Assembly (NCBI GenBank): GCA_963804995.1
Contig: CAWDSK010000001.1
Coordinates: 160,001 to 224,000, forward strand
DNA from: an uncultured Acidobacteriota bacterium
Lineage (GTDB): Bacteria > Acidobacteriota > Terriglobia > UBA7540
DNA length: 64,000 nucleotides
Direction: 5' to 3'
Part shown: piece by piece, positions 1 to 64,000 of the stretch
How the letters are laid out: the number at the start of each line of letters is the position of its first letter
Numbering within the stretch: position 1 is the stretch's first letter
Translations under genes and position numbers: made by a program
Notes under the pieces: model-generated
The model's database searches: none
Seen by the model: the letters and a program-made list of their open reading frames with translations, nothing else
Told to the model about the DNA's origin: nothing

Positions 1-119
1 CAGTCATCGCAGGAAGGCCGCAGGCCAAACCGATCGAAGATAGGCACGGTCTCGGGAAACTTCAGCTTCACTTCGCGCATGGTCTCTCCGCCCCGCACCA
101 GATCAGTGAATTGCAACAT
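1..119 (-). CDS. 5' part of a small protein running off the window, possibly ScdA-N/DUF542-like
   Basis: Manual translation from ATG at 119, with GGAGG upstream and overlapping the radical SAM stop: MLQFTDLVRGGETMREVKLKFPETVPIFDRFGLRPSCDD; PETxxxFxxxG...C pattern. Confidence 0.55.
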   Translation of the reverse strand, partial: MLQFTDLVRGGETMREVKLKFPETVPIFDRFGLRPSCDD

Positions 120-1317
120 GGCTTGCCTCCCTCTCCTTGCGGTCCGGCTCCGCCTGCCGGGGTTGGTAGACGCAGAAAGGTTCCTCGTCCAGGTAGTCTC
201 CCGTGGCGGCATAGGCCCGCGCGCGGCAGCCCATGCAAATGTTGCGGAACTCGCAATAGCCGCATTTGCCTTTCAGGTTATCGGTGTCGCGCAGCTCACG
301 GAAGACTGGAGCGTTTTCCCAGATCTCTTCCAAAGTCTGCTCGTGGAGATTACCCGCCAAGGCTGGCAGATATCCGCAAGGAAAAACTTCTCCTTGATAA
401 GATATGAAGCACACGCCGGTGCCCGCCAAACAGCCTTTAGTCATAGCCTGCATGCTGTCAGGATGGCCCGCGACAGGATGCCCCGCGTGGGGATGGAGTC
501 CGATTCCTGTCGAGCCGGGCATGGTCATTTCCGTGGGGCCGATATCGTGACCGATACCTTCTGCGGCAGGCGGGGCGATGGAAGCGGCACGGCGTTCCGC
601 AGCGCGACGCTGCCGCGCCACGCGGAAGTAGTGCGGCGCGCAGGTGGCTTTCAATTCGATGCCGCCTTCCTGGGCGCGGTCGTAGAACCAGTTCAGAATT
701 CTTTCGTATTCGTCGGCCGGGACCATCTGGTCTTCAGCAATGTCCACTCCACAGCCGACCGGAACCAGCAGAAAAGTGTGGAGCGCGTCCGCACCCAGCC
801 GGCGCGCCAGATCCAGAACGGCGGGAAGCTGGTGCGCGTTGTGCCGCGCGATGGTCATGTTGATCTGCACCGACATGCCGAGTTCCTTCAAATTTCGCAG
901 GCCGTGCAGGGCCTTATCAAATGCTCCCGGGATGCCTCGAAAGGCATCGTGGGTAGCGGCGTCCGCTCCGTCCAAACTGATGGAGACGCGGCGCACGCCG
1001 GCATCCACGATCTTGTGTGCTACTTCTTTGCTGACCAGAGTTCCATTGGTCGCCAGCGCCACGCGCAATCCACACTCGCGCGCGTAGCGGGCCAATTCAA
1101 AAATGTCGTCACGAAAGAGAGGTTCGCCACCGCTTAGAACTAGGATAGGTAGGGATAACTGTGAGATTTGCTTTATTATGTTCAGGGCTTTGGTTGTTGG
1201 TAGGTCATTTGTGGATGAGAGTTCCGTAGCGGTGGCACGACAGTGGATGCAACGCAGGTTGCAACCCTTGGTCACCTCCCAAAAGATGAGTCGCGGTTTG
1301 TAAGTTGCAATTTTCAT
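103..1317 (-). CDS. ahbD: Radical SAM/SPASM protein, AhbD-like (AdoMet-dependent heme synthase / Fe-coproporphyrin decarboxylase)
   Basis: RLIFWEVTKGCNLRCIHCRA (CxxxCxxC), LLVPVGCG, LKATCAPHYFR, His-rich insert, TKGCLAGTG...PCGYL and CGYCEFRNICMGCRARA SPASM cysteines. Confidence 0.8.
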   Translation of the reverse strand: MKIATYKPRLIFWEVTKGCNLRCIHCRATATELSSTNDLPTTKALNIIKQISQLSLPILVLSGGEPLFRDDIFELARYARECGLRVALATNGTLVSKEVAHKIVDAGVRRVSISLDGADAATHDAFRGIPGAFDKALHGLRNLKELGMSVQINMTIARHNAHQLPAVLDLARRLGADALHTFLLVPVGCGVDIAEDQMVPADEYERILNWFYDRAQEGGIELKATCAPHYFRVARQRRAAERRAASIAPPAAEGIGHDIGPTEMTMPGSTGIGLHPHAGHPVAGHPDSMQAMTKGCLAGTGVCFISYQGEVFPCGYLPALAGNLHEQTLEEIWENAPVFRELRDTDNLKGKCGYCEFRNICMGCRARAYAATGDYLDEEPFCVYQPRQAEPDRKEREASHVAIH

Positions 1318-1352
1318 CAGCAGTTCACGACTCGAAAATCAAACAAGCTGTT

Positions 1353-1640
1353 TTACGCAGCTTGCTCTTCCAAGAGCACGTCGTTCTCCATTGTCCCGAC
1401 CTGCTCTGGTAATTCCTTAATAATTTCCTCTGCCGTCAAGTAGCAAGCAGGGTCATACATCCATTCAAATTGCAGGCCTGAGTCACCTGCCAGACAACCC
1501 GGGGGGGCGGAACCATTCCCCTCGTGCGACGCGAGGAACGGATCTGCCGCTCCGGCTTCCGCCTGGCGCCCCGGCTCCCACGATTGAGGGGCGGCGTTTG
1601 CCGCATAGGAATAGCAAAGGTCTGTGATGTCCAGCATCAC
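1353..1640 (-). CDS. Small acidic protein carrying an AhbC/NirJ-like C-terminal motif
   Basis: 95 aa, GTG start after AAGAGG, between a sigma54 promoter and ahbD; contains WMYDPACYLTAEEI. Confidence 0.65.
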   Translation of the reverse strand: MMLDITDLCYSYAANAAPQSWEPGRQAEAGAADPFLASHEGNGSAPPGCLAGDSGLQFEWMYDPACYLTAEEIIKELPEQVGTMENDVLLEEQAA

Positions 1641-1807
1641 GTGCCTCTTAACGACTCATATTCTCTGCTGAGGGTTTGCCCGTAACGCGATTGAATTTAT
1701 TTATGGGGGCTGAAGATCCCGGTTCGTCCGATTTCCGTTATCCCCAACCCCCAACCTGGTTTTTTCCAGGTTCCTAGGACCCGAAGTCCCTCGCACCCAG
1801 ATATAGG

Positions 1808-1823
1808 GCAACAATTGTGCCAA
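1808..1823 (-). promoter_or_regulatory. Sigma54 -24/-12 promoter
   Basis: Minus strand reads TTGGCAC-AATTG-TTGC, an exact match to TGGCAC-N5-TTGC. Confidence 0.8.
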
Positions 1824-2313
1824 ACAGTCCCACAAACCAAGTTCATGGTGGCTAATCGAGGATATATTGTAATTAAAGGGCTTAGCTATACACGGCCAAT
1901 CCTTGCAGTCAATCCAGTGCCAAGATATCCCCCGGCGTCAATGCGCAAAATGACGGACATCATGTCACTGATGGTGTGAAAAAGCGCAAAGCTTCTGTGG
2001 GACAGCATCGTGTTGGGGAATCGGAGCCATTCGACCCTATGGGGCCGTAGTCCCACCCTGCCCATTGTGAGTCGGACCAAACGCCCCCCGGTGCGAATAA
2101 AGCATCAAAGGTGGAAAGCAATATTGCAAGCCCACGCAATCATCTTCGCCCCAAGCTGCGTCCGCACCTGATTAGTTTGCACGGATTGGAAGCTCCGGGT
2201 CTTTCGACTATAATGGCTGCCGGTCACAGTGACTCCCCCTGCGACGTGCTGCGAGCCTCCGAACCTTGGACCCAGCGATCCAGCCGCGCAATGTGTGACT
2301 CGGATGGTAATGC

Positions 2314-2811
2314 ATGGCGGACGCAACAACACCCCCCGGCACGGAGAACCGTGTCATTTACAGCGTAACGGAGATCATGAAGTTTCTCCCGCACCGCTAT
2401 CCGTTTCTGCTGGTGGACCGGATCGTGGAGATGGACCCGCCCCAGCGCATCGTGGGGCTGAAGAACGTCACCATCAACGAGCAGTTCTTTCAAGGACATT
2501 TCCCCGGCGCGCCGGTCATGCCGGGGGTTCTCATCCTGGAAGCCATGGCGCAGGTGGCCGGCGTGATGCTTTACCGTGACGTGCCCGACGAGGAGAAGGC
2601 CCGGAAGCTCATCTACTTTACGGGCGTCGACAACGCCAAGTTTCGCCGTCCCGTAGTGCCCGGTGACCAATTGCGCATCGAAATGGAGCTGCTGCATCGC
2701 CGCAATACATACGGCAAGGCGTCGGGACGCGCGCTGGTGGAAGGAAAGCTCGCGGCAGAAGCCATCGTGATGTTCGCGATCGCTGATCGCCCAGGTCAAT
2801 CAAGCTCATGA
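2314..2811 (+). CDS. fabZ: 3-hydroxyacyl-ACP dehydratase
   Basis: LPHRYPFLLVDRI, FFQGHFPGAPVMPGVLILEAMAQ. Confidence 0.97.
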   Translation: MADATTPPGTENRVIYSVTEIMKFLPHRYPFLLVDRIVEMDPPQRIVGLKNVTINEQFFQGHFPGAPVMPGVLILEAMAQVAGVMLYRDVPDEEKARKLIYFTGVDNAKFRRPVVPGDQLRIEMELLHRRNTYGKASGRALVEGKLAAEAIVMFAIADRPGQSSS

Positions 2812-3581
2812 AAGCACATCCCACCGCAATTATTCATCCTGGCGCGCAGGTAGCCTGCAATGTAACTGTGGGCCCCTACACGGTCATCGGCGAGAACGTG
2901 GAAATCTGTGAAGATACGGAAATCATGTCGCATGTGGTGATCGATGGCCACACGCGCCTGGGCAAGGGCAACAAGGTTTACCCCTGGGCGTCGGTGGGAC
3001 TGGCTCCCCAGGACTTGAAATATCGCGGCGAGCCGACGCGCGTTGACATCGGTGACGGCAACACCCTCCGCGAGTTCCTCACCATCCACCGCGGCACGGG
3101 CGAGACCGGAGTAACCCGCATCGGCGACCACAACCTGCTGATGGCTTACGTCCATATCGCCCACGACTGCGTGATCGGCAATCATGTCATCATGGGTAAT
3201 GCCGCATCACTGGCTGGACACGTGGAGATACAGGATTTCGCCATCGTGGAACCCTTCTGCGGCATCCACCAGTTCTGCCGGGTGGGCCAATACGCTTTCC
3301 TGGGAGCCTACTCGGTGATCAACAAGGATATCGTGCCGTACTCGAAGATGTCCGCGCCGCGGCCGGTGGACATGTACGGCGCCAACACCGTCGGCCTGGA
3401 GCGCCACGGCATCCGCAAGGAGGAGATCGACGAATTGCAGGCCGCCCTCAAGCTGCTCTCACGTTCCAAGCTGAACACCACCCAGGCACTCGAGGCCATC
3501 GAAGCCCGCCAGTTCCAGTCTTCTCACGTCCGCACACTCGTGGAGTTCATCAAGACGAGTACGCGGGGAGTGGCGAAGTGA
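2808..3581 (+). CDS. lpxA: Acyl-ACP:UDP-GlcNAc acyltransferase
   Basis: Hexapeptide repeats, PQDLKY, HIAHDC; ATGA overlap with fabZ. Confidence 0.96.
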   Translation: MKAHPTAIIHPGAQVACNVTVGPYTVIGENVEICEDTEIMSHVVIDGHTRLGKGNKVYPWASVGLAPQDLKYRGEPTRVDIGDGNTLREFLTIHRGTGETGVTRIGDHNLLMAYVHIAHDCVIGNHVIMGNAASLAGHVEIQDFAIVEPFCGIHQFCRVGQYAFLGAYSVINKDIVPYSKMSAPRPVDMYGANTVGLERHGIRKEEIDELQAALKLLSRSKLNTTQALEAIEARQFQSSHVRTLVEFIKTSTRGVAK

Positions 3582-3619
3582 AGCTATTGATCCATCGGGG
3601 CAGCAGGTCATCTAAGGGC

Positions 3620-3752
3620 TGTCCGTGGTCCGTTGTCCGTAGTCAGTGGCTTCAATCATGCGAACTCCGTCGTTCCTATGCAACGGACAACGAACTACGG
3701 ACAACTGGCAGCTAGTAAATGGCCAGATGACCCGATTACTCAATGACCCGAT
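3620..3752. repeat. Inverted heptamer arrays (GTCCGTN / ACGGACA) followed by a CCGATNA-type array
   Basis: gtccgtggtccgttgtccgtag ... caacggacaacgaactacggacaac. Confidence 0.65.
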
Positions 3753-3758
3753 AACCCT

Positions 3759-4583
3759 ATGACTCAGTCTTCCAACTCCCACGGCCGCTACGCCATCATT
3801 GCCGGTAACGGACATTTTCCTTTCCTGGTCTTGGATGCGGCCCGGGACCAGGGTCTGGAGCCGCTGGTCGTAGCCATCAAGGAAGAAGCTGCGCCGGAGC
3901 TCGCCGAGAAGGCCCAGGATATCCGGTGGCTGAGCCTGGGTGAAGTTGGCAAATGTCTCGACCTGCTGTGTGCCGAAAAGGTCAGCAAGGTGGTGTTGGC
4001 CGGGCAAGTGAAGCATGCGCAATTGTTCAGCGCCATCAAGCCGGACGGCCTGGTAAACCGCATGTTGCAAGGGCTCTCCCGCAAGAATACGGATGCCCTG
4101 ATCGGGGCCTTCGTGCGCATGATTGAGAACCGCGGCATGCAGGTGTTGGATTCAACCCTGTTTCTGAAACCCTTGCTGCCGGAGCCTGGCCCGCTTACCG
4201 TACGCGCGCCGGATGATGACGAGCTGGCTGACATCGCTTACGGGCGTGAGATTGCCAAGCAGATTGCCGGTCTCGACCTCGGCCAGACCCTCGTGGTGGC
4301 AGATCGCGCCTGCATCGCCGTCGAAGCCATGGAAGGCACCGACGCCACCATCGAACGCGCCGCGGGCCTCAGTAACGGACGCCGCCTGGTGGTCGTCAAA
4401 GTAAGTAAGCCCCAGCAGGATATGCGTTTCGACGTTCCTGTGGTGGGGAGGAAAACCATCCAGGTCATGCAGAAGTCGAAGGCTACTGTTCTCGCCGTGG
4501 ATGCGGGCAAAACGCTGCTGTTCGACAGGGTAAAGTTGCTCGAGGATGCGAATCAGGCGGGAATCGCGATCCTGGGAATGTGA
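3759..4583 (+). CDS. lpxI: UDP-2,3-diacylglucosamine pyrophosphatase LpxI (DUF1009)
   Basis: IIAGNGHFP, DLGQTLVV, AVEAMEGTD, KPQQDMRFDVPVVG. Confidence 0.93.
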   Translation: MTQSSNSHGRYAIIAGNGHFPFLVLDAARDQGLEPLVVAIKEEAAPELAEKAQDIRWLSLGEVGKCLDLLCAEKVSKVVLAGQVKHAQLFSAIKPDGLVNRMLQGLSRKNTDALIGAFVRMIENRGMQVLDSTLFLKPLLPEPGPLTVRAPDDDELADIAYGREIAKQIAGLDLGQTLVVADRACIAVEAMEGTDATIERAAGLSNGRRLVVVKVSKPQQDMRFDVPVVGRKTIQVMQKSKATVLAVDAGKTLLFDRVKLLEDANQAGIAILGM

Positions 4584-4651
4584 GTAACGAAACTCGAAAA
4601 TCGAAATCCGAAACTCGTGGGTGCTGCATCGAATTTCGACTTTCAAATTAG

Positions 4652-5638
4652 ATGAGCGAAAAGATTCCGGTCGCGGTGCTGGGCGTCGGTGAACACGGCA
4701 AGAAGCACGCCCGTGCGTTCAAAGAGATTGCCGGGGCGGAGCTAGTGGGCGTTTACGACCTGCGTCCGGAGCGTGCGAGTGAAATGGCCGCGGAACTTGG
4801 CGTGCGCGCCTTCGCGAGTCTGGATGAGGCACTTACCGCAGCGCGCGCCGTCAGCGTGGTGATTCCAACCAGCGAGCACGCCGCCGTGGCCCGCCAAGCC
4901 TTCACCCGCGGCGTGGACGTACTGCTTGAAAAGCCTCTGACCCGCACCGTGGAGGAAGCAGACGAGCTAATTGAGCAGGCGGAGCGCGGAGGGCACATCC
5001 TCCAGGCGGGGCACCTGGAGCGTTTCAATCCCGGCGTGGTGGCGGCCAAGGCGGCGACCACGCACCCCATGTTCTTTGAAATTCATCGCATGGGAGTCTT
5101 CAGCCCGCGCAGTCTCGATGTCGACGTGGTTTTTGACTTGATGATTCACGATCTGGATCTTGTTTTGTGGATGGTCGATTCACCCTGGCGCGATGTCCGC
5201 GCCGTGGGGTTGCCGGTGCTCTCTGACAAGGTGGATATCGCCAACGCGCGTGTGGAATTTGCTAACGGGGCCGTGGCCAACCTTACCGCCAGCCGCGTGA
5301 GTACGGAGAAGGTTCGTAAATTCCGCTACTTCCAGCCCAACGAATATTTCTCAATCGATTTCACGCGGCGCGATGCCGGCCTGATCCGTGTGGAACGCAC
5401 TGGGCCGACCCCTCGCATCGCCTTCCAGAAGCTGACGACCACTCCGCAGGAACCCCTCAAGGCGGAGCTGGAGGCTTTTGTGGAGTCGGTTCGGACACGA
5501 CGCCCGCCCCTGGTCGGCGGTCACGAAGGAAAACAGGCTTTGGCATTAGCCGAACAGGTCATGATTTGCATCGAACAACATGCGGCCCTCGTCAACGTCC
5601 CCATGGGTCGTTCCGTCGGCCAGAGTGGTGAGTCATAG
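4652..5638 (+). CDS. Gfo/Idh/MocA oxidoreductase, GnnA-like UDP-GlcNAc 3-dehydrogenase candidate
   Basis: GVGEHG Rossmann motif, EKP, GHLERFNP, DLMIHDLD; lies in the lipid A cluster. Confidence 0.85.
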   Translation: MSEKIPVAVLGVGEHGKKHARAFKEIAGAELVGVYDLRPERASEMAAELGVRAFASLDEALTAARAVSVVIPTSEHAAVARQAFTRGVDVLLEKPLTRTVEEADELIEQAERGGHILQAGHLERFNPGVVAAKAATTHPMFFEIHRMGVFSPRSLDVDVVFDLMIHDLDLVLWMVDSPWRDVRAVGLPVLSDKVDIANARVEFANGAVANLTASRVSTEKVRKFRYFQPNEYFSIDFTRRDAGLIRVERTGPTPRIAFQKLTTTPQEPLKAELEAFVESVRTRRPPLVGGHEGKQALALAEQVMICIEQHAALVNVPMGRSVGQSGES

Positions 5639-5690
5639 GACCTGAGAGACATCCACCGGCAAAAGAAATGTCTGGCGTGAAAAACATTTG

Positions 5691-6746
5691 ATGAGTACGC
5701 AAACCCCAATCGATCTCTGGCGTGCAGAACATTCGACCAGTGTGGAAATCCCGATACACTTACTGGTGGAAATCGACCCGGAGGTCGCCCGTTGGCGCCG
5801 ACGCACGTTGTTCCTGACCTCGGTAATGCTGCACATTTTTCTTGTATTGTTCATTGTCTACGCGCCCGACATTTTCCGCCGTGGCAGGCTCCTGATGGGG
5901 ATTCCCGTCACGGCCCGGCCACAGCAGCAGATAACAACCTTGTTTCTGCCGCCGGACTTGTTGAAGTCGCTGCGCGAACCGCCTCCCGAGGCGCGCAATC
6001 CCTCTGACAAGAACCGCCGTGCCCAGGGACCTTCACCCACGATCGATCCCAATGGCGTGCACATGCCCTATTCGCGCGGGAACACAGAATTGCCGGAGAT
6101 GGCACGTGGAGGCGGAGCCCCTCCACCGCCAGCCGCCGCGCCGACGCCGCCTCCGGGTGGACCTCCTTCGCCGCAGCCGAATCCGGCTCCTCCCCCGCCG
6201 CCCAAAACCGACAACAGCTTGCGCTTCGAAGATGTCAAGCCGGAGACCGGGGGCGGAGGCAAATTCCGCTTGCCTTCGATGACACCCGGCCAGGCCATTC
6301 AGGAATCGATGCAAACCGCCGCGCGGGGAGGTTATCACCCTGGCCAAGTCGGACCGGGCGGTGGGGGCGATTCCGATATGCAGTTTAACAATCTGCACCC
6401 CAACTTCTCAACGGAAGCGCCGATCATTCTTTCAGACACCCGCGGCGTGGATTTTGGACCTTACCTCGCACGCATTGTCTATATCGTGCGGCGCAATTGG
6501 TATTCCGTGATTCCGGAATCAGCGCGCCTTGGCGAAAAAGGGCGGTCGGCCGTAGTTTTCGAAATCCTTAAAGATGGCTCTGTGCCGCAATTGCGCTTGG
6601 TCGGCTCCTCAGGCTCCGATCCGCTCAACCGCGCTGCGGTGGCGGGCATTCACGCCTCCATTCCCTTCCCACCTCTCCCCGATGAGTTCACGGGTAACCA
6701 CCTCGTCTTGCAGTTCATCTTCCTCTACAACCTTGCTCCCCAGTAA
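5691..6746 (+). CDS. TonB family protein (TM anchor, Pro-rich linker, TonB_C domain)
   Basis: SVMLHIFLV TM with SxxxH, Pro-rich stretch, DFGPYLARI...FPPLPDEF. Confidence 0.88.
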   Translation: MSTQTPIDLWRAEHSTSVEIPIHLLVEIDPEVARWRRRTLFLTSVMLHIFLVLFIVYAPDIFRRGRLLMGIPVTARPQQQITTLFLPPDLLKSLREPPPEARNPSDKNRRAQGPSPTIDPNGVHMPYSRGNTELPEMARGGGAPPPPAAAPTPPPGGPPSPQPNPAPPPPPKTDNSLRFEDVKPETGGGGKFRLPSMTPGQAIQESMQTAARGGYHPGQVGPGGGGDSDMQFNNLHPNFSTEAPIILSDTRGVDFGPYLARIVYIVRRNWYSVIPESARLGEKGRSAVVFEILKDGSVPQLRLVGSSGSDPLNRAAVAGIHASIPFPPLPDEFTGNHLVLQFIFLYNLAPQ

Positions 6747-6943
6747 TGTTGCCTTCCCGGTTTCTGAGTTTGGATTCACGCGCCGCATGGCCGAGCCGAT
6801 GATGAAAAGTCATGCGCAAAACGTATGAGATCGGGGAATTTGGTGGGACAAGGGTCGCTTAGCCCCTCGTAGAGCAACATGTGGGACAGTCCCACTTGTT
6901 TACAAAAAGTGGCGGGTCGGCATAAACCGAGTGGGCGCTACGG

Positions 6944-8703
6944 TCACCCTGCCACAGGAAGCAGCAAGGTGAAAGTAGAGCCTTTGCCCAACTGGCTTTC
7001 GACGGTCACCGTGCCGTTCAGGCGTTCGATGATGTGCTTGACGATGGAGAGGCCGAGCCCCGTCCCGCCCACTTCGCGCGAGCGCGCCTTATCGACACGA
7101 TAGAAACGCTCGAAGATGCGGGGCAGGTCGTCGTGGGGAATGCCGATACCCGTGTCGGCAATGGAGATACTGATTTTACCCTCGCTGGGGCGCGTGACCT
7201 CGACCAGAACCTCCCCGGAGGGCCGGTTGAATTTCACGGCGTTATCCAGGAGATTCACGAAGGCCTGCTCAATCTGCACGCGGTCACCCAGAATCTGCGC
7301 GTCGTCCATACGCCCCCACACCAAGCGGACCTCGCGCAGGTTGGCTTCGCCCTCCACGGTTCGCAGTGCCGACTCCAGCGCCCCGCGCACCGAAATGGGT
7401 TCAGGAGCGGGCCGTCCCTTGCCGGATTCGAGTTCCGATAGCGTCAGCAGGTCGGAGGCGATGTTATTCAGCCGGATCGAGTGCGCCTTGATGATCTCCA
7501 GAAACCGGCGATTGTTTTCCTGATCCTCCAGCGCCCCTTCCAGAAGGGTTTCAGCATAGCCGCGGATGGCGGTAAGCGGCGTGCGCAGCTCATGCGAGAC
7601 GTTGGCAACAAAGTCCTTGCGAATACGTTCCAGGCGTTCAAGGTCGGTGATGTCGTGCAGAATGGCGAGCGCGCCCCGCACCGAACCCGAGGTCAGGGGT
7701 GCGGCCTGGACTTCGAAAACACGGTCGGCCGCGGCGGGGAGTTGTACGCGGCGCCTGATGAACTCGCCACCCTCCAGCACGCGGGCCAGGATTTCGCGCA
7801 TCTCAGGATCTCGCACCAGATCGACGAGGGGCAGCTTGGCGGGAATGGGATTAGGCGCCCCCACGGCGCGCGCAAACGATTCATTGGCGAAGGTGATGCG
7901 CAGGTTACTGTCCACCGCCAGCACGCCCTCCACCATGCTCGAACAGAATGGCCTCACGCTGCGCGGACTCCACACTCAGCCGCTCTAGCAAAAGCTTCAG
8001 CTCGGCGGCAGTGGAGTTCAGCGAGCGCCCCAGCGCGCCCAACTCATCGTCGTCATCTGGCAACCAGGCTGGCGCGGAGGGCACCCGCACCAGGCCCTCG
8101 GCGAGCGCCCGTAAACGCCCAATACGCAGGGTGAAGGAACGCGAGAAGAAATAGGCGATGATAAGGGCCACCAGCGCCGCCGCGAGCGACGCACGCAGGA
8201 TGCGCCAGCGCACCGCCGCGATGGAGGAGTCCAAGTCCTCAAGCGGCAAGGCCAGGCGCAACACGTACCCGGCTTCCCCAGCGTAGCTGGTACGCAGGGC
8301 CACGTAACAGAGGTCGCGATTGATCGTATCGCTGTGACGGATCGAACTACCCACACCGTTTTGGGAGGCCTGCTGAATCTCCGGGCGGGTCGAGTGGTTC
8401 TCCATGGTTTCGGGATCGTGATGAGAATCCGCCAGCACCACACCCTGCGGATTGATGAGGGTGACGCGCGCCCCCGCCCGCAGCGAAGCCTGGTGCGCCC
8501 AGTCCTCGAGTTGAGGCTGCGCTGTCCCCATGACTTCCGACTGGAGAATCCGCGCTTCCACTTCCAGCCGCTGCTCAACGCTCTGCACTTCACGCCCAGA
8601 CGTGTAGCGTGTGAGGTAGAAATCCGACACTCCCAAGGTGACAGCAATCAGAAGGAAGGCGCTGGCGATGAGTTTGCGAAAGATGGGGCTGCGAAAGGTC
8701 ATG
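6944..8703 (-). pseudogene. phoR: PhoR-like sensor histidine kinase, frameshifted near 7942 (real lesion or sequencing error)
   Basis: N-half (TM, DPETMENHSTRPEI, HAMP) and C-half (PAS, FVANVSHELRTPL, FERFYRVDKARSRE, GGTGLGL) are in different frames; removing one base restores EAILSSMVEGV. Confidence 0.85.
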
Positions 8704-8705
8704 AT

Positions 8706-8790
8706 ATTTTGGATTTTGGATTTGCGATTTTGGATTGGTGCGCGACAGCGTGCAGGCACGTCCGGCAATCCAGAACCTGAAATCCAATTG
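8706..8790. repeat. TTTTGGA/TCCAAAA heptamer arrays in inverted arrangement
   Basis: ttttggattttggatttgcgattttggattgg ... caatccagaacctgaaatccaa. Confidence 0.7.
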
Positions 8791-8949
8791 TGGTAGAGGC
8801 AGTGGCTACCGCAAGCGGCCTCTGTCCGCCGGGATTACACCACATCGGCACCGTGGGAGCAATGACTTTTGCATGTTACAGCCGGCTGGCGCAGGGCGCG
8901 CCCAGTTCTGCGATTTAATGCGAATCATGCTTGTGCTATGTAACAGCCG

Positions 8950-9083
8950 GTAGCGCGGAGGTGCGCGTAGTTTGCGTTCCTCCGCGGTCCTTCCCAAATA
9001 CGTGCGGTGTTCAGGTCTTTATTAACGCCAACGCGAGATGAAAAGCCGCACAGGAACGCAGAGTACGCGTACCTGTGCGCTAC
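8950..9083. repeat. GTAG-started REP-like inverted pair
   Basis: gtagcgcggaggtgcgcgtagtttgcgttcctccgcgg ... ccgcacaggaacgcagagtacgcgtacctgtgcgctac. Confidence 0.6.
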
Positions 9084-9623
9084 CCGCTGCAGCGGATCTG
9101 GGCGCTACCGGTGCCGAACGGGTAGCACACCGATTGCGGTTGCAAAGTCTGGGGCCCACGGAGGAGGGTCGGTGAGGTGTCTGGGAAATCGATGACGCGG
9201 CGGCAAGCCGGGCTCGTCAGACGCGCAAGACTAGCCGTCGGAACCCGCGACCTTGGCTCGGGCCTGCTTTAATGACAAATCTCGTTGTGTCGATGGCAGG
9301 AGAGGCGTACGATGCAGACGAGCAACGGGTCCAAATCGGAAATCCCGGTTATATCGTGTTCCGTGGAATTCCGTGAGATCAACTGCTTGCAGAGTAATCA
9401 AGGGAAAGAGGAGTATTCGGAATGAATGGATGTGCTTCATACACTGCGCGGGTGACCGCAAACAGGTGAGATGGGTGTATGATATGCACCGATTTTGAAG
9501 CCCAAAGGGAGTTTCCGGTTGAGTGGCTTTGGTGAACGCAATACCAACTCAGACGTAATTCATGAGCGAGCAACTCTTGCCCCCCCGCGCCTAGGTTAGG
9601 GCATTGGGGAAGGAGGCCACACT

Positions 9624-11987
9624 TTGAAGGCAATCGAAGCTGTAATCCTGACCATAATGCTGGTAGTTCTTCTACTCCTTCTGATGCCGAGCGGCGACAC
9701 GCGGACGGCCACGGTCATTCTGGTAGTTGCCACTATATTACTATTCCTCTTCGGCCTGCGGCGGCGACCTAGGCAGTCTGAGTTGGCCCGTGCTATTGCC
9801 CTGTACCATGTTCGACAAATTAAATCTGCACTTGGACTTTCCGATCTTCAGATCGGCGCATCGTACCCCCTATATCAACTGGATGGAAATAGCCCTCGCA
9901 CCCACGATGTTAAGCTCATCTCAAGCACTGGGGAGGATAAGGGCTACATCGTAGCCAATCTGGATAGAGCGGAGTTTCCGATACCCGAATTCACCACGAA
10001 AGGGCCGTGTTTAACCGAGCAGTTCCGAAAGAAACTAGGACGCAGAGATTTTCGAATCGTCTGGATAAATCCAACGTACTCTCTTGCCTTAGACAAAGAC
10101 GGTAAGATACTCACAACGATTGGAAGCGATCTTTTCCCGGATCGGCCAGATAGTGAACAAAGTGCCAAGCCTACTGAAAGGGAATTCCTGCAATTCATCC
10201 GCGAAGCTCAAGAAAAATGGCGTGCTCGTCACAAAAAGGCTGTTGCCGAGGCGTGGCGCATGCTGCCCGGTGGTGGAACGAACACTACCGACTTGGTGGA
10301 GGACCAGCCAACCGGCAATTATTCAATCGACTATGCTGAAGGGTATGAACGAGAGCCTGACTTTCGCCAAATTCCTCCAGGAGTTGGTGCAAATACCAAA
10401 GACTATTACTCCGGATGCGGCCCTACAGCATGGGCCACTTTGATCGCTTGGCATGACCTGAATTGGACTCCAGAACTACTACGGGGATCCGAGAACTACA
10501 ATGGGGGTGACTACGGATCCCCAGTCGAACCCGCATGGAACACTTATATAGACCGGGTGATCATGGAGCTGGGGCGCAAGGAGTACTTGGATACCCATAA
10601 GTCCTCTAAAGATGGTGGATATACGTCCGATGCCAAGATGGAGCACGGCTTTGATTACATCCGGCAGGAACTCGGGCGTGACTTCACGGGTAGGGCAACA
10701 GGGGATGACAATCTCCAAAAAGTCTACGACTCCATCATCATTGACAGGCGACCGGTTCTGATAAAGACCCCCAGTCATTTCTGTGTTGCCGCTGGCTTTT
10801 GGTTCGACAATGACGGGCAGAATCACTACTTACTGTTGAATACAGGATGGGGCGCTTCCGACAAATGGATCAAAAGCAAGTACTCTCAGAAGTACTGGTA
10901 CCTGAAAGATGTGCTCCCAGGTACGGAATTGACTGTACCGAACATCTCCCCAGTGCGAGCGCATGGTCCGGTTCTGTGTACATCCCCCTCGCCAAGTGGA
11001 GTTCATGACAGCCTTTGGGCGTTTTGGATGAACGGAGACCAGGGGCGTATCGAGTGTGCGAGGTCTACTGGCTGGCAAAGCCTCACGTACATGCCCGATC
11101 CACATGACGCCCTCGATGGCCCAGCGATCTACCCTCCAGCAGTAGCTGCTGAGGTGGATTCACAGAGAATCTACCTCCTGTGGGTTGACGATGCGCATAG
11201 GATGCACCTCATCCGCTGGGAGGGCCCGGAGAAGGATTGGACTCGGCTCGAGTTCCCGTCTGACCTCAAGACTCTTGTTAGGCCAGCGATTGTCGGCCGA
11301 CAAGGGGACTGGCTAACAGTTGCATTTTCGGACGATCGATACGGTCTTCAGGTAATATCCACTTGCCGGGATGTTCAGCGTCCCAATCCCCATCCTTGGC
11401 CTGATCAAATCGGCTGTCATCAGGCCGATTGTTACTGGGACCAGGTAGACCCCTTTGGGACGCCCACGAGCCTCAGCATGGTCACTTTTCAAGGCCCGAC
11501 CCCTATTCAAGACCAGACAGTTCTGGCGTGGCTACGTGCAGCAAACTACCTCGAACGCGCTGGGCACATAGCATTCCGTCTTGCAAAACCGGACGGCAGT
11601 TTTTGTGGCTACGTCGATTCCACGCTAGATCTAGGTAACGGGTCATTGAATCTTGCTGTATCCAACAAGACTTTGTTCGCAACATATCGAGATTGGGAGG
11701 GTCGTGTTGCGATTTGCTACCTCCAGCCCACGCTTCCTAATTGGGGCCAAAATCCGTATAATCCGTCTACTCCGGTTTGGATACCTGCTCAACTATCGTG
11801 GGCGGAAGTGGCTCGGCTCACTGAGACCTGCGAAGAGGATCCATACCTCGGTTTCATTGACCTTGAGCAAGGGAAGCACCCCCAATTGGTACTCGGCCGG
11901 ACGTCGACGATCGGTCCGATGTACTTGCGGCTCTTGAGCATGGATGTTCCCAGTGCGAGGTTGGACTACAGAGGAATACCGTACTGA
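9624..11987 (+). CDS. Membrane-anchored papain-like cysteine protease (C10/C39-like) with a long uncharacterised C-terminal domain
   Basis: Two N-terminal hydrophobic segments; YSGCGPTAWA (Cys), SHFCVAAGF (His), LNTGWG (Asn); AAGGAGG RBS; visibly less GC-biased than neighbours. Confidence 0.7.
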   Translation: MKAIEAVILTIMLVVLLLLLMPSGDTRTATVILVVATILLFLFGLRRRPRQSELARAIALYHVRQIKSALGLSDLQIGASYPLYQLDGNSPRTHDVKLISSTGEDKGYIVANLDRAEFPIPEFTTKGPCLTEQFRKKLGRRDFRIVWINPTYSLALDKDGKILTTIGSDLFPDRPDSEQSAKPTEREFLQFIREAQEKWRARHKKAVAEAWRMLPGGGTNTTDLVEDQPTGNYSIDYAEGYEREPDFRQIPPGVGANTKDYYSGCGPTAWATLIAWHDLNWTPELLRGSENYNGGDYGSPVEPAWNTYIDRVIMELGRKEYLDTHKSSKDGGYTSDAKMEHGFDYIRQELGRDFTGRATGDDNLQKVYDSIIIDRRPVLIKTPSHFCVAAGFWFDNDGQNHYLLLNTGWGASDKWIKSKYSQKYWYLKDVLPGTELTVPNISPVRAHGPVLCTSPSPSGVHDSLWAFWMNGDQGRIECARSTGWQSLTYMPDPHDALDGPAIYPPAVAAEVDSQRIYLLWVDDAHRMHLIRWEGPEKDWTRLEFPSDLKTLVRPAIVGRQGDWLTVAFSDDRYGLQVISTCRDVQRPNPHPWPDQIGCHQADCYWDQVDPFGTPTSLSMVTFQGPTPIQDQTVLAWLRAANYLERAGHIAFRLAKPDGSFCGYVDSTLDLGNGSLNLAVSNKTLFATYRDWEGRVAICYLQPTLPNWGQNPYNPSTPVWIPAQLSWAEVARLTETCEEDPYLGFIDLEQGKHPQLVLGRTSTIGPMYLRLLSMDVPSARLDYRGIPY

Positions 11988-12042
11988 ACTAGCTGTCGCG
12001 GACCAGCAGGGCGAGTCGGGAACACTTCGTTAGTTAGGACAT

Positions 12043-12180
12043 GTGATCTTGCATCGCTCCGTCGCCATCGACCGCCGGGACGCCATTCAGCCGGCGTTCG
12101 ACGCTCTGCTCGGGATTGTCGATCAGGTGCTGGACGTTACGCGGAGCGCCGCCGAGGAGATTGTCCTGGGACATCGACGG
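12043..12180 (+). pseudogene. Internal fragment of a VapC/PIN toxin
   Basis: [31 protein letters not shown] resembles the middle of PIN proteins (from recall); ends at the intron remnant. Confidence 0.5.
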
Positions 12181-12181
12181 A

Positions 12182-12270
12182 ATCGGGATAGGGGGGATAC
12201 CTCGCGGCTCCGCCCCTCCCACACCACCGGACATGCGGGTCCGCATCGGGCGGTTCGGCGGGTTGAGCTA
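12182..12270 (-). mobile_element. Group II intron 3' remnant (domains V-VI), class C-like
   Basis: Minus strand GAACCGCCCGATGCGGACCCGCATGTCCGGTGGTGTGGGAGGGG...CCCTATCCCGAT; CGC triad; no RT ORF upstream. Confidence 0.88.
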
Positions 12271-12383
12271 AGAACCGGCGGCGAGGCAAGGCAAACCGCA
12301 GGTGGCGGATACGTCCAGGCGCTGTTTGCCGGGATGTATGCTGCCTTCTAAGGCAGTTATATGACCGGGTGCCCCGGCAGAAA

Positions 12384-12560
12384 CATAAGTACAGGGAACA
12401 GGGAATAGGGAACAGGGAACGGAAGTACAGGGAATAGGGAACGGAAGGACAGGGAACAGGGAATAGGTGACAGGGAACAGAATAACAGGGAACAGAAAAG
12501 AGGGAACAGGGAACAGAAGTACAGGGAGTAGGGAATAGGGAATTGGGATTTGGGACTAGC
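12384..12560. repeat. Tandem heptamer array (AGGGAAC/AGGGAAT)n
   Basis: More than 20 imperfect copies. Confidence 0.92.
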
Positions 12561-12597
12561 CACTAACCGCTAACGTGGGGAAGCGCAGGGTCGTCCT

Positions 12598-12632
12598 TAA
12601 TCCAAAATCCAAAATCGAAAATCCAAAATCAA
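12598..12632. repeat. (AATCCAA/AATCGAA)n heptamer array
   Basis: aatccaaaatccaaaatcgaaaatccaaaatc directly after the phoB stop. Confidence 0.85.
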
Positions 12633-13346
12633 TCAGGCCTCAACGCCTTCCATCACTTCCGGTGAAAAACGATAACCGCTGCCCCGGACTGTCTGGAGGA
12701 AATGCGGGCGGTTGGGCAGTTCTTCGATCTTCTCGCGCAGGCGGCGAATGTGCACATCCACCGTACGTGGCGTCACAAAGCGGTCGCGGCCCCAAACCTC
12801 GTCCAGCAGGCGGTCGCGGTCGAACACGTGACGGGGGTGTGAGGCGAGGAAATAGAGCAGCTTGAACTCCAGGGCGCTCAGCTCCACCAGGCGCCCGCGC
12901 ACCGTGACTTCCTGGGTGCGCGTGTCCAGCTTCAGGGCGCCCGATTCCACCACTTCGCGCTTTTCCGCTGTGCGTTCCTGGCGACGCAATACGGCCTTGA
13001 CCCGGGCCACCAGTTCACGCGGGCTGAAGGGTTTTACGACGTAATCGTCCGCACCGATTTCCAGGCCCAGAACGCGGTCCATCTCCTCACCCTTGGCGGT
13101 AAGAAAGATGACGGGCAGACCCTTCATGCGCTCGTCGGCGCGCAGGCGCTTGCAGATGTCGAACCCGTCTTCATCGGGCAAGAGGATGTCCAGCAGAACA
13201 AGGTCGGCGGGATTGCGCCGCAAATATTCTAAACCATCGCGGCCGCGCGTAAAGCTCTCAACTTCGAAGCCTTCTTTGCGGAAGTTGTACCGAACCAGTT
13301 CAACGATGTCACGTTCGTCTTCAATGATGACCACGCGTTGTCGCAC
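12633..13346 (-). CDS. phoB: PhoB/PhoP-type OmpR response regulator
   Basis: REC domain (IIEDE, LLDILLP, KPFSPREL) plus winged helix (RTVDVHIRRLREKIE, TVRGSGYRF). Confidence 0.88.
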   Translation of the reverse strand: MRQRVVIIEDERDIVELVRYNFRKEGFEVESFTRGRDGLEYLRRNPADLVLLDILLPDEDGFDICKRLRADERMKGLPVIFLTAKGEEMDRVLGLEIGADDYVVKPFSPRELVARVKAVLRRQERTAEKREVVESGALKLDTRTQEVTVRGRLVELSALEFKLLYFLASHPRHVFDRDRLLDEVWGRDRFVTPRTVDVHIRRLREKIEELPNRPHFLQTVRGSGYRFSPEVMEGVEA

Positions 13347-13352
13347 GGGAGA

Positions 13353-13407
13353 ATTATAGCATTCTCAATGTTACGGGAGTGTGAATAGATGAAAAGCCCG
13401 ATGTGAC
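13353..13407 (-). promoter_or_regulatory. Pho-box-like repeats plus extended -10 of a leaderless phoB promoter
   Basis: GTCAC (13403), TTCAC (13381), GTAAC (13370) in 22/11-bp register, 10 nt before TATAAT (preceded by TGc), which lies 6 nt before the GTG start. Confidence 0.65.
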
Positions 13408-13685
13408 GGCGATTGGCGTTTTTGGGTGACACGTGAAAGGCGGGGGTGGCAGCTCAGCGATAGTGCCGAGGGTCGCCACTTTCTCCCAACTCATGCTTTT
13501 TCAGTGAGATAGCGCACGTGCGAGATTGGCAAGGGAAACGCTCGTGAGTAGGTGGCGGCTGCGGCTGCGCCAATCGCAGGTGGAATCAGGAACCGGCCTG
13601 AATTTCTCACCACAGGTTTGGAAGGGCTGGGGTTATGGTTTTTGAATCCTTAAATTGTCAATTTTTCCGACGCCTTGAGCATGCA

Positions 13686-13878
13686 AGTAACCCCTCATCC
13701 GACCTCCTCCGTCGACCACCTTCTTCCGCCACGGCGGATCTGCGACCCCTGGGGAGAAGGCTATTATCTAGCGTGGTTACGGCGCGGCACCTCACCTTGA
13801 GTAACCGCCCTCTCCAAGGGGAGAGGGTGGACCGCAGCCGGCGTTTTCATCAGCCGGGGCGGGACGGGTGAGGGGTCA
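13686..13878. repeat. ~190-bp palindrome-rich MITE/REP-like element, copy 1
   Basis: Close reverse complement of 48152-48346; CCCTCTCC...GGAGAGGG hairpins. Confidence 0.85.
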
Positions 13879-13952
13879 CTCGCGGGTTGGGGGCGTTTGA
13901 GAATTTCAGGAATTAAAAAACCATCGGCCCCGCCGTTAAGAAGTTTATCCCC

Positions 13953-14918
13953 ATGCCCCGCACCCTAATTCGCCGCTTTTCGTGTACGGGAGCAAACACC
14001 GTGAGTTCTACCCTCCCCATTTCGCTGGCTCGATCCCGAAGCATTCCTTCGCTGCGCCTGCGATTCAGTTTTACATTGGCTGAGAAGATCACCCTCACAT
14101 ACTTCGCATACATCATCCTCGCAGCATGCGCGTTCGGCTTGGCCACGCGCGACCTGTGCGTCATTATCGCGCTCAATACGCTGGTTGCCGCCACCATGAT
14201 CGGGCTCAACCGAATCTCCAACCGCGCCCCGTGGCTGGCCGTCGCGAGCGACCTTTTCCCTGCCCTGCTGCTTCTGGTTGCGTATCGAGAATCAGGCCTC
14301 TTGCTCAAACCTGATTCGACGCATCGCCTGGACTTTATCTTCATTCAATTCGACCGCGTGCTGCTAGGGAACGCGTTCGTTCGCGCCGCGCTCGATGCCG
14401 GAGCGCCCTGGCTACAGCATTATCTGGAATTCGCCTATCTGCTCTGCTATCCGCTGGTGCCGCTGGGCGTGGCCGCAATCTATATCGCGCCACGCGACGG
14501 CAGACCAGGCGAACCAAGCCAGTGTGCCTTGGACGATTTCTGGGCAACGGTTGTTCTGGCCACACTGTTCTGCTACGCCGTGTATCCCTTCTTCCCTTTG
14601 ACGCCACCGCGCGTGCTGTTCCACGACGTGCCGGGGCCGCACATCGAGCCGCTGCTACGCCAATGGAATTTCTGGTTACTCGATCATTACAGCGTGCAAG
14701 CCTGCATCTTTCCGAGCGGCCACGTGGCGGTGGTGACCGCCGTGGCGCTGGCCGTCCGCAAACACGCCCCACGCTTCGGCGCACTGTTCCTGTTTCTCGC
14801 CGTGAGTGTGGCGTTCGCCACCGTATACGGCCGCTACCACTATGCCGCGGACGCCTTCGCCGGCGCGCTGGTGGGTGTCGCAGCATTTCTGATTTCACAA
14901 GGTCTGCGGAGTAGATGA
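13953..14918 (+). CDS. PAP2-superfamily membrane phosphatase/phosphotransferase (Aur1-like)
   Basis: Multi-TM; PLTPPR, FPSGH, GRYHYAAD motifs; exact start uncertain. Confidence 0.85.
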   Translation: MPRTLIRRFSCTGANTVSSTLPISLARSRSIPSLRLRFSFTLAEKITLTYFAYIILAACAFGLATRDLCVIIALNTLVAATMIGLNRISNRAPWLAVASDLFPALLLLVAYRESGLLLKPDSTHRLDFIFIQFDRVLLGNAFVRAALDAGAPWLQHYLEFAYLLCYPLVPLGVAAIYIAPRDGRPGEPSQCALDDFWATVVLATLFCYAVYPFFPLTPPRVLFHDVPGPHIEPLLRQWNFWLLDHYSVQACIFPSGHVAVVTAVALAVRKHAPRFGALFLFLAVSVAFATVYGRYHYAADAFAGALVGVAAFLISQGLRSR

Positions 14919-14963
14919 GCAAGCGTAGCGCCTGTTTGGTAGGTCCGCGGCACTTCGGCATGG

Positions 14964-15260
14964 TCAGTGCTGCTGGGTATCGCGCGGTCGTAGGTCGTCC
15001 GGATGGATAGGTGTGATTCCGGTAAAGCGCTCAAAGTCCTTCGAGTTTAGAGTCAGCAGATGAGAGACGTTATTCACATTCATGACAGCGGCCAGGCGCG
15101 CATCATGAACTTGAACGCCGGAGACGCCACACTCCATAACTATCCGACGCCATCGGGCGTAGGTCGCCTCCGTCTCGGGCAAGAATAGAAATTGCTGTTC
15201 GATGAGTTGGAGACGTCGGTCTGTCTCGCGAAGGGGCAAACCTAAACCATCATCAATCAT
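14964..15260 (-). pseudogene. VapC/PIN toxin lacking its N-terminal catalytic segment
   Basis: C-terminal GVQVHDARLAAVM...LLTLNSKDF present; start overlaps the antitoxin end but jumps directly from MID to DGLGL. Confidence 0.7.
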
Positions 15261-15510
15261 GGTCCTGGTAGATCGCCGCGCGCCGGAAGGTCTCGTTCGC
15301 GAGGCCGGGAACCGGTTCGATGCCTTGGCGCAATTCCTGGAGCCAGGCATGAAAATTCTTGGATGTCCGAGTTTTCGCCGAGCGGGGTGCCTGGCGTTGG
15401 GCCAACTCGGTCAGCGCCTCCTCAACAATCTGCGCCGGCTCGCGGCCCGGTGAACGAGCCAGTTGCTGGCGGAGCGCCTGTTCGGCCTGAGGTGTAAGGG
15501 TTACCTGCAT
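15253..15510 (-). CDS. Putative antitoxin
   Basis: 85 aa; MQVTLTPQAEQAL...ETFRRAAIYQDHD; directly upstream of the PIN gene. Confidence 0.7.
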   Translation of the reverse strand: MQVTLTPQAEQALRQQLARSPGREPAQIVEEALTELAQRQAPRSAKTRTSKNFHAWLQELRQGIEPVPGLANETFRRAAIYQDHD

Positions 15511-15719
15511 GTAGATCAGTATAACTTAGGGCGCCTGCGCCATCAAAGAGCAATCCAGAATCGCGGACCATGAGTCTGCCGCTGCCCGACCAGCGGTCTC
15601 GTTTTTGACCCGGAAAGAAAAGCGTATGGGGATTGCGCCATCCTACGAAACTTATCAAGAGCGGGGCGGAATGTGATACTCCTAACCTCCCAACTGGTGA
15701 GACAGGAAGGTCGTGGAAA

Positions 15720-16619
15720 ATGAAGCTCTGCTCTTTAGTTCTCGTGTTCGTCTCGATCCAGCTTTTCGCACAGGGCCCAGGAAATACAGTCCGGCAGAAC
15801 CCCCAACCTCGGACCCAATTGGAGGATAACGAGCTACAGTCCCGCGCCTGGTTTGCGGAAAGGCGCAAGGAGCATCCTGACCTTAAGCAGGTCGCGGAGG
15901 GAAAGTATTTGTATACCGATCCCGACACGACGCCTGCGCCGAGTTCATCCTACGACGCCTGGACGCTCTGGAAATCCCCAGACGGCGAATTTGAGGTGAG
16001 CGGCGCGTTGGAATTCCCAGACGAGTCCGTTCCCTATTGGATCAAACTCACCCCCCGGATGCGGCCCACGGCTTTCAAGTTCTTCCGGATGGACCAGACC
16101 TCCATCGCCTGCCGGCGAACTCCCTCAGAACTGCGCTGCGAACAGACCAACGACGCAGGCAAGGTCCTGCGCACTGCAAATGATGCGATCAACGACACGA
16201 CTGAGATCTTCATGCCCATTACTTTTTTCTGGGCTGGACAGACCCGCGGTGCAGAATTCCATGGCGATGCAGCTATCCGCTTGACCTTCCTCGCGCAAGG
16301 TGGAGAGACGGAGACATTTCCTGTTTCCTTTTCCCCGATCGGTGCGTCACTTCGGGTGCTGCGGCGCGGGAAATACCCCATCTTGCACAGTGAAATCGAC
16401 GCTGCAGAATTCCAGTTGGACATGCAAGACCCGTCGGAAAGACCGGCCAACCCTCCCCACGCTCCAGGCGCCCCTCCCGGCTCAGCGCCTCAGCAACCGT
16501 TGTCCCCCGTTTTGAAGTTATGGGTTTCCGCCAAGGGGATTCTACTTTCTGCCTCTCCGACCGACCCCGAGGAGGGAAACGTTCGTCTGGTGGAATTCAA
16601 GAAGCTTGCGGAGTTTTGA
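15720..16619 (+). CDS. Hypothetical secreted protein
   Basis: Signal-like MKLCSLVLVFVSIQLFAQ; 299 aa; no recognisable motif. Confidence 0.7.
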   Translation: MKLCSLVLVFVSIQLFAQGPGNTVRQNPQPRTQLEDNELQSRAWFAERRKEHPDLKQVAEGKYLYTDPDTTPAPSSSYDAWTLWKSPDGEFEVSGALEFPDESVPYWIKLTPRMRPTAFKFFRMDQTSIACRRTPSELRCEQTNDAGKVLRTANDAINDTTEIFMPITFFWAGQTRGAEFHGDAAIRLTFLAQGGETETFPVSFSPIGASLRVLRRGKYPILHSEIDAAEFQLDMQDPSERPANPPHAPGAPPGSAPQQPLSPVLKLWVSAKGILLSASPTDPEEGNVRLVEFKKLAEF

Positions 16620-16650
16620 GACCATCTGTAAGCGCCTTGGAAGGCTGGCG

Positions 16651-18563
16651 GTTGCGGTAGGGATACCGGTTACCCGGTACCCCCCGCACGGATCCGTACG
16701 TGCGCTGGTTAGCGCATACGGCTCTTATCTCGGATGTGTGGCGGCGAACCGTTGGGATGGCCAAGGATGCACAACGTGCGGAGCAGGCAACCAGCAGGCC
16801 GCAAGCTTCCCCAGTCGGTCCCAGTTGAGGCGGTGGCGTTGACTGCGTTGACGCAGTTGCGTTCGCCACAGTCGGGTCAACCGTTCCCGAAAGATTCGCA
16901 GGCGGTTGAGGTTTCCCGGTACCGCGTGATAGTTGAAGTAGCCTTGCACGACCGACCGGAGCCATTTACCCGTATCCGCGATGGGATCGTGCCGACGCTG
17001 CCGGAGTTGTTGCTTGAGTTCCTGCAACTTCCCCCGCAGGCGCTTGCTGATCGTCTTCCGCTTCACGGTAAATTGCCCCCTCCGGTTCTTCCCGCTGATA
17101 TGCGTGAAGCCCAGAAAGTCGAACGTCTCCGGCTTACCTTCTCCTCTCCGTTTCCGGTAAAGTTCGGCAAACGGCCCGAACTCGATCCGGCGCGTTTTGT
17201 CAGGATGCAGTTCCAATCCAAACTTCCCCACCCGCTCCCGGAAATCCTCCAGAAAGCGGTCGGCTTCCGTCTGCGATTGGAATCCAAGGACCGTATCGTC
17301 GGCATACCGCACCACGACCACGTCTCCCCGGGCGTGCTTCTTGCGCCACGCCTGCACCCACAGGTCAAAGACGTAGTGCAGATAGATATTCGCCAGCAGG
17401 GGCGAGACCACCGCCCCTTGTGGCGTACCCATCTCCGTCTCCGACCATTCGCCTTCCTCCCTCACCCCGGCTTTCAGCCATTTCTGGATGAGCCGGAGAA
17501 TCCGGGGGTCGGCGACGCGATGCTGCACGAACTTGAGCATCCATTCGTGGGATATCGAATCGAAAAATCCACGAATGTCCGCGTCAAGAACGTAGTTCAC
17601 GTGCTTCACCGTGAGCGCGTACGAGAGCGCGTCCAGCGCTTGATGCTGGCTGCATCCCGGTCGAAAGCCATACGAGAAGCCCAGAAAGTCTTCCTCGTAA
17701 ATCGCCTTGAGGATGGTGACCACGGCCTGTTGGACGATCTTGTCCTCCAGTGCCGCAACCCCCAACGGACGTTGCCGCCCGTCGCCTTTCGGGATATACG
17801 CCCTTCGCGAGGGCTTCGCTCGGAATGCTCCGCGGTGGACCCGGCTGTGCAGATCGACGAGTCGACCTTCCAGCCCGCTTTCATACTCCTGCCACGTCAT
17901 GCCGTCTACTCCCGGTGCAGCTTTTCGCTTCAAGGCGTAAAAGCTTTCCCGCAGCAGATCGACCGTTAAGTGGTGGAGCAAGGCCGTGAACTTCATCTCC
18001 CTGTGTTCCTTCGCGGCTTTCCGCACACCCGCGAGTCCCTGGGACACGCGTGCCCCGCTCTGTGTCGGGTGCGTGTTAGGCCAACGGGTGTTCTCCTTGA
18101 TCAGCGGCCTTCCCTCCTCATTCTCCGCCAACGGCTTCCCGTCTTTGTTCAAATGATTCATCGGTACTGTTCCGCTGTCCGACTCCTCGAAAGCGTGCAG
18201 GCGGGCTGTACGGCCATCGCCTTTTCCCGCCGTCCGGCCACGATCTACGGCGGCCGGCGCCTCCGAGGTCTCCCGGTTCTCGTGCAGAAAGTGTCTAGGC
18301 GTGTCTGGGGTCTACGACTACGCAGGACTGTGCCGGAACTCGCGTTGGCGTCCCGGCCTCATGTTGCCTTCCGTTTAGTCTGAAAACGTCGGCGTCCTGA
18401 TTGGACATTTTCGAAGCTCAATACCCAGCCCACCTATTCCCCTGTTTACGCTTCACCGTGCGCCTCACGACGCCCAGCGCAAAACTCGGGGCCGAGTGGA
18501 TCGCTGCTCCTTCCTCGTGAGAAATTTTCATTCTCTGCTTTCTGCCGGTTTATCCCGGCGCAC
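16651..18563 (-). mobile_element. Complete group II intron
   Basis: 5' GTGCGCCGGGATAAACCGGC at 18563; D5 GAGCCGTATGCGCTAACCAGCGCACGTACGGATC; 3' end CCCTACCGCAAC at 16651; internal RT ORF. Confidence 0.93.
16725..18161 (-). CDS. ltrA: Group II intron reverse transcriptase/maturase, no endonuclease domain
   Basis: APGVDG, RPLG, GTPQG, RYADD, FDFLGF, domain X (GYFNYH). Confidence 0.96.
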   Translation of the reverse strand: MNHLNKDGKPLAENEEGRPLIKENTRWPNTHPTQSGARVSQGLAGVRKAAKEHREMKFTALLHHLTVDLLRESFYALKRKAAPGVDGMTWQEYESGLEGRLVDLHSRVHRGAFRAKPSRRAYIPKGDGRQRPLGVAALEDKIVQQAVVTILKAIYEEDFLGFSYGFRPGCSQHQALDALSYALTVKHVNYVLDADIRGFFDSISHEWMLKFVQHRVADPRILRLIQKWLKAGVREEGEWSETEMGTPQGAVVSPLLANIYLHYVFDLWVQAWRKKHARGDVVVVRYADDTVLGFQSQTEADRFLEDFRERVGKFGLELHPDKTRRIEFGPFAELYRKRRGEGKPETFDFLGFTHISGKNRRGQFTVKRKTISKRLRGKLQELKQQLRQRRHDPIADTGKWLRSVVQGYFNYHAVPGNLNRLRIFRERLTRLWRTQLRQRSQRHRLNWDRLGKLAACWLPAPHVVHPWPSQRFAATHPR

Positions 18564-18637
18564 CAGACCCCTGACCTTTGGGTCTGCGATGACCTGAAGG
18601 GGCAGGGGTCGGTTGCGGCTTATTAGCGTCCCTGGGA

Positions 18638-18714
18638 GATCGCAGACCCCCGAGAGAAGGGTCTCTGCGCCAGCCTGCCGTCCCGCCATATGGCGAGGTA
18701 AACTCGCCGCTACA
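18638..18714. repeat. Two adjacent REP-like palindromes
   Basis: tcgcagacccccgagagaagggtctctgcgccagcc, and ccgccatatggcgaggtaaactcgccgctaca (reverse copy at about 50339-50370). Confidence 0.7.
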
Positions 18715-18828
18715 AAATCAAATGGATACGCTATCCGGCTCCCATCCCGCTTGACGCGCCTGCCGTGCGGGATTTAGCATGGGAGGTTGGGGTTTTCTCG
18801 AAATTCCTCACTGTAGGGCTCAGGGCAA

Positions 18829-21636
18829 ATGATCGACCGAATTACAGTTCGCGGCGCACGCCAGCACAACCTGAAGAATCTCAGCGTGGAGATTCCCCGC
18901 AACACCCTGACGGTGGTGACGGGACTGAGCGGGTCAGGGAAATCCAGCCTGGCGTTCGATGTGATTTATGCCGAGGGCCAGCGCCGCTACGTGCAGACGC
19001 TCTCCGCTTACGCCCGCCAATTTCTCGACCAGCTCGAGCGGCCGGACGTGGACACCGTCGAAGGCCTGAGCCCGGCGATATCCATCGAGCAGAAAACCAC
19101 TAGCCGCAGCCCCCGCTCAACCGTCGGCACCATCACCGAAATCTACGATTACCTCCGGTTGCTGTACTCTTCGATTGGTACGGCGCACTGCCACCGGTGC
19201 GGGAGGAAAATAGCGCGGCAGACGACGGAGCAGATCGTTGCTTCCATCATGGCGCTGGTTAACGGCGGGGCGAGCGCCAATGGTGAAGGCGAGCGCGTGA
19301 TGATCCTGGCGCCCATCGTGCGCGGCCGCAAGGGCGAGTTCCGAAAACTCTTTGAGCAACTCTCGGGCGAAGGGTACGTGCGCGTGCGGGTGGACAAGCA
19401 ACTCCGCCAGTTGGACGAGGAAATCGCGCTCGACCGGCGCAAGAACCATACGATTGAAGTAGTGGTCGACCGCCTGCTGCTCAAGCCCGGCATTGAGGCT
19501 CGCCTGGCGTCGTCGCTCGAGACCGCCATGAAGCTTGCCAAGGGCATCGTGCAGGTGGCCGTCGTGAACGGCGAGGAACAACTCTACTCGCAGGAATGGG
19601 CGTGCGTTGACTGCGGCATCAGCATTCCGGCGCTCGAGCCGCGCTCGTTTTCCTTCAACAGCGTTTACGGCGCCTGCCCGGCGTGCCGCGGATTGGGCAG
19701 CCAGTACACCTTCGATCCCGCCAAGGTTATCGTGGATTGGTCGCGGCCGCTGCTGGAAGGCGGGCTCGGCCCGGGGGCGGGTTCGGGGTTCCTGCAACGC
19801 AGCCTGCTGCGCGCCGCGGAACAGTTTGGCTTCGACCTCAAGACCCCTTTCGAGCGCTTTCCGCGCAAGGTTCAGAATCTGCTGCTCTATGGAAAGATCA
19901 CGGAGAGTGCGCCGAAGTCGACGGAGTTCGCCGGCATCCTGCCGCTGCTCGAGCGCTGGTACGGCGAAGCGCGTTCCGAAAATTTCCGCGAGTGGTACGG
20001 CCAGTACATGTCGGCGGTGCCCTGCCCCAAATGCCAGGGCAAACGCCTGAAGCCGGAAAGCCTGGCGGTCAAGGTGATGGACTCCTCGATTGCCGACCTC
20101 ACGGCGCTGCCCGTCAGCAAGGCCCAGCTTGTGATGACCGAGCTCAAGCTCACCCCGCGTGAAGAGCTGGTGGCGCGGCGCATCGTAAACGAAATCAGCG
20201 AGCGGCTGGAATTTCTGAACGCCGTTGGGCTCGGCTACTTGAGCCTGGACCGGTCCGCCTCGTCCCTTTCGAGCGGTGAAAGCCAGCGCATTCGGTTGGC
20301 CACGCAGATAGGCTCGAAGTTGCGCGGAGTGCTCTACGTGCTCGATGAGCCCAGCATTGGCCTGCATCCGCGCGACAATCAGCGCCTGCTGCAAACCCTC
20401 GAGCAACTGCGCGACATGTCTAACACCGTGCTGGTGGTTGAACACGACGAGGAAACCATTCGCCGCGCTGATTACGTGATCGACCTCGGTCCCGGCGCGG
20501 GCAAGCAGGGAGGATATCTGGTGGCCGCGGGGCCGCCCGCGAAAATTGCGGCAACTGAGAGTTCCCTGACCGGCCAATACCTTTCGGGCCAGCTTCAAAT
20601 CCCGGTGCCGCAGAAGCGCCGCGTGACGAACGGAAAGATCTTGACCGTGCTCGGAGCGCGGGCCAACAATTTGAAGAATATCGACGTGGGATTTCCGCTG
20701 GGGCTGCTGACCGTCGTGACGGGCGTTTCAGGTTCGGGAAAATCGACGCTCGTCAACGACATCTTGCATCGCGCCATCGCGAAGAAGCTTTACCGCGCCA
20801 TTGAAGACCCGGGCACCCACCGCTCGATCCAGGGCCTCGAGCACCTCGATAAGGTGATCGTCATCGACCAGTCGCCCATTGGGCGGACGCCGCGGTCAAA
20901 TCCCGCCACCTACACTGGTGTCTTCACGCCCATCCGCGAGCTCTTCGCCATGCTGCCGGAGTCGCGCGCGCGTGGCTATCGGGCCGGACGTTTCAGCTTC
21001 AACGTGAAAGGCGGGCGCTGCGAGGCCTGCCAGGGGGAAGGGCTGCGGCGCATCGAGATGAATTTCCTGCCCGACGTTTTCGTGACCTGTGAGGTGTGCC
21101 GCGGGCGGCGTTACAACTCTGAGACGCTGGCGGTGAAGTACAAGGGCGTTTCCATCGCCGACTTGCTTGACATGACGGCCGCAGACGCGCTGCCGGTGCT
21201 TGAAAACATTCCACAGATCCGCCAGAAGCTCGAAACGCTGGTGGACGTGGGCCTGGGTTACATCCACCTCGGCCAGCCCGCCACCACGCTATCGGGCGGG
21301 GAAGCGCAACGCATCAAGCTGGGCCGCGAGCTCAGCCGCCGCCAGACGGGCCGCACGCTCTATATCCTCGACGAGCCCACCACGGGTTTGCACTTCGCCG
21401 ACGTGAAGCAACTGCTGGAGGTCCTGAATCGCCTGACCGACCTCGGCAACACGGTGATCATCATCGAGCATCATCTTAACGTCGTGAAACAGGCGGATTG
21501 GGTCATCGACCTCGGCCCGGAAGGTGGCGAGGCGGGCGGGCGCATCGTGGCCCAAGGCACCCCGGAGGCAGTGGCGCGCGCCAAAAAATCCTACACCGGC
21601 CAGGCGCTGGCCGCCATGCTGAATGGTTCGCACTAA
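18829..21636 (+). CDS. uvrA: Excinuclease ABC subunit A
   Basis: GARQHNLKN, two Walker A motifs ([18 protein letters not shown]), zinc fingers. Confidence 0.98.
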
Positions 21637-21821
21637 GAAATCCCCGCAAATGGTAAAGTGTTAGCTGTGGCTTCCCGTACCCCAATTTGACCGGTGCCCC
21701 GTGACAGGGTATGTTTCCATTACCGTATGGATACCTGAGGATCCACCAGGGCAAGTTAGGACATGTCAGAAAAGCTCTCAAGGCAGCTCAAGGAGATTTG
21801 TGGCAGGCCACGAAGGTGAAC

Positions 21822-22658
21822 ATGCAGGATGACACGGCAAACATCTTCCCGGAGGCAAGTGTGGCGCCGGCACAGGCTCCTCGGCCGCAGCCTGCCCCAC
21901 CTCTTGCCCCACGCGAGATCTGGACCTTGCGCGACCTGCTGCTCTTCGTGGCCTTTCTTCCCTTCGCTTTCCTGGCGGCAAACCTGCTGGGGTTCGCGGC
22001 CTACGCGGCGCTGCGGCCCTTCGCCGGATGGCACACGCGGGTGGATGCGCTGCCGACCAATACTCTTTTCATGCTGATGTTGCAATTCGTGTTTTACATC
22101 TTTGTCCTGGGTTACCTGTTCCTGTTGGCCAAGCTCCAACATCATCAGCCCCTCTGGAAATCTCTGGGCTGGAATAAGCCGACGGGGCGCCAAGTCCTGA
22201 CCTACCTTTCAGCGGGTGGGGGATTGGCCATCGTCATCAGCGTGCTGTTATCGCTTCTGCCGGATGCGCAGGAATTCCCCCTGGAGCGGCTCTTCACGTC
22301 GGCGGCCGCGTCTTACGCCATCGGCGCGTTCGCTATCGGCATCGCACCCGTGGTGGAGGAACTGGTCTTCCGGGGCTTGCTGTTCGCCATTTTCGAGCGC
22401 GCCGTGGGATTGCCCTTTGCCGTAGTGACCACGGCCGTGCTCTTTGCGGTGCTGCACATTCCGGAGTACTGGCACGCCTGGAACCACCTGTGGATGATCC
22501 TGGTGGTGGGGGTGGTTTTCTCGCTGGCGCGTGGCAGGTCAGGCAGCCTTACTCCCAGCATCCTTCTTCACGTCGGCTACAACGCCCTCATCATGACGGG
22601 GCTCTTCGTCTCCACCCAGCATTTCCGCGCCCTGCATGCCTTTATCCCGTTCCGGTGA
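21822..22658 (+). CDS. CPBP/Abi family intramembrane metalloprotease
   Basis: EELVFRG, FAVLH, HVGYN. Confidence 0.9.
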   Translation: MQDDTANIFPEASVAPAQAPRPQPAPPLAPREIWTLRDLLLFVAFLPFAFLAANLLGFAAYAALRPFAGWHTRVDALPTNTLFMLMLQFVFYIFVLGYLFLLAKLQHHQPLWKSLGWNKPTGRQVLTYLSAGGGLAIVISVLLSLLPDAQEFPLERLFTSAAASYAIGAFAIGIAPVVEELVFRGLLFAIFERAVGLPFAVVTTAVLFAVLHIPEYWHAWNHLWMILVVGVVFSLARGRSGSLTPSILLHVGYNALIMTGLFVSTQHFRALHAFIPFR

Positions 22659-22753
22659 CGGCACACTTTCTTTCGGTTGCCGCCCAGTATTGCAATTCGT
22701 CATCAGATAAATTTGCGGGTTGACGACCCCGACAGCGTGTTAGAATCCGCGGC

Positions 22754-23869
22754 ATGTCAACCACCCCCCTACCTCAAACTGTCGCAACTCCGGCGGAAAC
22801 GCCCACTAAGTCTACGGCCACCGAGCGTTACGTGGCGCTCGATGCGTTTCGGGGATTCATCATGATCATGCTGGCGTCCGATGCCTTCGGCTTCGGAGCG
22901 CTTCAGCATAACCCGCAGTGGTCGCGCGTCGCCTCCTGGTTCGACCATGTTGACTGGACCGGCGCCGTCTTCTGGGATTTGATCCAGCCCTCTTTCATGT
23001 TCATGGTGGGAGTAGCCATGCCCTTTGCGCTGGCCCGCCGCCGGGAGTTGGGCGCGACCTCGAAGCAAAATCTCCAGCACGTGGCGGTTCGCACCCTCAA
23101 GCTGATCCTGCTCAGCCAGATTTTGATTATCGCGGCGGACGGCGGGCCGCGTTTCCAGCTTATCAATGTACTCTCGCAGATTGCCTTCACTTATTTCCTG
23201 ACTTATCTGATTCTCAAGTTGGAATTCCGCTGGCAAGTGGCCGTGGCCGCGGGGTTGCTGCTGCTTCACTCCGGCCTCTTCTTCCTCTTCCCGGGACCGG
23301 ATGGCGCGTTTTCGCCACTCGGCAACATCGGCCAGAGAATCGACAAGGCGCTGCTGGGGTACAACTATGAAGACCACTACGTGACGATCAATTTCATCTC
23401 AAGCACGGTCACTACGCTATTCGGCGCGTGGACGGGCAACCTGCTGCGCTCGGCACGGCCGCGAGCGGGAAAACTGAAGATCCTGGCCATCTCCGCTCTG
23501 GCGGCATTCGTGACGGGCCTCGCGCTCTCGCCGCTGATTCCCATCGTCAAGAAACTCTGGACGGCCTCGTGGACGTTCTATAGCACGGGCTGGGTCCTGC
23601 TCATGATGCTCGCTTTCATCCTGATCGTGGACGTGTGGGGCTTGAAGAAGGCCGCCTTCCCGCTGGTGGTGGTGGGGATGAATTCCATTTTCATCTACTC
23701 GCTGGGCTTCTTGATCCGAGGGTCTGTGGACAAAGACATTCGCTCTTTCAGCGGCGGCTTTCAGTTCATTGGAGCCCTGGCGCCCGTCGCCCAGCACTGC
23801 GCCATCCTGGTGGTGTTCTGGTACCTGTGCTACTTCCTCTACAAGCACAAGATTTTTCTGAAGGTGTAA
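22754..23869 (+). CDS. Heparan-alpha-glucosaminide N-acetyltransferase-like membrane protein (DUF5009-type)
   Basis: RYVALDAFRG, WDLIQPSFMFMVG, PIVKKLWTAS, GMNSIFIY. Confidence 0.85.
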   Translation: MSTTPLPQTVATPAETPTKSTATERYVALDAFRGFIMIMLASDAFGFGALQHNPQWSRVASWFDHVDWTGAVFWDLIQPSFMFMVGVAMPFALARRRELGATSKQNLQHVAVRTLKLILLSQILIIAADGGPRFQLINVLSQIAFTYFLTYLILKLEFRWQVAVAAGLLLLHSGLFFLFPGPDGAFSPLGNIGQRIDKALLGYNYEDHYVTINFISSTVTTLFGAWTGNLLRSARPRAGKLKILAISALAAFVTGLALSPLIPIVKKLWTASWTFYSTGWVLLMMLAFILIVDVWGLKKAAFPLVVVGMNSIFIYSLGFLIRGSVDKDIRSFSGGFQFIGALAPVAQHCAILVVFWYLCYFLYKHKIFLKV

Positions 23870-23944
23870 GCTGAGATTTTCACCTGTGAGGAAATGGGTT
23901 CTTAACCCCGATACTCTTCACTTAGCGAGCGTTTTCATCAGGAC

Positions 23945-24080
23945 TTGCGCGAAGCGCCTTGGACTGCGGTAGCAGCAGCTACCGCCTTTCTTGCCCCACC
24001 TCTTGCGTCTTAGCCGTATGAACCGAAGGCGGAAGGCGGTAGCTGCTGCTACCGCAGTCCAAGGTGGGCTTCGCCCGCAA
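23945..24080. repeat. REP-like inverted pair between convergent genes
   Basis: ccttggactgcggtagcagcagctaccgcct ... aggcggtagctgctgctaccgcagtccaagg. Confidence 0.85.
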
Positions 24081-24115
24081 TCAGATTCCCTAATCCATGA
24101 CAACAACGAGGCGTG

Positions 24116-25510
24116 TCACGCCTCGCGGCGGCGTTTAACGTCGATTTGGAGGCGTTTGATTTTCTGATTGAGGGTGGAGAGGGGAATCTTGAAGCGCTCC
24201 GCGGCTTCGGTCTGGCTCCAGTTGGCGCGGTTAAGCATGTCGAGGATGACGCGGCGCTCGCAGGCTTCCATAATCTCGAACAGCGAGCGGCCGTCGAAGC
24301 TTTCCAGGGGGAACTGGCCACTGGCAGGCGCGGTGTTCTCGAAGAACTGCTCGGGCAGAAGTTCCGGGCCGAGAGTAGGTCCGGTCGCCAGGACCACGGC
24401 GCGCTCCACGGCGTTCTCCAGCTCGCGGACGTTGCCGGGCCATTCGTAATCCATCATCACCATCAGGGCTTCCGGGGAGAACTGCAAGCCCGGGCGGGAA
24501 TTCTCAGCGGAAAACTTTTTCAAGAAATGGTCGACCAGTTGGGGAACGTCTTCCTTGCGGTCCCGCAGCGTCGGCAAGCCCATGGAGATGACGTTCAGGC
24601 GATAGAAAAGGTCTTCGCGGAAACGACCCTCCAGCACCATCTTGCGCAGGTCGGAGTTGGTGGCCGCCAGGATGCGCACGTCCACCTTGATAGTTTCCGT
24701 CCCTCCCAGCCGCATGAACTCGCGTTCCTGGATGACCCGCAGGAGCTTGGTTTGCGTCTCCACGCCCACCGTACCGATTTCGTCAAAGAAGATGGTGCCC
24801 TGGTCAGCGACTTCGAAAAGGCCGCGCTTAGTGGCGATGGCGGAGGTGAAAGCTCCCTTGACGTGCCCGAAGAGCGTGCTTTCCAGGAGATCGACGGGCA
24901 TGGATCCGGTATTGACAGGCACAAAGGGGCGGTCGGAGCGGGGACTGGTGGCATGAATGGTTTTGGCCACCAACTCCTTGCCCGTCCCGCTCTCCCCGGT
25001 GATCAGCACCGTGGCCCGGCTGGCGGCGACCTGCGTGATGAGGTCCATCACTTTCTGCATCTTATCGCTCTTGCCGACGATATTGGGCAGGTCGTAGCGC
25101 TTGAGGGCGCGGCGGAGCTGGTAGTTTTCAAGTTGCAGGCGGGACTTGGCCAGCGTGTTGCGGATTTCCAGCAGCAGCTTATCGTTGTCCCAGGGCTTGG
25201 TGATATAACTCTCGGCGCCTTGCTTGGAAGCCTGGAAGGCCATCTGGCTGGAGTCGTAGGCGGTGATCATGATCACCCCCAACTCCGGGCTTTCGCGCTT
25301 GATGTGCTGGAGCACGTCCAGTCCGTTGCGGTCGGGCAGGTTGATATCGAGCAGGACCAGATCGAAGATTCCGTTTTCGATGCGCTTCAGCCCTTCCGTG
25401 CCGGTGGAGGCGCAGTCCGCCTTGTACCCTTCGAGCTTGAGAAGCTGCTCGAGGCTCTCGCGAATTTCCTGTTCGTCATCGATGACGAGGATGGAGCCTT
25501 TAGCTGACAT
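24116..25510 (-). CDS. Sigma54-dependent NtrC-family response regulator
   Basis: REC, GESGTGKE, GAFTSA, WPGNVRELEN, Fis-type HTH. Confidence 0.95.
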   Translation of the reverse strand: MSAKGSILVIDDEQEIRESLEQLLKLEGYKADCASTGTEGLKRIENGIFDLVLLDINLPDRNGLDVLQHIKRESPELGVIMITAYDSSQMAFQASKQGAESYITKPWDNDKLLLEIRNTLAKSRLQLENYQLRRALKRYDLPNIVGKSDKMQKVMDLITQVAASRATVLITGESGTGKELVAKTIHATSPRSDRPFVPVNTGSMPVDLLESTLFGHVKGAFTSAIATKRGLFEVADQGTIFFDEIGTVGVETQTKLLRVIQEREFMRLGGTETIKVDVRILAATNSDLRKMVLEGRFREDLFYRLNVISMGLPTLRDRKEDVPQLVDHFLKKFSAENSRPGLQFSPEALMVMMDYEWPGNVRELENAVERAVVLATGPTLGPELLPEQFFENTAPASGQFPLESFDGRSLFEIMEACERRVILDMLNRANWSQTEAAERFKIPLSTLNQKIKRLQIDVKRRREA

Positions 25511-28328
25511 TCACCGTTTTCCTTACTACAGGGAATTCCAGGCGGAAAGTGGTCCCCCGCCCCACCACGCTATCCACCTGGATGGAACCGGAATGCTCCC
25601 GGATAATGCCGTAGGTGACCGCTAAACCCAAACCCGTGCCCCGGCTGGTGGCCTTGGTGGTGAAGAAGGGATCGAAAATCTTGTGCAGGTGGTCGGAGGG
25701 AATGCCGACGCCGTTGTCGGAGACTTCGACGCGCACGGCAGAGTTCTCCGCCTCGGTGGCAATGGTCAATTCACCGCCGCGCGGCATGGCATCGCGGGCG
25801 TTCATGATCAGGTTCATGAAGACTTGCTGAAGTTTCCCGGCGTTGCCGTAAACGGCCGGCAGAGCCTCACCCAATTGCGCATTCACGGTGATCTTGGCAG
25901 CTTTCAGCATGGGGTCCACCAGCGACAGGGTCTCGCTGATCACCCGGTTCAACTCCAAGTCGGTGTACTCACTGCCGCTCACGCGTGAGAACTTGAGAAG
26001 ATTGTTGGCGATATCCGACGCACGGAAGGCTTGCTTGATGATCTTATCCAGGGTACGGCTGCGCGGGTCCTCCGGCTCCATCTGCCGCATGAGCAATTGG
26101 GCGTTGGAGGTGATGACCGCCAGGGGTGTATTCACTTCGTGCGCAACGCCCGCTGCCAGCAGGCCGATCGACAACAGTTTTTCGGCTTGCATCAACTGGT
26201 CTTCCAGGTTTACGCGCTCCGTCAAATCGGTGAAGATCAACAAGCGTCCAATGACCTCGTTTGCCTTCCCGATCAGAGGAACCACCGAAAGGTTCACGAT
26301 CAGCGAACGCTCTTCCACATTGCGCAAGCGGAACTTGTATAAGTTGAGGGTATGGTGCGGATCGGAGGCGTGCGAAAGCTCTGCCAGGAGCTCCCGGGGG
26401 AAGATCGTGTCCAGGGTCTTGCCCAGCGCCTCGGAGCGGGACATGCCGTAGAGCCGCTCCAGGGCGGAATTCCAAGCCTCAATCTTGCCTTCCAGGTTCG
26501 AGGCCAGCACCCCCGCGTTGATGGACTCGATGATGTTCTGGCTGAAGTCACGCAGGGCCTGGTAATCGTGCGCCTTCATTTCGAGCGACCCGTAGAGGCG
26601 GGCGTTCTCCAGCGCGATGGAAACATAACCCGTAATGGTTTTGAGAAGATCCAGATCCTCGCTGGAAAGGTAATCGCCGTCACTGGTTTTGCCGAGCCCC
26701 AGAAAGCCCAGGGTTCGCTCTTTGACCTTGAACGGCAGGTAATAATGCAAAGCGAGTTGCTCGATGGTTTTTTGCGCCGCCGGAGGAAACCCGAAAAGCC
26801 GCTTCAGGTTGTCGAAAAACAGATAGCCTTTGGCGAGGTCGGGATGATCCTCCTGGAGGAAACTCAGATCGGCCTTGCCGGGGAAGCTCATGCCCCGCGA
26901 CCGCACCAGGCGGTAGTCACCGGACTCCGAGGTGAGAAAGACGGCGAGCCGGTCCACCCCGAGAGTCTCTGACAAGCGATCGCAGATCTGCTCCAGCAAG
27001 CGGTCGGCATGGAGCTCAGAGGTGAGTTCACGGGCAAACTCCAGCAGGGTGCGGCGGTAATCGTAGCGCTCGCGATTAAAGAAACGGTCCAGCCCCTGTT
27101 GGATGTAATTCACAATGGGTTGAAACAAGATGGCGGTGAGAACGATCGCCATCACCCAGGTGCCACGGCTGGTGATGGGAAATGTGGCGCGGAAGAAATC
27201 CGCAAAGAGGGCAATAAGACCAAAATATAACCCCACGATGCTGGCCGTGGCCAACGTGTAAGCGATGCCCCGGCGGAAGATGATGTCCACGTCCATCAGC
27301 CGATAACGTACGATGGCGTACCCGAAGGTGACGGGCAGGAATACGAGGGAGAGGGCCGAGGCATTCATCCACGTGTTGGGAACGAAGCCTAGGAAATAGG
27401 GCAGGGCGTAAAGCGCTGCAAAAGGTACAATCGCCAGCCACGTGCCCCGCGTGACCCATTTCAACTGGTGGCGCAAAAGTGGATCGCTGGCGCGAGCGTA
27501 AGCGTATTGCAGGGCTACGGCGCCCGCCACAAAATACGCCGCCAGATAAAAGAGCTCCATGCGGTCCAGCAGCCAGCGAACCTGCAAGAGGGGCAAGGGA
27601 AGTACGAGCACATCGGCCGCCACCAGGGCATGCAAGGTGCCCAGCAGGACTCCCGGCAAATATAGCAGTGGTATCAGGTAACGCCGCTTGCTGATGAACC
27701 CTGCCTGCTCCGGAAAGCGCAAGCAGAAGTGCAGGAATAGAGCAGGTTGCAAGACCAGCGCGGCGACATTCAACCAGTAAATGGTCCAGTCAAATAGGTT
27801 CAGCTTACCCGTGTAGGAAAATGTGTAGAGGACAAAGGAAGCCAAGCAGAAGACATAAAAGTGGAGTGATTTGCGAGCTGTCCAGCGGCGAAAGAGAATG
27901 AACGTACCGATGAGGAGATAAAGCAAACCCACCAGAGCCAGGTAATGCCGAACCGAACTTGCCGTGCTCTGCGGGACCAGCACCAGACTGGTATCAAAAG
28001 GTTCACCGTTGCGGGCCAAGCTGTAGTTCGCCAGCGACCAGATACCCAGACGGAAGACCTGTTGGACGGCTTCCCCGGATGTCGGGATCAGTTGGCCGTT
28101 GATGGCCCGGAGCTGGTCCCCCTCGCGGATCCCCGCACGCTCGCCAGGACCTCCCCGGACCACGATCCAGGCCGTCACGCCCTGGGGAGAATCGATCCAG
28201 GAAACACCATCGTCAGGCGCTTGGTAGAGGTCCCGCTGCTGAAAATTGAGAATGCCGAACGCCACCAGAACCAGACTCAGCAGGGCAAGCGAGAGCGTGG
28301 TCAGTCGGAAGGGTGGAGTTCTGGTCAT
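25500..28328 (-). CDS. Sensor histidine kinase (periplasmic PDZ, multi-TM, GAF, PAS, HisKA/HATPase)
   Basis: [41 protein letters not shown]. Confidence 0.92.
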
Positions 28329-28589
28329 TTTAAAACTCGGTATGACTAAGCAATTGACACTAACTCATACAACATGAGAGCACGTTTATTTCCAGTAATC
28401 TGGATCGTGCCAATATTTAAGTGTTCTGTTTACTGTAGGATATAATTATAGCTGAGTGAACGCTGCCGGTTCTACAAAATTCTGAATACAGCCTCCATTT
28501 ATTTGTATATATCGTACTTCGTAACGCCCGGTGTCAGCCGGGCACCCTAACGAAAACCGGTCGCCCTCGTTGTAGGCGCACAAGTAGGA

Positions 28590-29110
28590 TCCATAGCCCT
28601 CTCCGAGGGGCCGCAGATCCGCCGCGGCGGAAGAGGGTGGACCGCTGCCGGCGCTTTTACCAGCCGGAGCGGGACGGGTGAGGGGTCTCTCCGGCGCTGT
28701 TCCATTCAGTGCCTCCCTCACGAACCGCTCTCGACCTTCCGTTCCTTGCGCAGTGTCTCTGTGACCTCCATGCTCGGAACGGCTTAACACGGAGGTCACT
28801 GAGTTACTCGGTGTGCTCTGCGTCGAAGCTTGAGAAGCACACAGAGCGCGGAGAGCCTCCGTTGCAGCCGCGCTAGGAACTGGTACCTGCACGGAGAAGT
28901 AACCCCTCACCCGGGGCCCGCCCCGGCTGATGAGTACGCCGGCTGCGGTCCACCCTCTCCCCTCGGAGAGGGCTATGATCTATCCCGCGATGTTGAGCAA
29001 GCGCCGCGCGGCGGGGCCGCAAACAACGCGTCTCGTAGGGACACCCCTTGTGGGTTGCCCTAGCGTCGGCCATGCCGACAGGGAGGGCGGCACGAGGCCT
29101 GCCCCTACGA
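28590..29110. repeat. Composite repeat cluster: two partial copies of the CCCTCTCC element, CACAGAG-type repeats and a GTAGGG REP pair
   Basis: 28594-28688 and 28899-28975 match the 13.7/48.2 kb element; gtagggacacccc...gcctgcccctac at 29035-29108. Confidence 0.8.
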
Positions 29111-29121
29111 GATTAGTTTCT

Positions 29122-30906
29122 TTAGAACTGAACTGAGAACCCGCCACGGAAGCAACGGTACCCCGAGCTCAGGACCACGGGTTTACCACCCCCTTGGCTT
29201 ACTGGGACGTAGCCTTGCGCCGTGAGGTTGCGGAAATCCGCCAAAGCTTCGATATGGGCGGGGAAGAAAGAAAAGGTGGGAAGAGGCTGGCGAATCTGCA
29301 CACCCAAATAGGGCTGCACCTGAAGCATCGCCTGCCCGTAAGGGTCAACCAAGGTAACCGGATCATTCGAAACCCGCTCATAGGAGGTAATGATCCGGGT
29401 GTGGGTGACGGGAAGTTCAGCGGAAATCTTGCCGGCCAGCGCTGTGGACTGCTGCGGTCGCAACAGGGCTTGCGGATTTTGCGGGGCGCCTGGCGGCATC
29501 CAACCCCGCGCCACCAGGGCATTCCCCGTAGCATAGGAAACCAAGGTCTCCACGTGTTCGCCGAAAGTCTGGGAATAGACTGCCCGGAAACCTCCCGACT
29601 GGTAATCCCCGGCATCCATCATGATGCCGTGGCTGGCGGGATTGGGAATAAAATTGCCGGCGAGCCACGTCGCGCCCGTCGCCTGGTTCCCCCAAACCGC
29701 GGCATTGTGGAAACTATCGGCGTAGCTCGCGAGCTGCACGCGGGCCGTCTTCCCGATCCGCCGACTGAGCGAAGCTTCCGTGTGATTCAATTGCTCCATC
29801 TTGAGCCGATAATCGCTTTCCGTCAGGCGTGGGAAGGCATTCAGCATGCCCACGCGCTCCAGCAAGGAATCGGAGCCGTCGGCGCGTGCTGACCCGTACC
29901 CCGCGGCAACGACCGTCGAAGGAGCAACCTGGTATTCCAGCTTCAAGTGCGGCTGCGCCGTCATAACCTCACCGAGAGCGTCTAAATAATCCACGTCCAT
30001 CCCGGCGGTCACCGTAACCTTGGGGGAGAGCAGGCGTGTTTCCGAGTAAGTTAACACCATACCCTGGCTATGGGAATAAAGGTTCGGCGCGGATCCCGCG
30101 GAGGACGGAAGCCCCCCCAGGAGGTTCAATTGATGGATGCTCAAGCCGAATTCCTGAGGATTCCCCTTCAGAAGATTGCGGCGGTACACCGTGCTCACGG
30201 TATTTGCCTGGGTGCTGGCGGTGGCGATGGAACCGGCCACCAGCAGGTCGGAATCCACGGAGAGTGACCGGACATAAGCCACCACGCTCTCCGCGCCCGG
30301 GTCATCGCTCAACGGATCCCGCCGCAGCGAGCCCGGCAGCATTCCGATTAAATATTGGTCCTCGGACGCAGGTGTTTTCGAACTGGGGAGCGAAACCTTG
30401 GCCACATCCTGGGCTTGGCGGTAGCGCAGGATGGGCCGGGTGGTGGAGGAAGTCCGCAGTACCCATTTCCAGTCATCCCCCCAAGTGGTGACCGTGTTAT
30501 TCGGAACCTGAAAACGGATGGGAGCGAAGATGTCAGTCAGGATAAACCGGGCGACGGCCGTTTCATCGGCGTCCACGCGAATGCCATTGCGCATGGCCGG
30601 CAAGCGCGTAGGCGAGATCACTTTGAGGGAGTACCAGCCCGGGACAAGATGCTCAATCGTGAACTGGCCGTGAGCGTTGGTGATGACACGCTCTACGGTC
30701 TGGCTGGCCATCTCCGTGGCGATGGCGGTGGGCCCCAGGATCATCACCGTGGCGCCCATCAAAGGGTTGCCCTGGGTGTCGGAAACGATCCCCGCCAGTT
30801 TCCCGTAACCCGCCGCAACCCCCAGGCGGGGTTGTAGGCAGGTAATGAGCAAACCGCTAAGCAGCAGTAAATTCGACAGCCGGCTTCCGGACTTAAGCAT
30901 CTTCAT
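29122..30906 (-). CDS. Exported protein with N-terminal carboxypeptidase-regulatory-like domain, probable outer-membrane beta-barrel
   Basis: Signal peptide; GIVSDTQGNPLMGATV...GQFTIEHLVPGWYSL; alternating beta strands; C-terminal GGFSVQF. Confidence 0.75.
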   Translation of the reverse strand: MKMLKSGSRLSNLLLLSGLLITCLQPRLGVAAGYGKLAGIVSDTQGNPLMGATVMILGPTAIATEMASQTVERVITNAHGQFTIEHLVPGWYSLKVISPTRLPAMRNGIRVDADETAVARFILTDIFAPIRFQVPNNTVTTWGDDWKWVLRTSSTTRPILRYRQAQDVAKVSLPSSKTPASEDQYLIGMLPGSLRRDPLSDDPGAESVVAYVRSLSVDSDLLVAGSIATASTQANTVSTVYRRNLLKGNPQEFGLSIHQLNLLGGLPSSAGSAPNLYSHSQGMVLTYSETRLLSPKVTVTAGMDVDYLDALGEVMTAQPHLKLEYQVAPSTVVAAGYGSARADGSDSLLERVGMLNAFPRLTESDYRLKMEQLNHTEASLSRRIGKTARVQLASYADSFHNAAVWGNQATGATWLAGNFIPNPASHGIMMDAGDYQSGGFRAVYSQTFGEHVETLVSYATGNALVARGWMPPGAPQNPQALLRPQQSTALAGKISAELPVTHTRIITSYERVSNDPVTLVDPYGQAMLQVQPYLGVQIRQPLPTFSFFPAHIEALADFRNLTAQGYVPVSQGGGKPVVLSSGYRCFRGGFSVQF

Positions 30907-30967
30907 AGCTTACGTCGCGCTCTCTTGAAAACCTCCCTTCCGTGGGGAGGAAGATATCCGGGTGTGC

Positions 30968-32681
30968 CTAGCGTACCTCAAAACTCGCCGTAGGGCTAAG
31001 ACTTTGTTTGCGGACGTTGTCCGTGATCTTAATCTGCACCGTGTACTTGCCTGGCTGAAGGGCAGTCAGGGGCATGGTCTTTTCGACTGTGAACTGCTGC
31101 GATACCTTCACCAGATTCTTGGGGTCCTCGGGTTGATCCAAAATAGGCTTCCCGTCTTTCAGGATGACGTACTGGACGTCCAAGGAGGACTTGTGCGTTT
31201 TCTCGTCGACCGCCAGATTATACACCTGCATGTAAATCCCCAGCTTCTGGTCGTGAGTGAAGGCGCTGCCGACGCTGGGACGGACCTTGGTCCCCCCAAT
31301 CACAAACATGCCGGATCCCACCTGGCTGGTCGGGAGGGGCTGGATCAGGTCGGCCAGGATCAAGGAGCTGTTGGTGAGCTTATCGTCTTCGTAGCGGGGC
31401 ACAATGATACCGATCTCCATGGACCCCATGTGACCATTCAAGTCGTCCTTCAAAACCAAGGTCAGCTTGTAACGGCCGGGCTTGAGGGGTATGTCTTCCT
31501 GATACACCGACTTGTGGTCCTGATAGCGCTGGAACTCATGTTCCGGGACATCCAGCACCAGGCTCTTTTCAAAGGTATTAACGATGCGCCCGCCCAGGCT
31601 GGAAATCTCGCCGAAGATATCCACCACCCCGTGCATGACCCCGTCCTTGTTCTGGAACTGCAGATCGCCGTTATTTATCTGGATGGTAATGGGGGTGAGG
31701 ACGGTTTCCTCCGTCACGCGGATAAAATCCTCACGCACGTCAAAGGGCAGCAGTTGAGCCGAGAGTTTGGAGGTGACCACCGCTTTCAGGTCCTTGAATT
31801 TTACCGGAGGAGGTCTGAAGATCTTGGCAAAGAGATCGAGGCGGGTGAACTCTTCCATGCTCTCCGGTGTGGCGCCCTGCATGGACCCGAGCGTCATACC
31901 GTCGGTGCGGGTAAAGCGGTCCTGCTTGGATCTCCCACCCGATAGACCCATCTGCTCCGCCATGGTCAGGCCGGCGCCGGGGACGTAGAGCAAGGCGTCC
32001 TTTTCACCGGGGTCCATGGTGAGATGGAACTCACCGGTCATGGTGGTATCGACAAATTCCAGAATGATGTTCGTGCCGATACCATCGATGTAGCGGTAGC
32101 GCCACTGCTCGAAGGGATAGGTCTCCGTCGAAACCGCCGCCTTCTTCGAAGGGCCTTTGGTAGCTGCCGCCACTGGGGTGGGATTCGATTTCGTCGGGCG
32201 GGCCCCACATGATGTAAATGCGGCCGCGATCCGCCTTCCAGCCGGGGATACCGGAAGCATAATGCTCATTGGCGTATGCAATGCGCCGGTAATATTCCTC
32301 TTTGAATTCGTTTTCGGGGCTGCTGGGGTTGGGATTGCGACGCTCCCAGAAACCCTCAATGAATTGTTCGCGTTCATCGTCGGTACTGAGCTTCTTGAAA
32401 GATGCCCGTTCTTCGTCCGTGATAATGTAGGGCACTTCCTCGGAGAGCCACTTCTTGTAAGGACTCTCCATTTCTTTCTGAATCGCCTTCTGACGCCGCT
32501 TCTCCTCTTTGCTCACCTTCTCGGGGCTGGGGGTCTTTTCCTGCTCCTTGTCCTTGGGAGACGCGGCCGTTAAGGCCACCCAGCATGTGCCCAGAACGAC
32601 CGCGGTAAGAATCCACAGGGCTCCGCGGCTCATCCAAGAAAGACAGGCTGAACGAACTGCATGTTTCGACACTTTACCCAC
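30968..32681 (-). pseudogene. GWxTD domain protein, frameshifted near 32132 (real lesion or sequencing error)
   Basis: [38 protein letters not shown] in one frame and [10 protein letters not shown] onward in another; one-base removal restores EEGGGSTETYPF. Confidence 0.85.
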
Positions 32682-32864
32682 CCTCTACACCATGGCGTAC
32701 CTAGGGATTCTATTTTTGTGATATCGGAAAGTCAAGCCTGCACCTCGTGGCTTCAGCTTTCTCTACCCCCTGACCTGGACCTTCCTTAGATGCATCCCGG
32801 ACAGGAAGGGTAGCCTTTCCCTCCCTTGCAACCTGATGCGCTCATACAACCTTCCAGTCGAGAC

Positions 32865-32890
32865 GAAACTCTCACAGGTATCGAGCGTCT
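32865..32890 (+). promoter_or_regulatory. ECF-sigma-like promoter
   Basis: GAAAC-N16-CGTCT. Confidence 0.4.
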
Positions 32891-33575
32891 CATAGGAAGA
32901 GCGCTGCGGGAAGAGGGTTGCCTGGGGTCCATCCTGCGGCTTTGTCGTCGGATATCAAAGTGTTGCTAACCCCCTCATCCCTGGGACGTTCCCCCCTTTT
33001 ACGTGGGGGAGACTCGTTTGATTTTAGGCCTCAGTCGATGCGGTGGCGAAGGGAGGTGGATGGGATCGGACTGGGTGCGGCAATGTGACCGTCCAGCGTA
33101 ACTTATGGGACGCTCCCCCCAATCCGCACGGATGAACATCGGAACTCAAGGCGGCTACCGAAGGCCAGAAACAGTTGGGAATACGGGCGAATTGTCTGCC
33201 CCGAGATTCTTGTTCTTCAGGCTCTAATAAAGGGCTAAAATGCTCTTTGATTAGCTACTGGTAGCTTTTCAAGCATGGATCTTGCGGCCTGTGCTGGGGA
33301 TTAGCCTTTTATCCATTTTACTTGCTTCACACGGCAGGGAAAGGCAAGTTAAACCCACGAGCTCCGTTAGGCATCCTCGCTGTTGGCCACCTGAGCGCCA
33401 GAGTTTTTGACGAAACTTTCGAAACTCAAACAGCGTATTAGTCTTGGGAGCAGAAAACGGGGTGTCCCGAAGAGCCGGCAAGTTGGTTGCTCGGGAAGGG
33501 CGCGCGCATTACCTCCACGCCTGCAAAGATAACCTGATACCCTTTGGCACCTGCGAAGAGCGAGAGGAGTGCTCC

Positions 33576-35123
33576 ATGGCACAAATCAAGGAGCTGGAAA
33601 TGGGGAAAATCAGTAGCCCCACCTGGGAAGAGAAGCCTGGGCCGGTTCCACCCCGGCACCGCAACGGGACAGGCATGAAACGCTGGAAGAAAGTTGCCCT
33701 GCTGAGTGTAGGCGCCGCCGCGGTCATTGGATTGGCTGTTGGGGGAGTCGTGTGGAGCAGGCGGGGCGTGGTGACCGTGCAGACAGGAAAGGTCCAACGC
33801 CAGGATTTGACCCAGGTCGTCACGGCCAATGGCGAGGTCAAGCCCCTGCAGCAAAACCAGGCCAACGTGAACGCCAATTCCACGGGAAGGGTTACCGAAA
33901 TCCTGGTGAAGGAAGGCGACCACGTCACCAAGGGCCAGCTTCTGATGCGGACCGAGGACGTCCAGCAGGCGGCCGGCGTGGAAGCTCAGCAGGCAGCGGT
34001 CAAAACTTCGGAAGCGGATATTTCGGCGCAAGACGCCAATGTGCAGTCAGCCAAGGCGGCTCTCGAAACCGCCCAGGCGGACTTGGCACAGGCGATAGCC
34101 AAGCAGAATCAAGCCACTGAAAATTTCAAACGTGGCCAGGAACTCTTCAAGGCCAAATTGCTTTCCCAGCAAGACTTCGATACCCGGCTGAGCGACTACC
34201 GGGTAGCCCAGACGGGCAAGGATTCTGCCGAAGCAAGGGTGGCCCAGGCCAAGGCCCAGTACCAGCAGGCAGTGTACAACCGTGACATGGCCCGGGCCAG
34301 GGTGGGGCAGGCCAAGGCCCAACTTCTTGGCATTCAGAACCAACTGGCTCAAACCATCTACAAATCCCCACTCAACGGGATCGTAACTTCACTCCCGGTG
34401 CACTTGGGTGAAAACGTAGTTCCGGGCATCCAAAACGCCGTAGGCAGCTTGTTGTATCAGGTCTCAAACCTTTCGATTATGACGGTCGAAGTCAAAGTGG
34501 ATGAAACTGACATCCCCAACGTGAAGCTGGGGCAATCAGCAGATGTGTTGATTGATGCTTTTCCCAATAAAACCTTCAAGGGTCACGTGACCCAAATTGG
34601 CGAAAGCGCCGTGGGACGTAATACCGGGACAACCAGCGGTGCGAGTGCGGCAGCGACCACCTCTGACGAAGCGAAGGACTTTAAAGTGGTCGTTACCATC
34701 GATAACCCGCCACCCAGTCTCCGGCCGGGCCTATCCGGTACCGCAAAGATCACGACTGCGACCCGGCAGAATGCCGTGACCGTGCCGATTCAAGCCGTGA
34801 CGGTGCGCATGCGGCGTGAACTAGAAGAACCCAAAAACAAATCGGGCAAAGTCGAAGCGGCAAACGACAAGCCGCTTACAGCGAAGGAGAAAGAGGCTGC
34901 CAAAGAAGAGTTGCAGGGAGTTTTCGCGGTGCGAAATGGCAAAGCAGTCTTCGTCCCCATTGAGAGCGGCATCATGGGCTCTACGGACATGGAGATCCTG
35001 AAGGGCGTCCAACCCGGGGACGAAATCGTAACCGGCAGTTTCAGCGTCCTGCGCACCCTAAAAAACAACACGAAGGTGAAAATCGATAACAGCGTCAAGA
35101 CCCCGAATGGGCCAGCAGCCTGA
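33576..35123 (+). CDS. MacA/HlyD-type periplasmic adaptor subunit
   Basis: TM anchor, [13 protein letters not shown], long coiled coil, VDETDI; GAGGAG RBS. Confidence 0.92.
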
Positions 35124-35218
35124 TCACACACCTGCTCCGGCGAGCCATTGACAGGTCGCCGGGAGGAACTTGGCTGGCGCCCAGTGGTCGATGCCAGCCA
35201 GACAAATCAGGAGTTTGG

Positions 35219-35989
35219 ATGTCTGAGGAAAGGGACAGGCGAACCCCTATGGCGACTCAATTGGCCGCATCCCCCTTACAGGAAACTCTGGCGCCACCGG
35301 ATGGCGTGATCATCAAGACGGAAAACCTCTGGAAGACCTACGACATGGGTGAGGCCATCCAGGTACACGCCCTCAGTGGCGTTTCGTTCGAGATCGATCG
35401 GGGAGAGTACGTTGCCATCATGGGACCTTCCGGCTCCGGCAAATCCACCCTGATGAACCTGATCGGCTGCCTGGATACCCCCACGAGCGGGACCTACTGG
35501 CTGAACAAGCGCCTGGTGAGCGAGCTTTCTGACGACGAGCTGGCCTACATCCGCAATAGGGAAATCGGGTTCGTCTTTCAGACCTTCAACCTATTGTCAC
35601 GCGCCAGCGCTCTGCACAATGTAGAACTGCCTCTCATCTACAGCGGGATGCCGGCGAAGGACCGTTTGGAAAGGGCTGAGGACGCGCTCCGCAAGGTGGA
35701 TTTAGCCGACCGCATGCACCATAAGCCCAATGAACTCTCCGGAGGCCAGCGTCAACGCGTGGCCGTGGCTCGCGCGCTGGTGAACAACCCTTCCATCATC
35801 CTGGCCGACGAGCCCACCGGCAATCTCGATTCCGCCACGGGTGAAGAAATCATGGGCCTTTTTGAGCGCCTGCACCAAGCCGGCAACACCCTGGTGCTAG
35901 TGACCCACGAACACGATATTGCCGCTCATGCCCATCGCATCATTCACGTTCGCGACGGCCGCATCGAGCGGGATGAAAAGGTTGGCTAG
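35219..35989 (+). CDS. MacB/LolD-type ABC ATPase
   Basis: [26 protein letters not shown]. Confidence 0.95.
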
Positions 35990-36024
35990 TCCGCCGGCAT
36001 GGCCGCCGGAAAAAAGGAAGACGC

Positions 36025-37317
36025 TTGGCATCCATCAGCCAAACCGCTTCACTCCCCCGCGGGCTCGCGACGCGGCGGACCGCCGGGGCGTGGGTAACCA
36101 TCCGCGAAGCCTTCTGGATCGCCCTCGAAGCCTTAAGGGCCCACAAGCTGCGTTCCTTCCTGACTCTGCTGGGCGTCGTCATCGCCACCACTACGCTAAT
36201 CGTCGTCATGTCGGTCATCAACGGCATGAATTCCTACATCGCCGATCGAATTGCCAACCTGGGCGCCAACACGTTTGTTCTCCACCAATATCAATGGGCG
36301 CAGGATTACGAGGCCTGGTTGAAAGCGCGGCGCCGCAACCAACCCATCCGCATTGAGGATTTTGATTTCCTCCAGGAGAACCTCCAAGGCTATAAAGCGA
36401 TGGGCGCGGAAGCCTGGATGTCGGGAGAAAGCGATGCCCATTACAAGGGCCATATCCTTTACGAAGTCAACCTGACGGGCGACACGCCCAACATGATTGA
36501 TATCGGCCAGGCCAAGGTGAGCATGGGCCGCTATTTCAACGAGACCGACTACCAGCACGAATCCCTGGTCTGCTTCATCGGCTCGGACCTGGTGGATGAG
36601 TTCTTCCCCACCGTCGACCCTATTGGCAAGGAAATCAGCGTGCGGGGCGCTAATTTCACCATCATCGGCATCGCGGCCAAGATGGGCTCGACTTTCGGTG
36701 AGAGCCAGGACAAGTTCGTGCAGATTCCCCTCACCGCGTTGCGTAAACTCTTCCAGGCCCGCCCGCAACTTGCCGTCAGCGTGCAGGCCTGGGATGCCCA
36801 GCAGATGATGATATTGGAAGACCAGGTCCGCGCCCTGATGCGTGCGCGGCGTCACGTGGCTTACAAAGATGATGACCCGTTCGGCATCAATGCCTCGGAA
36901 ACCATCATGGCGACCTGGAAAATGCTGACCGGGTCTATTTTTGCCGTCACCATCGGCATCGTAGCGGTCTTCATGGTGGTGGGCGGCATCGTGATCATGA
37001 ACATTATGCTGGCCAGCGTTACCGAGCGGACGCATGAGATCGGAATCCGCAAATCGCTGGGAGCCCGCCGCCGCGACATCCTGATGCAATTTGTCATCGA
37101 GTCCAGTGTGATGGCTTGCACAGGCGGGGGCGTGGGAGTTTTGCTCGCCCTCATCATCAGCAAGATTGTGGATTATTTCTTCACGTCCTCGGTGCCGTTG
37201 AGCGCCGTGATCGTGGGGCTGTTCCTCTCTACGGCCGTAGGGCTCTTCTTTGGGATTTACCCGGCCAGTCAGGCCGCCAAACTCGATCCCATCGAAGCCC
37301 TGCGCACGGAGAACTGA
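36025..37317 (+). CDS. MacB/FtsX-type ABC permease
   Basis: LRSFLTLLGVVI, VGGIVIMNIMLASVTERTHEIGIRK. Confidence 0.93.
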   Translation: MASISQTASLPRGLATRRTAGAWVTIREAFWIALEALRAHKLRSFLTLLGVVIATTTLIVVMSVINGMNSYIADRIANLGANTFVLHQYQWAQDYEAWLKARRRNQPIRIEDFDFLQENLQGYKAMGAEAWMSGESDAHYKGHILYEVNLTGDTPNMIDIGQAKVSMGRYFNETDYQHESLVCFIGSDLVDEFFPTVDPIGKEISVRGANFTIIGIAAKMGSTFGESQDKFVQIPLTALRKLFQARPQLAVSVQAWDAQQMMILEDQVRALMRARRHVAYKDDDPFGINASETIMATWKMLTGSIFAVTIGIVAVFMVVGGIVIMNIMLASVTERTHEIGIRKSLGARRRDILMQFVIESSVMACTGGGVGVLLALIISKIVDYFFTSSVPLSAVIVGLFLSTAVGLFFGIYPASQAAKLDPIEALRTEN

Positions 37318-37319
37318 GC

Positions 37320-38570
37320 ATGGTAACTGCGCGTGGCCACAATATCCGCGAAAATCTCCTGCTGGCGCTGGACACGCTGCGGACCCACAAGTTTCGCGCC
37401 TTCCTGACGGTCCTGGGAGTCTTGATTGGCACCATGACGGTGATCGGAGTGGCCTCCATCTTCAACGGGCTGGACCGGCAAGTGGTCGATGTCGCCCAGG
37501 GCTTCGGCACCAACACGCTTTTCATCTTCAAGTGGGATCCCGGCATCAAGTTCAACGTGACGCGTGAGGAGTGGCGCCGCAAGGAATTGACCTACGACGA
37601 CGCCGTCGCCATCCGGGAGAACTGCCCTTCCGTGAAAACAGTGTCGGCGCGGCTGCTGCGATTCTCCAACGCCGTGGTGTCCAAGTATAAAGGCCAGGAA
37701 ATGGTGGACACCAACTTCAACGGGGTGACGTCGGAGTATTTCGACAACGGAAACTTCGAACTGGCCGACGGCCATCTTTTCACCAACATTGATAGCCTGC
37801 ACCGGCGAGACGTGGGTGTGATCGGCGCTGACATCGTCCTACGCTTTTTCCAGGGCGAAGACCCCATCGGAAAAGTCATCACCGTGGATGGAAAATCCGT
37901 GGAGGTCATCGGAACCCTCAAGAAGGGAAAGAACATTGCCGGTGGTGACAACGGCTTTGACCGTTTCGTCTGGGTTCCTTACTTCACTTATAAAAAGTAT
38001 TACCCCCAGGCGAAAGAGAACTTCATCACCGCGGAAGCCGAGCCGGGAAGACTGGACGAGGCCCGGGATGAAGTCCGCAGTCTGCTGCGCCGGCGGCGCA
38101 GGGTGAAATTCTCCGACCCCGATAATTTCGGTGTTTCCAGCGCCGAGGCTTTGATCACACAGTTCCGTGACATCATGGGAACCGTTGTCCTCGTGACCAT
38201 GGTGATCTCCTCCATCGGCCTCATGGTGGGAGGAATTGGCGTTATGAACATCATGCTGGTGTCGGTCACCGAGCGGACGCGCGAAATCGGTGTACGCAAA
38301 GCCATTGGTGCGCGCCGCAGCGACATAACCTGGCAGTTCCTGCTCGAAGCCATGACCTTGACGGGCGCCGGGGGCATATTGGGGATCCTGTCGGGCTGTA
38401 CCCTCAGCTTGCTCATCCGCGCCCTGGTTCCCAGCTTGCCCTCGACGGTGCCCCTGTGGGCCATCGTCACCGGCTTTGCCGTTTCCGTCAGCATCGGACT
38501 GTTCTTCGGCATGTGGCCTGCCCTCAAGGCCTCCCGCCTCGATCCCATCGTGGCCTTGCGGCACGAATAG
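37320..38570 (+). CDS. MacB/FtsX-type ABC permease
   Basis: FRAFLTVLGVLIG, GGIGVMNIMLVSVTERTREIGVRKAIGA. Confidence 0.93.
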   Translation: MVTARGHNIRENLLLALDTLRTHKFRAFLTVLGVLIGTMTVIGVASIFNGLDRQVVDVAQGFGTNTLFIFKWDPGIKFNVTREEWRRKELTYDDAVAIRENCPSVKTVSARLLRFSNAVVSKYKGQEMVDTNFNGVTSEYFDNGNFELADGHLFTNIDSLHRRDVGVIGADIVLRFFQGEDPIGKVITVDGKSVEVIGTLKKGKNIAGGDNGFDRFVWVPYFTYKKYYPQAKENFITAEAEPGRLDEARDEVRSLLRRRRRVKFSDPDNFGVSSAEALITQFRDIMGTVVLVTMVISSIGLMVGGIGVMNIMLVSVTERTREIGVRKAIGARRSDITWQFLLEAMTLTGAGGILGILSGCTLSLLIRALVPSLPSTVPLWAIVTGFAVSVSIGLFFGMWPALKASRLDPIVALRHE

Positions 38571-38674
38571 ACAACAATGGTTCAACCCGTGAGGTCGTAG
38601 GAAACCAAGGCGCCGAGGGGTGTCGGGTGAGCTGAAGGGAGCTCATGGGGGGAGGACCCTCGGCGCCAGGGAAA

Positions 38675-39211
38675 CTAGGCAAAGATGAGAAAACCTACAT
38701 AGCCGAGGCCGGCACCCAGAAGCGCGCCGGCCACAACATCACTCAAGAAGTGCATTCCCAGGACAATCCGCGAAGTGGCCACGCTGAACGCGCAGAAAAG
38801 CAGCGCGCCCAGGAACAACGGATAGAAACTCCCCACCGCAAACGTAAAGGCGAAGGCTGTGATGGTATGGCCAGAGGGGAATGAAAACTGGTCGGGCGGC
38901 AGCAACGTCGCCCAGCAATGAGGCTCAAGCGCGTTTGGGCGCTTGCGCCCGGTTACTTTCTTCAGAATGAGGAAGAGAATTGCCCCAACTACGCAGGCCG
39001 TCCATGCGGCCGCCACTGCGGCCAGGCGCGAAGGGCCGCGGTAAACCAGGATGAGTGCGGTCAAACCGTACCAGAGCCAGCCATCGCCGCCGCGTGTCGC
39101 GTAAATCATCCACAGCCGGAACCAACGAGGTGGGCGCCAACGGTGCACGCGCCGCATCAGGCGATGGTCACGCGTCGCGATGTAATCGAGCATGTGGCCG
39201 GGGAGCGTCAT
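38675..39211 (-). CDS. PAP2 family phosphatase
   Basis: KKVTGRKRP, FPSGH, SRIVLGMHFLSD; ATGA-coupled to the PHP gene. Confidence 0.9.
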   Translation of the reverse strand: MTLPGHMLDYIATRDHRLMRRVHRWRPPRWFRLWMIYATRGGDGWLWYGLTALILVYRGPSRLAAVAAAWTACVVGAILFLILKKVTGRKRPNALEPHCWATLLPPDQFSFPSGHTITAFAFTFAVGSFYPLFLGALLFCAFSVATSRIVLGMHFLSDVVAGALLGAGLGYVGFLIFA

Positions 39212-40095
39212 GCCGTCGCCTCCCCGGACGCTGCCCGCATGCCACCAGCGGAGGCGCCGGTCTCGAGGCCCCGCAACTGCTCCCAGCGCGGACCCCAACG
39301 CCGGGCGAACAGGTCTTCCATGCAATAATTGAGCATGGTCACGACAGGGACTGCCAACACCAAGGGAGCCAGAACTCGCGCCAACGGCTTCTCGTTGAGC
39401 AACGCACCGCAAATCTGCCAAACGTCGCGCGTCAGTTTCCAGAACCTACCTGATCCGCCTTCTACCCGGCCGCGTCCACGTCGCAGATCCTCGAGAAACT
39501 CCGCCTTATTGCGAGCGCCCTCAACGTACGTACAGGCAGTCCCCAGGGATTCGAGCGTGTGGGCGTCACTCCCGCCCAGCATGACCTTGCCGGAATACTC
39601 CGCCATTCGCCGGGCCAGGCGATTGCAGCGCTCAAGCACGTGCCCGTTGACGACTTCCACGGCCGGAAAAGCACTGTCCATCCAATCGAAGTCTTCGAGC
39701 GACCGGCGCCCGGTCAGTCCCGAGAAGGCGTGGTTCACACTGTAGAAAAGCTGCTGCGCATCGAGATATGCTACCAGGCGCGGCAGGTCGTTGCGCCGCC
39801 GCTGGATCTCCACATGCTGCCGCTCTGTAAGATCGTACACGCCGATGTGCAGCTCGTTGCCGTTCGGCATGCGGCAGGTTACTTCCTCGCTCAGGAAGAA
39901 ATCCTCGTGCCGGCGCAGGACTTCAGCGGCGTCAATGGAGTCGTGATCGGAAACCGTGACCAAGTTCATCCCCTTGCGTTTCAATTCCTGGTATACCGCC
40001 TCCGGGGGGCTGTAGCATTCGCGACAAAAGGCTTTCAGCACCGGCAGAGTACACATGCCGGAGTGGATCGTGTGAACATGAAGGTCACATCGCAC
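39208..40095 (-). CDS. PHP domain phosphoesterase
   Basis: DLHVHT, SDHD, NHAF, GGSDAH. Confidence 0.88.
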   Translation of the reverse strand: MRCDLHVHTIHSGMCTLPVLKAFCRECYSPPEAVYQELKRKGMNLVTVSDHDSIDAAEVLRRHEDFFLSEEVTCRMPNGNELHIGVYDLTERQHVEIQRRRNDLPRLVAYLDAQQLFYSVNHAFSGLTGRRSLEDFDWMDSAFPAVEVVNGHVLERCNRLARRMAEYSGKVMLGGSDAHTLESLGTACTYVEGARNKAEFLEDLRRGRGRVEGGSGRFWKLTRDVWQICGALLNEKPLARVLAPLVLAVPVVTMLNYCMEDLFARRWGPRWEQLRGLETGASAGGMRAASGEATA

Positions 40096-40100
40096 GTTCC

Positions 40101-40156
40101 AGAGTAGAAAACAATTGTTACAGGTGTTTATATTCGGAGTTAAATATTGATGAACA
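40101..40156 (-). promoter_or_regulatory. Pho-box-like repeats in the divergent PHP/glycosyltransferase promoter
   Basis: TTCAT (40150), TTAAC (40139), GTAAC (40117) in 11/22-bp register, 9 nt before TACTCT. Confidence 0.5.
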
Positions 40157-40205
40157 GTGTCTATTGCCTATTTACAAGATAGAAGAATTATGAAAACTTA
40201 AGAGC

Positions 40206-41387
40206 ATGATTAACGTCGACTTAATCTTCTTCGATGCGGGCGGTGGTCATCGCGCGGCCGCTGAGGCTCTCCGCCTGGTGATGAACGAGCAAGGGGAATG
40301 GAATGTCCGCCTGGTCAATCTCCAGGAGTTGATGGATCCGATCGACCTGACACGCAAATTGACCGGCCTGCGCACGCAGGATTTTTACAATCTGATGCTG
40401 AAAAAAGGCTGGACGCTGGGCACGACGCAATCCGTGCGTGTGCTGCAAGCCCTGATCCGCCTGCTGCACGGAAAGCAAGTTAGAATCCTGCAAGAGTTCT
40501 GGCACGGCAACCGGACGGACCTTGTGGTCTCCCTCGTTCCGCATTTCAACCGCGCGCTCCTGGACAGCCTGCGCCGCGTGTGGCCGGGGACGCCGTTCGT
40601 CACCCTCCTCACCGATTTCGCCGATATTCCCCCGCATTTCTGGATCGAGCCGCAGGAGCAGTATCTCATTTGCGGGACGGACCGCGCGGTCGAGCAGGCC
40701 CGCAGCCTGGGCCATGGCGACAACCGGATTTTTCAGACCTCCGGCATGATTCTGCACCCGCGGTTCTATCAGCCCATCGCCTGCGACCGGCGCGCGGAAC
40801 GGGAGCGCCGGGGGCTTGACCCCAACCTGCCAACCGGGCTTGTACTTTTCGGTGGGCAGGGTTCCGACACCATGCTCGAAATCGCCGAGCGCCTGGATGC
40901 TGCGCCACTGGATCTTCAACTCATCTTCATCTGCGGCCGAAACGAAAAGCTGGCGGCCGCTCTGCGGGGTCGCCCCAGCCGCCTGCGCCGCTTTGTGGAA
41001 AGCTTCACCAAGGAAGTCCCTGCTTACATGGTGCTTTCCGACTTCTTTATCGGCAAGCCCGGTCCCGGAAGCGTTAGCGAGGCACTGGCCATGCGGCTGC
41101 CCGTCATCGTCGAGCGTAACGGCTGGACGCTCCCACAGGAACGCTACAACGCCGAGTGGATTCTTGAAAAGCAAGTGGGGCTGGTGGTCCGTGGGCCGCG
41201 CGATATCCCCGCGGCGGTTAAGTTGCTGCTCGAACCTGCCAACCTGGCGCGTTTCCGAGCCAATACGGCGGCCATCAAAAATCGGGCGGTCTACGAGATT
41301 CCTGGAATCCTGCGCCGGATTGTGGAAGGAACATCCGATAGCGCCGCCGTCGAGCCCGAAAGATCATGGAGCGAACAGCGCGCGTAG
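40206..41387 (+). CDS. MGDG-synthase/UgtP-like GT28 glycosyltransferase
   Basis: [40 protein letters not shown]. Confidence 0.88.
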
Positions 41388-42446
41388 GCTGTCGATAAAG
41401 GGCGCGCGCGCCACACCCTTCTCAGTAATGATAGCCGTGATATAGCGCTGCGGGGTAACATCAAAGGCGGGATGCCGCGCTTCGACACCGGCGGGGGCGA
41501 TGTCCACTCCCGCCCAGCGAGTGACTTCCGCAGCAGACCGCTCTTCGATGGGGATCAGTTCTCCCGAAGCCAGGCTCATATCGATGGTCGAAAGCGGGGC
41601 GGCCACGTAAAAGGGGATGCTGTTCTCGCGGGCCAGCACGGCCACGCTATAGGTTCCGATTTTGTTGGCGGTGTCGCCATTCGCAGCGATGCGGTCCGCC
41701 CCCACGATGACGGCGCGAATCTCCCCCTGCTTCATGAAATGCCCCGCCATGTTATCCGTGATGATCGTAACCGGGATGTGATCTTTGTCGAGTTCCCAGG
41801 CTGTCAGCCGCGCGCCTTGCAGGAACGGACGAGTCTCATCGGCAAAAACCTTGAGCTTCTTCCCCGCTCCCACCGCGGCACGAATCACTCCCAGCGCCGT
41901 GCCGTAGCCCCCGGTCGCCAGCGCCCCCGCGTTGCAATGCGTAAGCACGGTTCCCGCATCCGGCATCAGGTCCGCACCGTGACGGCCCATGGCTTCGTTG
42001 ATGGCAATGTCCTCCGCCAGGATTCGCTGCGCCTCGGCTTCGAGCGTTTTCCGCACGGCGTCGAAACCTGTTGCATCGGCAGCGTGGCTTGACAGGGAAT
42101 TCTCAAAAACCGCGCGCATGCGCTTGCCCGCCCAGAACAGGTTGACGGCCGTGGGGCGCGTCTTTGAAATCGTCTCAGCGATGCGATCGAAGTCCGCACG
42201 TAACTCGGCCACATCCCTTGCTGCGGAATGCTTGATGCCCAGCGCCACGCCCATCGCGGCGGCCACACCAATTGCCGGCGCGCCGCGAATCACCAGGGAG
42301 CGAATCGCCTCCGCAACGTCGCGATAGTCGCTATAGGTCCGGTAAATCTCTTCCCCTGGCAGGCGCGTTTGGTCGATCATCCGCACGCCTTCCTCAGTCC
42401 ACTCGATGGTTTTGAACGCACCGCCCACTGCAATTGATTTCGTCAT
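41364..42446 (-). CDS. mtnA: Methylthioribose-1-phosphate isomerase
   Basis: [38 protein letters not shown]. Confidence 0.96.
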
Positions 42447-42765
42447 AGGATCAAAAGATATCACACTCTTGCTCCCCTGCCTCGGGGGCAATCCCCTGCA
42501 GCTCCCTGGTAGAAGGTGGAAGGGAGTTTCCAATACAACAACCATGGCGACCTACAGTTACAGGCTGCCTGCACCCTTCGCGCTGGACCGCCTTTTCGAA
42601 TTTCGAGCGCCAGCAAAACTCCTTTTGGAGCACCAATGGCACCGGGCGTGCTGCCAACAGAGTGAGGCCGCATAGAGAAGGGTGAAAAGAGACATTTTGT
42701 CGTGTTTTCACCCTAGAGCCTCGTTGCTAGCACGAGTTTTACCGCTAATTTTTCCGGAGGGCTCC

Positions 42766-43785
42766 ATGGATATCCTCGAGAAGCTTCGTACCCGCGCCCG
42801 TCTTTCTCCCAAGCATATTGTTCTTTTTGAGGGCGAAGAAGACCGGACGCTCCTAGCCGCCCAGTTGATTGAAAAGGAAAAGTTGGCCAACCTGACCCTC
42901 CTCGGGGACACCTCCAAGATTAATGCCCGCCTTCAGGCATTGGGCTTGCACCTCAAAAGTACCCAGCTCCTCGATCCTGTCTCCAGCCCCAAGCTGGAGG
43001 AATACGCCGATCTCCTCTACGAGCGCCGTCGTGCCAAAGGCATGAACCAGGAACAGGCGCTCAAAGCCACTCGGCAGCCGCGCAACTATGCCGCCCTGAT
43101 GGTGTCGGCGGATGAGGCAGACGGTTCCGTGGGAGGTGCGCTGAACACTACGGCCGACACGGTGCGTTCCGCGCTATGGGGGATTGGCGTGGCGCCAGGC
43201 GTCTCGCTCGTATCAAGTTTCTTTCTGATGATCTCTCCTCTCAAGAACCTGGGCGCGGACGGCGCGACGCTGTTCGCTGACAGTGGCGTGGTTCCGCAGC
43301 CCACGCCCTCGCAACTGGCGGATATAGCCATCGCCACGGCCGCAAACGCTCGGGCCCTCCTGGAGGTCGAGCCGCTCGTCGCATTGCTTTCCTTCTCAAC
43401 CAAGGGAAGCGCTGAACACCCCATGATCGACGCGGTTCGAGAGGCGCTCGCGCTCGTCAAGCAGCGGGCGCCACAACTTGCCGTGGACGGTGAGCTCCAG
43501 GGCGACGCGGCCCTGATCCCCGAAATCGGCTTGCGCAAGGCGCCTGGTTCGCCGGTGGCCGGGCGCGCCAACGTGCTGATCTTCCCCGATTTGAACGCCG
43601 GCAACATCGGATACAAGTTGGCGGAGCGCTTCGGCGGGTGCGTGGCCATCGGGCCCATCCTGCAAGGGCTCGCCAAGCCCGCCAACGACCTTTCGCGCGG
43701 CTGCAAAACGGAAGACATTGTGGTGGCTGCGGTCATCACCGCCATCCAAGCCCAGAACGTGAAGCAGCAACCCCAGGCCGCGTAG
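42766..43785 (+). CDS. pta: Phosphate acetyltransferase
   Basis: [37 protein letters not shown]. Confidence 0.95.
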
Positions 43786-43867
43786 GGGCTGGCGGCGACC
43801 CGTGAATTTCGGACCGGCATAATCTCCAAACCTTCAGCCAAGGGGGAGTGCTAAACTCTCCTCGGGT

Positions 43868-44968
43868 ATGAACCGCCCTCACTCCACCACTCTTGCCTTC
43901 TTCGTCCTGGCTCTCGTTGCCACCCAGACCTCTGTCGGCACGGCCTCTGCGCCACAGCAAGCCAAAGTTCCGGACGAAGTCGTGACCCTCCAGAAGCAAA
44001 ACCGCTCGCACCTCCAACTGCAAATCCACGATCATCCGGTAGACGTTTACCTCTTCGCTGAAGACGAGAAGATGGACGTCCTGAGTTCCGCCTCCTGCGG
44101 AGGCGACGAAGATGCGAAGCAGTTTACCGGCCATTATCAGCTTGTGAGCGTAGCCGGGAATGCCGTGGTCTCCAAGCTTGACCTTGACCCCGAAGATACC
44201 TTTATTGAGAACAAGCTTCACGACGGCGCCAGGCTCCTTCATGATGCGAAGACCGGCCAGTACTTCATCGTGGTTTTTCAATACGGGACTTGCAACAATG
44301 AAAGCGTCCAGTTCTTTTCGGTCGACCTCTCCGGCAATCTCTTTTTGATTCCCTTCCTGGATAAAGATAACCGCATTTGGAAACAGATGGTGACGGGGCC
44401 AACCGGCGCCATTGCCCACCTTGCTGACGGCTCGTCGGTGTTTTGCACTTACGCCAACGACAATGGATATAATTTCTGCGAGGCCTACACGTTCGACGGT
44501 GCGAATTTTCGAGAAACCGCGAAGTGGATGACCCAGGACCTGGCCGATCCGCTGAAAGGATTTGACGCCGTAGGGCAAGCCAGACGCGCGCTCTTTGAGT
44601 TTCTCTCCGAACTCCTGGTTAAAAACTATCCCGCCGCGGGCTACTACTTCGCCGGGAAGCTGGATTTCCCTGGAGCGCCGCCCGACGCCGCCAACCCCGC
44701 ACAGAAAGCGAAAATCCTGGAAGCGTACTGCACCACCGCGGGCGGGCAATGCCTGATGCCGGCTCAAATCGAAAGCAAGACAGGCGCGGACGCCCAAGGC
44801 GCCCTGCCCTTTCAAGTTTCGTTCCAGACCTCGGACTTCAAACCTTTCCAGATCGGGGGTCGTTCGAGCTTTGAATTCCGCGTGGCCAAGACTGCCGAGG
44901 GCTTCAAGGTGCTCAACCTGCCACCCATGATCCCTACGCCACCACCGCCGGCAATAGGAAGGGAGTAG
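43868..44968 (+). CDS. Hypothetical secreted protein
   Basis: Signal peptide, six Cys, Pro-rich tail. Confidence 0.75.
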   Translation: MNRPHSTTLAFFVLALVATQTSVGTASAPQQAKVPDEVVTLQKQNRSHLQLQIHDHPVDVYLFAEDEKMDVLSSASCGGDEDAKQFTGHYQLVSVAGNAVVSKLDLDPEDTFIENKLHDGARLLHDAKTGQYFIVVFQYGTCNNESVQFFSVDLSGNLFLIPFLDKDNRIWKQMVTGPTGAIAHLADGSSVFCTYANDNGYNFCEAYTFDGANFRETAKWMTQDLADPLKGFDAVGQARRALFEFLSELLVKNYPAAGYYFAGKLDFPGAPPDAANPAQKAKILEAYCTTAGGQCLMPAQIESKTGADAQGALPFQVSFQTSDFKPFQIGGRSSFEFRVAKTAEGFKVLNLPPMIPTPPPPAIGRE

Positions 44969-45150
44969 GCAGTGGGCAGTAGGCAGTAGGCGGAAGGCAG
45001 TAGGCAGTAGGCAGTCCTTTTAACCCATCGTGTCTGCTTGCCGGGTGATTGAAGAAAAAGTGCAGTCTGGTTGAAGTAGCTTTGTTCGCCCGATCACCGG
45101 ATCTCCCGATCTCCTGATCCCCCGATCTCCCGATCGCCGGATCTCCCGAT
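44963..45150. repeat. (AGGCAGT)n and (CCCGATC)n heptamer arrays between convergent genes
   Basis: 44963-45014 and 45088-45150. Confidence 0.88.
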
Positions 45151-45151
45151 T

Positions 45152-46435
45152 TTATTCACGACGATAAACGATGCGGCCCCCCACGATCGTGGCGGTCACT
45201 GCTCCCCGGAAGGTGCGGCCATCGAAGGGTGAGTTGCGGCTCTTTGAGCGGCCTTCCGCGGCCCGATAGACCCACTCGAGGTCGGGATTGAAGATGGTGA
45301 TGTCCGCCACACCGCCGGCCTTTAAACGGCCGAGCGGCTGGTTGATGAGGCGCGCGGGGTTCGAGCTTAACAACGAAACCAAATGCCACAGCGAGATTAG
45401 GCCTGCGTGCACAAGCTCCGTGAGCGCCAGGCCCAACGCGGTTTCAAGACCGATGATGCCGAAGGGCGCGTCGGCCGCGAGGAGCTTTGCCTTCAGCTCC
45501 GGCGCGTGCGGAGCGTGGTCCGTGGCGATGGCGTCCACCGTACCGTCGGCAATGCCCGCCCGGATCGCGTCCACATCCGCCGCGCTACGCAGAGGAGGAT
45601 TCATCTTGGCGTTGGTCCCGTGCGCGACGACCGCCTGATCCGTCAGCGTGAAGTGATGTGGAGTCACTTCACAGGTGACGCGCACGCCCCGGCGCTTGGC
45701 CTGGCGCACCAGGTCAAGCGCGCCGGCGGTGGAAAGATGCGCGACGTGCAGGCGGCCGCCCGTGGCTTCAGCCATCATCAGGTCGCGCGCTACGCACACA
45801 TCTTCAGAGGCATTGGGAATTCCCCGCACGCCGAGCTGGGCCGCCACGGGGCCCTCGTTCATAACGCCCCCGGCACTGAGGCTGGGGTCCTCGCAATGAT
45901 CGTTGATGGCCACGCCCAGGTCGCGGGTTTGCTCCAGCGCGCGCCGCAGCAGGCCCGCCGTTTTCACCGGACGCCCGTCGTCAGAGAAAGCCACCGCGCC
46001 CGCCTCCACCAGCGCCGCGAAGTCCGTGAGCGATTCACCCTGACTCGCCATGGAAACGGCAGCCGTGGGAAAGAGCCGCGCCAGGCCCAGGCTGCGAGCC
46101 TTCTGGATTTGCGCGCGCACCAGTTCCGGCCGGTCGATCACGGGCTTAGTGTTGGGCATGGTCGAGACGGCCGTGAAGCCCCCTGCAACCGCCGCGGCCA
46201 TGCCGGTTTCGATGGTTTCAGAGATCTCGCCGCCGGGCTCGCGAAAGTGTACGTGAATATCCACGAAGCCGGGGGCAACCACGTTCCCGCGCGCCTCGAA
46301 GGTCTCATCCGCTGTGCCCCCGAGGTTCGGCGCAATCTCGCGAATCACGCCATCTTCAATGCGTACGTCCAATTCGCCGTCTAAGCCGTCTTCAGGCGAC
46401 AGCACGCGGCCGCCTTTAATCAATAGGGAAGCCAT
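45152..46435 (-). CDS. pyrC: Dihydroorotase
   Basis: DIHVHFREPG, MPNTKP, KMNPPLR, ATDHAPH. Confidence 0.96.
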   Translation of the reverse strand: MASLLIKGGRVLSPEDGLDGELDVRIEDGVIREIAPNLGGTADETFEARGNVVAPGFVDIHVHFREPGGEISETIETGMAAAVAGGFTAVSTMPNTKPVIDRPELVRAQIQKARSLGLARLFPTAAVSMASQGESLTDFAALVEAGAVAFSDDGRPVKTAGLLRRALEQTRDLGVAINDHCEDPSLSAGGVMNEGPVAAQLGVRGIPNASEDVCVARDLMMAEATGGRLHVAHLSTAGALDLVRQAKRRGVRVTCEVTPHHFTLTDQAVVAHGTNAKMNPPLRSAADVDAIRAGIADGTVDAIATDHAPHAPELKAKLLAADAPFGIIGLETALGLALTELVHAGLISLWHLVSLLSSNPARLINQPLGRLKAGGVADITIFNPDLEWVYRAAEGRSKSRNSPFDGRTFRGAVTATIVGGRIVYRRE

Positions 46436-46512
46436 GAGGTCCTCAACAGATTCGATTTGATGGGCAATGAGTATAGCACTGCACCCTGCGCCCCTCCGGG
46501 GTCTTCAATGGA

Positions 46513-46552
46513 TTTTTCATCCTCAGCTTCCTGCCGGTTGATCCCGGCGCAC
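46513..46552 (-). mobile_element. Group II intron 5'-end remnant
   Basis: GTGCGCCGGGATCAACCGGCAGGAAGCTGAGGATGAAAA versus GTGCGCCGGGATAAACCGGCAGAAAGCAGAGAATGAAAA at the start of the complete intron. Confidence 0.8.
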
Positions 46553-46824
46553 TAACCCCATTTCTTTTCATCAACATAATGGGTTAGCTACGCTAACTAG
46601 CTTATTTTTCATAAACATAATGGGTTAGCTCAAAACTGACATTTTTTCTACATGTGTTTTCAATAACATAATGGGTTCATCCTTCATTTTTAATTCCCCC
46701 TTTTTTTGCTGCACCCACTTCCATTTTCTAACTAACTTATTTAATTTCAAATACATATAAGTTATGACATTTTTGCCATTTTACCGCTAAGTACTTTTGT
46801 TTTCTAATACATCATGGGTTAGAA
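46553..46824. repeat. AT-rich locus with four copies of TTTTCAnnAACATAATGGGTT
   Basis: Copies near 46565, 46606, 46657 and 46800. Confidence 0.8.
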
Positions 46825-46879
46825 GGTCCTTTTCGCTTGCTTCCCAGGGTTCCTTTCTGAGCTCTCGGCGAAAAAGAGA

Positions 46880-47032
46880 TTCACCACAGAGGTCACAGAG
46901 ATCACAGAGTAGTGCGTCATCGGTCATTCTGTCCTCAGTGACCTCTGTGCTCCCTGTGGTTAACCCGTTTTGGGGCTGCGGGCAAAGGCCGCGCCAAGTT
47001 AAGGCTTGCGGTGCACGGAGGTCACAGAGAAA
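46880..47032. repeat. CACAGAG/CTCTGTG-type short repeats in inverted arrangement
   Basis: caccacagaggtcacagagatcacagag ... ctcagtgacctctgtgctccctgtgg; related stretches at 28750-28862 and 49659-49792. Confidence 0.7.
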
Positions 47033-47247
47033 CAGCCTCCCGTCCCGTCCCATTTCACCAGGGCGCGCTTCCGTCCACTACAATGGTAACATTTCTAGAA
47101 TGGGTAATGTCAATACCAGGACGTACGATTTGGGCTACCGGTAGCCCAAAAATGCACCGAAGGTGGCGAATTGTCCGGAATGCACTTTAGACCCACTGCG
47201 GTTCACTCAAACTTCGTCAAGGCGACTGTCCCCTGCTTGCCCCTCGA

Positions 47248-47385
47248 ACCCCCTCACCCCCGGCCCCTCTGTCGCCGCCAGCGTCTTCATCAGCCGGGGC
47301 GGGCCGGGCCTACGCCCACCGAAGGGACTCTTGGGAACCGCAAACGACTTCGGCTTCGGCCCGCAGGCGGGTGAGGGGGTCTCCC
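47248..47385. repeat. Variant copy of the CCCTCACCC element
   Basis: acccctcacccc ... ttcatcagccggggcggg ... gggtgaggggg. Confidence 0.65.
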
Positions 47386-47389
47386 AACA

Positions 47390-48064
47390 TTAGGCCGGCG
47401 ATACATTCGGGAACAGTGGCAGCAAGCAGTCCTTTACTGGCTGGTAGGTCTTGCGATGCTCCGGGCAGGGGCCGAAGCGCGTGAGCGCGGCAAGGTGCTC
47501 GCGCGTGCCGTAGCCTTTGTTCCTGGCGAGGCCGTATTGGGGATAGACGCGGTCGAGTTGCGCCAGGTGCTCGTCACGAGCCACTTTGGCGAGTATCGAC
47601 GCGGCGGCGATTGAAACCGAGCGCGCGTCACCATGAATCAGGGCGCGGTGGGGAATGAAGAACTCGACGCCCGCTTCGCGGAGCGGCATGGCATCGGTAA
47701 GGATGAAATCGGGCGCCGGGTTGAGTGCTTTGAGCGCTCGCAGCATCCCTTGACGCGAGGCTTCGTAAACATTTAGCGCGTCCACTTCCTCGGCGGAAAC
47801 GGCCACGACTCGCCACGCCAGGGCTTCGACGCGAATCTCCTCCGCCAGGCGCTCGCGCTCGCGTGCCGTAAGCTTTTTGGAATCGTCAATGCCGGAGATG
47901 GTTTTCGCAGGATCAAGGATGACGGCGGCGGCGTAAAGCGGGCCAAGGAGCGCGCCGCGGCCGGCCTCGTCACATCCGGCAATGAACCGGCGGCCCTGGC
48001 GCAGGGCCAGCGCCTCAAGCTGCCGCGTGCATCGAAGTTCCGCAGGGTCGCGTAGACGGGGCAT
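47390..48064 (-). CDS. rnhB: Ribonuclease HII
   Basis: GCDEAGRG, DSKKL, SIAAASILAKVARD, NKGYGT. Confidence 0.96.
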   Translation of the reverse strand: MPRLRDPAELRCTRQLEALALRQGRRFIAGCDEAGRGALLGPLYAAAVILDPAKTISGIDDSKKLTARERERLAEEIRVEALAWRVVAVSAEEVDALNVYEASRQGMLRALKALNPAPDFILTDAMPLREAGVEFFIPHRALIHGDARSVSIAAASILAKVARDEHLAQLDRVYPQYGLARNKGYGTREHLAALTRFGPCPEHRKTYQPVKDCLLPLFPNVSPA

Positions 48065-48151
48065 ATTCAATTTTGGATTTTAGATTTTGGATTCTAGATT
48101 TGCAAGGCGCGCAGTGGGAGGGTGGTATCCTAGTTTGGAAAGAAGCCCCAA

Positions 48152-48346
48152 ATGACCCCTCACCCGTCCCGCCCCGGCTGATGAAGGCGCCGGCTGCGGT
48201 CCACCCTCTCCCCTCGGAGAGGGCGGTTACTCAAGGTGAGGCGCTGCGCCGTAGCCACCCTGAGATCATAGCCTTCTCCCCAGGGGTCGCAGATCCGCCG
48301 TGGCGGAAGAAGGTGGCTGACGGAGGAGGCCGGATGAGGGGTTACT
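48152..48346. repeat. ~190-bp MITE/REP-like element, copy 2
   Basis: Reverse complement of 13686-13878. Confidence 0.85.
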
Positions 48347-48479
48347 TACACCGGCAGGGCGTCGAAACAATTTGCAACTTATGAAATCAAAAACCAGTAA
48401 CCCGGCGCTACGTCAAACTAGGACACTACCAGTGGGAGGGTGGACGATCGTGCCGGCCCTCCCACTGTAACCTGCACGC

Positions 48480-49205
48480 TCAGTGCTGTGCCTGCGGTTT
48501 TCGCAAGAAGGGCGCCGCTCCGATAAACAGTGCGATGGCTGGCAGCAGGACCCAATTGGCCAAGAGAATGAGGAAACCGGTTATGAACTCGACGAACGAG
48601 TGACCTGTCAGCGAAAAACTGATGGGCCTGTGGTAGTGCACCGCCATGACCATTCCAATGGGCCAAGCGATAAACGGAATAAAAATTAGAAAAAACCCGA
48701 GCATGCCGAGAGACGGAGCCAGCGCCGCCAGCATCCGATGAAGAGCCTTGCCCCCCGCGAGTTGCGACCAGAAGGCCGCCACAGCGCCGACGACGGGGAG
48801 GGCGATGAGCCAGGGGACATAAAAGGCGAAAAAGGCGTGATATGTACCCGGCTCTCCACTCAGCCAGTAGAAACGCGGCTCAAGGCCGGCATGTTGGAAA
48901 ACAGCCAGCAGGCCGCTGCTGATCGCGAGCGCACACATTGCCGGCAGCCAGAAAACCTTGGTGCGGTAATTCATGATTGCCTCCTCAGCTTCCGCTGCAA
49001 GGATTTCCTCGCGAAGTTTGAGCCAGTTGGACACGGAATCAAGAACCTCTCGGGCGGCTGTATCTTTCGCCACCCCGCGTGCTTCGAGGGCCGCGGCCTG
49101 GTCCTCTAGATGCTCGCCGAGTTCGCGCAGAATCTCATCCTCCCGGCGGGGCGCCAGCCCCAATTCACCCAAACGCATTTTGAGAAGCTCGCGGTTATCC
49201 GGCAT
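48480..49205 (-). CDS. PadR-associated membrane protein
   Basis: N-terminal REDEILRELGEHLED helix followed by about four TM segments. Confidence 0.8.
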   Translation of the reverse strand: MPDNRELLKMRLGELGLAPRREDEILRELGEHLEDQAAALEARGVAKDTAAREVLDSVSNWLKLREEILAAEAEEAIMNYRTKVFWLPAMCALAISSGLLAVFQHAGLEPRFYWLSGEPGTYHAFFAFYVPWLIALPVVGAVAAFWSQLAGGKALHRMLAALAPSLGMLGFFLIFIPFIAWPIGMVMAVHYHRPISFSLTGHSFVEFITGFLILLANWVLLPAIALFIGAAPFLRKPQAQH

Positions 49206-49536
49206 TTGCGACTCCAGCGATGCGATGCAGCGCCTGGAAAAACAAACCCCATTCCGCGCGTAACGGCGACAGTTGCTTCTTGCCGCCTCGGGTCAGGTGG
49301 TAGTAGCGGCGCTTGCGGCCACTCTTCGCCTCCTCCCACTTTCCCTTCACCCAACCGCGCCTCTCCATCCGATAAAGCAGCGGGTAGAGCGAGGCCAGGT
49401 TGAACTGGAGGACGCCGCCGGTTACCTCAGCAATGCGCTTCGAGATTTCGTAGCCGTGCAAAGGCTCCTGGTTCAAAAGCGCGAGGATGGCCAATTCCCC
49501 GCTGCCGCGTTTGATTTTCGTGTCGATTCCGGTCAC
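49195..49536 (-). CDS. PadR family transcriptional regulator
   Basis: LHGYEISKRI, SLYPLLYRMERRGWV, RRYYHLT. Confidence 0.94.
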   Translation of the reverse strand: MTGIDTKIKRGSGELAILALLNQEPLHGYEISKRIAEVTGGVLQFNLASLYPLLYRMERRGWVKGKWEEAKSGRKRRYYHLTRGGKKQLSPLRAEWGLFFQALHRIAGVANAG

Positions 49537-49542
49537 GGTTGC

Positions 49543-49586
49543 TCCTATAGATGTGAATCCTATATATAGGGCGCAGCGATGTCAAG
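49543..49586 (-). promoter_or_regulatory. Sigma70 promoter overlapping a palindromic PadR-type operator
   Basis: TTGACA-N17-TAGGAT; TATAG-gattcacat-CTATA. Confidence 0.6.
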
Positions 49587-49812
49587 AGGAAATTTCGATT
49601 TAGAATTTTGGATTAGAGGGGCGGGCTGCTACGGAATAAACTCCGAAATCCCTGCTTACCGCAGAGGCACGGAGACGCAGAGAAGGCACGGTGTCAGGTA
49701 TGCGGCGCCAGGTGTCAGGGAAACCGGGATTCGGATCCCCGACACCTGGAACGTGAAAGCTTTTCTCCGCGTCTCAGGGTCTCCGCGGTGAGGTAAGCGG
49801 TTGCCGGACGCG

Positions 49813-50169
49813 CTATGCTTCCTGTTCGGTTTGCACTTCGCGCAGGCGAGCGGCCTTGCCCCGCAGCTTGCGGAGGTAATAAAGCTTGGCGCGGCGCACC
49901 CGGCCGGAGCGCACCACTTCGACCTTGTCCACGATGGGAGAGTGCAAGGGGAAGATGCGTTCCACGCCGTGGCCGAAGGAAATCTTGCGGACCGTAAAGG
50001 TGGAGTGATTGCGCGCGCGGCGCTGGCCAATCACGGTGCCTTCAAAGACCTGGATTCTTTCCTTATCGCCTTCCTTGATTTTGACGTGCACCTTCACCGT
50101 ATCGCCGGGGCGAAACGAGGGGACGTCCTTCTTCATCTGCGATTGTTCAACTTTTTCAAGCGCGTTCAT
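49813..50169 (-). CDS. rplS: 50S ribosomal protein L19
   Basis: [31 protein letters not shown]. Confidence 0.98.
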
Positions 50170-50317
50170 GTTTCGATTCTCCCAAACTTTCGAGCGCAAC
50201 TGAGGGGCAGGATTTTACCCTTGCCGTCCCGGCCTCGAAACAAAAATTTAAAGGCTTCAAGCTTTTCCATCTGGCGGGGCTCAATTCCTGCCCTGCCGTC
50301 AACCCTCACTACTTCTG

Positions 50318-50428
50318 GGTGGTGTCTCAGTTTGATGATGTAGCGGCGAGTTTACCTCGCCATATGGCGGCGTCCCGATCAGATCGGGATGAATGCCGCC
50401 GCCTCTACATCAAACTGAGACACTACCT
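50318..50428. repeat. REP-like element with GTGTCTCAGTTTGAT terminal inverted repeats
   Basis: ggtggtgtctcagtttgat ... atcaaactgagacactacc; a related half-site lies near 48405-48430. Confidence 0.8.
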
Positions 50429-50472
50429 ACTTCTTTCGCCCCTGCCGGGGCTCTCACAGGCCAACTCTTGGC

Positions 50473-51264
50473 TCACCCGGCGCGATTGACCGGTTCTTTC
50501 TCAGAGCACTTGAGTGAGTCCAACCACTCGCGATCTTCGTCACTCAGCGCGATCTGCACCAGCAAATCCGGCCGGCGCCGCCAGGTCTTTTCCAGCGCTC
50601 GCCGGCGCCGCCACTGGCGCACCTGCTGGTGGTTGCCGGAGAGTAAAACCTCCGGCACTTTCCAGTCGCGGAACTCCGCGGGGCGCGTGTAATGCGGGCA
50701 ATCCAGCAGCCCGTAGCGCATTTCCACCGGCGCATCTGCCGGAACCGCAAAGGAATCCTGCTCGCTTGATTCCTCGTTGCCCAGCACACCCGGCAGCAGG
50801 CGCGTCACCGCTTCCATAACCACGGCCGCGGCCAGCTCCCCACCACTCAAGACGAAGTCGCCGATGGAGATTTCATCGGTCGCCAGATTCTCCGCCACAC
50901 GCTCGTCCACACCTTCGTAACGGCCGCAAATCAAGACCAGCCGAGCTGAGTGCGAAAGCTCTTCCGCCACCGTCTGGGTCAACAAGCGTCCCTGGGGCGA
51001 AAGCAGAATCACCGGGAATTCTTTCTCCGGCGCTTCGGCCCTCAAGGCTTCCACGGCCCGGAAAATCGGCTCGGGCTTGAAAACCATGCCCGGGCCCCCG
51101 CCGAAGGGGCGATCATCCACCGTGCGATGACGGTCGTCGGTGAATTCCCGCAGATCATGCAGCCGAATCGTCGCCTGGCCACCCGCCATCGCCCGCTTGA
51201 GCAACCCGTGCTCCAGGATGCTGCGGAAGAAGTCCGGAAAAATGGTGATGACGTCAAAGGTCAT
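50473..51264 (-). CDS. trmD: tRNA (guanine37-N1)-methyltransferase
   Basis: VDDRPFGGGPGM, CGRYEGVDER, SIGDFVLSGGE. Confidence 0.98.
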   Translation of the reverse strand: MTFDVITIFPDFFRSILEHGLLKRAMAGGQATIRLHDLREFTDDRHRTVDDRPFGGGPGMVFKPEPIFRAVEALRAEAPEKEFPVILLSPQGRLLTQTVAEELSHSARLVLICGRYEGVDERVAENLATDEISIGDFVLSGGELAAAVVMEAVTRLLPGVLGNEESSEQDSFAVPADAPVEMRYGLLDCPHYTRPAEFRDWKVPEVLLSGNHQQVRQWRRRRALEKTWRRRPDLLVQIALSDEDREWLDSLKCSEKEPVNRAG

Positions 51265-51374
51265 AAGTACAGGGGCTGGGGAAACAGCAAATGGTGAAGT
51301 ATAAAGTGTAAAGTTTTATGGAACTTAACCTTTAACCCATACCCTTTACACCTCACTATTCCCCAGCACCCGTC

Positions 51375-51959
51375 TTACTCGTTTAATTCCAGCAAATCCT
51401 CCGGCGGGTCGATGACGATCAGCTTGGCCGCGGGATCGATCCGGGTGCAGATTTCCTGCGCCAGGGGGATGAGCGCCTCACTTTTCCCGTCGCCGCGCGC
51501 GACATGCAGGACAGGCGTGCCGCCGGTAGATTCAACTTCGGTCACCGTCCCGATTTCCGTACCCTGCCGCTCCAGGACAACCTTGCATCCCTCAAGTTCC
51601 CACAGGTAGTAATGATGCTGGGGAAGCGGTATGCGCTCTTCCTGCGGGATGAGGACTTGAAACCCCCGCAGGCGGGAGGCGCTCTCGATGGAGTCTACTC
51701 CCGCAAGCTTCAAGATCATGCGGCCCTTGTGCGGCCAAGCGTGCTCAACCGTGACGGGCCGGGGGCTCTGGCCAGGCTCTTCCAGCAACGCCGACTGGAG
51801 CTTATCGAAGCGCGCGGGGAAATCCGTAAAGATCTCCGCCGCTACTTCTCCCTTGCGCCCCTGAGGCCGGAGAATGCGTGCGATGGTCAGAAATTTCCCG
51901 GCCGCGATATGCGCAACCTTTCTGCCGTCCCGCACGCCGCTTCTTGCCCCAGGTGGCAC
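51375..51959 (-). CDS. rimM: Ribosome maturation factor RimM
   Basis: RPQGRKGEV, YYLWELEGC; operon position. Confidence 0.93.
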   Translation of the reverse strand: MPPGARSGVRDGRKVAHIAAGKFLTIARILRPQGRKGEVAAEIFTDFPARFDKLQSALLEEPGQSPRPVTVEHAWPHKGRMILKLAGVDSIESASRLRGFQVLIPQEERIPLPQHHYYLWELEGCKVVLERQGTEIGTVTEVESTGGTPVLHVARGDGKSEALIPLAQEICTRIDPAAKLIVIDPPEDLLELNE

Positions 51960-51969
51960 GCCGGAACCC

Positions 51970-52200
51970 CTATTCCAGGATTTCCAGCGTGAAGCGCTTC
52001 TTGAGCTTCATCCCCGCGGCATTGAGAATGGTGCGGACCGAGCGGGCCGTCCTCCCCTGCTTTCCGATCACCTTCCCCAAGTCGGAGGGGTGCACCCGCA
52101 ATTCCAGCACGGTTATTTGTTCACCTTCCACGGCCCGCACTGAAACTTGGTCAGGGTTATCCACTAGCGCTTTGGCGATGGCTTCGATCAGCTCCTTCAT
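51970..52200 (-). CDS. khpA: KH-domain RNA-binding protein
   Basis: [27 protein letters not shown]. Confidence 0.92.
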
Positions 52201-52318
52201 GTGGCCCTCCCGCGCACTCGAGTTGTGTTGCAAGAACCCCTTGGGAATCAGTGTGTGTGAGAACGCTGACCGCTCGTTAGGCGGGCGCCGCGACAAACGC
52301 CATGATCGCCTGCGGAAT

Positions 52319-52567
52319 TCAGGCCGGCACGACAGGAGGCGGCTGCTTCAGGAAACTTTCGACGGTCTCCGAAGGCTGCGCCCCGCGTCCGATCCAATAA
52401 TCCACGCGCTCGCGATTCAATACGATCTCCGGTGGCGTTCGCCGAGGGTTGTAATGCCCCAGGATCTCCACGAAGCGTCCATTCCGCGCTCGTTCGCGAT
52501 CAATCACCACGACTCTGAAACTACCCTTCTTTTTGGCTCCGGTTCGAGCCAGGCGTATCCTTAACAA
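52319..52567 (-). CDS. rpsP: 30S ribosomal protein S16
   Basis: [26 protein letters not shown]. Confidence 0.97.
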
Positions 52568-52691
52568 TCTTCCCCCTTCTCCGACAGTATTACTAAATTG
52601 CGGCGGCCCGCCCGAGCGAACCTCCCGCTGTCACCATAAGAGTTCGAAATAAAAAACTGTGCCGCGAGCCCGGTTTCGCGCGCCCTGGGGA

Positions 52692-54041
52692 TTATCCCAC
52701 CCCCGGCCGCGCCGGCATTTGCAACCGGCTCAGTCCACGTCCCAGCAGGCTCTGACTCATGGACTTCATCATTTTGCGCATTTGGAAATATTGTTTCAAG
52801 ACCTGATTCACCTGTTGGACCGAGGTGCCGCTGCCCTTGGCGATGCGCTTGCGGCGCTTGCCGTTGATGATTTCGTGATTGCGGCGCTCCTGCGCGGTCA
52901 TGGAATTGATGATCGCTTCGATGTGAACCAGTTCCTTGTCGTCCACGTGGACCTTTCCCGCATCCTTGAAAATGCCCACCTTGGGGAGCATGCCGAGCAT
53001 CTGGTCCATGGGCCCCATCTTGCGCACCTGGTGAAGCTGATCGCGGAAGTCTGCGAGCGTGAAGGTATCGGTCTGGAGCTTGCGGTGGACTTCGAGCGCC
53101 TGCTGCTTATCGATCTTCTCTTCGGCTTTTTCAATGAGCGAAAGGATGTCGCCCATGCCGAGAATGCGAGAAACGATGCGCTCTGGATAAAAAACTTCGA
53201 GCTGATCGTATTTTTCGCCGAGACCCATGAACTTGATGGGCTGGCCGGTGACGTGTTGAATGGAAAGCGCCGCGCCCCCGCGCGCATCGCCATCGAGCTT
53301 GGTGAGGATCACGCCCGTGGTGCCCAGCCGCTCGTGGAATTCCTGCGCGCTGCGCACGGCGTCCTGGCCGATCATGCCGTCGGCCACCAGCAGGACTTCG
53401 CTCGGCCGCAACTTGGTGCGCAGCTCGCTGACCTCGTTCATCAAGGCTTCGTCGATGTGCAGGCGGCCGGCGGTGTCAACAATCAACACATCGTGACCGC
53501 GGTCGGCAGCGTCTTTGCGCGCCGCCATGGCCAATTGGATGGGTGAGTTCATTCCCTCACCGGCGAAAACCGGAACCCCCACCGCCTTGGCGATCACCGC
53601 CAACTGCTCACGCGCGGCAGGGCGGTAAACGTCCGTCGAAACCAGCATGGGGCGCCGCTTGCGTCCGGCGAGCCAGAGCGCCAGCTTGCCGGACGTGGTC
53701 GTCTTGCCGGACCCTTGCAAACCCACCATGAGGTAGACGGTAGGGAAATCTTTGGAGAAGCTCAGCAGCGACGCATCGCGGCCGAGAATCTGAATCAACT
53801 CGTCGCGCACAATGCGGATGACTTCCTGCACAGGAGAGAAGCTGGAGCGCACTTCTTCTCCCAGCGCTTTAACCCGCACGCGGTCGAGCAATTCCTTAAC
53901 GACTTTGAGATTGACGTTGGCTTCAAGGAGGGCCAGGCGCACCTCTCGCAGGGTCTGGTCCACCACCTCTTCGGTGAGGATTCCCTGGATGCGCAACGTC
54001 TTAAAAACGCGTTGTAGCCGATCTTGAAGTGCGTCAAACAT
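52692..54041 (-). CDS. ffh: Signal recognition particle protein
   Basis: GLQGSGKTTT, DTAGR, TKLDGDARGG, M domain. Confidence 0.98.
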   Translation of the reverse strand: MFDALQDRLQRVFKTLRIQGILTEEVVDQTLREVRLALLEANVNLKVVKELLDRVRVKALGEEVRSSFSPVQEVIRIVRDELIQILGRDASLLSFSKDFPTVYLMVGLQGSGKTTTSGKLALWLAGRKRRPMLVSTDVYRPAAREQLAVIAKAVGVPVFAGEGMNSPIQLAMAARKDAADRGHDVLIVDTAGRLHIDEALMNEVSELRTKLRPSEVLLVADGMIGQDAVRSAQEFHERLGTTGVILTKLDGDARGGAALSIQHVTGQPIKFMGLGEKYDQLEVFYPERIVSRILGMGDILSLIEKAEEKIDKQQALEVHRKLQTDTFTLADFRDQLHQVRKMGPMDQMLGMLPKVGIFKDAGKVHVDDKELVHIEAIINSMTAQERRNHEIINGKRRKRIAKGSGTSVQQVNQVLKQYFQMRKMMKSMSQSLLGRGLSRLQMPARPGVG

Positions 54042-54440
54042 CGTGAGTGTCACGCGCCGATAGAGACAAATCCACGGGATCGTCTCCGGTCGGGAGAAGT
54101 TCCATTAGGCAAAATAGACCATTCTATTTTACGCCCCAAGCGCAGTCATGCAAAGCGCCATATGAAAATATATCACTATAACGCTGTCCGGCAAATGCCC
54201 AACCGTAGGGTCGGAGAACCCCGAACTGGGCGTGGCGGTTCAGAGCAGCCTGTGCGCGGAATCGCCTTCTTCTTTTGAAATCAACAAGTTTGCTTGTGCC
54301 ACGAGCCGGAAAGCAACTCTATTTGCAGCAAAAGGACTCGAAGAAACTCATTGAGCTCAGGGCTTTTCTCATGCCCGAGGCTTTCCAATTTGGTCAGAGT
54401 ATAGCTGCGCGGGTCGAAACCGTGACTTACGCTGCGCGAG

Positions 54441-55805
54441 TTATTTTCCTGACATAACTTTCTCGATAGCTTCCACCGTGCGCGGCAGGCGGCGGGTTAG
54501 AATTTCATTGCCGTCCGCGGTGATAAGAATATCGTCTTCGATGCGGACGCCGAGTTTTTCTTCCGGAATATAAATCCCCGGCTCGACGGTAATGACCATG
54601 CCGGGTTCGAGCGCCTGGTTGTAATCCAGGGGATCGTGAACGTTGAGGCCGATCGGGTGGCTCAAGCCATGGATGAAGTACTGGCCGAGTGGCTGCCCGT
54701 GCAGATCCTTGCCATGAGTATTGATATACTCGTACGCAATCTCAAAGAGGCTCTGGCTCGCGTGGTGGCCCAGAAACAATCCGGGCTTGGCTGCGGCCAG
54801 GGCGGCGTTCTGGGCGCCCAAGACGATTTCGTAAATCTCGCGCTGGCGCGGCGTAAAGTGGCCGTTCACCGGCAGCGTACGGGTGATGTCACTGGTATAC
54901 CCGCTGTAAGAGCCCGCCACGTCCATCACCACCAGATCGCCATCCTGCATCTGGTGGGAATCCTCATCGTAGTGGAGCACCGTCGAGAAGAATCCTGAGC
55001 CCACAATGGGGGGATAGGACGGCCACTCGCAACCCCGGCGCTCGTACTCATATTTCATGAGGGCAGCAATTTGGTACTCCCACACGCCCGGCTTCACGGC
55101 TCGCATCGCGGCCAGGTGCGCGTCAACGGAGGCCTCCGCCGCCTTGCGAATCAGGGCGATTTCTCCCGTGGTCTTTACGGAGCGCAGGCGCAGGATTTCC
55201 AGGCGGAGGTCCGCAAGCGTGGCCAGCGGCGCCAGCTTGTGAAGCTTTCCCACCATCTCAGCTTCAAAGTAATCCTCACCGCTCTCCGGCTGCGGTGTCA
55301 CCTCCGTGTAGATCTTGAGGAAACCCTTAAGCGCATCCTGGAGGTCAGTCGGGAAGAGCGCCGTGCTGCGAACCATTGCGAATCCTGTGCGGGCGGGGGC
55401 GTCGGGGTCATCCGCACCCAACTTGGGACCCGTCCATCTTTCCTGGCCGGGATTGTGCGGCGGGATGTACAGGATCTCCTTCTCCAGTTCCACGGCGGCG
55501 CCGTTCGGGTGTGGCTTCGGGACGAGCAGCAGAATGGCTTCCGGCTCATTCCAACCCGTAAGGTAGTAGAACTCCTCGTTCTGCCGGAAAGAGGTGACGC
55601 TGGCCGCCACATCGGCGTCGCGATAAGCGAAGAGCACCACCACTCCATCGCCTCCCAAGTCGCGAACCAGGCGCGCGCGGCGCTCGTGGAAAACGGAGAA
55701 CGGCTCATGCTCCCATCCGTATGCCGCAGATGCGGTCCCCAGAATTGCAGTCAAAACCAGCCCCGCCGAGACAAGAATCTTCCCGCGTTCGCAACCACGG
55801 TGCAT
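54441..55805 (-). CDS. Xaa-Pro aminopeptidase (M24B) with signal peptide
   Basis: FYYLTGW, SDITRT, HGLSH, TVEPGIY, GVRIEDD. Confidence 0.92.
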   Translation of the reverse strand: MHRGCERGKILVSAGLVLTAILGTASAAYGWEHEPFSVFHERRARLVRDLGGDGVVVLFAYRDADVAASVTSFRQNEEFYYLTGWNEPEAILLLVPKPHPNGAAVELEKEILYIPPHNPGQERWTGPKLGADDPDAPARTGFAMVRSTALFPTDLQDALKGFLKIYTEVTPQPESGEDYFEAEMVGKLHKLAPLATLADLRLEILRLRSVKTTGEIALIRKAAEASVDAHLAAMRAVKPGVWEYQIAALMKYEYERRGCEWPSYPPIVGSGFFSTVLHYDEDSHQMQDGDLVVMDVAGSYSGYTSDITRTLPVNGHFTPRQREIYEIVLGAQNAALAAAKPGLFLGHHASQSLFEIAYEYINTHGKDLHGQPLGQYFIHGLSHPIGLNVHDPLDYNQALEPGMVITVEPGIYIPEEKLGVRIEDDILITADGNEILTRRLPRTVEAIEKVMSGK

Positions 55806-55895
55806 CGCAACCCCCTCGGAAAATAGTCCTACAGCATAACGCGTTGGTCAAATTTTGGGGAGTCTTTACGGTGAGTGGCAGTGACTCGTTTTGAC

Positions 55896-55950
55896 GTGGC
55901 ATGGCCATCCTGGCCATGAAGGGACACGGGCAGAGACGCCCGTGGCACTT
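55896..55950. repeat. REP-like palindrome
   Basis: gtggcatggccatcctggccatg ... cacgggcagagacgcccgtggcac. Confidence 0.65.
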
Positions 55951-56269
55951 CAAAATGCGTCACTACCCGGTGAAGGGTGTACAGCGGGAGGCAACGGGAC
56001 AGCTAGCTTTGCGGGGTCACACCTTTTCGGGCGGGAGAGTCGTGAATGCCTCACATATGTAGCCTATCTATCTTTACAGGGGACTGCCAGGCGCGCCGGG
56101 GTCCGCGATCAAGAAATTGTGTCGTGGGCCGCCGGCTGGCCCTCCAAGCATTCCAGTTGCCAGCCAGCGTCTTTAAATTCTCACTTGCCAGGGTGCGCTT
56201 TTTCTGGGCCTTTCGACCACTGTCCGCTGGACACATTGTCATCCTGTTTTACCATTTTTCATATCGTTG

Positions 56270-56366
56270 CTAACCATATTTGTTTTCAATAACTTCTCAG
56301 CTTTGGCAAACAGAAAATCTCGAGTTGACGCGCTTTGTTTTCAATATGTTCTCAGCTTTGGCAGTT
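56270..56366. repeat. Direct repeat TTTGTTTTCAATAnnTTCTCAGCTTTGGCA, two copies
   Basis: Two near-identical units of about 30 bp. Confidence 0.8.
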
Positions 56367-56575
56367 TTTGGCGTTCAGCGACACATTGTCGGCAGAGATT
56401 TGGAGAGGGTAAATGGTTCGTGTTCGGTCTCATATATACCACCGGCGATTCCCACTCTTCCTGCCTCAGACGGGAAATTCTCCTTGCGGAGCAATTCACG
56501 CCGTGTTGAGCCATTCGGGCCCTTAGCGCTGATTGATGATATGCCTATGTAACGCTTATTGTCAAGCCTAATATC

Positions 56576-58198
56576 CTACGTGGCGTGCTCCACGGTGCGG
56601 GGGCGGACGAGCCCGGGGAGAGCGGTGGCAAGGCGCCGCAAGGGGGTTTGGAAGAGCGACATCATCCCCATGTAGGAGTAGCCCATGAAGAAGAGCAGCA
56701 GGAAGGGCGTGGTCAGATAGTTTTCCACGGTGAAAGAGTAAATCGTGGTGAGCAGGAAGTAGGCCGCGAGCGAGAGTTCAACGATGGGAATCCAGCCGGC
56801 GCGGCGGCGAACGTACTTCTTCTGCTCCCATCCTTCTTCGCTGGCTTCCAGGCGGTACTTGGGCGTACGCACAAATTCCGTCTGTTTGCCGACGAGCGCT
56901 TCGATCACAGCCTTGGCGTTGGTGACGGCCAACCCGATGCCGGTGGCCATGATGAAGGGCATGAACTTGATGCGGCTGCGCCACTCGTGCGGGTAGAGCT
57001 CGCGTTGCGCCACCATGTAGAAACTCGAAATCGAGCAAGTGGAAGCAAGGAACAGCGGCAGGTCGAGGTAGAGCATTTGAAACCAGCCCTGATAGAACCG
57101 CACAATCATGGCCGGCAGCAGAATCACCGAAAAAACGACCATCAGCGGGTAGGCGATGTTCGCCGTCAAGTGGAAGGTGGCTTCGAGCTTAATCTTGAGC
57201 GGTTCGTCGCTGCGCCAGACCACGGGGAGAATTTTCTTGGCTACCTGAATGAGCCCCTTGGCCCAACGCGCCTGCTGAGTCTTGAAGGAATTCATTTCGA
57301 CGGGCAGCTCTGACGGGCACACAATGCTGGGGTCGTAAACGAACTTCCAGCCCTTAAGCTGCGCGCGGTAACTCAGATCTGTGTCTTCGGTCAGCGTATC
57401 GTGCTGCCAGCCGCCCGCGTCGTCGATGGCGGCGCAACGCCACATGCCCGCGGTGCCGTTGAAGTTAAAGAAGCGGCCTGAAAAGTTGCGCCCGCCGTGC
57501 TCGATCACGAAGTGGCCATCGAGCAGAATGGCCTCGACCTCCGACAAATTCGAATAACTCCTATTGATCCACGTCCACCGGCCTTGCACCACCGCCACCT
57601 TGGGATCGGTGAAGTAATGAACCATCTCCCGCAGAATCGTGGGCAGGGGAGCAAAATCCGCGTCGAAGATGGCGATGAATTCGCCCGTGGCGCTCTTCAT
57701 GCCCTCGGCCAGCGCGCCTGCTTTGTAACCCTCGCGATTGTCGCGGGGATGGTAAGTGATGGGATGGCCCGCGCGCGCATACTCGCTGACCAGGCGCGAG
57801 CTGACAATGCGGGTTTCATCGGTCGAGTCGTCGAGAAGCTGAATTTCCAGTAGCTCGCGGGGATAGTCGATGCGTGTGACAGCGTCGAGCAGGCGCTCTA
57901 CCACGTAACGTTCATTGTAAATGGGGAGCTGGATCGTTACGCGCGGCAACTGCTCAAATTGCTTTTCAGGTTTCGGCGCCTTCTTGCGGTTCTTCAGGTA
58001 AAGATAAACCAGACAATAGCGATGAATGCCGTAAATGGAAAGAATGATAAGAATAGTAAAGTAGGGAATCAGAATCGAGAGGTCAAAGCCGTTAGGCTGA
58101 TAGATGCCTCGAAACGGATCCTTATGAAAGACCTTGTAGAAATACTTTACCACCGGGTTCGCCGGGGCGACCAGGATGGCAAAGAGTAGTGAGTGCAT
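56576..58198 (-). CDS. Processive GT2 glycosyltransferase (cellulose synthase/CslA-like)
   Basis: DDSTD, KAGAL, FDADF, TEDTD, QQARW. Confidence 0.93.
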   Translation of the reverse strand: MHSLLFAILVAPANPVVKYFYKVFHKDPFRGIYQPNGFDLSILIPYFTILIILSIYGIHRYCLVYLYLKNRKKAPKPEKQFEQLPRVTIQLPIYNERYVVERLLDAVTRIDYPRELLEIQLLDDSTDETRIVSSRLVSEYARAGHPITYHPRDNREGYKAGALAEGMKSATGEFIAIFDADFAPLPTILREMVHYFTDPKVAVVQGRWTWINRSYSNLSEVEAILLDGHFVIEHGGRNFSGRFFNFNGTAGMWRCAAIDDAGGWQHDTLTEDTDLSYRAQLKGWKFVYDPSIVCPSELPVEMNSFKTQQARWAKGLIQVAKKILPVVWRSDEPLKIKLEATFHLTANIAYPLMVVFSVILLPAMIVRFYQGWFQMLYLDLPLFLASTCSISSFYMVAQRELYPHEWRSRIKFMPFIMATGIGLAVTNAKAVIEALVGKQTEFVRTPKYRLEASEEGWEQKKYVRRRAGWIPIVELSLAAYFLLTTIYSFTVENYLTTPFLLLFFMGYSYMGMMSLFQTPLRRLATALPGLVRPRTVEHAT

Positions 58199-58689
58199 AG
58201 AATCACTTCAGCGGACGAAAGAATCTAACCGGGCAACCAGAGGAGCTGGGTAAGCGAACTGCCGGGCGGAGGATCCTCTTAGAAGATAAGTGCAAAATCA
58301 TTCCGCGGCGTCATTGCTCCTGCCCACGCTCGGCCTTGCCGCGCTGGCCTGCGGCCTGGCAGCCGTCTTCAAATTGCTCGGCCGCTCGCAGAATCCACAA
58401 GCACAGATACAAGAGTTTATCACTTTGGCGCTCGCGGGGGGAATCCTTTATTTTATAAGAGAAGGGGGTGGATGGCGGTGGGAGGAAATAGGCTCATTTG
58501 AATGGAAGCGGCCACAAATCAAAGACATGCGGCGGGCGCGCGCGATTTGGGGATTAGTGGCTGGATGGCAGTGAAAGCCGGACGCGGAAGGAACAATCAA
58601 TAGCTTGCGGCGAAGCCGGACGCTGGAAGTCGGACCCAGGTCGGACGTAAGGGTGAATGCCGGACATGACAAATTGGCGCGGGGCAAAA

Positions 58690-59403
58690 TCATCGGCAGG
58701 CTGCCTGACTAAGATCGGCCAAGAGACCAGCTTCCGCCTGGTCGGGGCTTATGCCCTGCGGCTTGTAGTAACCGGGCATGTTGCGGATCGGCACGCGCGT
58801 GGACCGGCTGCCTCGCCACAGAGCATTTCCTTGCCGGTTGCGGAGAACACAGAGGTATCTAACGTCGCAATCAGCCAGGGAAACATTTTCCTGGCCTGGC
58901 GGTGGGAGCATCTCGGTTTGGATTTCCAGCCTACCGTCCGCCTGGTCAGGGTTTGTGACCACGTCGAAGCATGTTGAGCCAGTGATGACCTGGGGCTCGA
59001 TTCGATTCGGAACTCCATCGACACTGACGAAGAGGGCGGCCATCGGTTTCTTAACGCCCAGGAATCTCGCACCCACAGGTCCTTGCAGCGTGCGTTCCTG
59101 TCTGCGCTTTTGTTCCCCTTGCTGGCGCGCCTGCTCCTGGGCTCTCGCGTGCGCCGCCTGAATCTCCAATTCCTCACGACTCGGAGAATCCTGGCATCCT
59201 AGAAAACACATCATTATTGATAGCGCCAAACCCAGGGCGGCGACCACAACTGAAACCATACACCCGCCCATCATTCTTCCAATTTTCCTTTGGCGCCCGG
59301 AGCGCGTCAGGGGGATTCCGGTAGCTCGCGCGACTTTTCCCTTTAAGCCGGATAGTCCGCTGGCGCGCCTCCAGGACCACGAGAAGCCAAATTTCTTCCC
59401 CAT
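58690..59403 (-). CDS. Hypothetical protein with basic N-terminal GFSWSWRRASG domain and a TM helix
   Basis: GAGGTG RBS; MGKKFGFSWSWRRASGLSGLKGKVARATGIPLTRSGRQRKIG then a hydrophobic segment. Confidence 0.7.
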   Translation of the reverse strand: MGKKFGFSWSWRRASGLSGLKGKVARATGIPLTRSGRQRKIGRMMGGCMVSVVVAALGLALSIMMCFLGCQDSPSREELEIQAAHARAQEQARQQGEQKRRQERTLQGPVGARFLGVKKPMAALFVSVDGVPNRIEPQVITGSTCFDVVTNPDQADGRLEIQTEMLPPPGQENVSLADCDVRYLCVLRNRQGNALWRGSRSTRVPIRNMPGYYKPQGISPDQAEAGLLADLSQAACR

Positions 59404-59406
59404 AGA

Positions 59407-59604
59407 TCACCTCTTTTTGCAAGTTCCACAGGTGCCGTGATCCTTCGCGCAGTGCTTGCAATACTTACAATTCTTACAGGCGCTACACGGGTCCGCGCCG
59501 ACGCACCGACCGGAAGGATCAGCACTGTACATTTGTATAGTGCCACTTTCGGCGAGCGCCAGCGAGAGTAGGATTCCTACCAGAAGGGCCATTAGCCATC
59601 GCAT
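59407..59604 (-). CDS. Small secreted Cys-rich protein
   Basis: Signal peptide plus CVGADPCSACKNCKYCKHCAKDHGTCGTC (8 Cys); GAGGTG RBS. Confidence 0.75.
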   Translation of the reverse strand: MRWLMALLVGILLSLALAESGTIQMYSADPSGRCVGADPCSACKNCKYCKHCAKDHGTCGTCKKR

Positions 59605-59612
59605 ACTTCACC

Positions 59613-59852
59613 TCACTTTTTCAGGTATTTCATATCGTGCCAGTCGGCGCCGCGCCTGACCAGGCGTTCCGACTCAATCCGCAGGGCTTCCCCGGCTCCA
59701 AGATGGCCGGCCACAGCAGCCTGATAAATAAGATTGAGCCCAGTGACCGCATCATCGAAGTATTCCAGGAGAGCGGGATCATCGCGCCTTGCGCGTTGAC
59801 CGTCTTGGGTCGATTTTTTCACCAGGTACCACCCTATGTGGGGGACTCTCAT
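59613..59852 (-). CDS. Hypothetical protein or gene remnant
   Basis: 79 aa, ends 8 nt before the Cys-rich gene. Confidence 0.45.
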   Translation of the reverse strand: MRVPHIGWYLVKKSTQDGQRARRDDPALLEYFDDAVTGLNLIYQAAVAGHLGAGEALRIESERLVRRGADWHDMKYLKK

Positions 59853-60080
59853 CCAGTAAGTCAGATTGCTGCCGAGCGGCTTGATGGGACGGATATTGCT
59901 CCCCTAGCCGCGTGATGTCAAGACCGAATTCCAACATATTTGGCTGCCGTCTTTCTGGTCGAACGCTATCGCCTGGGTTCCAGGGGGCTGCTGATTATCC
60001 TGCGCGGGGCGTCGAAGCGCGAGAATAGGAAGCAAAGGTTGTTGCGCCTGATTAGTGGCGACGCGTTTCGATTTTCGTCC

Positions 60081-60170
60081 TTATACCTGCACAGTTACGG
60101 CCGTATCCGTGCGGATGAAGGGGCGGTAAAGCGTGTCGCGTTCGAAGGGTTCGTAGTCTGTCTGGCAAAT
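60081..60170 (-). repeat. Diverged duplicate of the mqnE 3' end
   Basis: Translates ICQTDYEPFERDTLYRPFIRTDTAVTVQV* versus mqnE IREAGCEPFERDTLYRPVIRTDTSVTVQV*. Confidence 0.9.
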
Positions 60171-60198
60171 GCGGCCTAGAGTGATATATACTATACAC

Positions 60199-60444
60199 AT
60201 GAAACGTACAAATCTTGTGTTGGACGGAAATCTCCTCGAGGAGGCCACGCGTGCCCTGGGGATGAAAACCTACTCTGCTACCGTCAATCGAGCTCTGGCG
60301 GAGGCAATCCGCGTCCGAAAGGTTCAGAGCCTCCCAAGTTTTTTTGGTAGCGGGCTATGGGAAGGCAACTTGGCAGAGATGCGGGAAGACAGTGGCCGCC
60401 CTCAACGGCTACGAGCGCCAAGCGGTAAGCGGGGGCGGCAGTGA
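60199..60444 (+). CDS. vapB: VapB-type antitoxin
   Basis: MKRTNLVLDGNLLEEA...TVNRAL, WEGNLAEMR; GTGA overlap with the toxin. Confidence 0.88.
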   Translation: MKRTNLVLDGNLLEEATRALGMKTYSATVNRALAEAIRVRKVQSLPSFFGSGLWEGNLAEMREDSGRPQRLRAPSGKRGRQ

Positions 60445-60830
60445 TCCTTGTCGACACTTCCGCCTGGATCGAACTGCTGAACTACCGGCGCCGCCCTCAT
60501 CTGACAGATGAGGAGCTCCTTAACTTCGCTACCTGCGGGCCGGTAGTACAGGAAGTCTTCTCAGGACTGCGTGACCATCCCTGGGCTGAAGCTTTCCGCG
60601 AGGCTTTTCTCGGGCTCCCGGTTCTCGGCGATCCGCTGCCACTCGAAACTTTCCTGGCCGCGGCGGAAATCTACCGCCAGGGCCGCCGCAAAGGTTACAC
60701 CATCCGCTCGTCCACAGATTGTTTGATCGCTGCCATTGCCATTGACCACAAGATTCCGGTTTGGCACAAAGACCGCGACTTTGAAACTATCGCGCGATTT
60801 TCAAGCCTTCAGACCCGGCGCTACCCGTAA
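60441..60830 (+). CDS. vapC: VapC PIN-domain toxin
   Basis: ILVDTSAWI, QEV, DCLIAA, HKDRDF. Confidence 0.92.
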   Translation: MILVDTSAWIELLNYRRRPHLTDEELLNFATCGPVVQEVFSGLRDHPWAEAFREAFLGLPVLGDPLPLETFLAAAEIYRQGRRKGYTIRSSTDCLIAAIAIDHKIPVWHKDRDFETIARFSSLQTRRYP

Positions 60831-60897
60831 GACCGCGGGGGGCACATCGACAACCCAGCCCGAACTTGAAAGACTTCCCCCATTTCAACTTTGGAGA

Positions 60898-62034
60898 TTA
60901 AACCTGCACGGTAACAGACGTATCGGTGCGGATGACAGGGCGGTAGAGCGTATCGCGCTCGAAGGGCTCGCAGCCCGCTTCGCGAATCAGGCGGATAAGC
61001 TCGGCGCGGGTCATGGCTTGCGGAGTCTTCGCGCCGGCGTCGTGATAGATCTTTTCTTCCACCACGGTGCCGTCCAGGTCGTCGGCCCCGAAGCGCAGCG
61101 CCACCTGCGCCACGCGCGGAGTCATCATGATCCAGTAGGCTTTGATATGCGGAAAATTGTCGAGCAGCAGGCGCGCCACGGCGACGTTTTTCAAATCCAT
61201 AAAGCCGCTCGTCTCCGTATGCTCCACCAGCTTGCCGAGCTCAGTGTTGGCGGGATGAAACGCCAAGGGGATGAAGGTCTGGAACCCATGCGTCTCATCC
61301 TGCAGCTTGCGCAATTGCAGCAGGTGGTCCGTGCGGTCTTCCGCCGACTCGATGTGCCCGTAAAGCATGGTGGCGTTTGAGTGCATGCCCAGCTCGTGCG
61401 CGAAGCGATGCACCTTCAACCACGTGTAGGCGCCAATCTTGTGGTCGCAGATGACGCGGCGGACCGCCGGCGCGAAAATCTCCGCCCCACCACCCGGCAG
61501 CGAGTCGAGGCCGGCGTCTTTCATTCGCACCAGGACTTCGCGCAGGGACAAGCGGGTAACGTGCGAGAAGTAACCGATCTCAACCGCGGTAAAGCCCTTC
61601 AAATGCACATTCGGAAAACGCTGCTTCAACCCGCGCAGCAAATCGAGGTAATAGTCGAACGACAAATCCGGATGCAGCCCACCCACGATATGGAATTCCG
61701 TGACCGCTTCCGACCAGTTCTCACCCGCGATGCGATAGGCCTCCTCGAGCGCCATGGTGTAGGCGCCCGGCGCATCAGGCTTGCGGCCAAAGGCGCACAG
61801 CTTACAACTGGCCACGCAAACGTTGGTGGGATTGATGTGCCGGTTGACGTTGAAGTAGGTGCGCATCCCGTGCAGCCTGGTTCGTACAAGGTGAGCCAGG
61901 TAGCCGACGGCCAATAGGTCGGGGGAGTTGTACAGCGCCACTCCCTCGTCAAAATTCAGCCGTTCGCCTGCCAGGACTTTCCGGGCGATGGGCTCCAGGG
62001 CGCGGTCTTCAATGTGCAGATTCTGTGGGAGCAT
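60898..62034 (-). CDS. mqnE: Aminodeoxyfutalosine synthase (radical SAM)
   Basis: NPTNVCVASCKLCAF, EFHIVGGLHP, LPGGGAEIF, HIKAYWIM, ERDTLY. Confidence 0.93.
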   Translation of the reverse strand: MLPQNLHIEDRALEPIARKVLAGERLNFDEGVALYNSPDLLAVGYLAHLVRTRLHGMRTYFNVNRHINPTNVCVASCKLCAFGRKPDAPGAYTMALEEAYRIAGENWSEAVTEFHIVGGLHPDLSFDYYLDLLRGLKQRFPNVHLKGFTAVEIGYFSHVTRLSLREVLVRMKDAGLDSLPGGGAEIFAPAVRRVICDHKIGAYTWLKVHRFAHELGMHSNATMLYGHIESAEDRTDHLLQLRKLQDETHGFQTFIPLAFHPANTELGKLVEHTETSGFMDLKNVAVARLLLDNFPHIKAYWIMMTPRVAQVALRFGADDLDGTVVEEKIYHDAGAKTPQAMTRAELIRLIREAGCEPFERDTLYRPVIRTDTSVTVQV

Positions 62035-62084
62035 ACCCAAACTCAGTATTCTACCCGGCGGCGAGCGCCATTTGCAAACCCCAC

Positions 62085-63830
62085 TCAGGCTTCCAGCTTG
62101 AACTTGGTTGAAGCCAGGGTGTAGAGACGGCGCCAGACCAGCCGGTTGATAGTTACCACCATCGCCGCCATGACGGCGGTGGCCGCGAGCAGCACGCGGA
62201 AGTTTCCGGTGTCCGTGGCGTGGCTGATAACCGCGCCAAGGCCTATCGTGGAAAGAGTCTTCCCCTGAAAACGGAAATACTCGGCTACGATGCTGGCATT
62301 CCAAGCGCCTCCGGACGCGGTGATGAGTCCCGTAATCAAGTAAGGAAAGATTCCCGGCAAAAACAAGTTCCGCCAGCGCTCGAAATCGCCCAGCCTGAAG
62401 ACGCCACAGACTTCTTTCAGATCCGTGGGGATGGCGCTCGCCCCAGCAATGACATTGAACAGGATGTACCACTGCGTGCCTAGCAACAAAAGCACCATGG
62501 AGCCGATCCCCATCCCGCCGCCGACCCGAACCAGCGCCAGCAGGACGACTGGGAATAAGGCCGTGGCAGGAACCGACGCTGCTATTTGAGCGAGTGGTTG
62601 GAGGGCGGCGGAAAGTTTCGGTCGCAGTCCAACCAGAATCCCCACGGGTACTGTCCACAATGCCGCCAGCACCAGAGTTGCTTCCACGCGCAGGAATGTC
62701 GCTCCGGCCCCTCGAAGGATTTCCCAAAATTCCGATCGGGAGATCGTCACCAGCATGGCGCTCATCTGTACCGTCGCGTAAACAACAGCTATCAGGACCG
62801 CAACCCCGAGCACGCGCCACGTCAATTTCCGGAGCGGATGACCTTCGGCAGCCTGATCAGACAACACGCTGGCCCGGGCAAAGTAGAGGTTCAGGGCTTC
62901 GCGGGCCGGCCGGATGGACACGCGGGCAGCGAGGGGCAGGATCGTCGAGCGGCGTAACAGATCGAGGACCGGTGAGCGGGGGGGGTCGGCGGACTCGACC
63001 TGCTCGAATTTGAACTTTTCAGCCCAGGCAATCATGGGACGCCAAACAACCTGATCGATCAGGACGATGATCGCTACCATAACCGCCAGCCCCCAGGTGA
63101 TGGCGCGAGTATCGCCCACATTGGCGGCCGTCTGGAGATAAGAACCCAGGCCGGGAAGGCGCAGGTCGCGATTTCCCAGCACGAACATTTCGCACGCCAT
63201 CAGAAAGAACCAGGCGCCGGCGACCGACATGATGGAATTCCAAATGAGTCCAATGGCCGCGTAGGGCAATTCGATTTGCACCAGGCGCTGCCACCAGCTT
63301 AGACGGTAGACTTCAGCCGCTTCCTGCATATCCCGCGGAAGGCTTTTGAGCGAAGAGTAAAAGCTGAAGGTCATGTTCCAAACCTGCCCCGTCAGGATCA
63401 ACACGATGCACCCCAGTTCCACGCCCAATTGGCTGTTGGGGAACAATGCGATCATCGCCACCATGACGGCGGGAAGGAAGCTGAGAACCGGGATGGATTG
63501 CAGGATATCCAGGAGTGGAACCATCAATCGTTCCGCTTTGGCATTGTAGGCGGCGACATATCCATAAACGAGGGCGAAGGCCAAGCTGAGGAAATAGGCA
63601 AGGGTAATGCGAACTACGGAATAGAAGGCATATTTCGGCAAGACCCCGGGAGAGAGCTGAATCTCCGCCAGGGTATTGGCAGGGCCGATTCCGTACCGGG
63701 CAAAGGTGAGCAGGCCATAGAAGAGCGCCAGCCCCGCCACCATAATGGGCAGGTCCCTGAGGAGAGACGGAACTGCCGAGGGAAACACTCCCCAAGGCGG
63801 AACGCCGGTTTTCTGGTTTGGCGATATCAT
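62085..63830 (-). CDS. ABC transporter permease with two TM domains (nitrate/sulfonate/bicarbonate type)
   Basis: DILQSIPVLSF, GGAWNASIVAE. Confidence 0.92.
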   Translation of the reverse strand: MISPNQKTGVPPWGVFPSAVPSLLRDLPIMVAGLALFYGLLTFARYGIGPANTLAEIQLSPGVLPKYAFYSVVRITLAYFLSLAFALVYGYVAAYNAKAERLMVPLLDILQSIPVLSFLPAVMVAMIALFPNSQLGVELGCIVLILTGQVWNMTFSFYSSLKSLPRDMQEAAEVYRLSWWQRLVQIELPYAAIGLIWNSIMSVAGAWFFLMACEMFVLGNRDLRLPGLGSYLQTAANVGDTRAITWGLAVMVAIIVLIDQVVWRPMIAWAEKFKFEQVESADPPRSPVLDLLRRSTILPLAARVSIRPAREALNLYFARASVLSDQAAEGHPLRKLTWRVLGVAVLIAVVYATVQMSAMLVTISRSEFWEILRGAGATFLRVEATLVLAALWTVPVGILVGLRPKLSAALQPLAQIAASVPATALFPVVLLALVRVGGGMGIGSMVLLLLGTQWYILFNVIAGASAIPTDLKEVCGVFRLGDFERWRNLFLPGIFPYLITGLITASGGAWNASIVAEYFRFQGKTLSTIGLGAVISHATDTGNFRVLLAATAVMAAMVVTINRLVWRRLYTLASTKFKLEA

Positions 63831-64000
63831 CCGTGATGCAGGATATCCTCGGGGTGATCTGCCGATTGTCCGTGTTTGTGCATCAGCAGCCGGTCACTGG
63901 CGGAGTCGTAGGTGAAGATCTCGCCATATCGACCCCAGTACAAAGCCGTCTCGATTTGCCGTTGAGCCTCTTCCTCGGAAAAGTGTTCCTCCAGAATGTC
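63827..64000 (-). CDS. 3' end of the cognate ABC ATP-binding protein (partial)
   Basis: Manual translation DILEEHFSEEEAQRQIETALYWGRYGEIFTYD...HHG*; ATGA overlap with the permease. Confidence 0.8.
   Translation of the reverse strand, partial: DILEEHFSEEEAQRQIETALYWGRYGEIFTYDSASDRLLMHKHGQSADHPEDILHHG

Follow-up and report, generated by a model that had tools for sequence, protein, structure and literature searches.

A short open frame before ahbD in an uncultured Acidobacteriota bacterium is probably a remnant of an AhbC-like gene

In an uncultured Acidobacteriota bacterium, a short open frame (1353-1640, minus strand) immediately precedes an AhbD-like gene, and the question this frame raises is whether an intact frame with its own ribosome-binding site, standing between a sigma54-type promoter and a heme gene, is a working gene or something left behind. 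The window in which it lies is the whole 64,000-nt stretch that was analysed. An earlier note, made from the letters alone, took the frame for a protein that keeps both termini of an AhbC/NirJ radical SAM enzyme, and hence for a possible non-catalytic partner or regulator of AhbD; a decaying remnant and a peptide substrate of the neighboring SPASM enzyme were its alternatives. As a description of the frame the note is accurate, since the frame is open, is preceded by a ribosome-binding site and contains WMYDPACYLTAEEI, and the CxxxCxxC radical SAM motif is missing from it, only the first Cys surviving, in another frame. The likelier start is the ATG at 1637, which gives 94 aa, the length also found in the database record, and the ribosome-binding site AAGAGG (1644-1649, minus), before a GTG-ATG, is inherited from ahbC, a motif like it being common to full-length and broken relatives. 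The identity given to the downstream gene (103-1317, minus), which encodes a 404-aa radical SAM/SPASM protein resembling coproheme decarboxylase, also stands, the best NCBIfam model being that of heme b synthase AhbD (TIGR04545, 479 bits, under the cut-off of 500). From the comparisons below we conclude that the short ORF is very probably what is left of an AhbC-like gene and is non-functional; some of the peptide is probably still made from the inherited ribosome-binding site, without a selected function.

Descent of the short frame from ahbC

The last 37 residues of the short ORF are the end of long frames in same-genus relatives (61 genomes searched), mostly of 407-464 codons, which lie immediately before ahbD and encode AhbC/NirJ1-like proteins. 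Among full-length relatives the nearest that was found is a metagenome locus, L292 (419 aa), and against it the short ORF shows colinear DNA and synteny with two lesions, a 1-nt insertion and a 976-nt deletion, both disabling relative to the intact ortholog. The first part of the remnant (1509-1640, minus) holds the first 43 ahbC codons in the ancestral frame, in the variable N-terminal region, colinear with L292 at pN 0.39 and pS 0.43. The second (1464-1508, minus) consists of 15 codons that are out of frame after the insertion, which lies at a C run near 1508; in the ancestral frame these codons read PRVVWQVTQACNLN, the lead-in to CxxxCxxC. The third (1353-1463, minus), beyond the deletion junction at 1463/1464, is the last 36 ahbC codons with the stop codon, and this tail is 78% identical to that of L292. 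Thus, given the colinearity with L292 and the tail shared with the relatives' long frames, the termini do come from AhbC and the catalytic core has been lost, as the note had it. Its further claim, that the core went while both ends were kept in frame, is right for the ends, which are in the ancestral frame, but not for the event, which was not one in-frame deletion, the insertion leaving residues 45-59 shifted. Those residues, the old lead-in read in the wrong frame, include the pentapeptide GCLAG, which the note had connected with the SPASM domain of the neighbor. The pentapeptide is there, but it comes from reading out of frame a piece of DNA whose ancestral frame gives VVWQVTQACNLN, and it was found in only 1 of the 108 upstream regions examined, namely that of the genome under study (G000); the connection is a frameshift coincidence, and GCLAG was rejected as a common functional motif on the same two grounds.

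In profile comparison with the AhbC/NirJ1 families the short ORF stays far below the cut-offs: it reaches 10.7 bits (E 0.14) with TIGR04054, where the cut-off is 650, and gave no match to TIGR04546 or to Pfam. Set beside AhbC/NirJ1 itself (TIGR04546, TIGR04054; 12,18-didecarboxysiroheme deacetylase), it has the same position before ahbD, and its start and DPxCYL tail align with the canonical gene of a family genome, G117 (53% over 36 aa), but it has no TIM barrel, no in-frame CxxxCxxC, and three of the four auxiliary cysteines are gone. The C-terminal auxiliary cluster motif of AhbC/NirJ1 is CX2CX5CX20-21C according to PMC10114771, and only its last Cys (DPACY) is left in the short ORF. A search of solved structures returned no AhbC-like close match, the best being PqqE at E 6e-14.

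For an open frame that depends on a single inserted nucleotide in a C run, a homopolymer error of assembly is an obvious candidate, and it was ruled out: an independent Illumina contig from an RNA library (depth 3.8) spans the run and matches 1462-1680 with zero differences, which shows the run to be genuine. Exactly at 1463 a second contig, from DNA and with 7 differences in 192 nt, continues into ahbC sequence that lacks the deletion, and with so few differences to an undeleted copy the deletion must be recent. Seventeen sequencing runs matched the stretch, none sharing more than 0.15 of its words.

Shortened loci and the selection on them

An ahbD of this type is present in 62 of the 133 family genomes. 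Of these 62, 53 were examined and 9 left out; setting aside a locus cut by a contig end (G024) and two at a contig edge (G019, G097) gives 50 loci, 21 with a full-size and 29 with a shortened upstream gene. Six unpublished genomes (G063, G134, G136, G138, G139 and G140) enter the tallies only, and no locus-level claim uses them. The full-size genes comprise 15 open and 1 frameshifted in the genus, together with those of G086, G109 and three genomes of genus g45. Within the genus, full-length orthologs of ~419 aa occupy the same position in 15 of 26 evaluable loci, and the gene is broken or lost in 11. The frames of the 29 shortened loci, classed by reading them as printed, run uninterrupted between the old start and the old stop in just four genomes (G000, G015, G022 and G026, representing three deletions); 15 are out of frame or stopped, seven have decayed past recognition and three have no gene at all. 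Hence 25 of the 29 are not open to the old stop, yet ahbD is intact. In the ahbD tree, in which bootstrap support is not fully settled, the in-frame short forms are not a clade: G015 is sister to G007, which is out of frame, and their deletions are non-nested; L323 is an out-of-frame relative of the form shared by G022 and G026; and L297, like G007 and L323, is out of frame and a close relative of in-frame forms. Sister lineages carry other deletions, mostly out of frame. This pattern of deletions indicates that ahbC has been shortened many times independently in the family. Metagenomes gave 120 loci, 48 of them without ahbD in range, and the 67 distinct regions that were kept divide into 21 full-size and 46 short. 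The start call gave no result in 28 of the 46; the other 18 comprise 11 out of frame, 1 stopped and 6 open, four of those called open starting at an internal TTG and not at the old start.

Two irregularities at these loci may be recorded here. One genome has an intact locus and, elsewhere, an isolated duplicate of the ahbC tail and ahbD start (G001:C4:45058-45168, L036). In genus g32, four genomes (L081, L084, L086 and L077) have an ahbD without ATG at the usual position, where the sequence reads WLNN, so a different start codon must be in use.

Selection could be compared in two pairs, dN/dS here and throughout being computed pairwise by NG86. Between G022 and G026 the short gene, of 144 codons, has a dN/dS of 0.94, against 0.09 for ahbD in the same pair (Fisher p 5e-6), and the 29 codons common to G015 and G007 give 1.3, against 0.12 for ahbD (Fisher p 7e-4); in the genus as a whole ahbD stands at about 0.10 (0.09-0.12 in pairs). 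The in-frame short relatives evolve neutrally. The earlier note had held that disrupted relatives free of purifying selection would speak against its main proposal, and this is what the testable parallel short forms present. With lesions defined against L292 and parallel short forms that are neutral, the decaying remnant, which the note listed second, is the best reading.

Several observations weigh the other way. The frame lost by the deletion is restored exactly by the insertion, and none of the 15 shifted codons is a stop; three independent in-frame short forms sit at the base of the genus; the frame of G022 and G026 has stayed stop-free through 39 substitutions, for which the chance is 0.29; the tail differs from that of L292 at pN 0.12 and pS 0.58, a comparison that includes its time as part of a whole gene; and the contig over 1462-1680 came from an RNA library, though library type is no proof of transcription. 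One alternative is that selection acts on translation and not on the sequence of the peptide: ribosomes that travel as far as the old stop codon would melt a hairpin or prevent polarity and so couple ahbD expression, and the +1 insertion would be a compensating change. Exact frame compensation, the retention of ribosome-binding site, start and stop, and the three in-frame lineages all suit this account, and neutral amino-acid change is what it predicts. A small hairpin is indeed predicted over the ahbC stop codon (1344-1364, minus), starting where a transcript from the internal site P2, described below, would begin; of seven loci folded it appears in G000, G015 and G023, with a variant register in G073. 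We regard it as weak because RNAalifold found no consensus structure in the tail over 39 loci, which tells against coupling as well. Also against it are the 25 loci whose frames do not reach the old stop and whose ahbD is still intact, and the fact that close relatives of the in-frame forms (G007, L297, L323) are out of frame. We consider selected translation improbable.

The earlier note preferred to see the short ORF as a working mini-protein that serves AhbD as a non-catalytic partner or regulator. Such a protein would have retained the interaction surfaces of AhbC, and to us this reading seems very unlikely. It has in its favor the open frame with its ribosome-binding site, the tail 78% identical to L292, and the full-length orphan genes considered below, which are under selection where AhbAB was not found; this hints at a second role for the parent, that is, some use that a fragment could partly keep. 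Against it, the middle of the peptide is shifted-frame sequence, the tail keeps one of four auxiliary-cluster cysteines, and the conservation of the tail sits at synonymous sites. Moreover, other short forms differ in content and evolve neutrally, sister deletions are mostly out of frame, and among proteins of 52-167 aa the short ORF matched itself alone, in a weak search in which one candidate was scored. Short ORFs are commonly found next to SPASM enzymes, and this one could for that reason be a RiPP-like precursor, the note's remaining alternative, but we give that almost no credence: the neighbor scores best as a heme b synthase and stays conserved regardless of whether an intact gene, a broken one or none precedes it, the ORF is ahbC-derived with a GCLAG unique to G000 among 108 regions, and no conserved short peptide family co-occurring with the enzyme was found in the family loci, the metagenome regions or the 52-167-aa proteins.

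Conserved DNA and RNA elements around the remnant

If the short ORF is a remnant, the survival of both termini has to be explained by something other than the protein. In this family ahbC and ahbD form an operon, preceded by a sigma54-type promoter and a structured leader. Deletions would be tolerated only where they spare the 5′ leader and ~40 nt at the 3′ end; these would bear a signal that acts as DNA, probably a sigma54 promoter within the gene that serves ahbD, and this may be why "both termini" survive. The recent 976-nt deletion and the 1-nt insertion happen to leave an open frame in G000.

The upstream promoter, P1, is a -24/-12 site, TGGCAC-N5-TTGC (1808-1822, minus), with a PWM score of 16.4. 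It is conserved in the 42 loci listed, rpoN is present in G000, and ~170 nt of leader separate it from the short ORF. The sigma54 consensus is TGGCAC-N5-TTGCW; the note was right that there is a site here and too generous in calling it perfect, the last consensus position being C and not A/T, as in relatives. About 115-170 nt before P1 are conserved boxes (1937-1990, minus), of which one, TTGCG..TTTTCACAC, can be made out by eye in the 14 loci listed; we infer that these are likely binding sites of an enhancer-binding activator.

Between P1 and the short ORF, a leader of three predicted hairpins (1701-1797, minus) is a candidate cis-regulatory RNA. The region 1630-1805 folds with z = -3.8. Thirteen of 25 pairs have changed on both sides and 97.5% of cells pair, a level of covariation reached by 0 of 500 shuffles, with slid controls at 27-64%, in an alignment of related sequences from which the structure itself was derived. 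When 137 genomes of the order were searched with a model built on 45 copies, 54 of them had a strong match (E below 1e-12), never more than one each, and by coordinates these matches precede ahbC or ahbD, except two with ahbD on another contig; the leader was not found outside the family among 151 class genomes sampled. Named records with the leader before ahbD are, among the matches listed, labelled Acidobacteriota or Terriglobia. The labels come from a pattern scan of named genomes that was otherwise too loose to be of use, 80 of its 120 results being listed and just 3 of those being true loci. Like the structured 5′ leader RNAs in Rfam (riboswitch candidates and cis-regulatory motifs), it is single copy, has covarying stems and comes directly after a promoter and before one operon; unlike them, it matches no Rfam family and has strong matches in its own family only. 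The Rfam search, over five loci, gave nothing at gathering score and one chance-level match (E 0.22) outside the leader. A scan for sigma70 promoters and terminators gave nothing relevant, and no terminator-like site in the leader. A covarying leader RNA without an Rfam match before a heme gene is the second testable lead from this locus.

At the other end of the gene, synonymous divergence across the last 13 ahbC codons is 0.04 in 13 full-length genus genes, and at least 0.26 (median 0.41) in other non-overlapping ahbC windows. Within these last codons lies P2 (1376-1390, minus), a weaker, sigma54-like GG-N10-GC site. The GG-N10-GC spacing occurs in 42 of the 50 genome loci (8 genera), against a chance of 0.14 per window, and TGG-N9-TGC in 39 of the 50, against 0.009, figures to be read with the site having been spotted after the fact and kin loci not being independent. 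It is present in broken loci too and in 61 of the 67 distinct metagenome regions, including 41 of the 46 short ones, and the residues encoded over it vary across loci (MEDDVL, MAEALL, LERDVH, LAPALL). It is missing from eight of the 50 loci, in three of which the leader is joined directly to ahbD. The match to the sigma54 consensus is 7/11 in G000 and 8/11 in most loci, reaching 11/11 in G084, 10/11 in G086 and 9/11 in G085 and G109. By PWM the site scores 3.0 in G000 and ranks 3-9 within full-length genus genes.

We think it rather likely that P2 is an internal sigma54 promoter for ahbD. For this step alone, it is quite possible that some other factor, binding DNA or RNA, recognises the conserved tail instead: by PWM most of the sites score 3-7, where P1 sites score 14-18, and in short remnants spacer bases are conserved as well (ACG before TGC, 0.90-0.98). 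What argues for a promoter is that the invariant bases are spaced exactly GG-N10-GC, that other genera (G084, G086, G085, G109) come nearer to consensus, and that CGTGC doubles as the -12 element of P1 in genus g32. The lesson of the remnant is one of caution: a deletion between two constrained DNA or RNA elements can produce an intact short ORF that has a ribosome-binding site, a promoter and conserved termini. Downstream of the ahbC stop, GAGTCGTG (1326-1333, minus), ~9 nt before the ahbD start, is kept even where ahbC is gone and is perhaps an unusual ribosome-binding element.

The heme route and the orphan AhbC-like genes

The note supposed that this organism makes heme by a route that no longer needs AhbC, and the gene content bears this out: hemE, hemY, hemH, a ChdC-like gene and AhbD were found, and AhbAB was not. 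Of these, hemE scores over cut-off, hemY adjoins a ferrochelatase gene, and the ChdC-like protein scores 120 bits against HemQ (cut-off 235) over a stretch of 187 aa; hemN did not reach its cut-off, and hemF was not found in the genome, which is 92% complete. On this inventory, coproheme for AhbD or ChdC can come by way of hemE, hemY and hemH. There are two ferrochelatase genes (L093, L094; C2, C3), the C3 copy being the one next to hemY. The hemE match (G000:C3:1221907-1222905, L091) lies in a long open frame of 689 codons, either a fusion or a long stop-free upstream stretch, and in many family genomes the hemE frame has ~660-780 codons.

According to PMC10114771 and PMC13564367, the substrate of AhbC is the product of AhbAB, and AhbD is the oxygen-independent last step of the coproporphyrin route. 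In G000, neither the AhbAB domain (PF17805, 0 of 1) nor a tblastn match at E 1e-4 to AhbAB of G117 was found, and no other ahbC copy was found either; AhbC would thus be without a substrate, although, with the genome 92% complete, AhbAB may simply be absent from the assembly. Family-wide, AhbAB occurs in 3 of 133 genomes, all of genus g45, where hemE is found in 0 of 3, against 110 of 133 in the family overall. Three other genomes (G109, G032 and G110) show neither AhbAB nor hemE, which may reflect incompleteness. Where they are complete, the ahbC genes of g45 score higher against the AhbC model than any others, at 522-529 bits, which is below the cut-off of 650 all the same; the dN/dS of g45 ahbC is about 0.11. 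The g45 genomes (G115-G117, L098-L103) carry the AhbA and AhbB domains in one open frame of 390-407 codons.

AhbAB was found, then, only in a genus with canonical ahbC and without detected hemE, hemE being common elsewhere. The family shows every stage of a switch from the siroheme (Ahb) to the coproporphyrin route, from full pathway through orphan ahbC and remnants to clean loss, with AhbD kept throughout. PMC13564367 reports AhbD in coproporphyrin-pathway organisms, most of them without other Ahb enzymes, and PMC10991733 reports ChdC in most Acidobacteria analysed. G000 resembles the coproporphyrin-dependent pathway ending in AhbD in having hemE, hemY-hemH and AhbD, other Ahb enzymes not being found, but differs in one respect: PMC13564367, a review, has AhbD acquired by such organisms, whereas the ahbC remnants suggest that here it is a leftover of the full Ahb pathway still present in g45. 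This offers a vertical origin for AhbD without other Ahb enzymes.

The full-length genus genes are orphans of this switch. Their dN/dS is 0.23 (0.21-0.25 in close pairs), against 0.10 for ahbD, and so they are under purifying selection in genomes where AhbAB was not found; the whole gene is therefore weakly useful without its known substrate. The CxxxCxxC motif is kept in 20 of 22 genus-type proteins and the auxiliary cysteines in 29 of 29 aligned. Lost are HCY, the serine of ISLDG, and WNGGG (the last also in G086 and G109), motifs that we presume to have roles in SAM and substrate binding. The orphans match the pseudo-SAM/SPASM model TIGR04347 at 306 bits (cut-off 525). Members of TIGR04347 typically lack the radical SAM cysteines; they are AhbC-like full-length proteins, as the orphans are, but most orphans keep CxxxCxxC and all keep the auxiliary cysteines, and the short ORF has none of the fold. 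Two full-length open ahbC-like genes, L058 (in G020) and L335, lack two or all three radical SAM cysteines and keep the auxiliary set, and are either pseudo-enzymes or in early decay.

An orphan AhbC-like protein that is still selected is the best lead from this locus. One bolder scheme, which we offer as unlikely though worth stating, is that the substrate-less AhbC is kept in about half of the genus as a non-catalytic Fe-S sensor (of iron, oxygen or redox state) or as a partner of AhbD; the three-hairpin leader, responding to a ligand (heme, coproheme or SAM) or to this AhbC protein, would run the operon, the internal sigma54 promoter would let ahbD bypass the leader, and the mini-ORF would be the scar that exposes this undescribed set, with a small chance of still acting as a peptide. 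As a protein the short ORF is ordinary, and the leader RNA, the internal site and the orphan enzymes are of greater interest. Among the titles and abstract beginnings listed in searches of a mainly open-access literature, none mentioned an ahbC remnant, an orphan AhbC or such a leader, though the leader could be included in motif lists that supplement RNA surveys.

Some neighboring genes deserve brief mention. After ahbD come three genes in the same direction (L011:13335-15213, minus; overlapping window positions 1-212 and continuing beyond the window start): a 106-aa ORF that overlaps the ahbD end and has no Pfam match, a YwiC-like membrane protein and a nitroreductase-family protein; ahbD and these three are probably one operon. 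Elsewhere in the window, a sensor kinase, presumably PhoR-like, appears split over two overlapping frames (7905-8768 and 6944-7975, minus), possibly by a frameshift. Outside the locus, a radical SAM/SPASM paralog of the TIGR04053 family (G000:C6 L012:7298-12298; 474 bits, over cut-off) sits between a gene seemingly broken after 299 codons and one for a 762-aa membrane protein, which we take to resemble quinol-dependent nitric oxide reductase.
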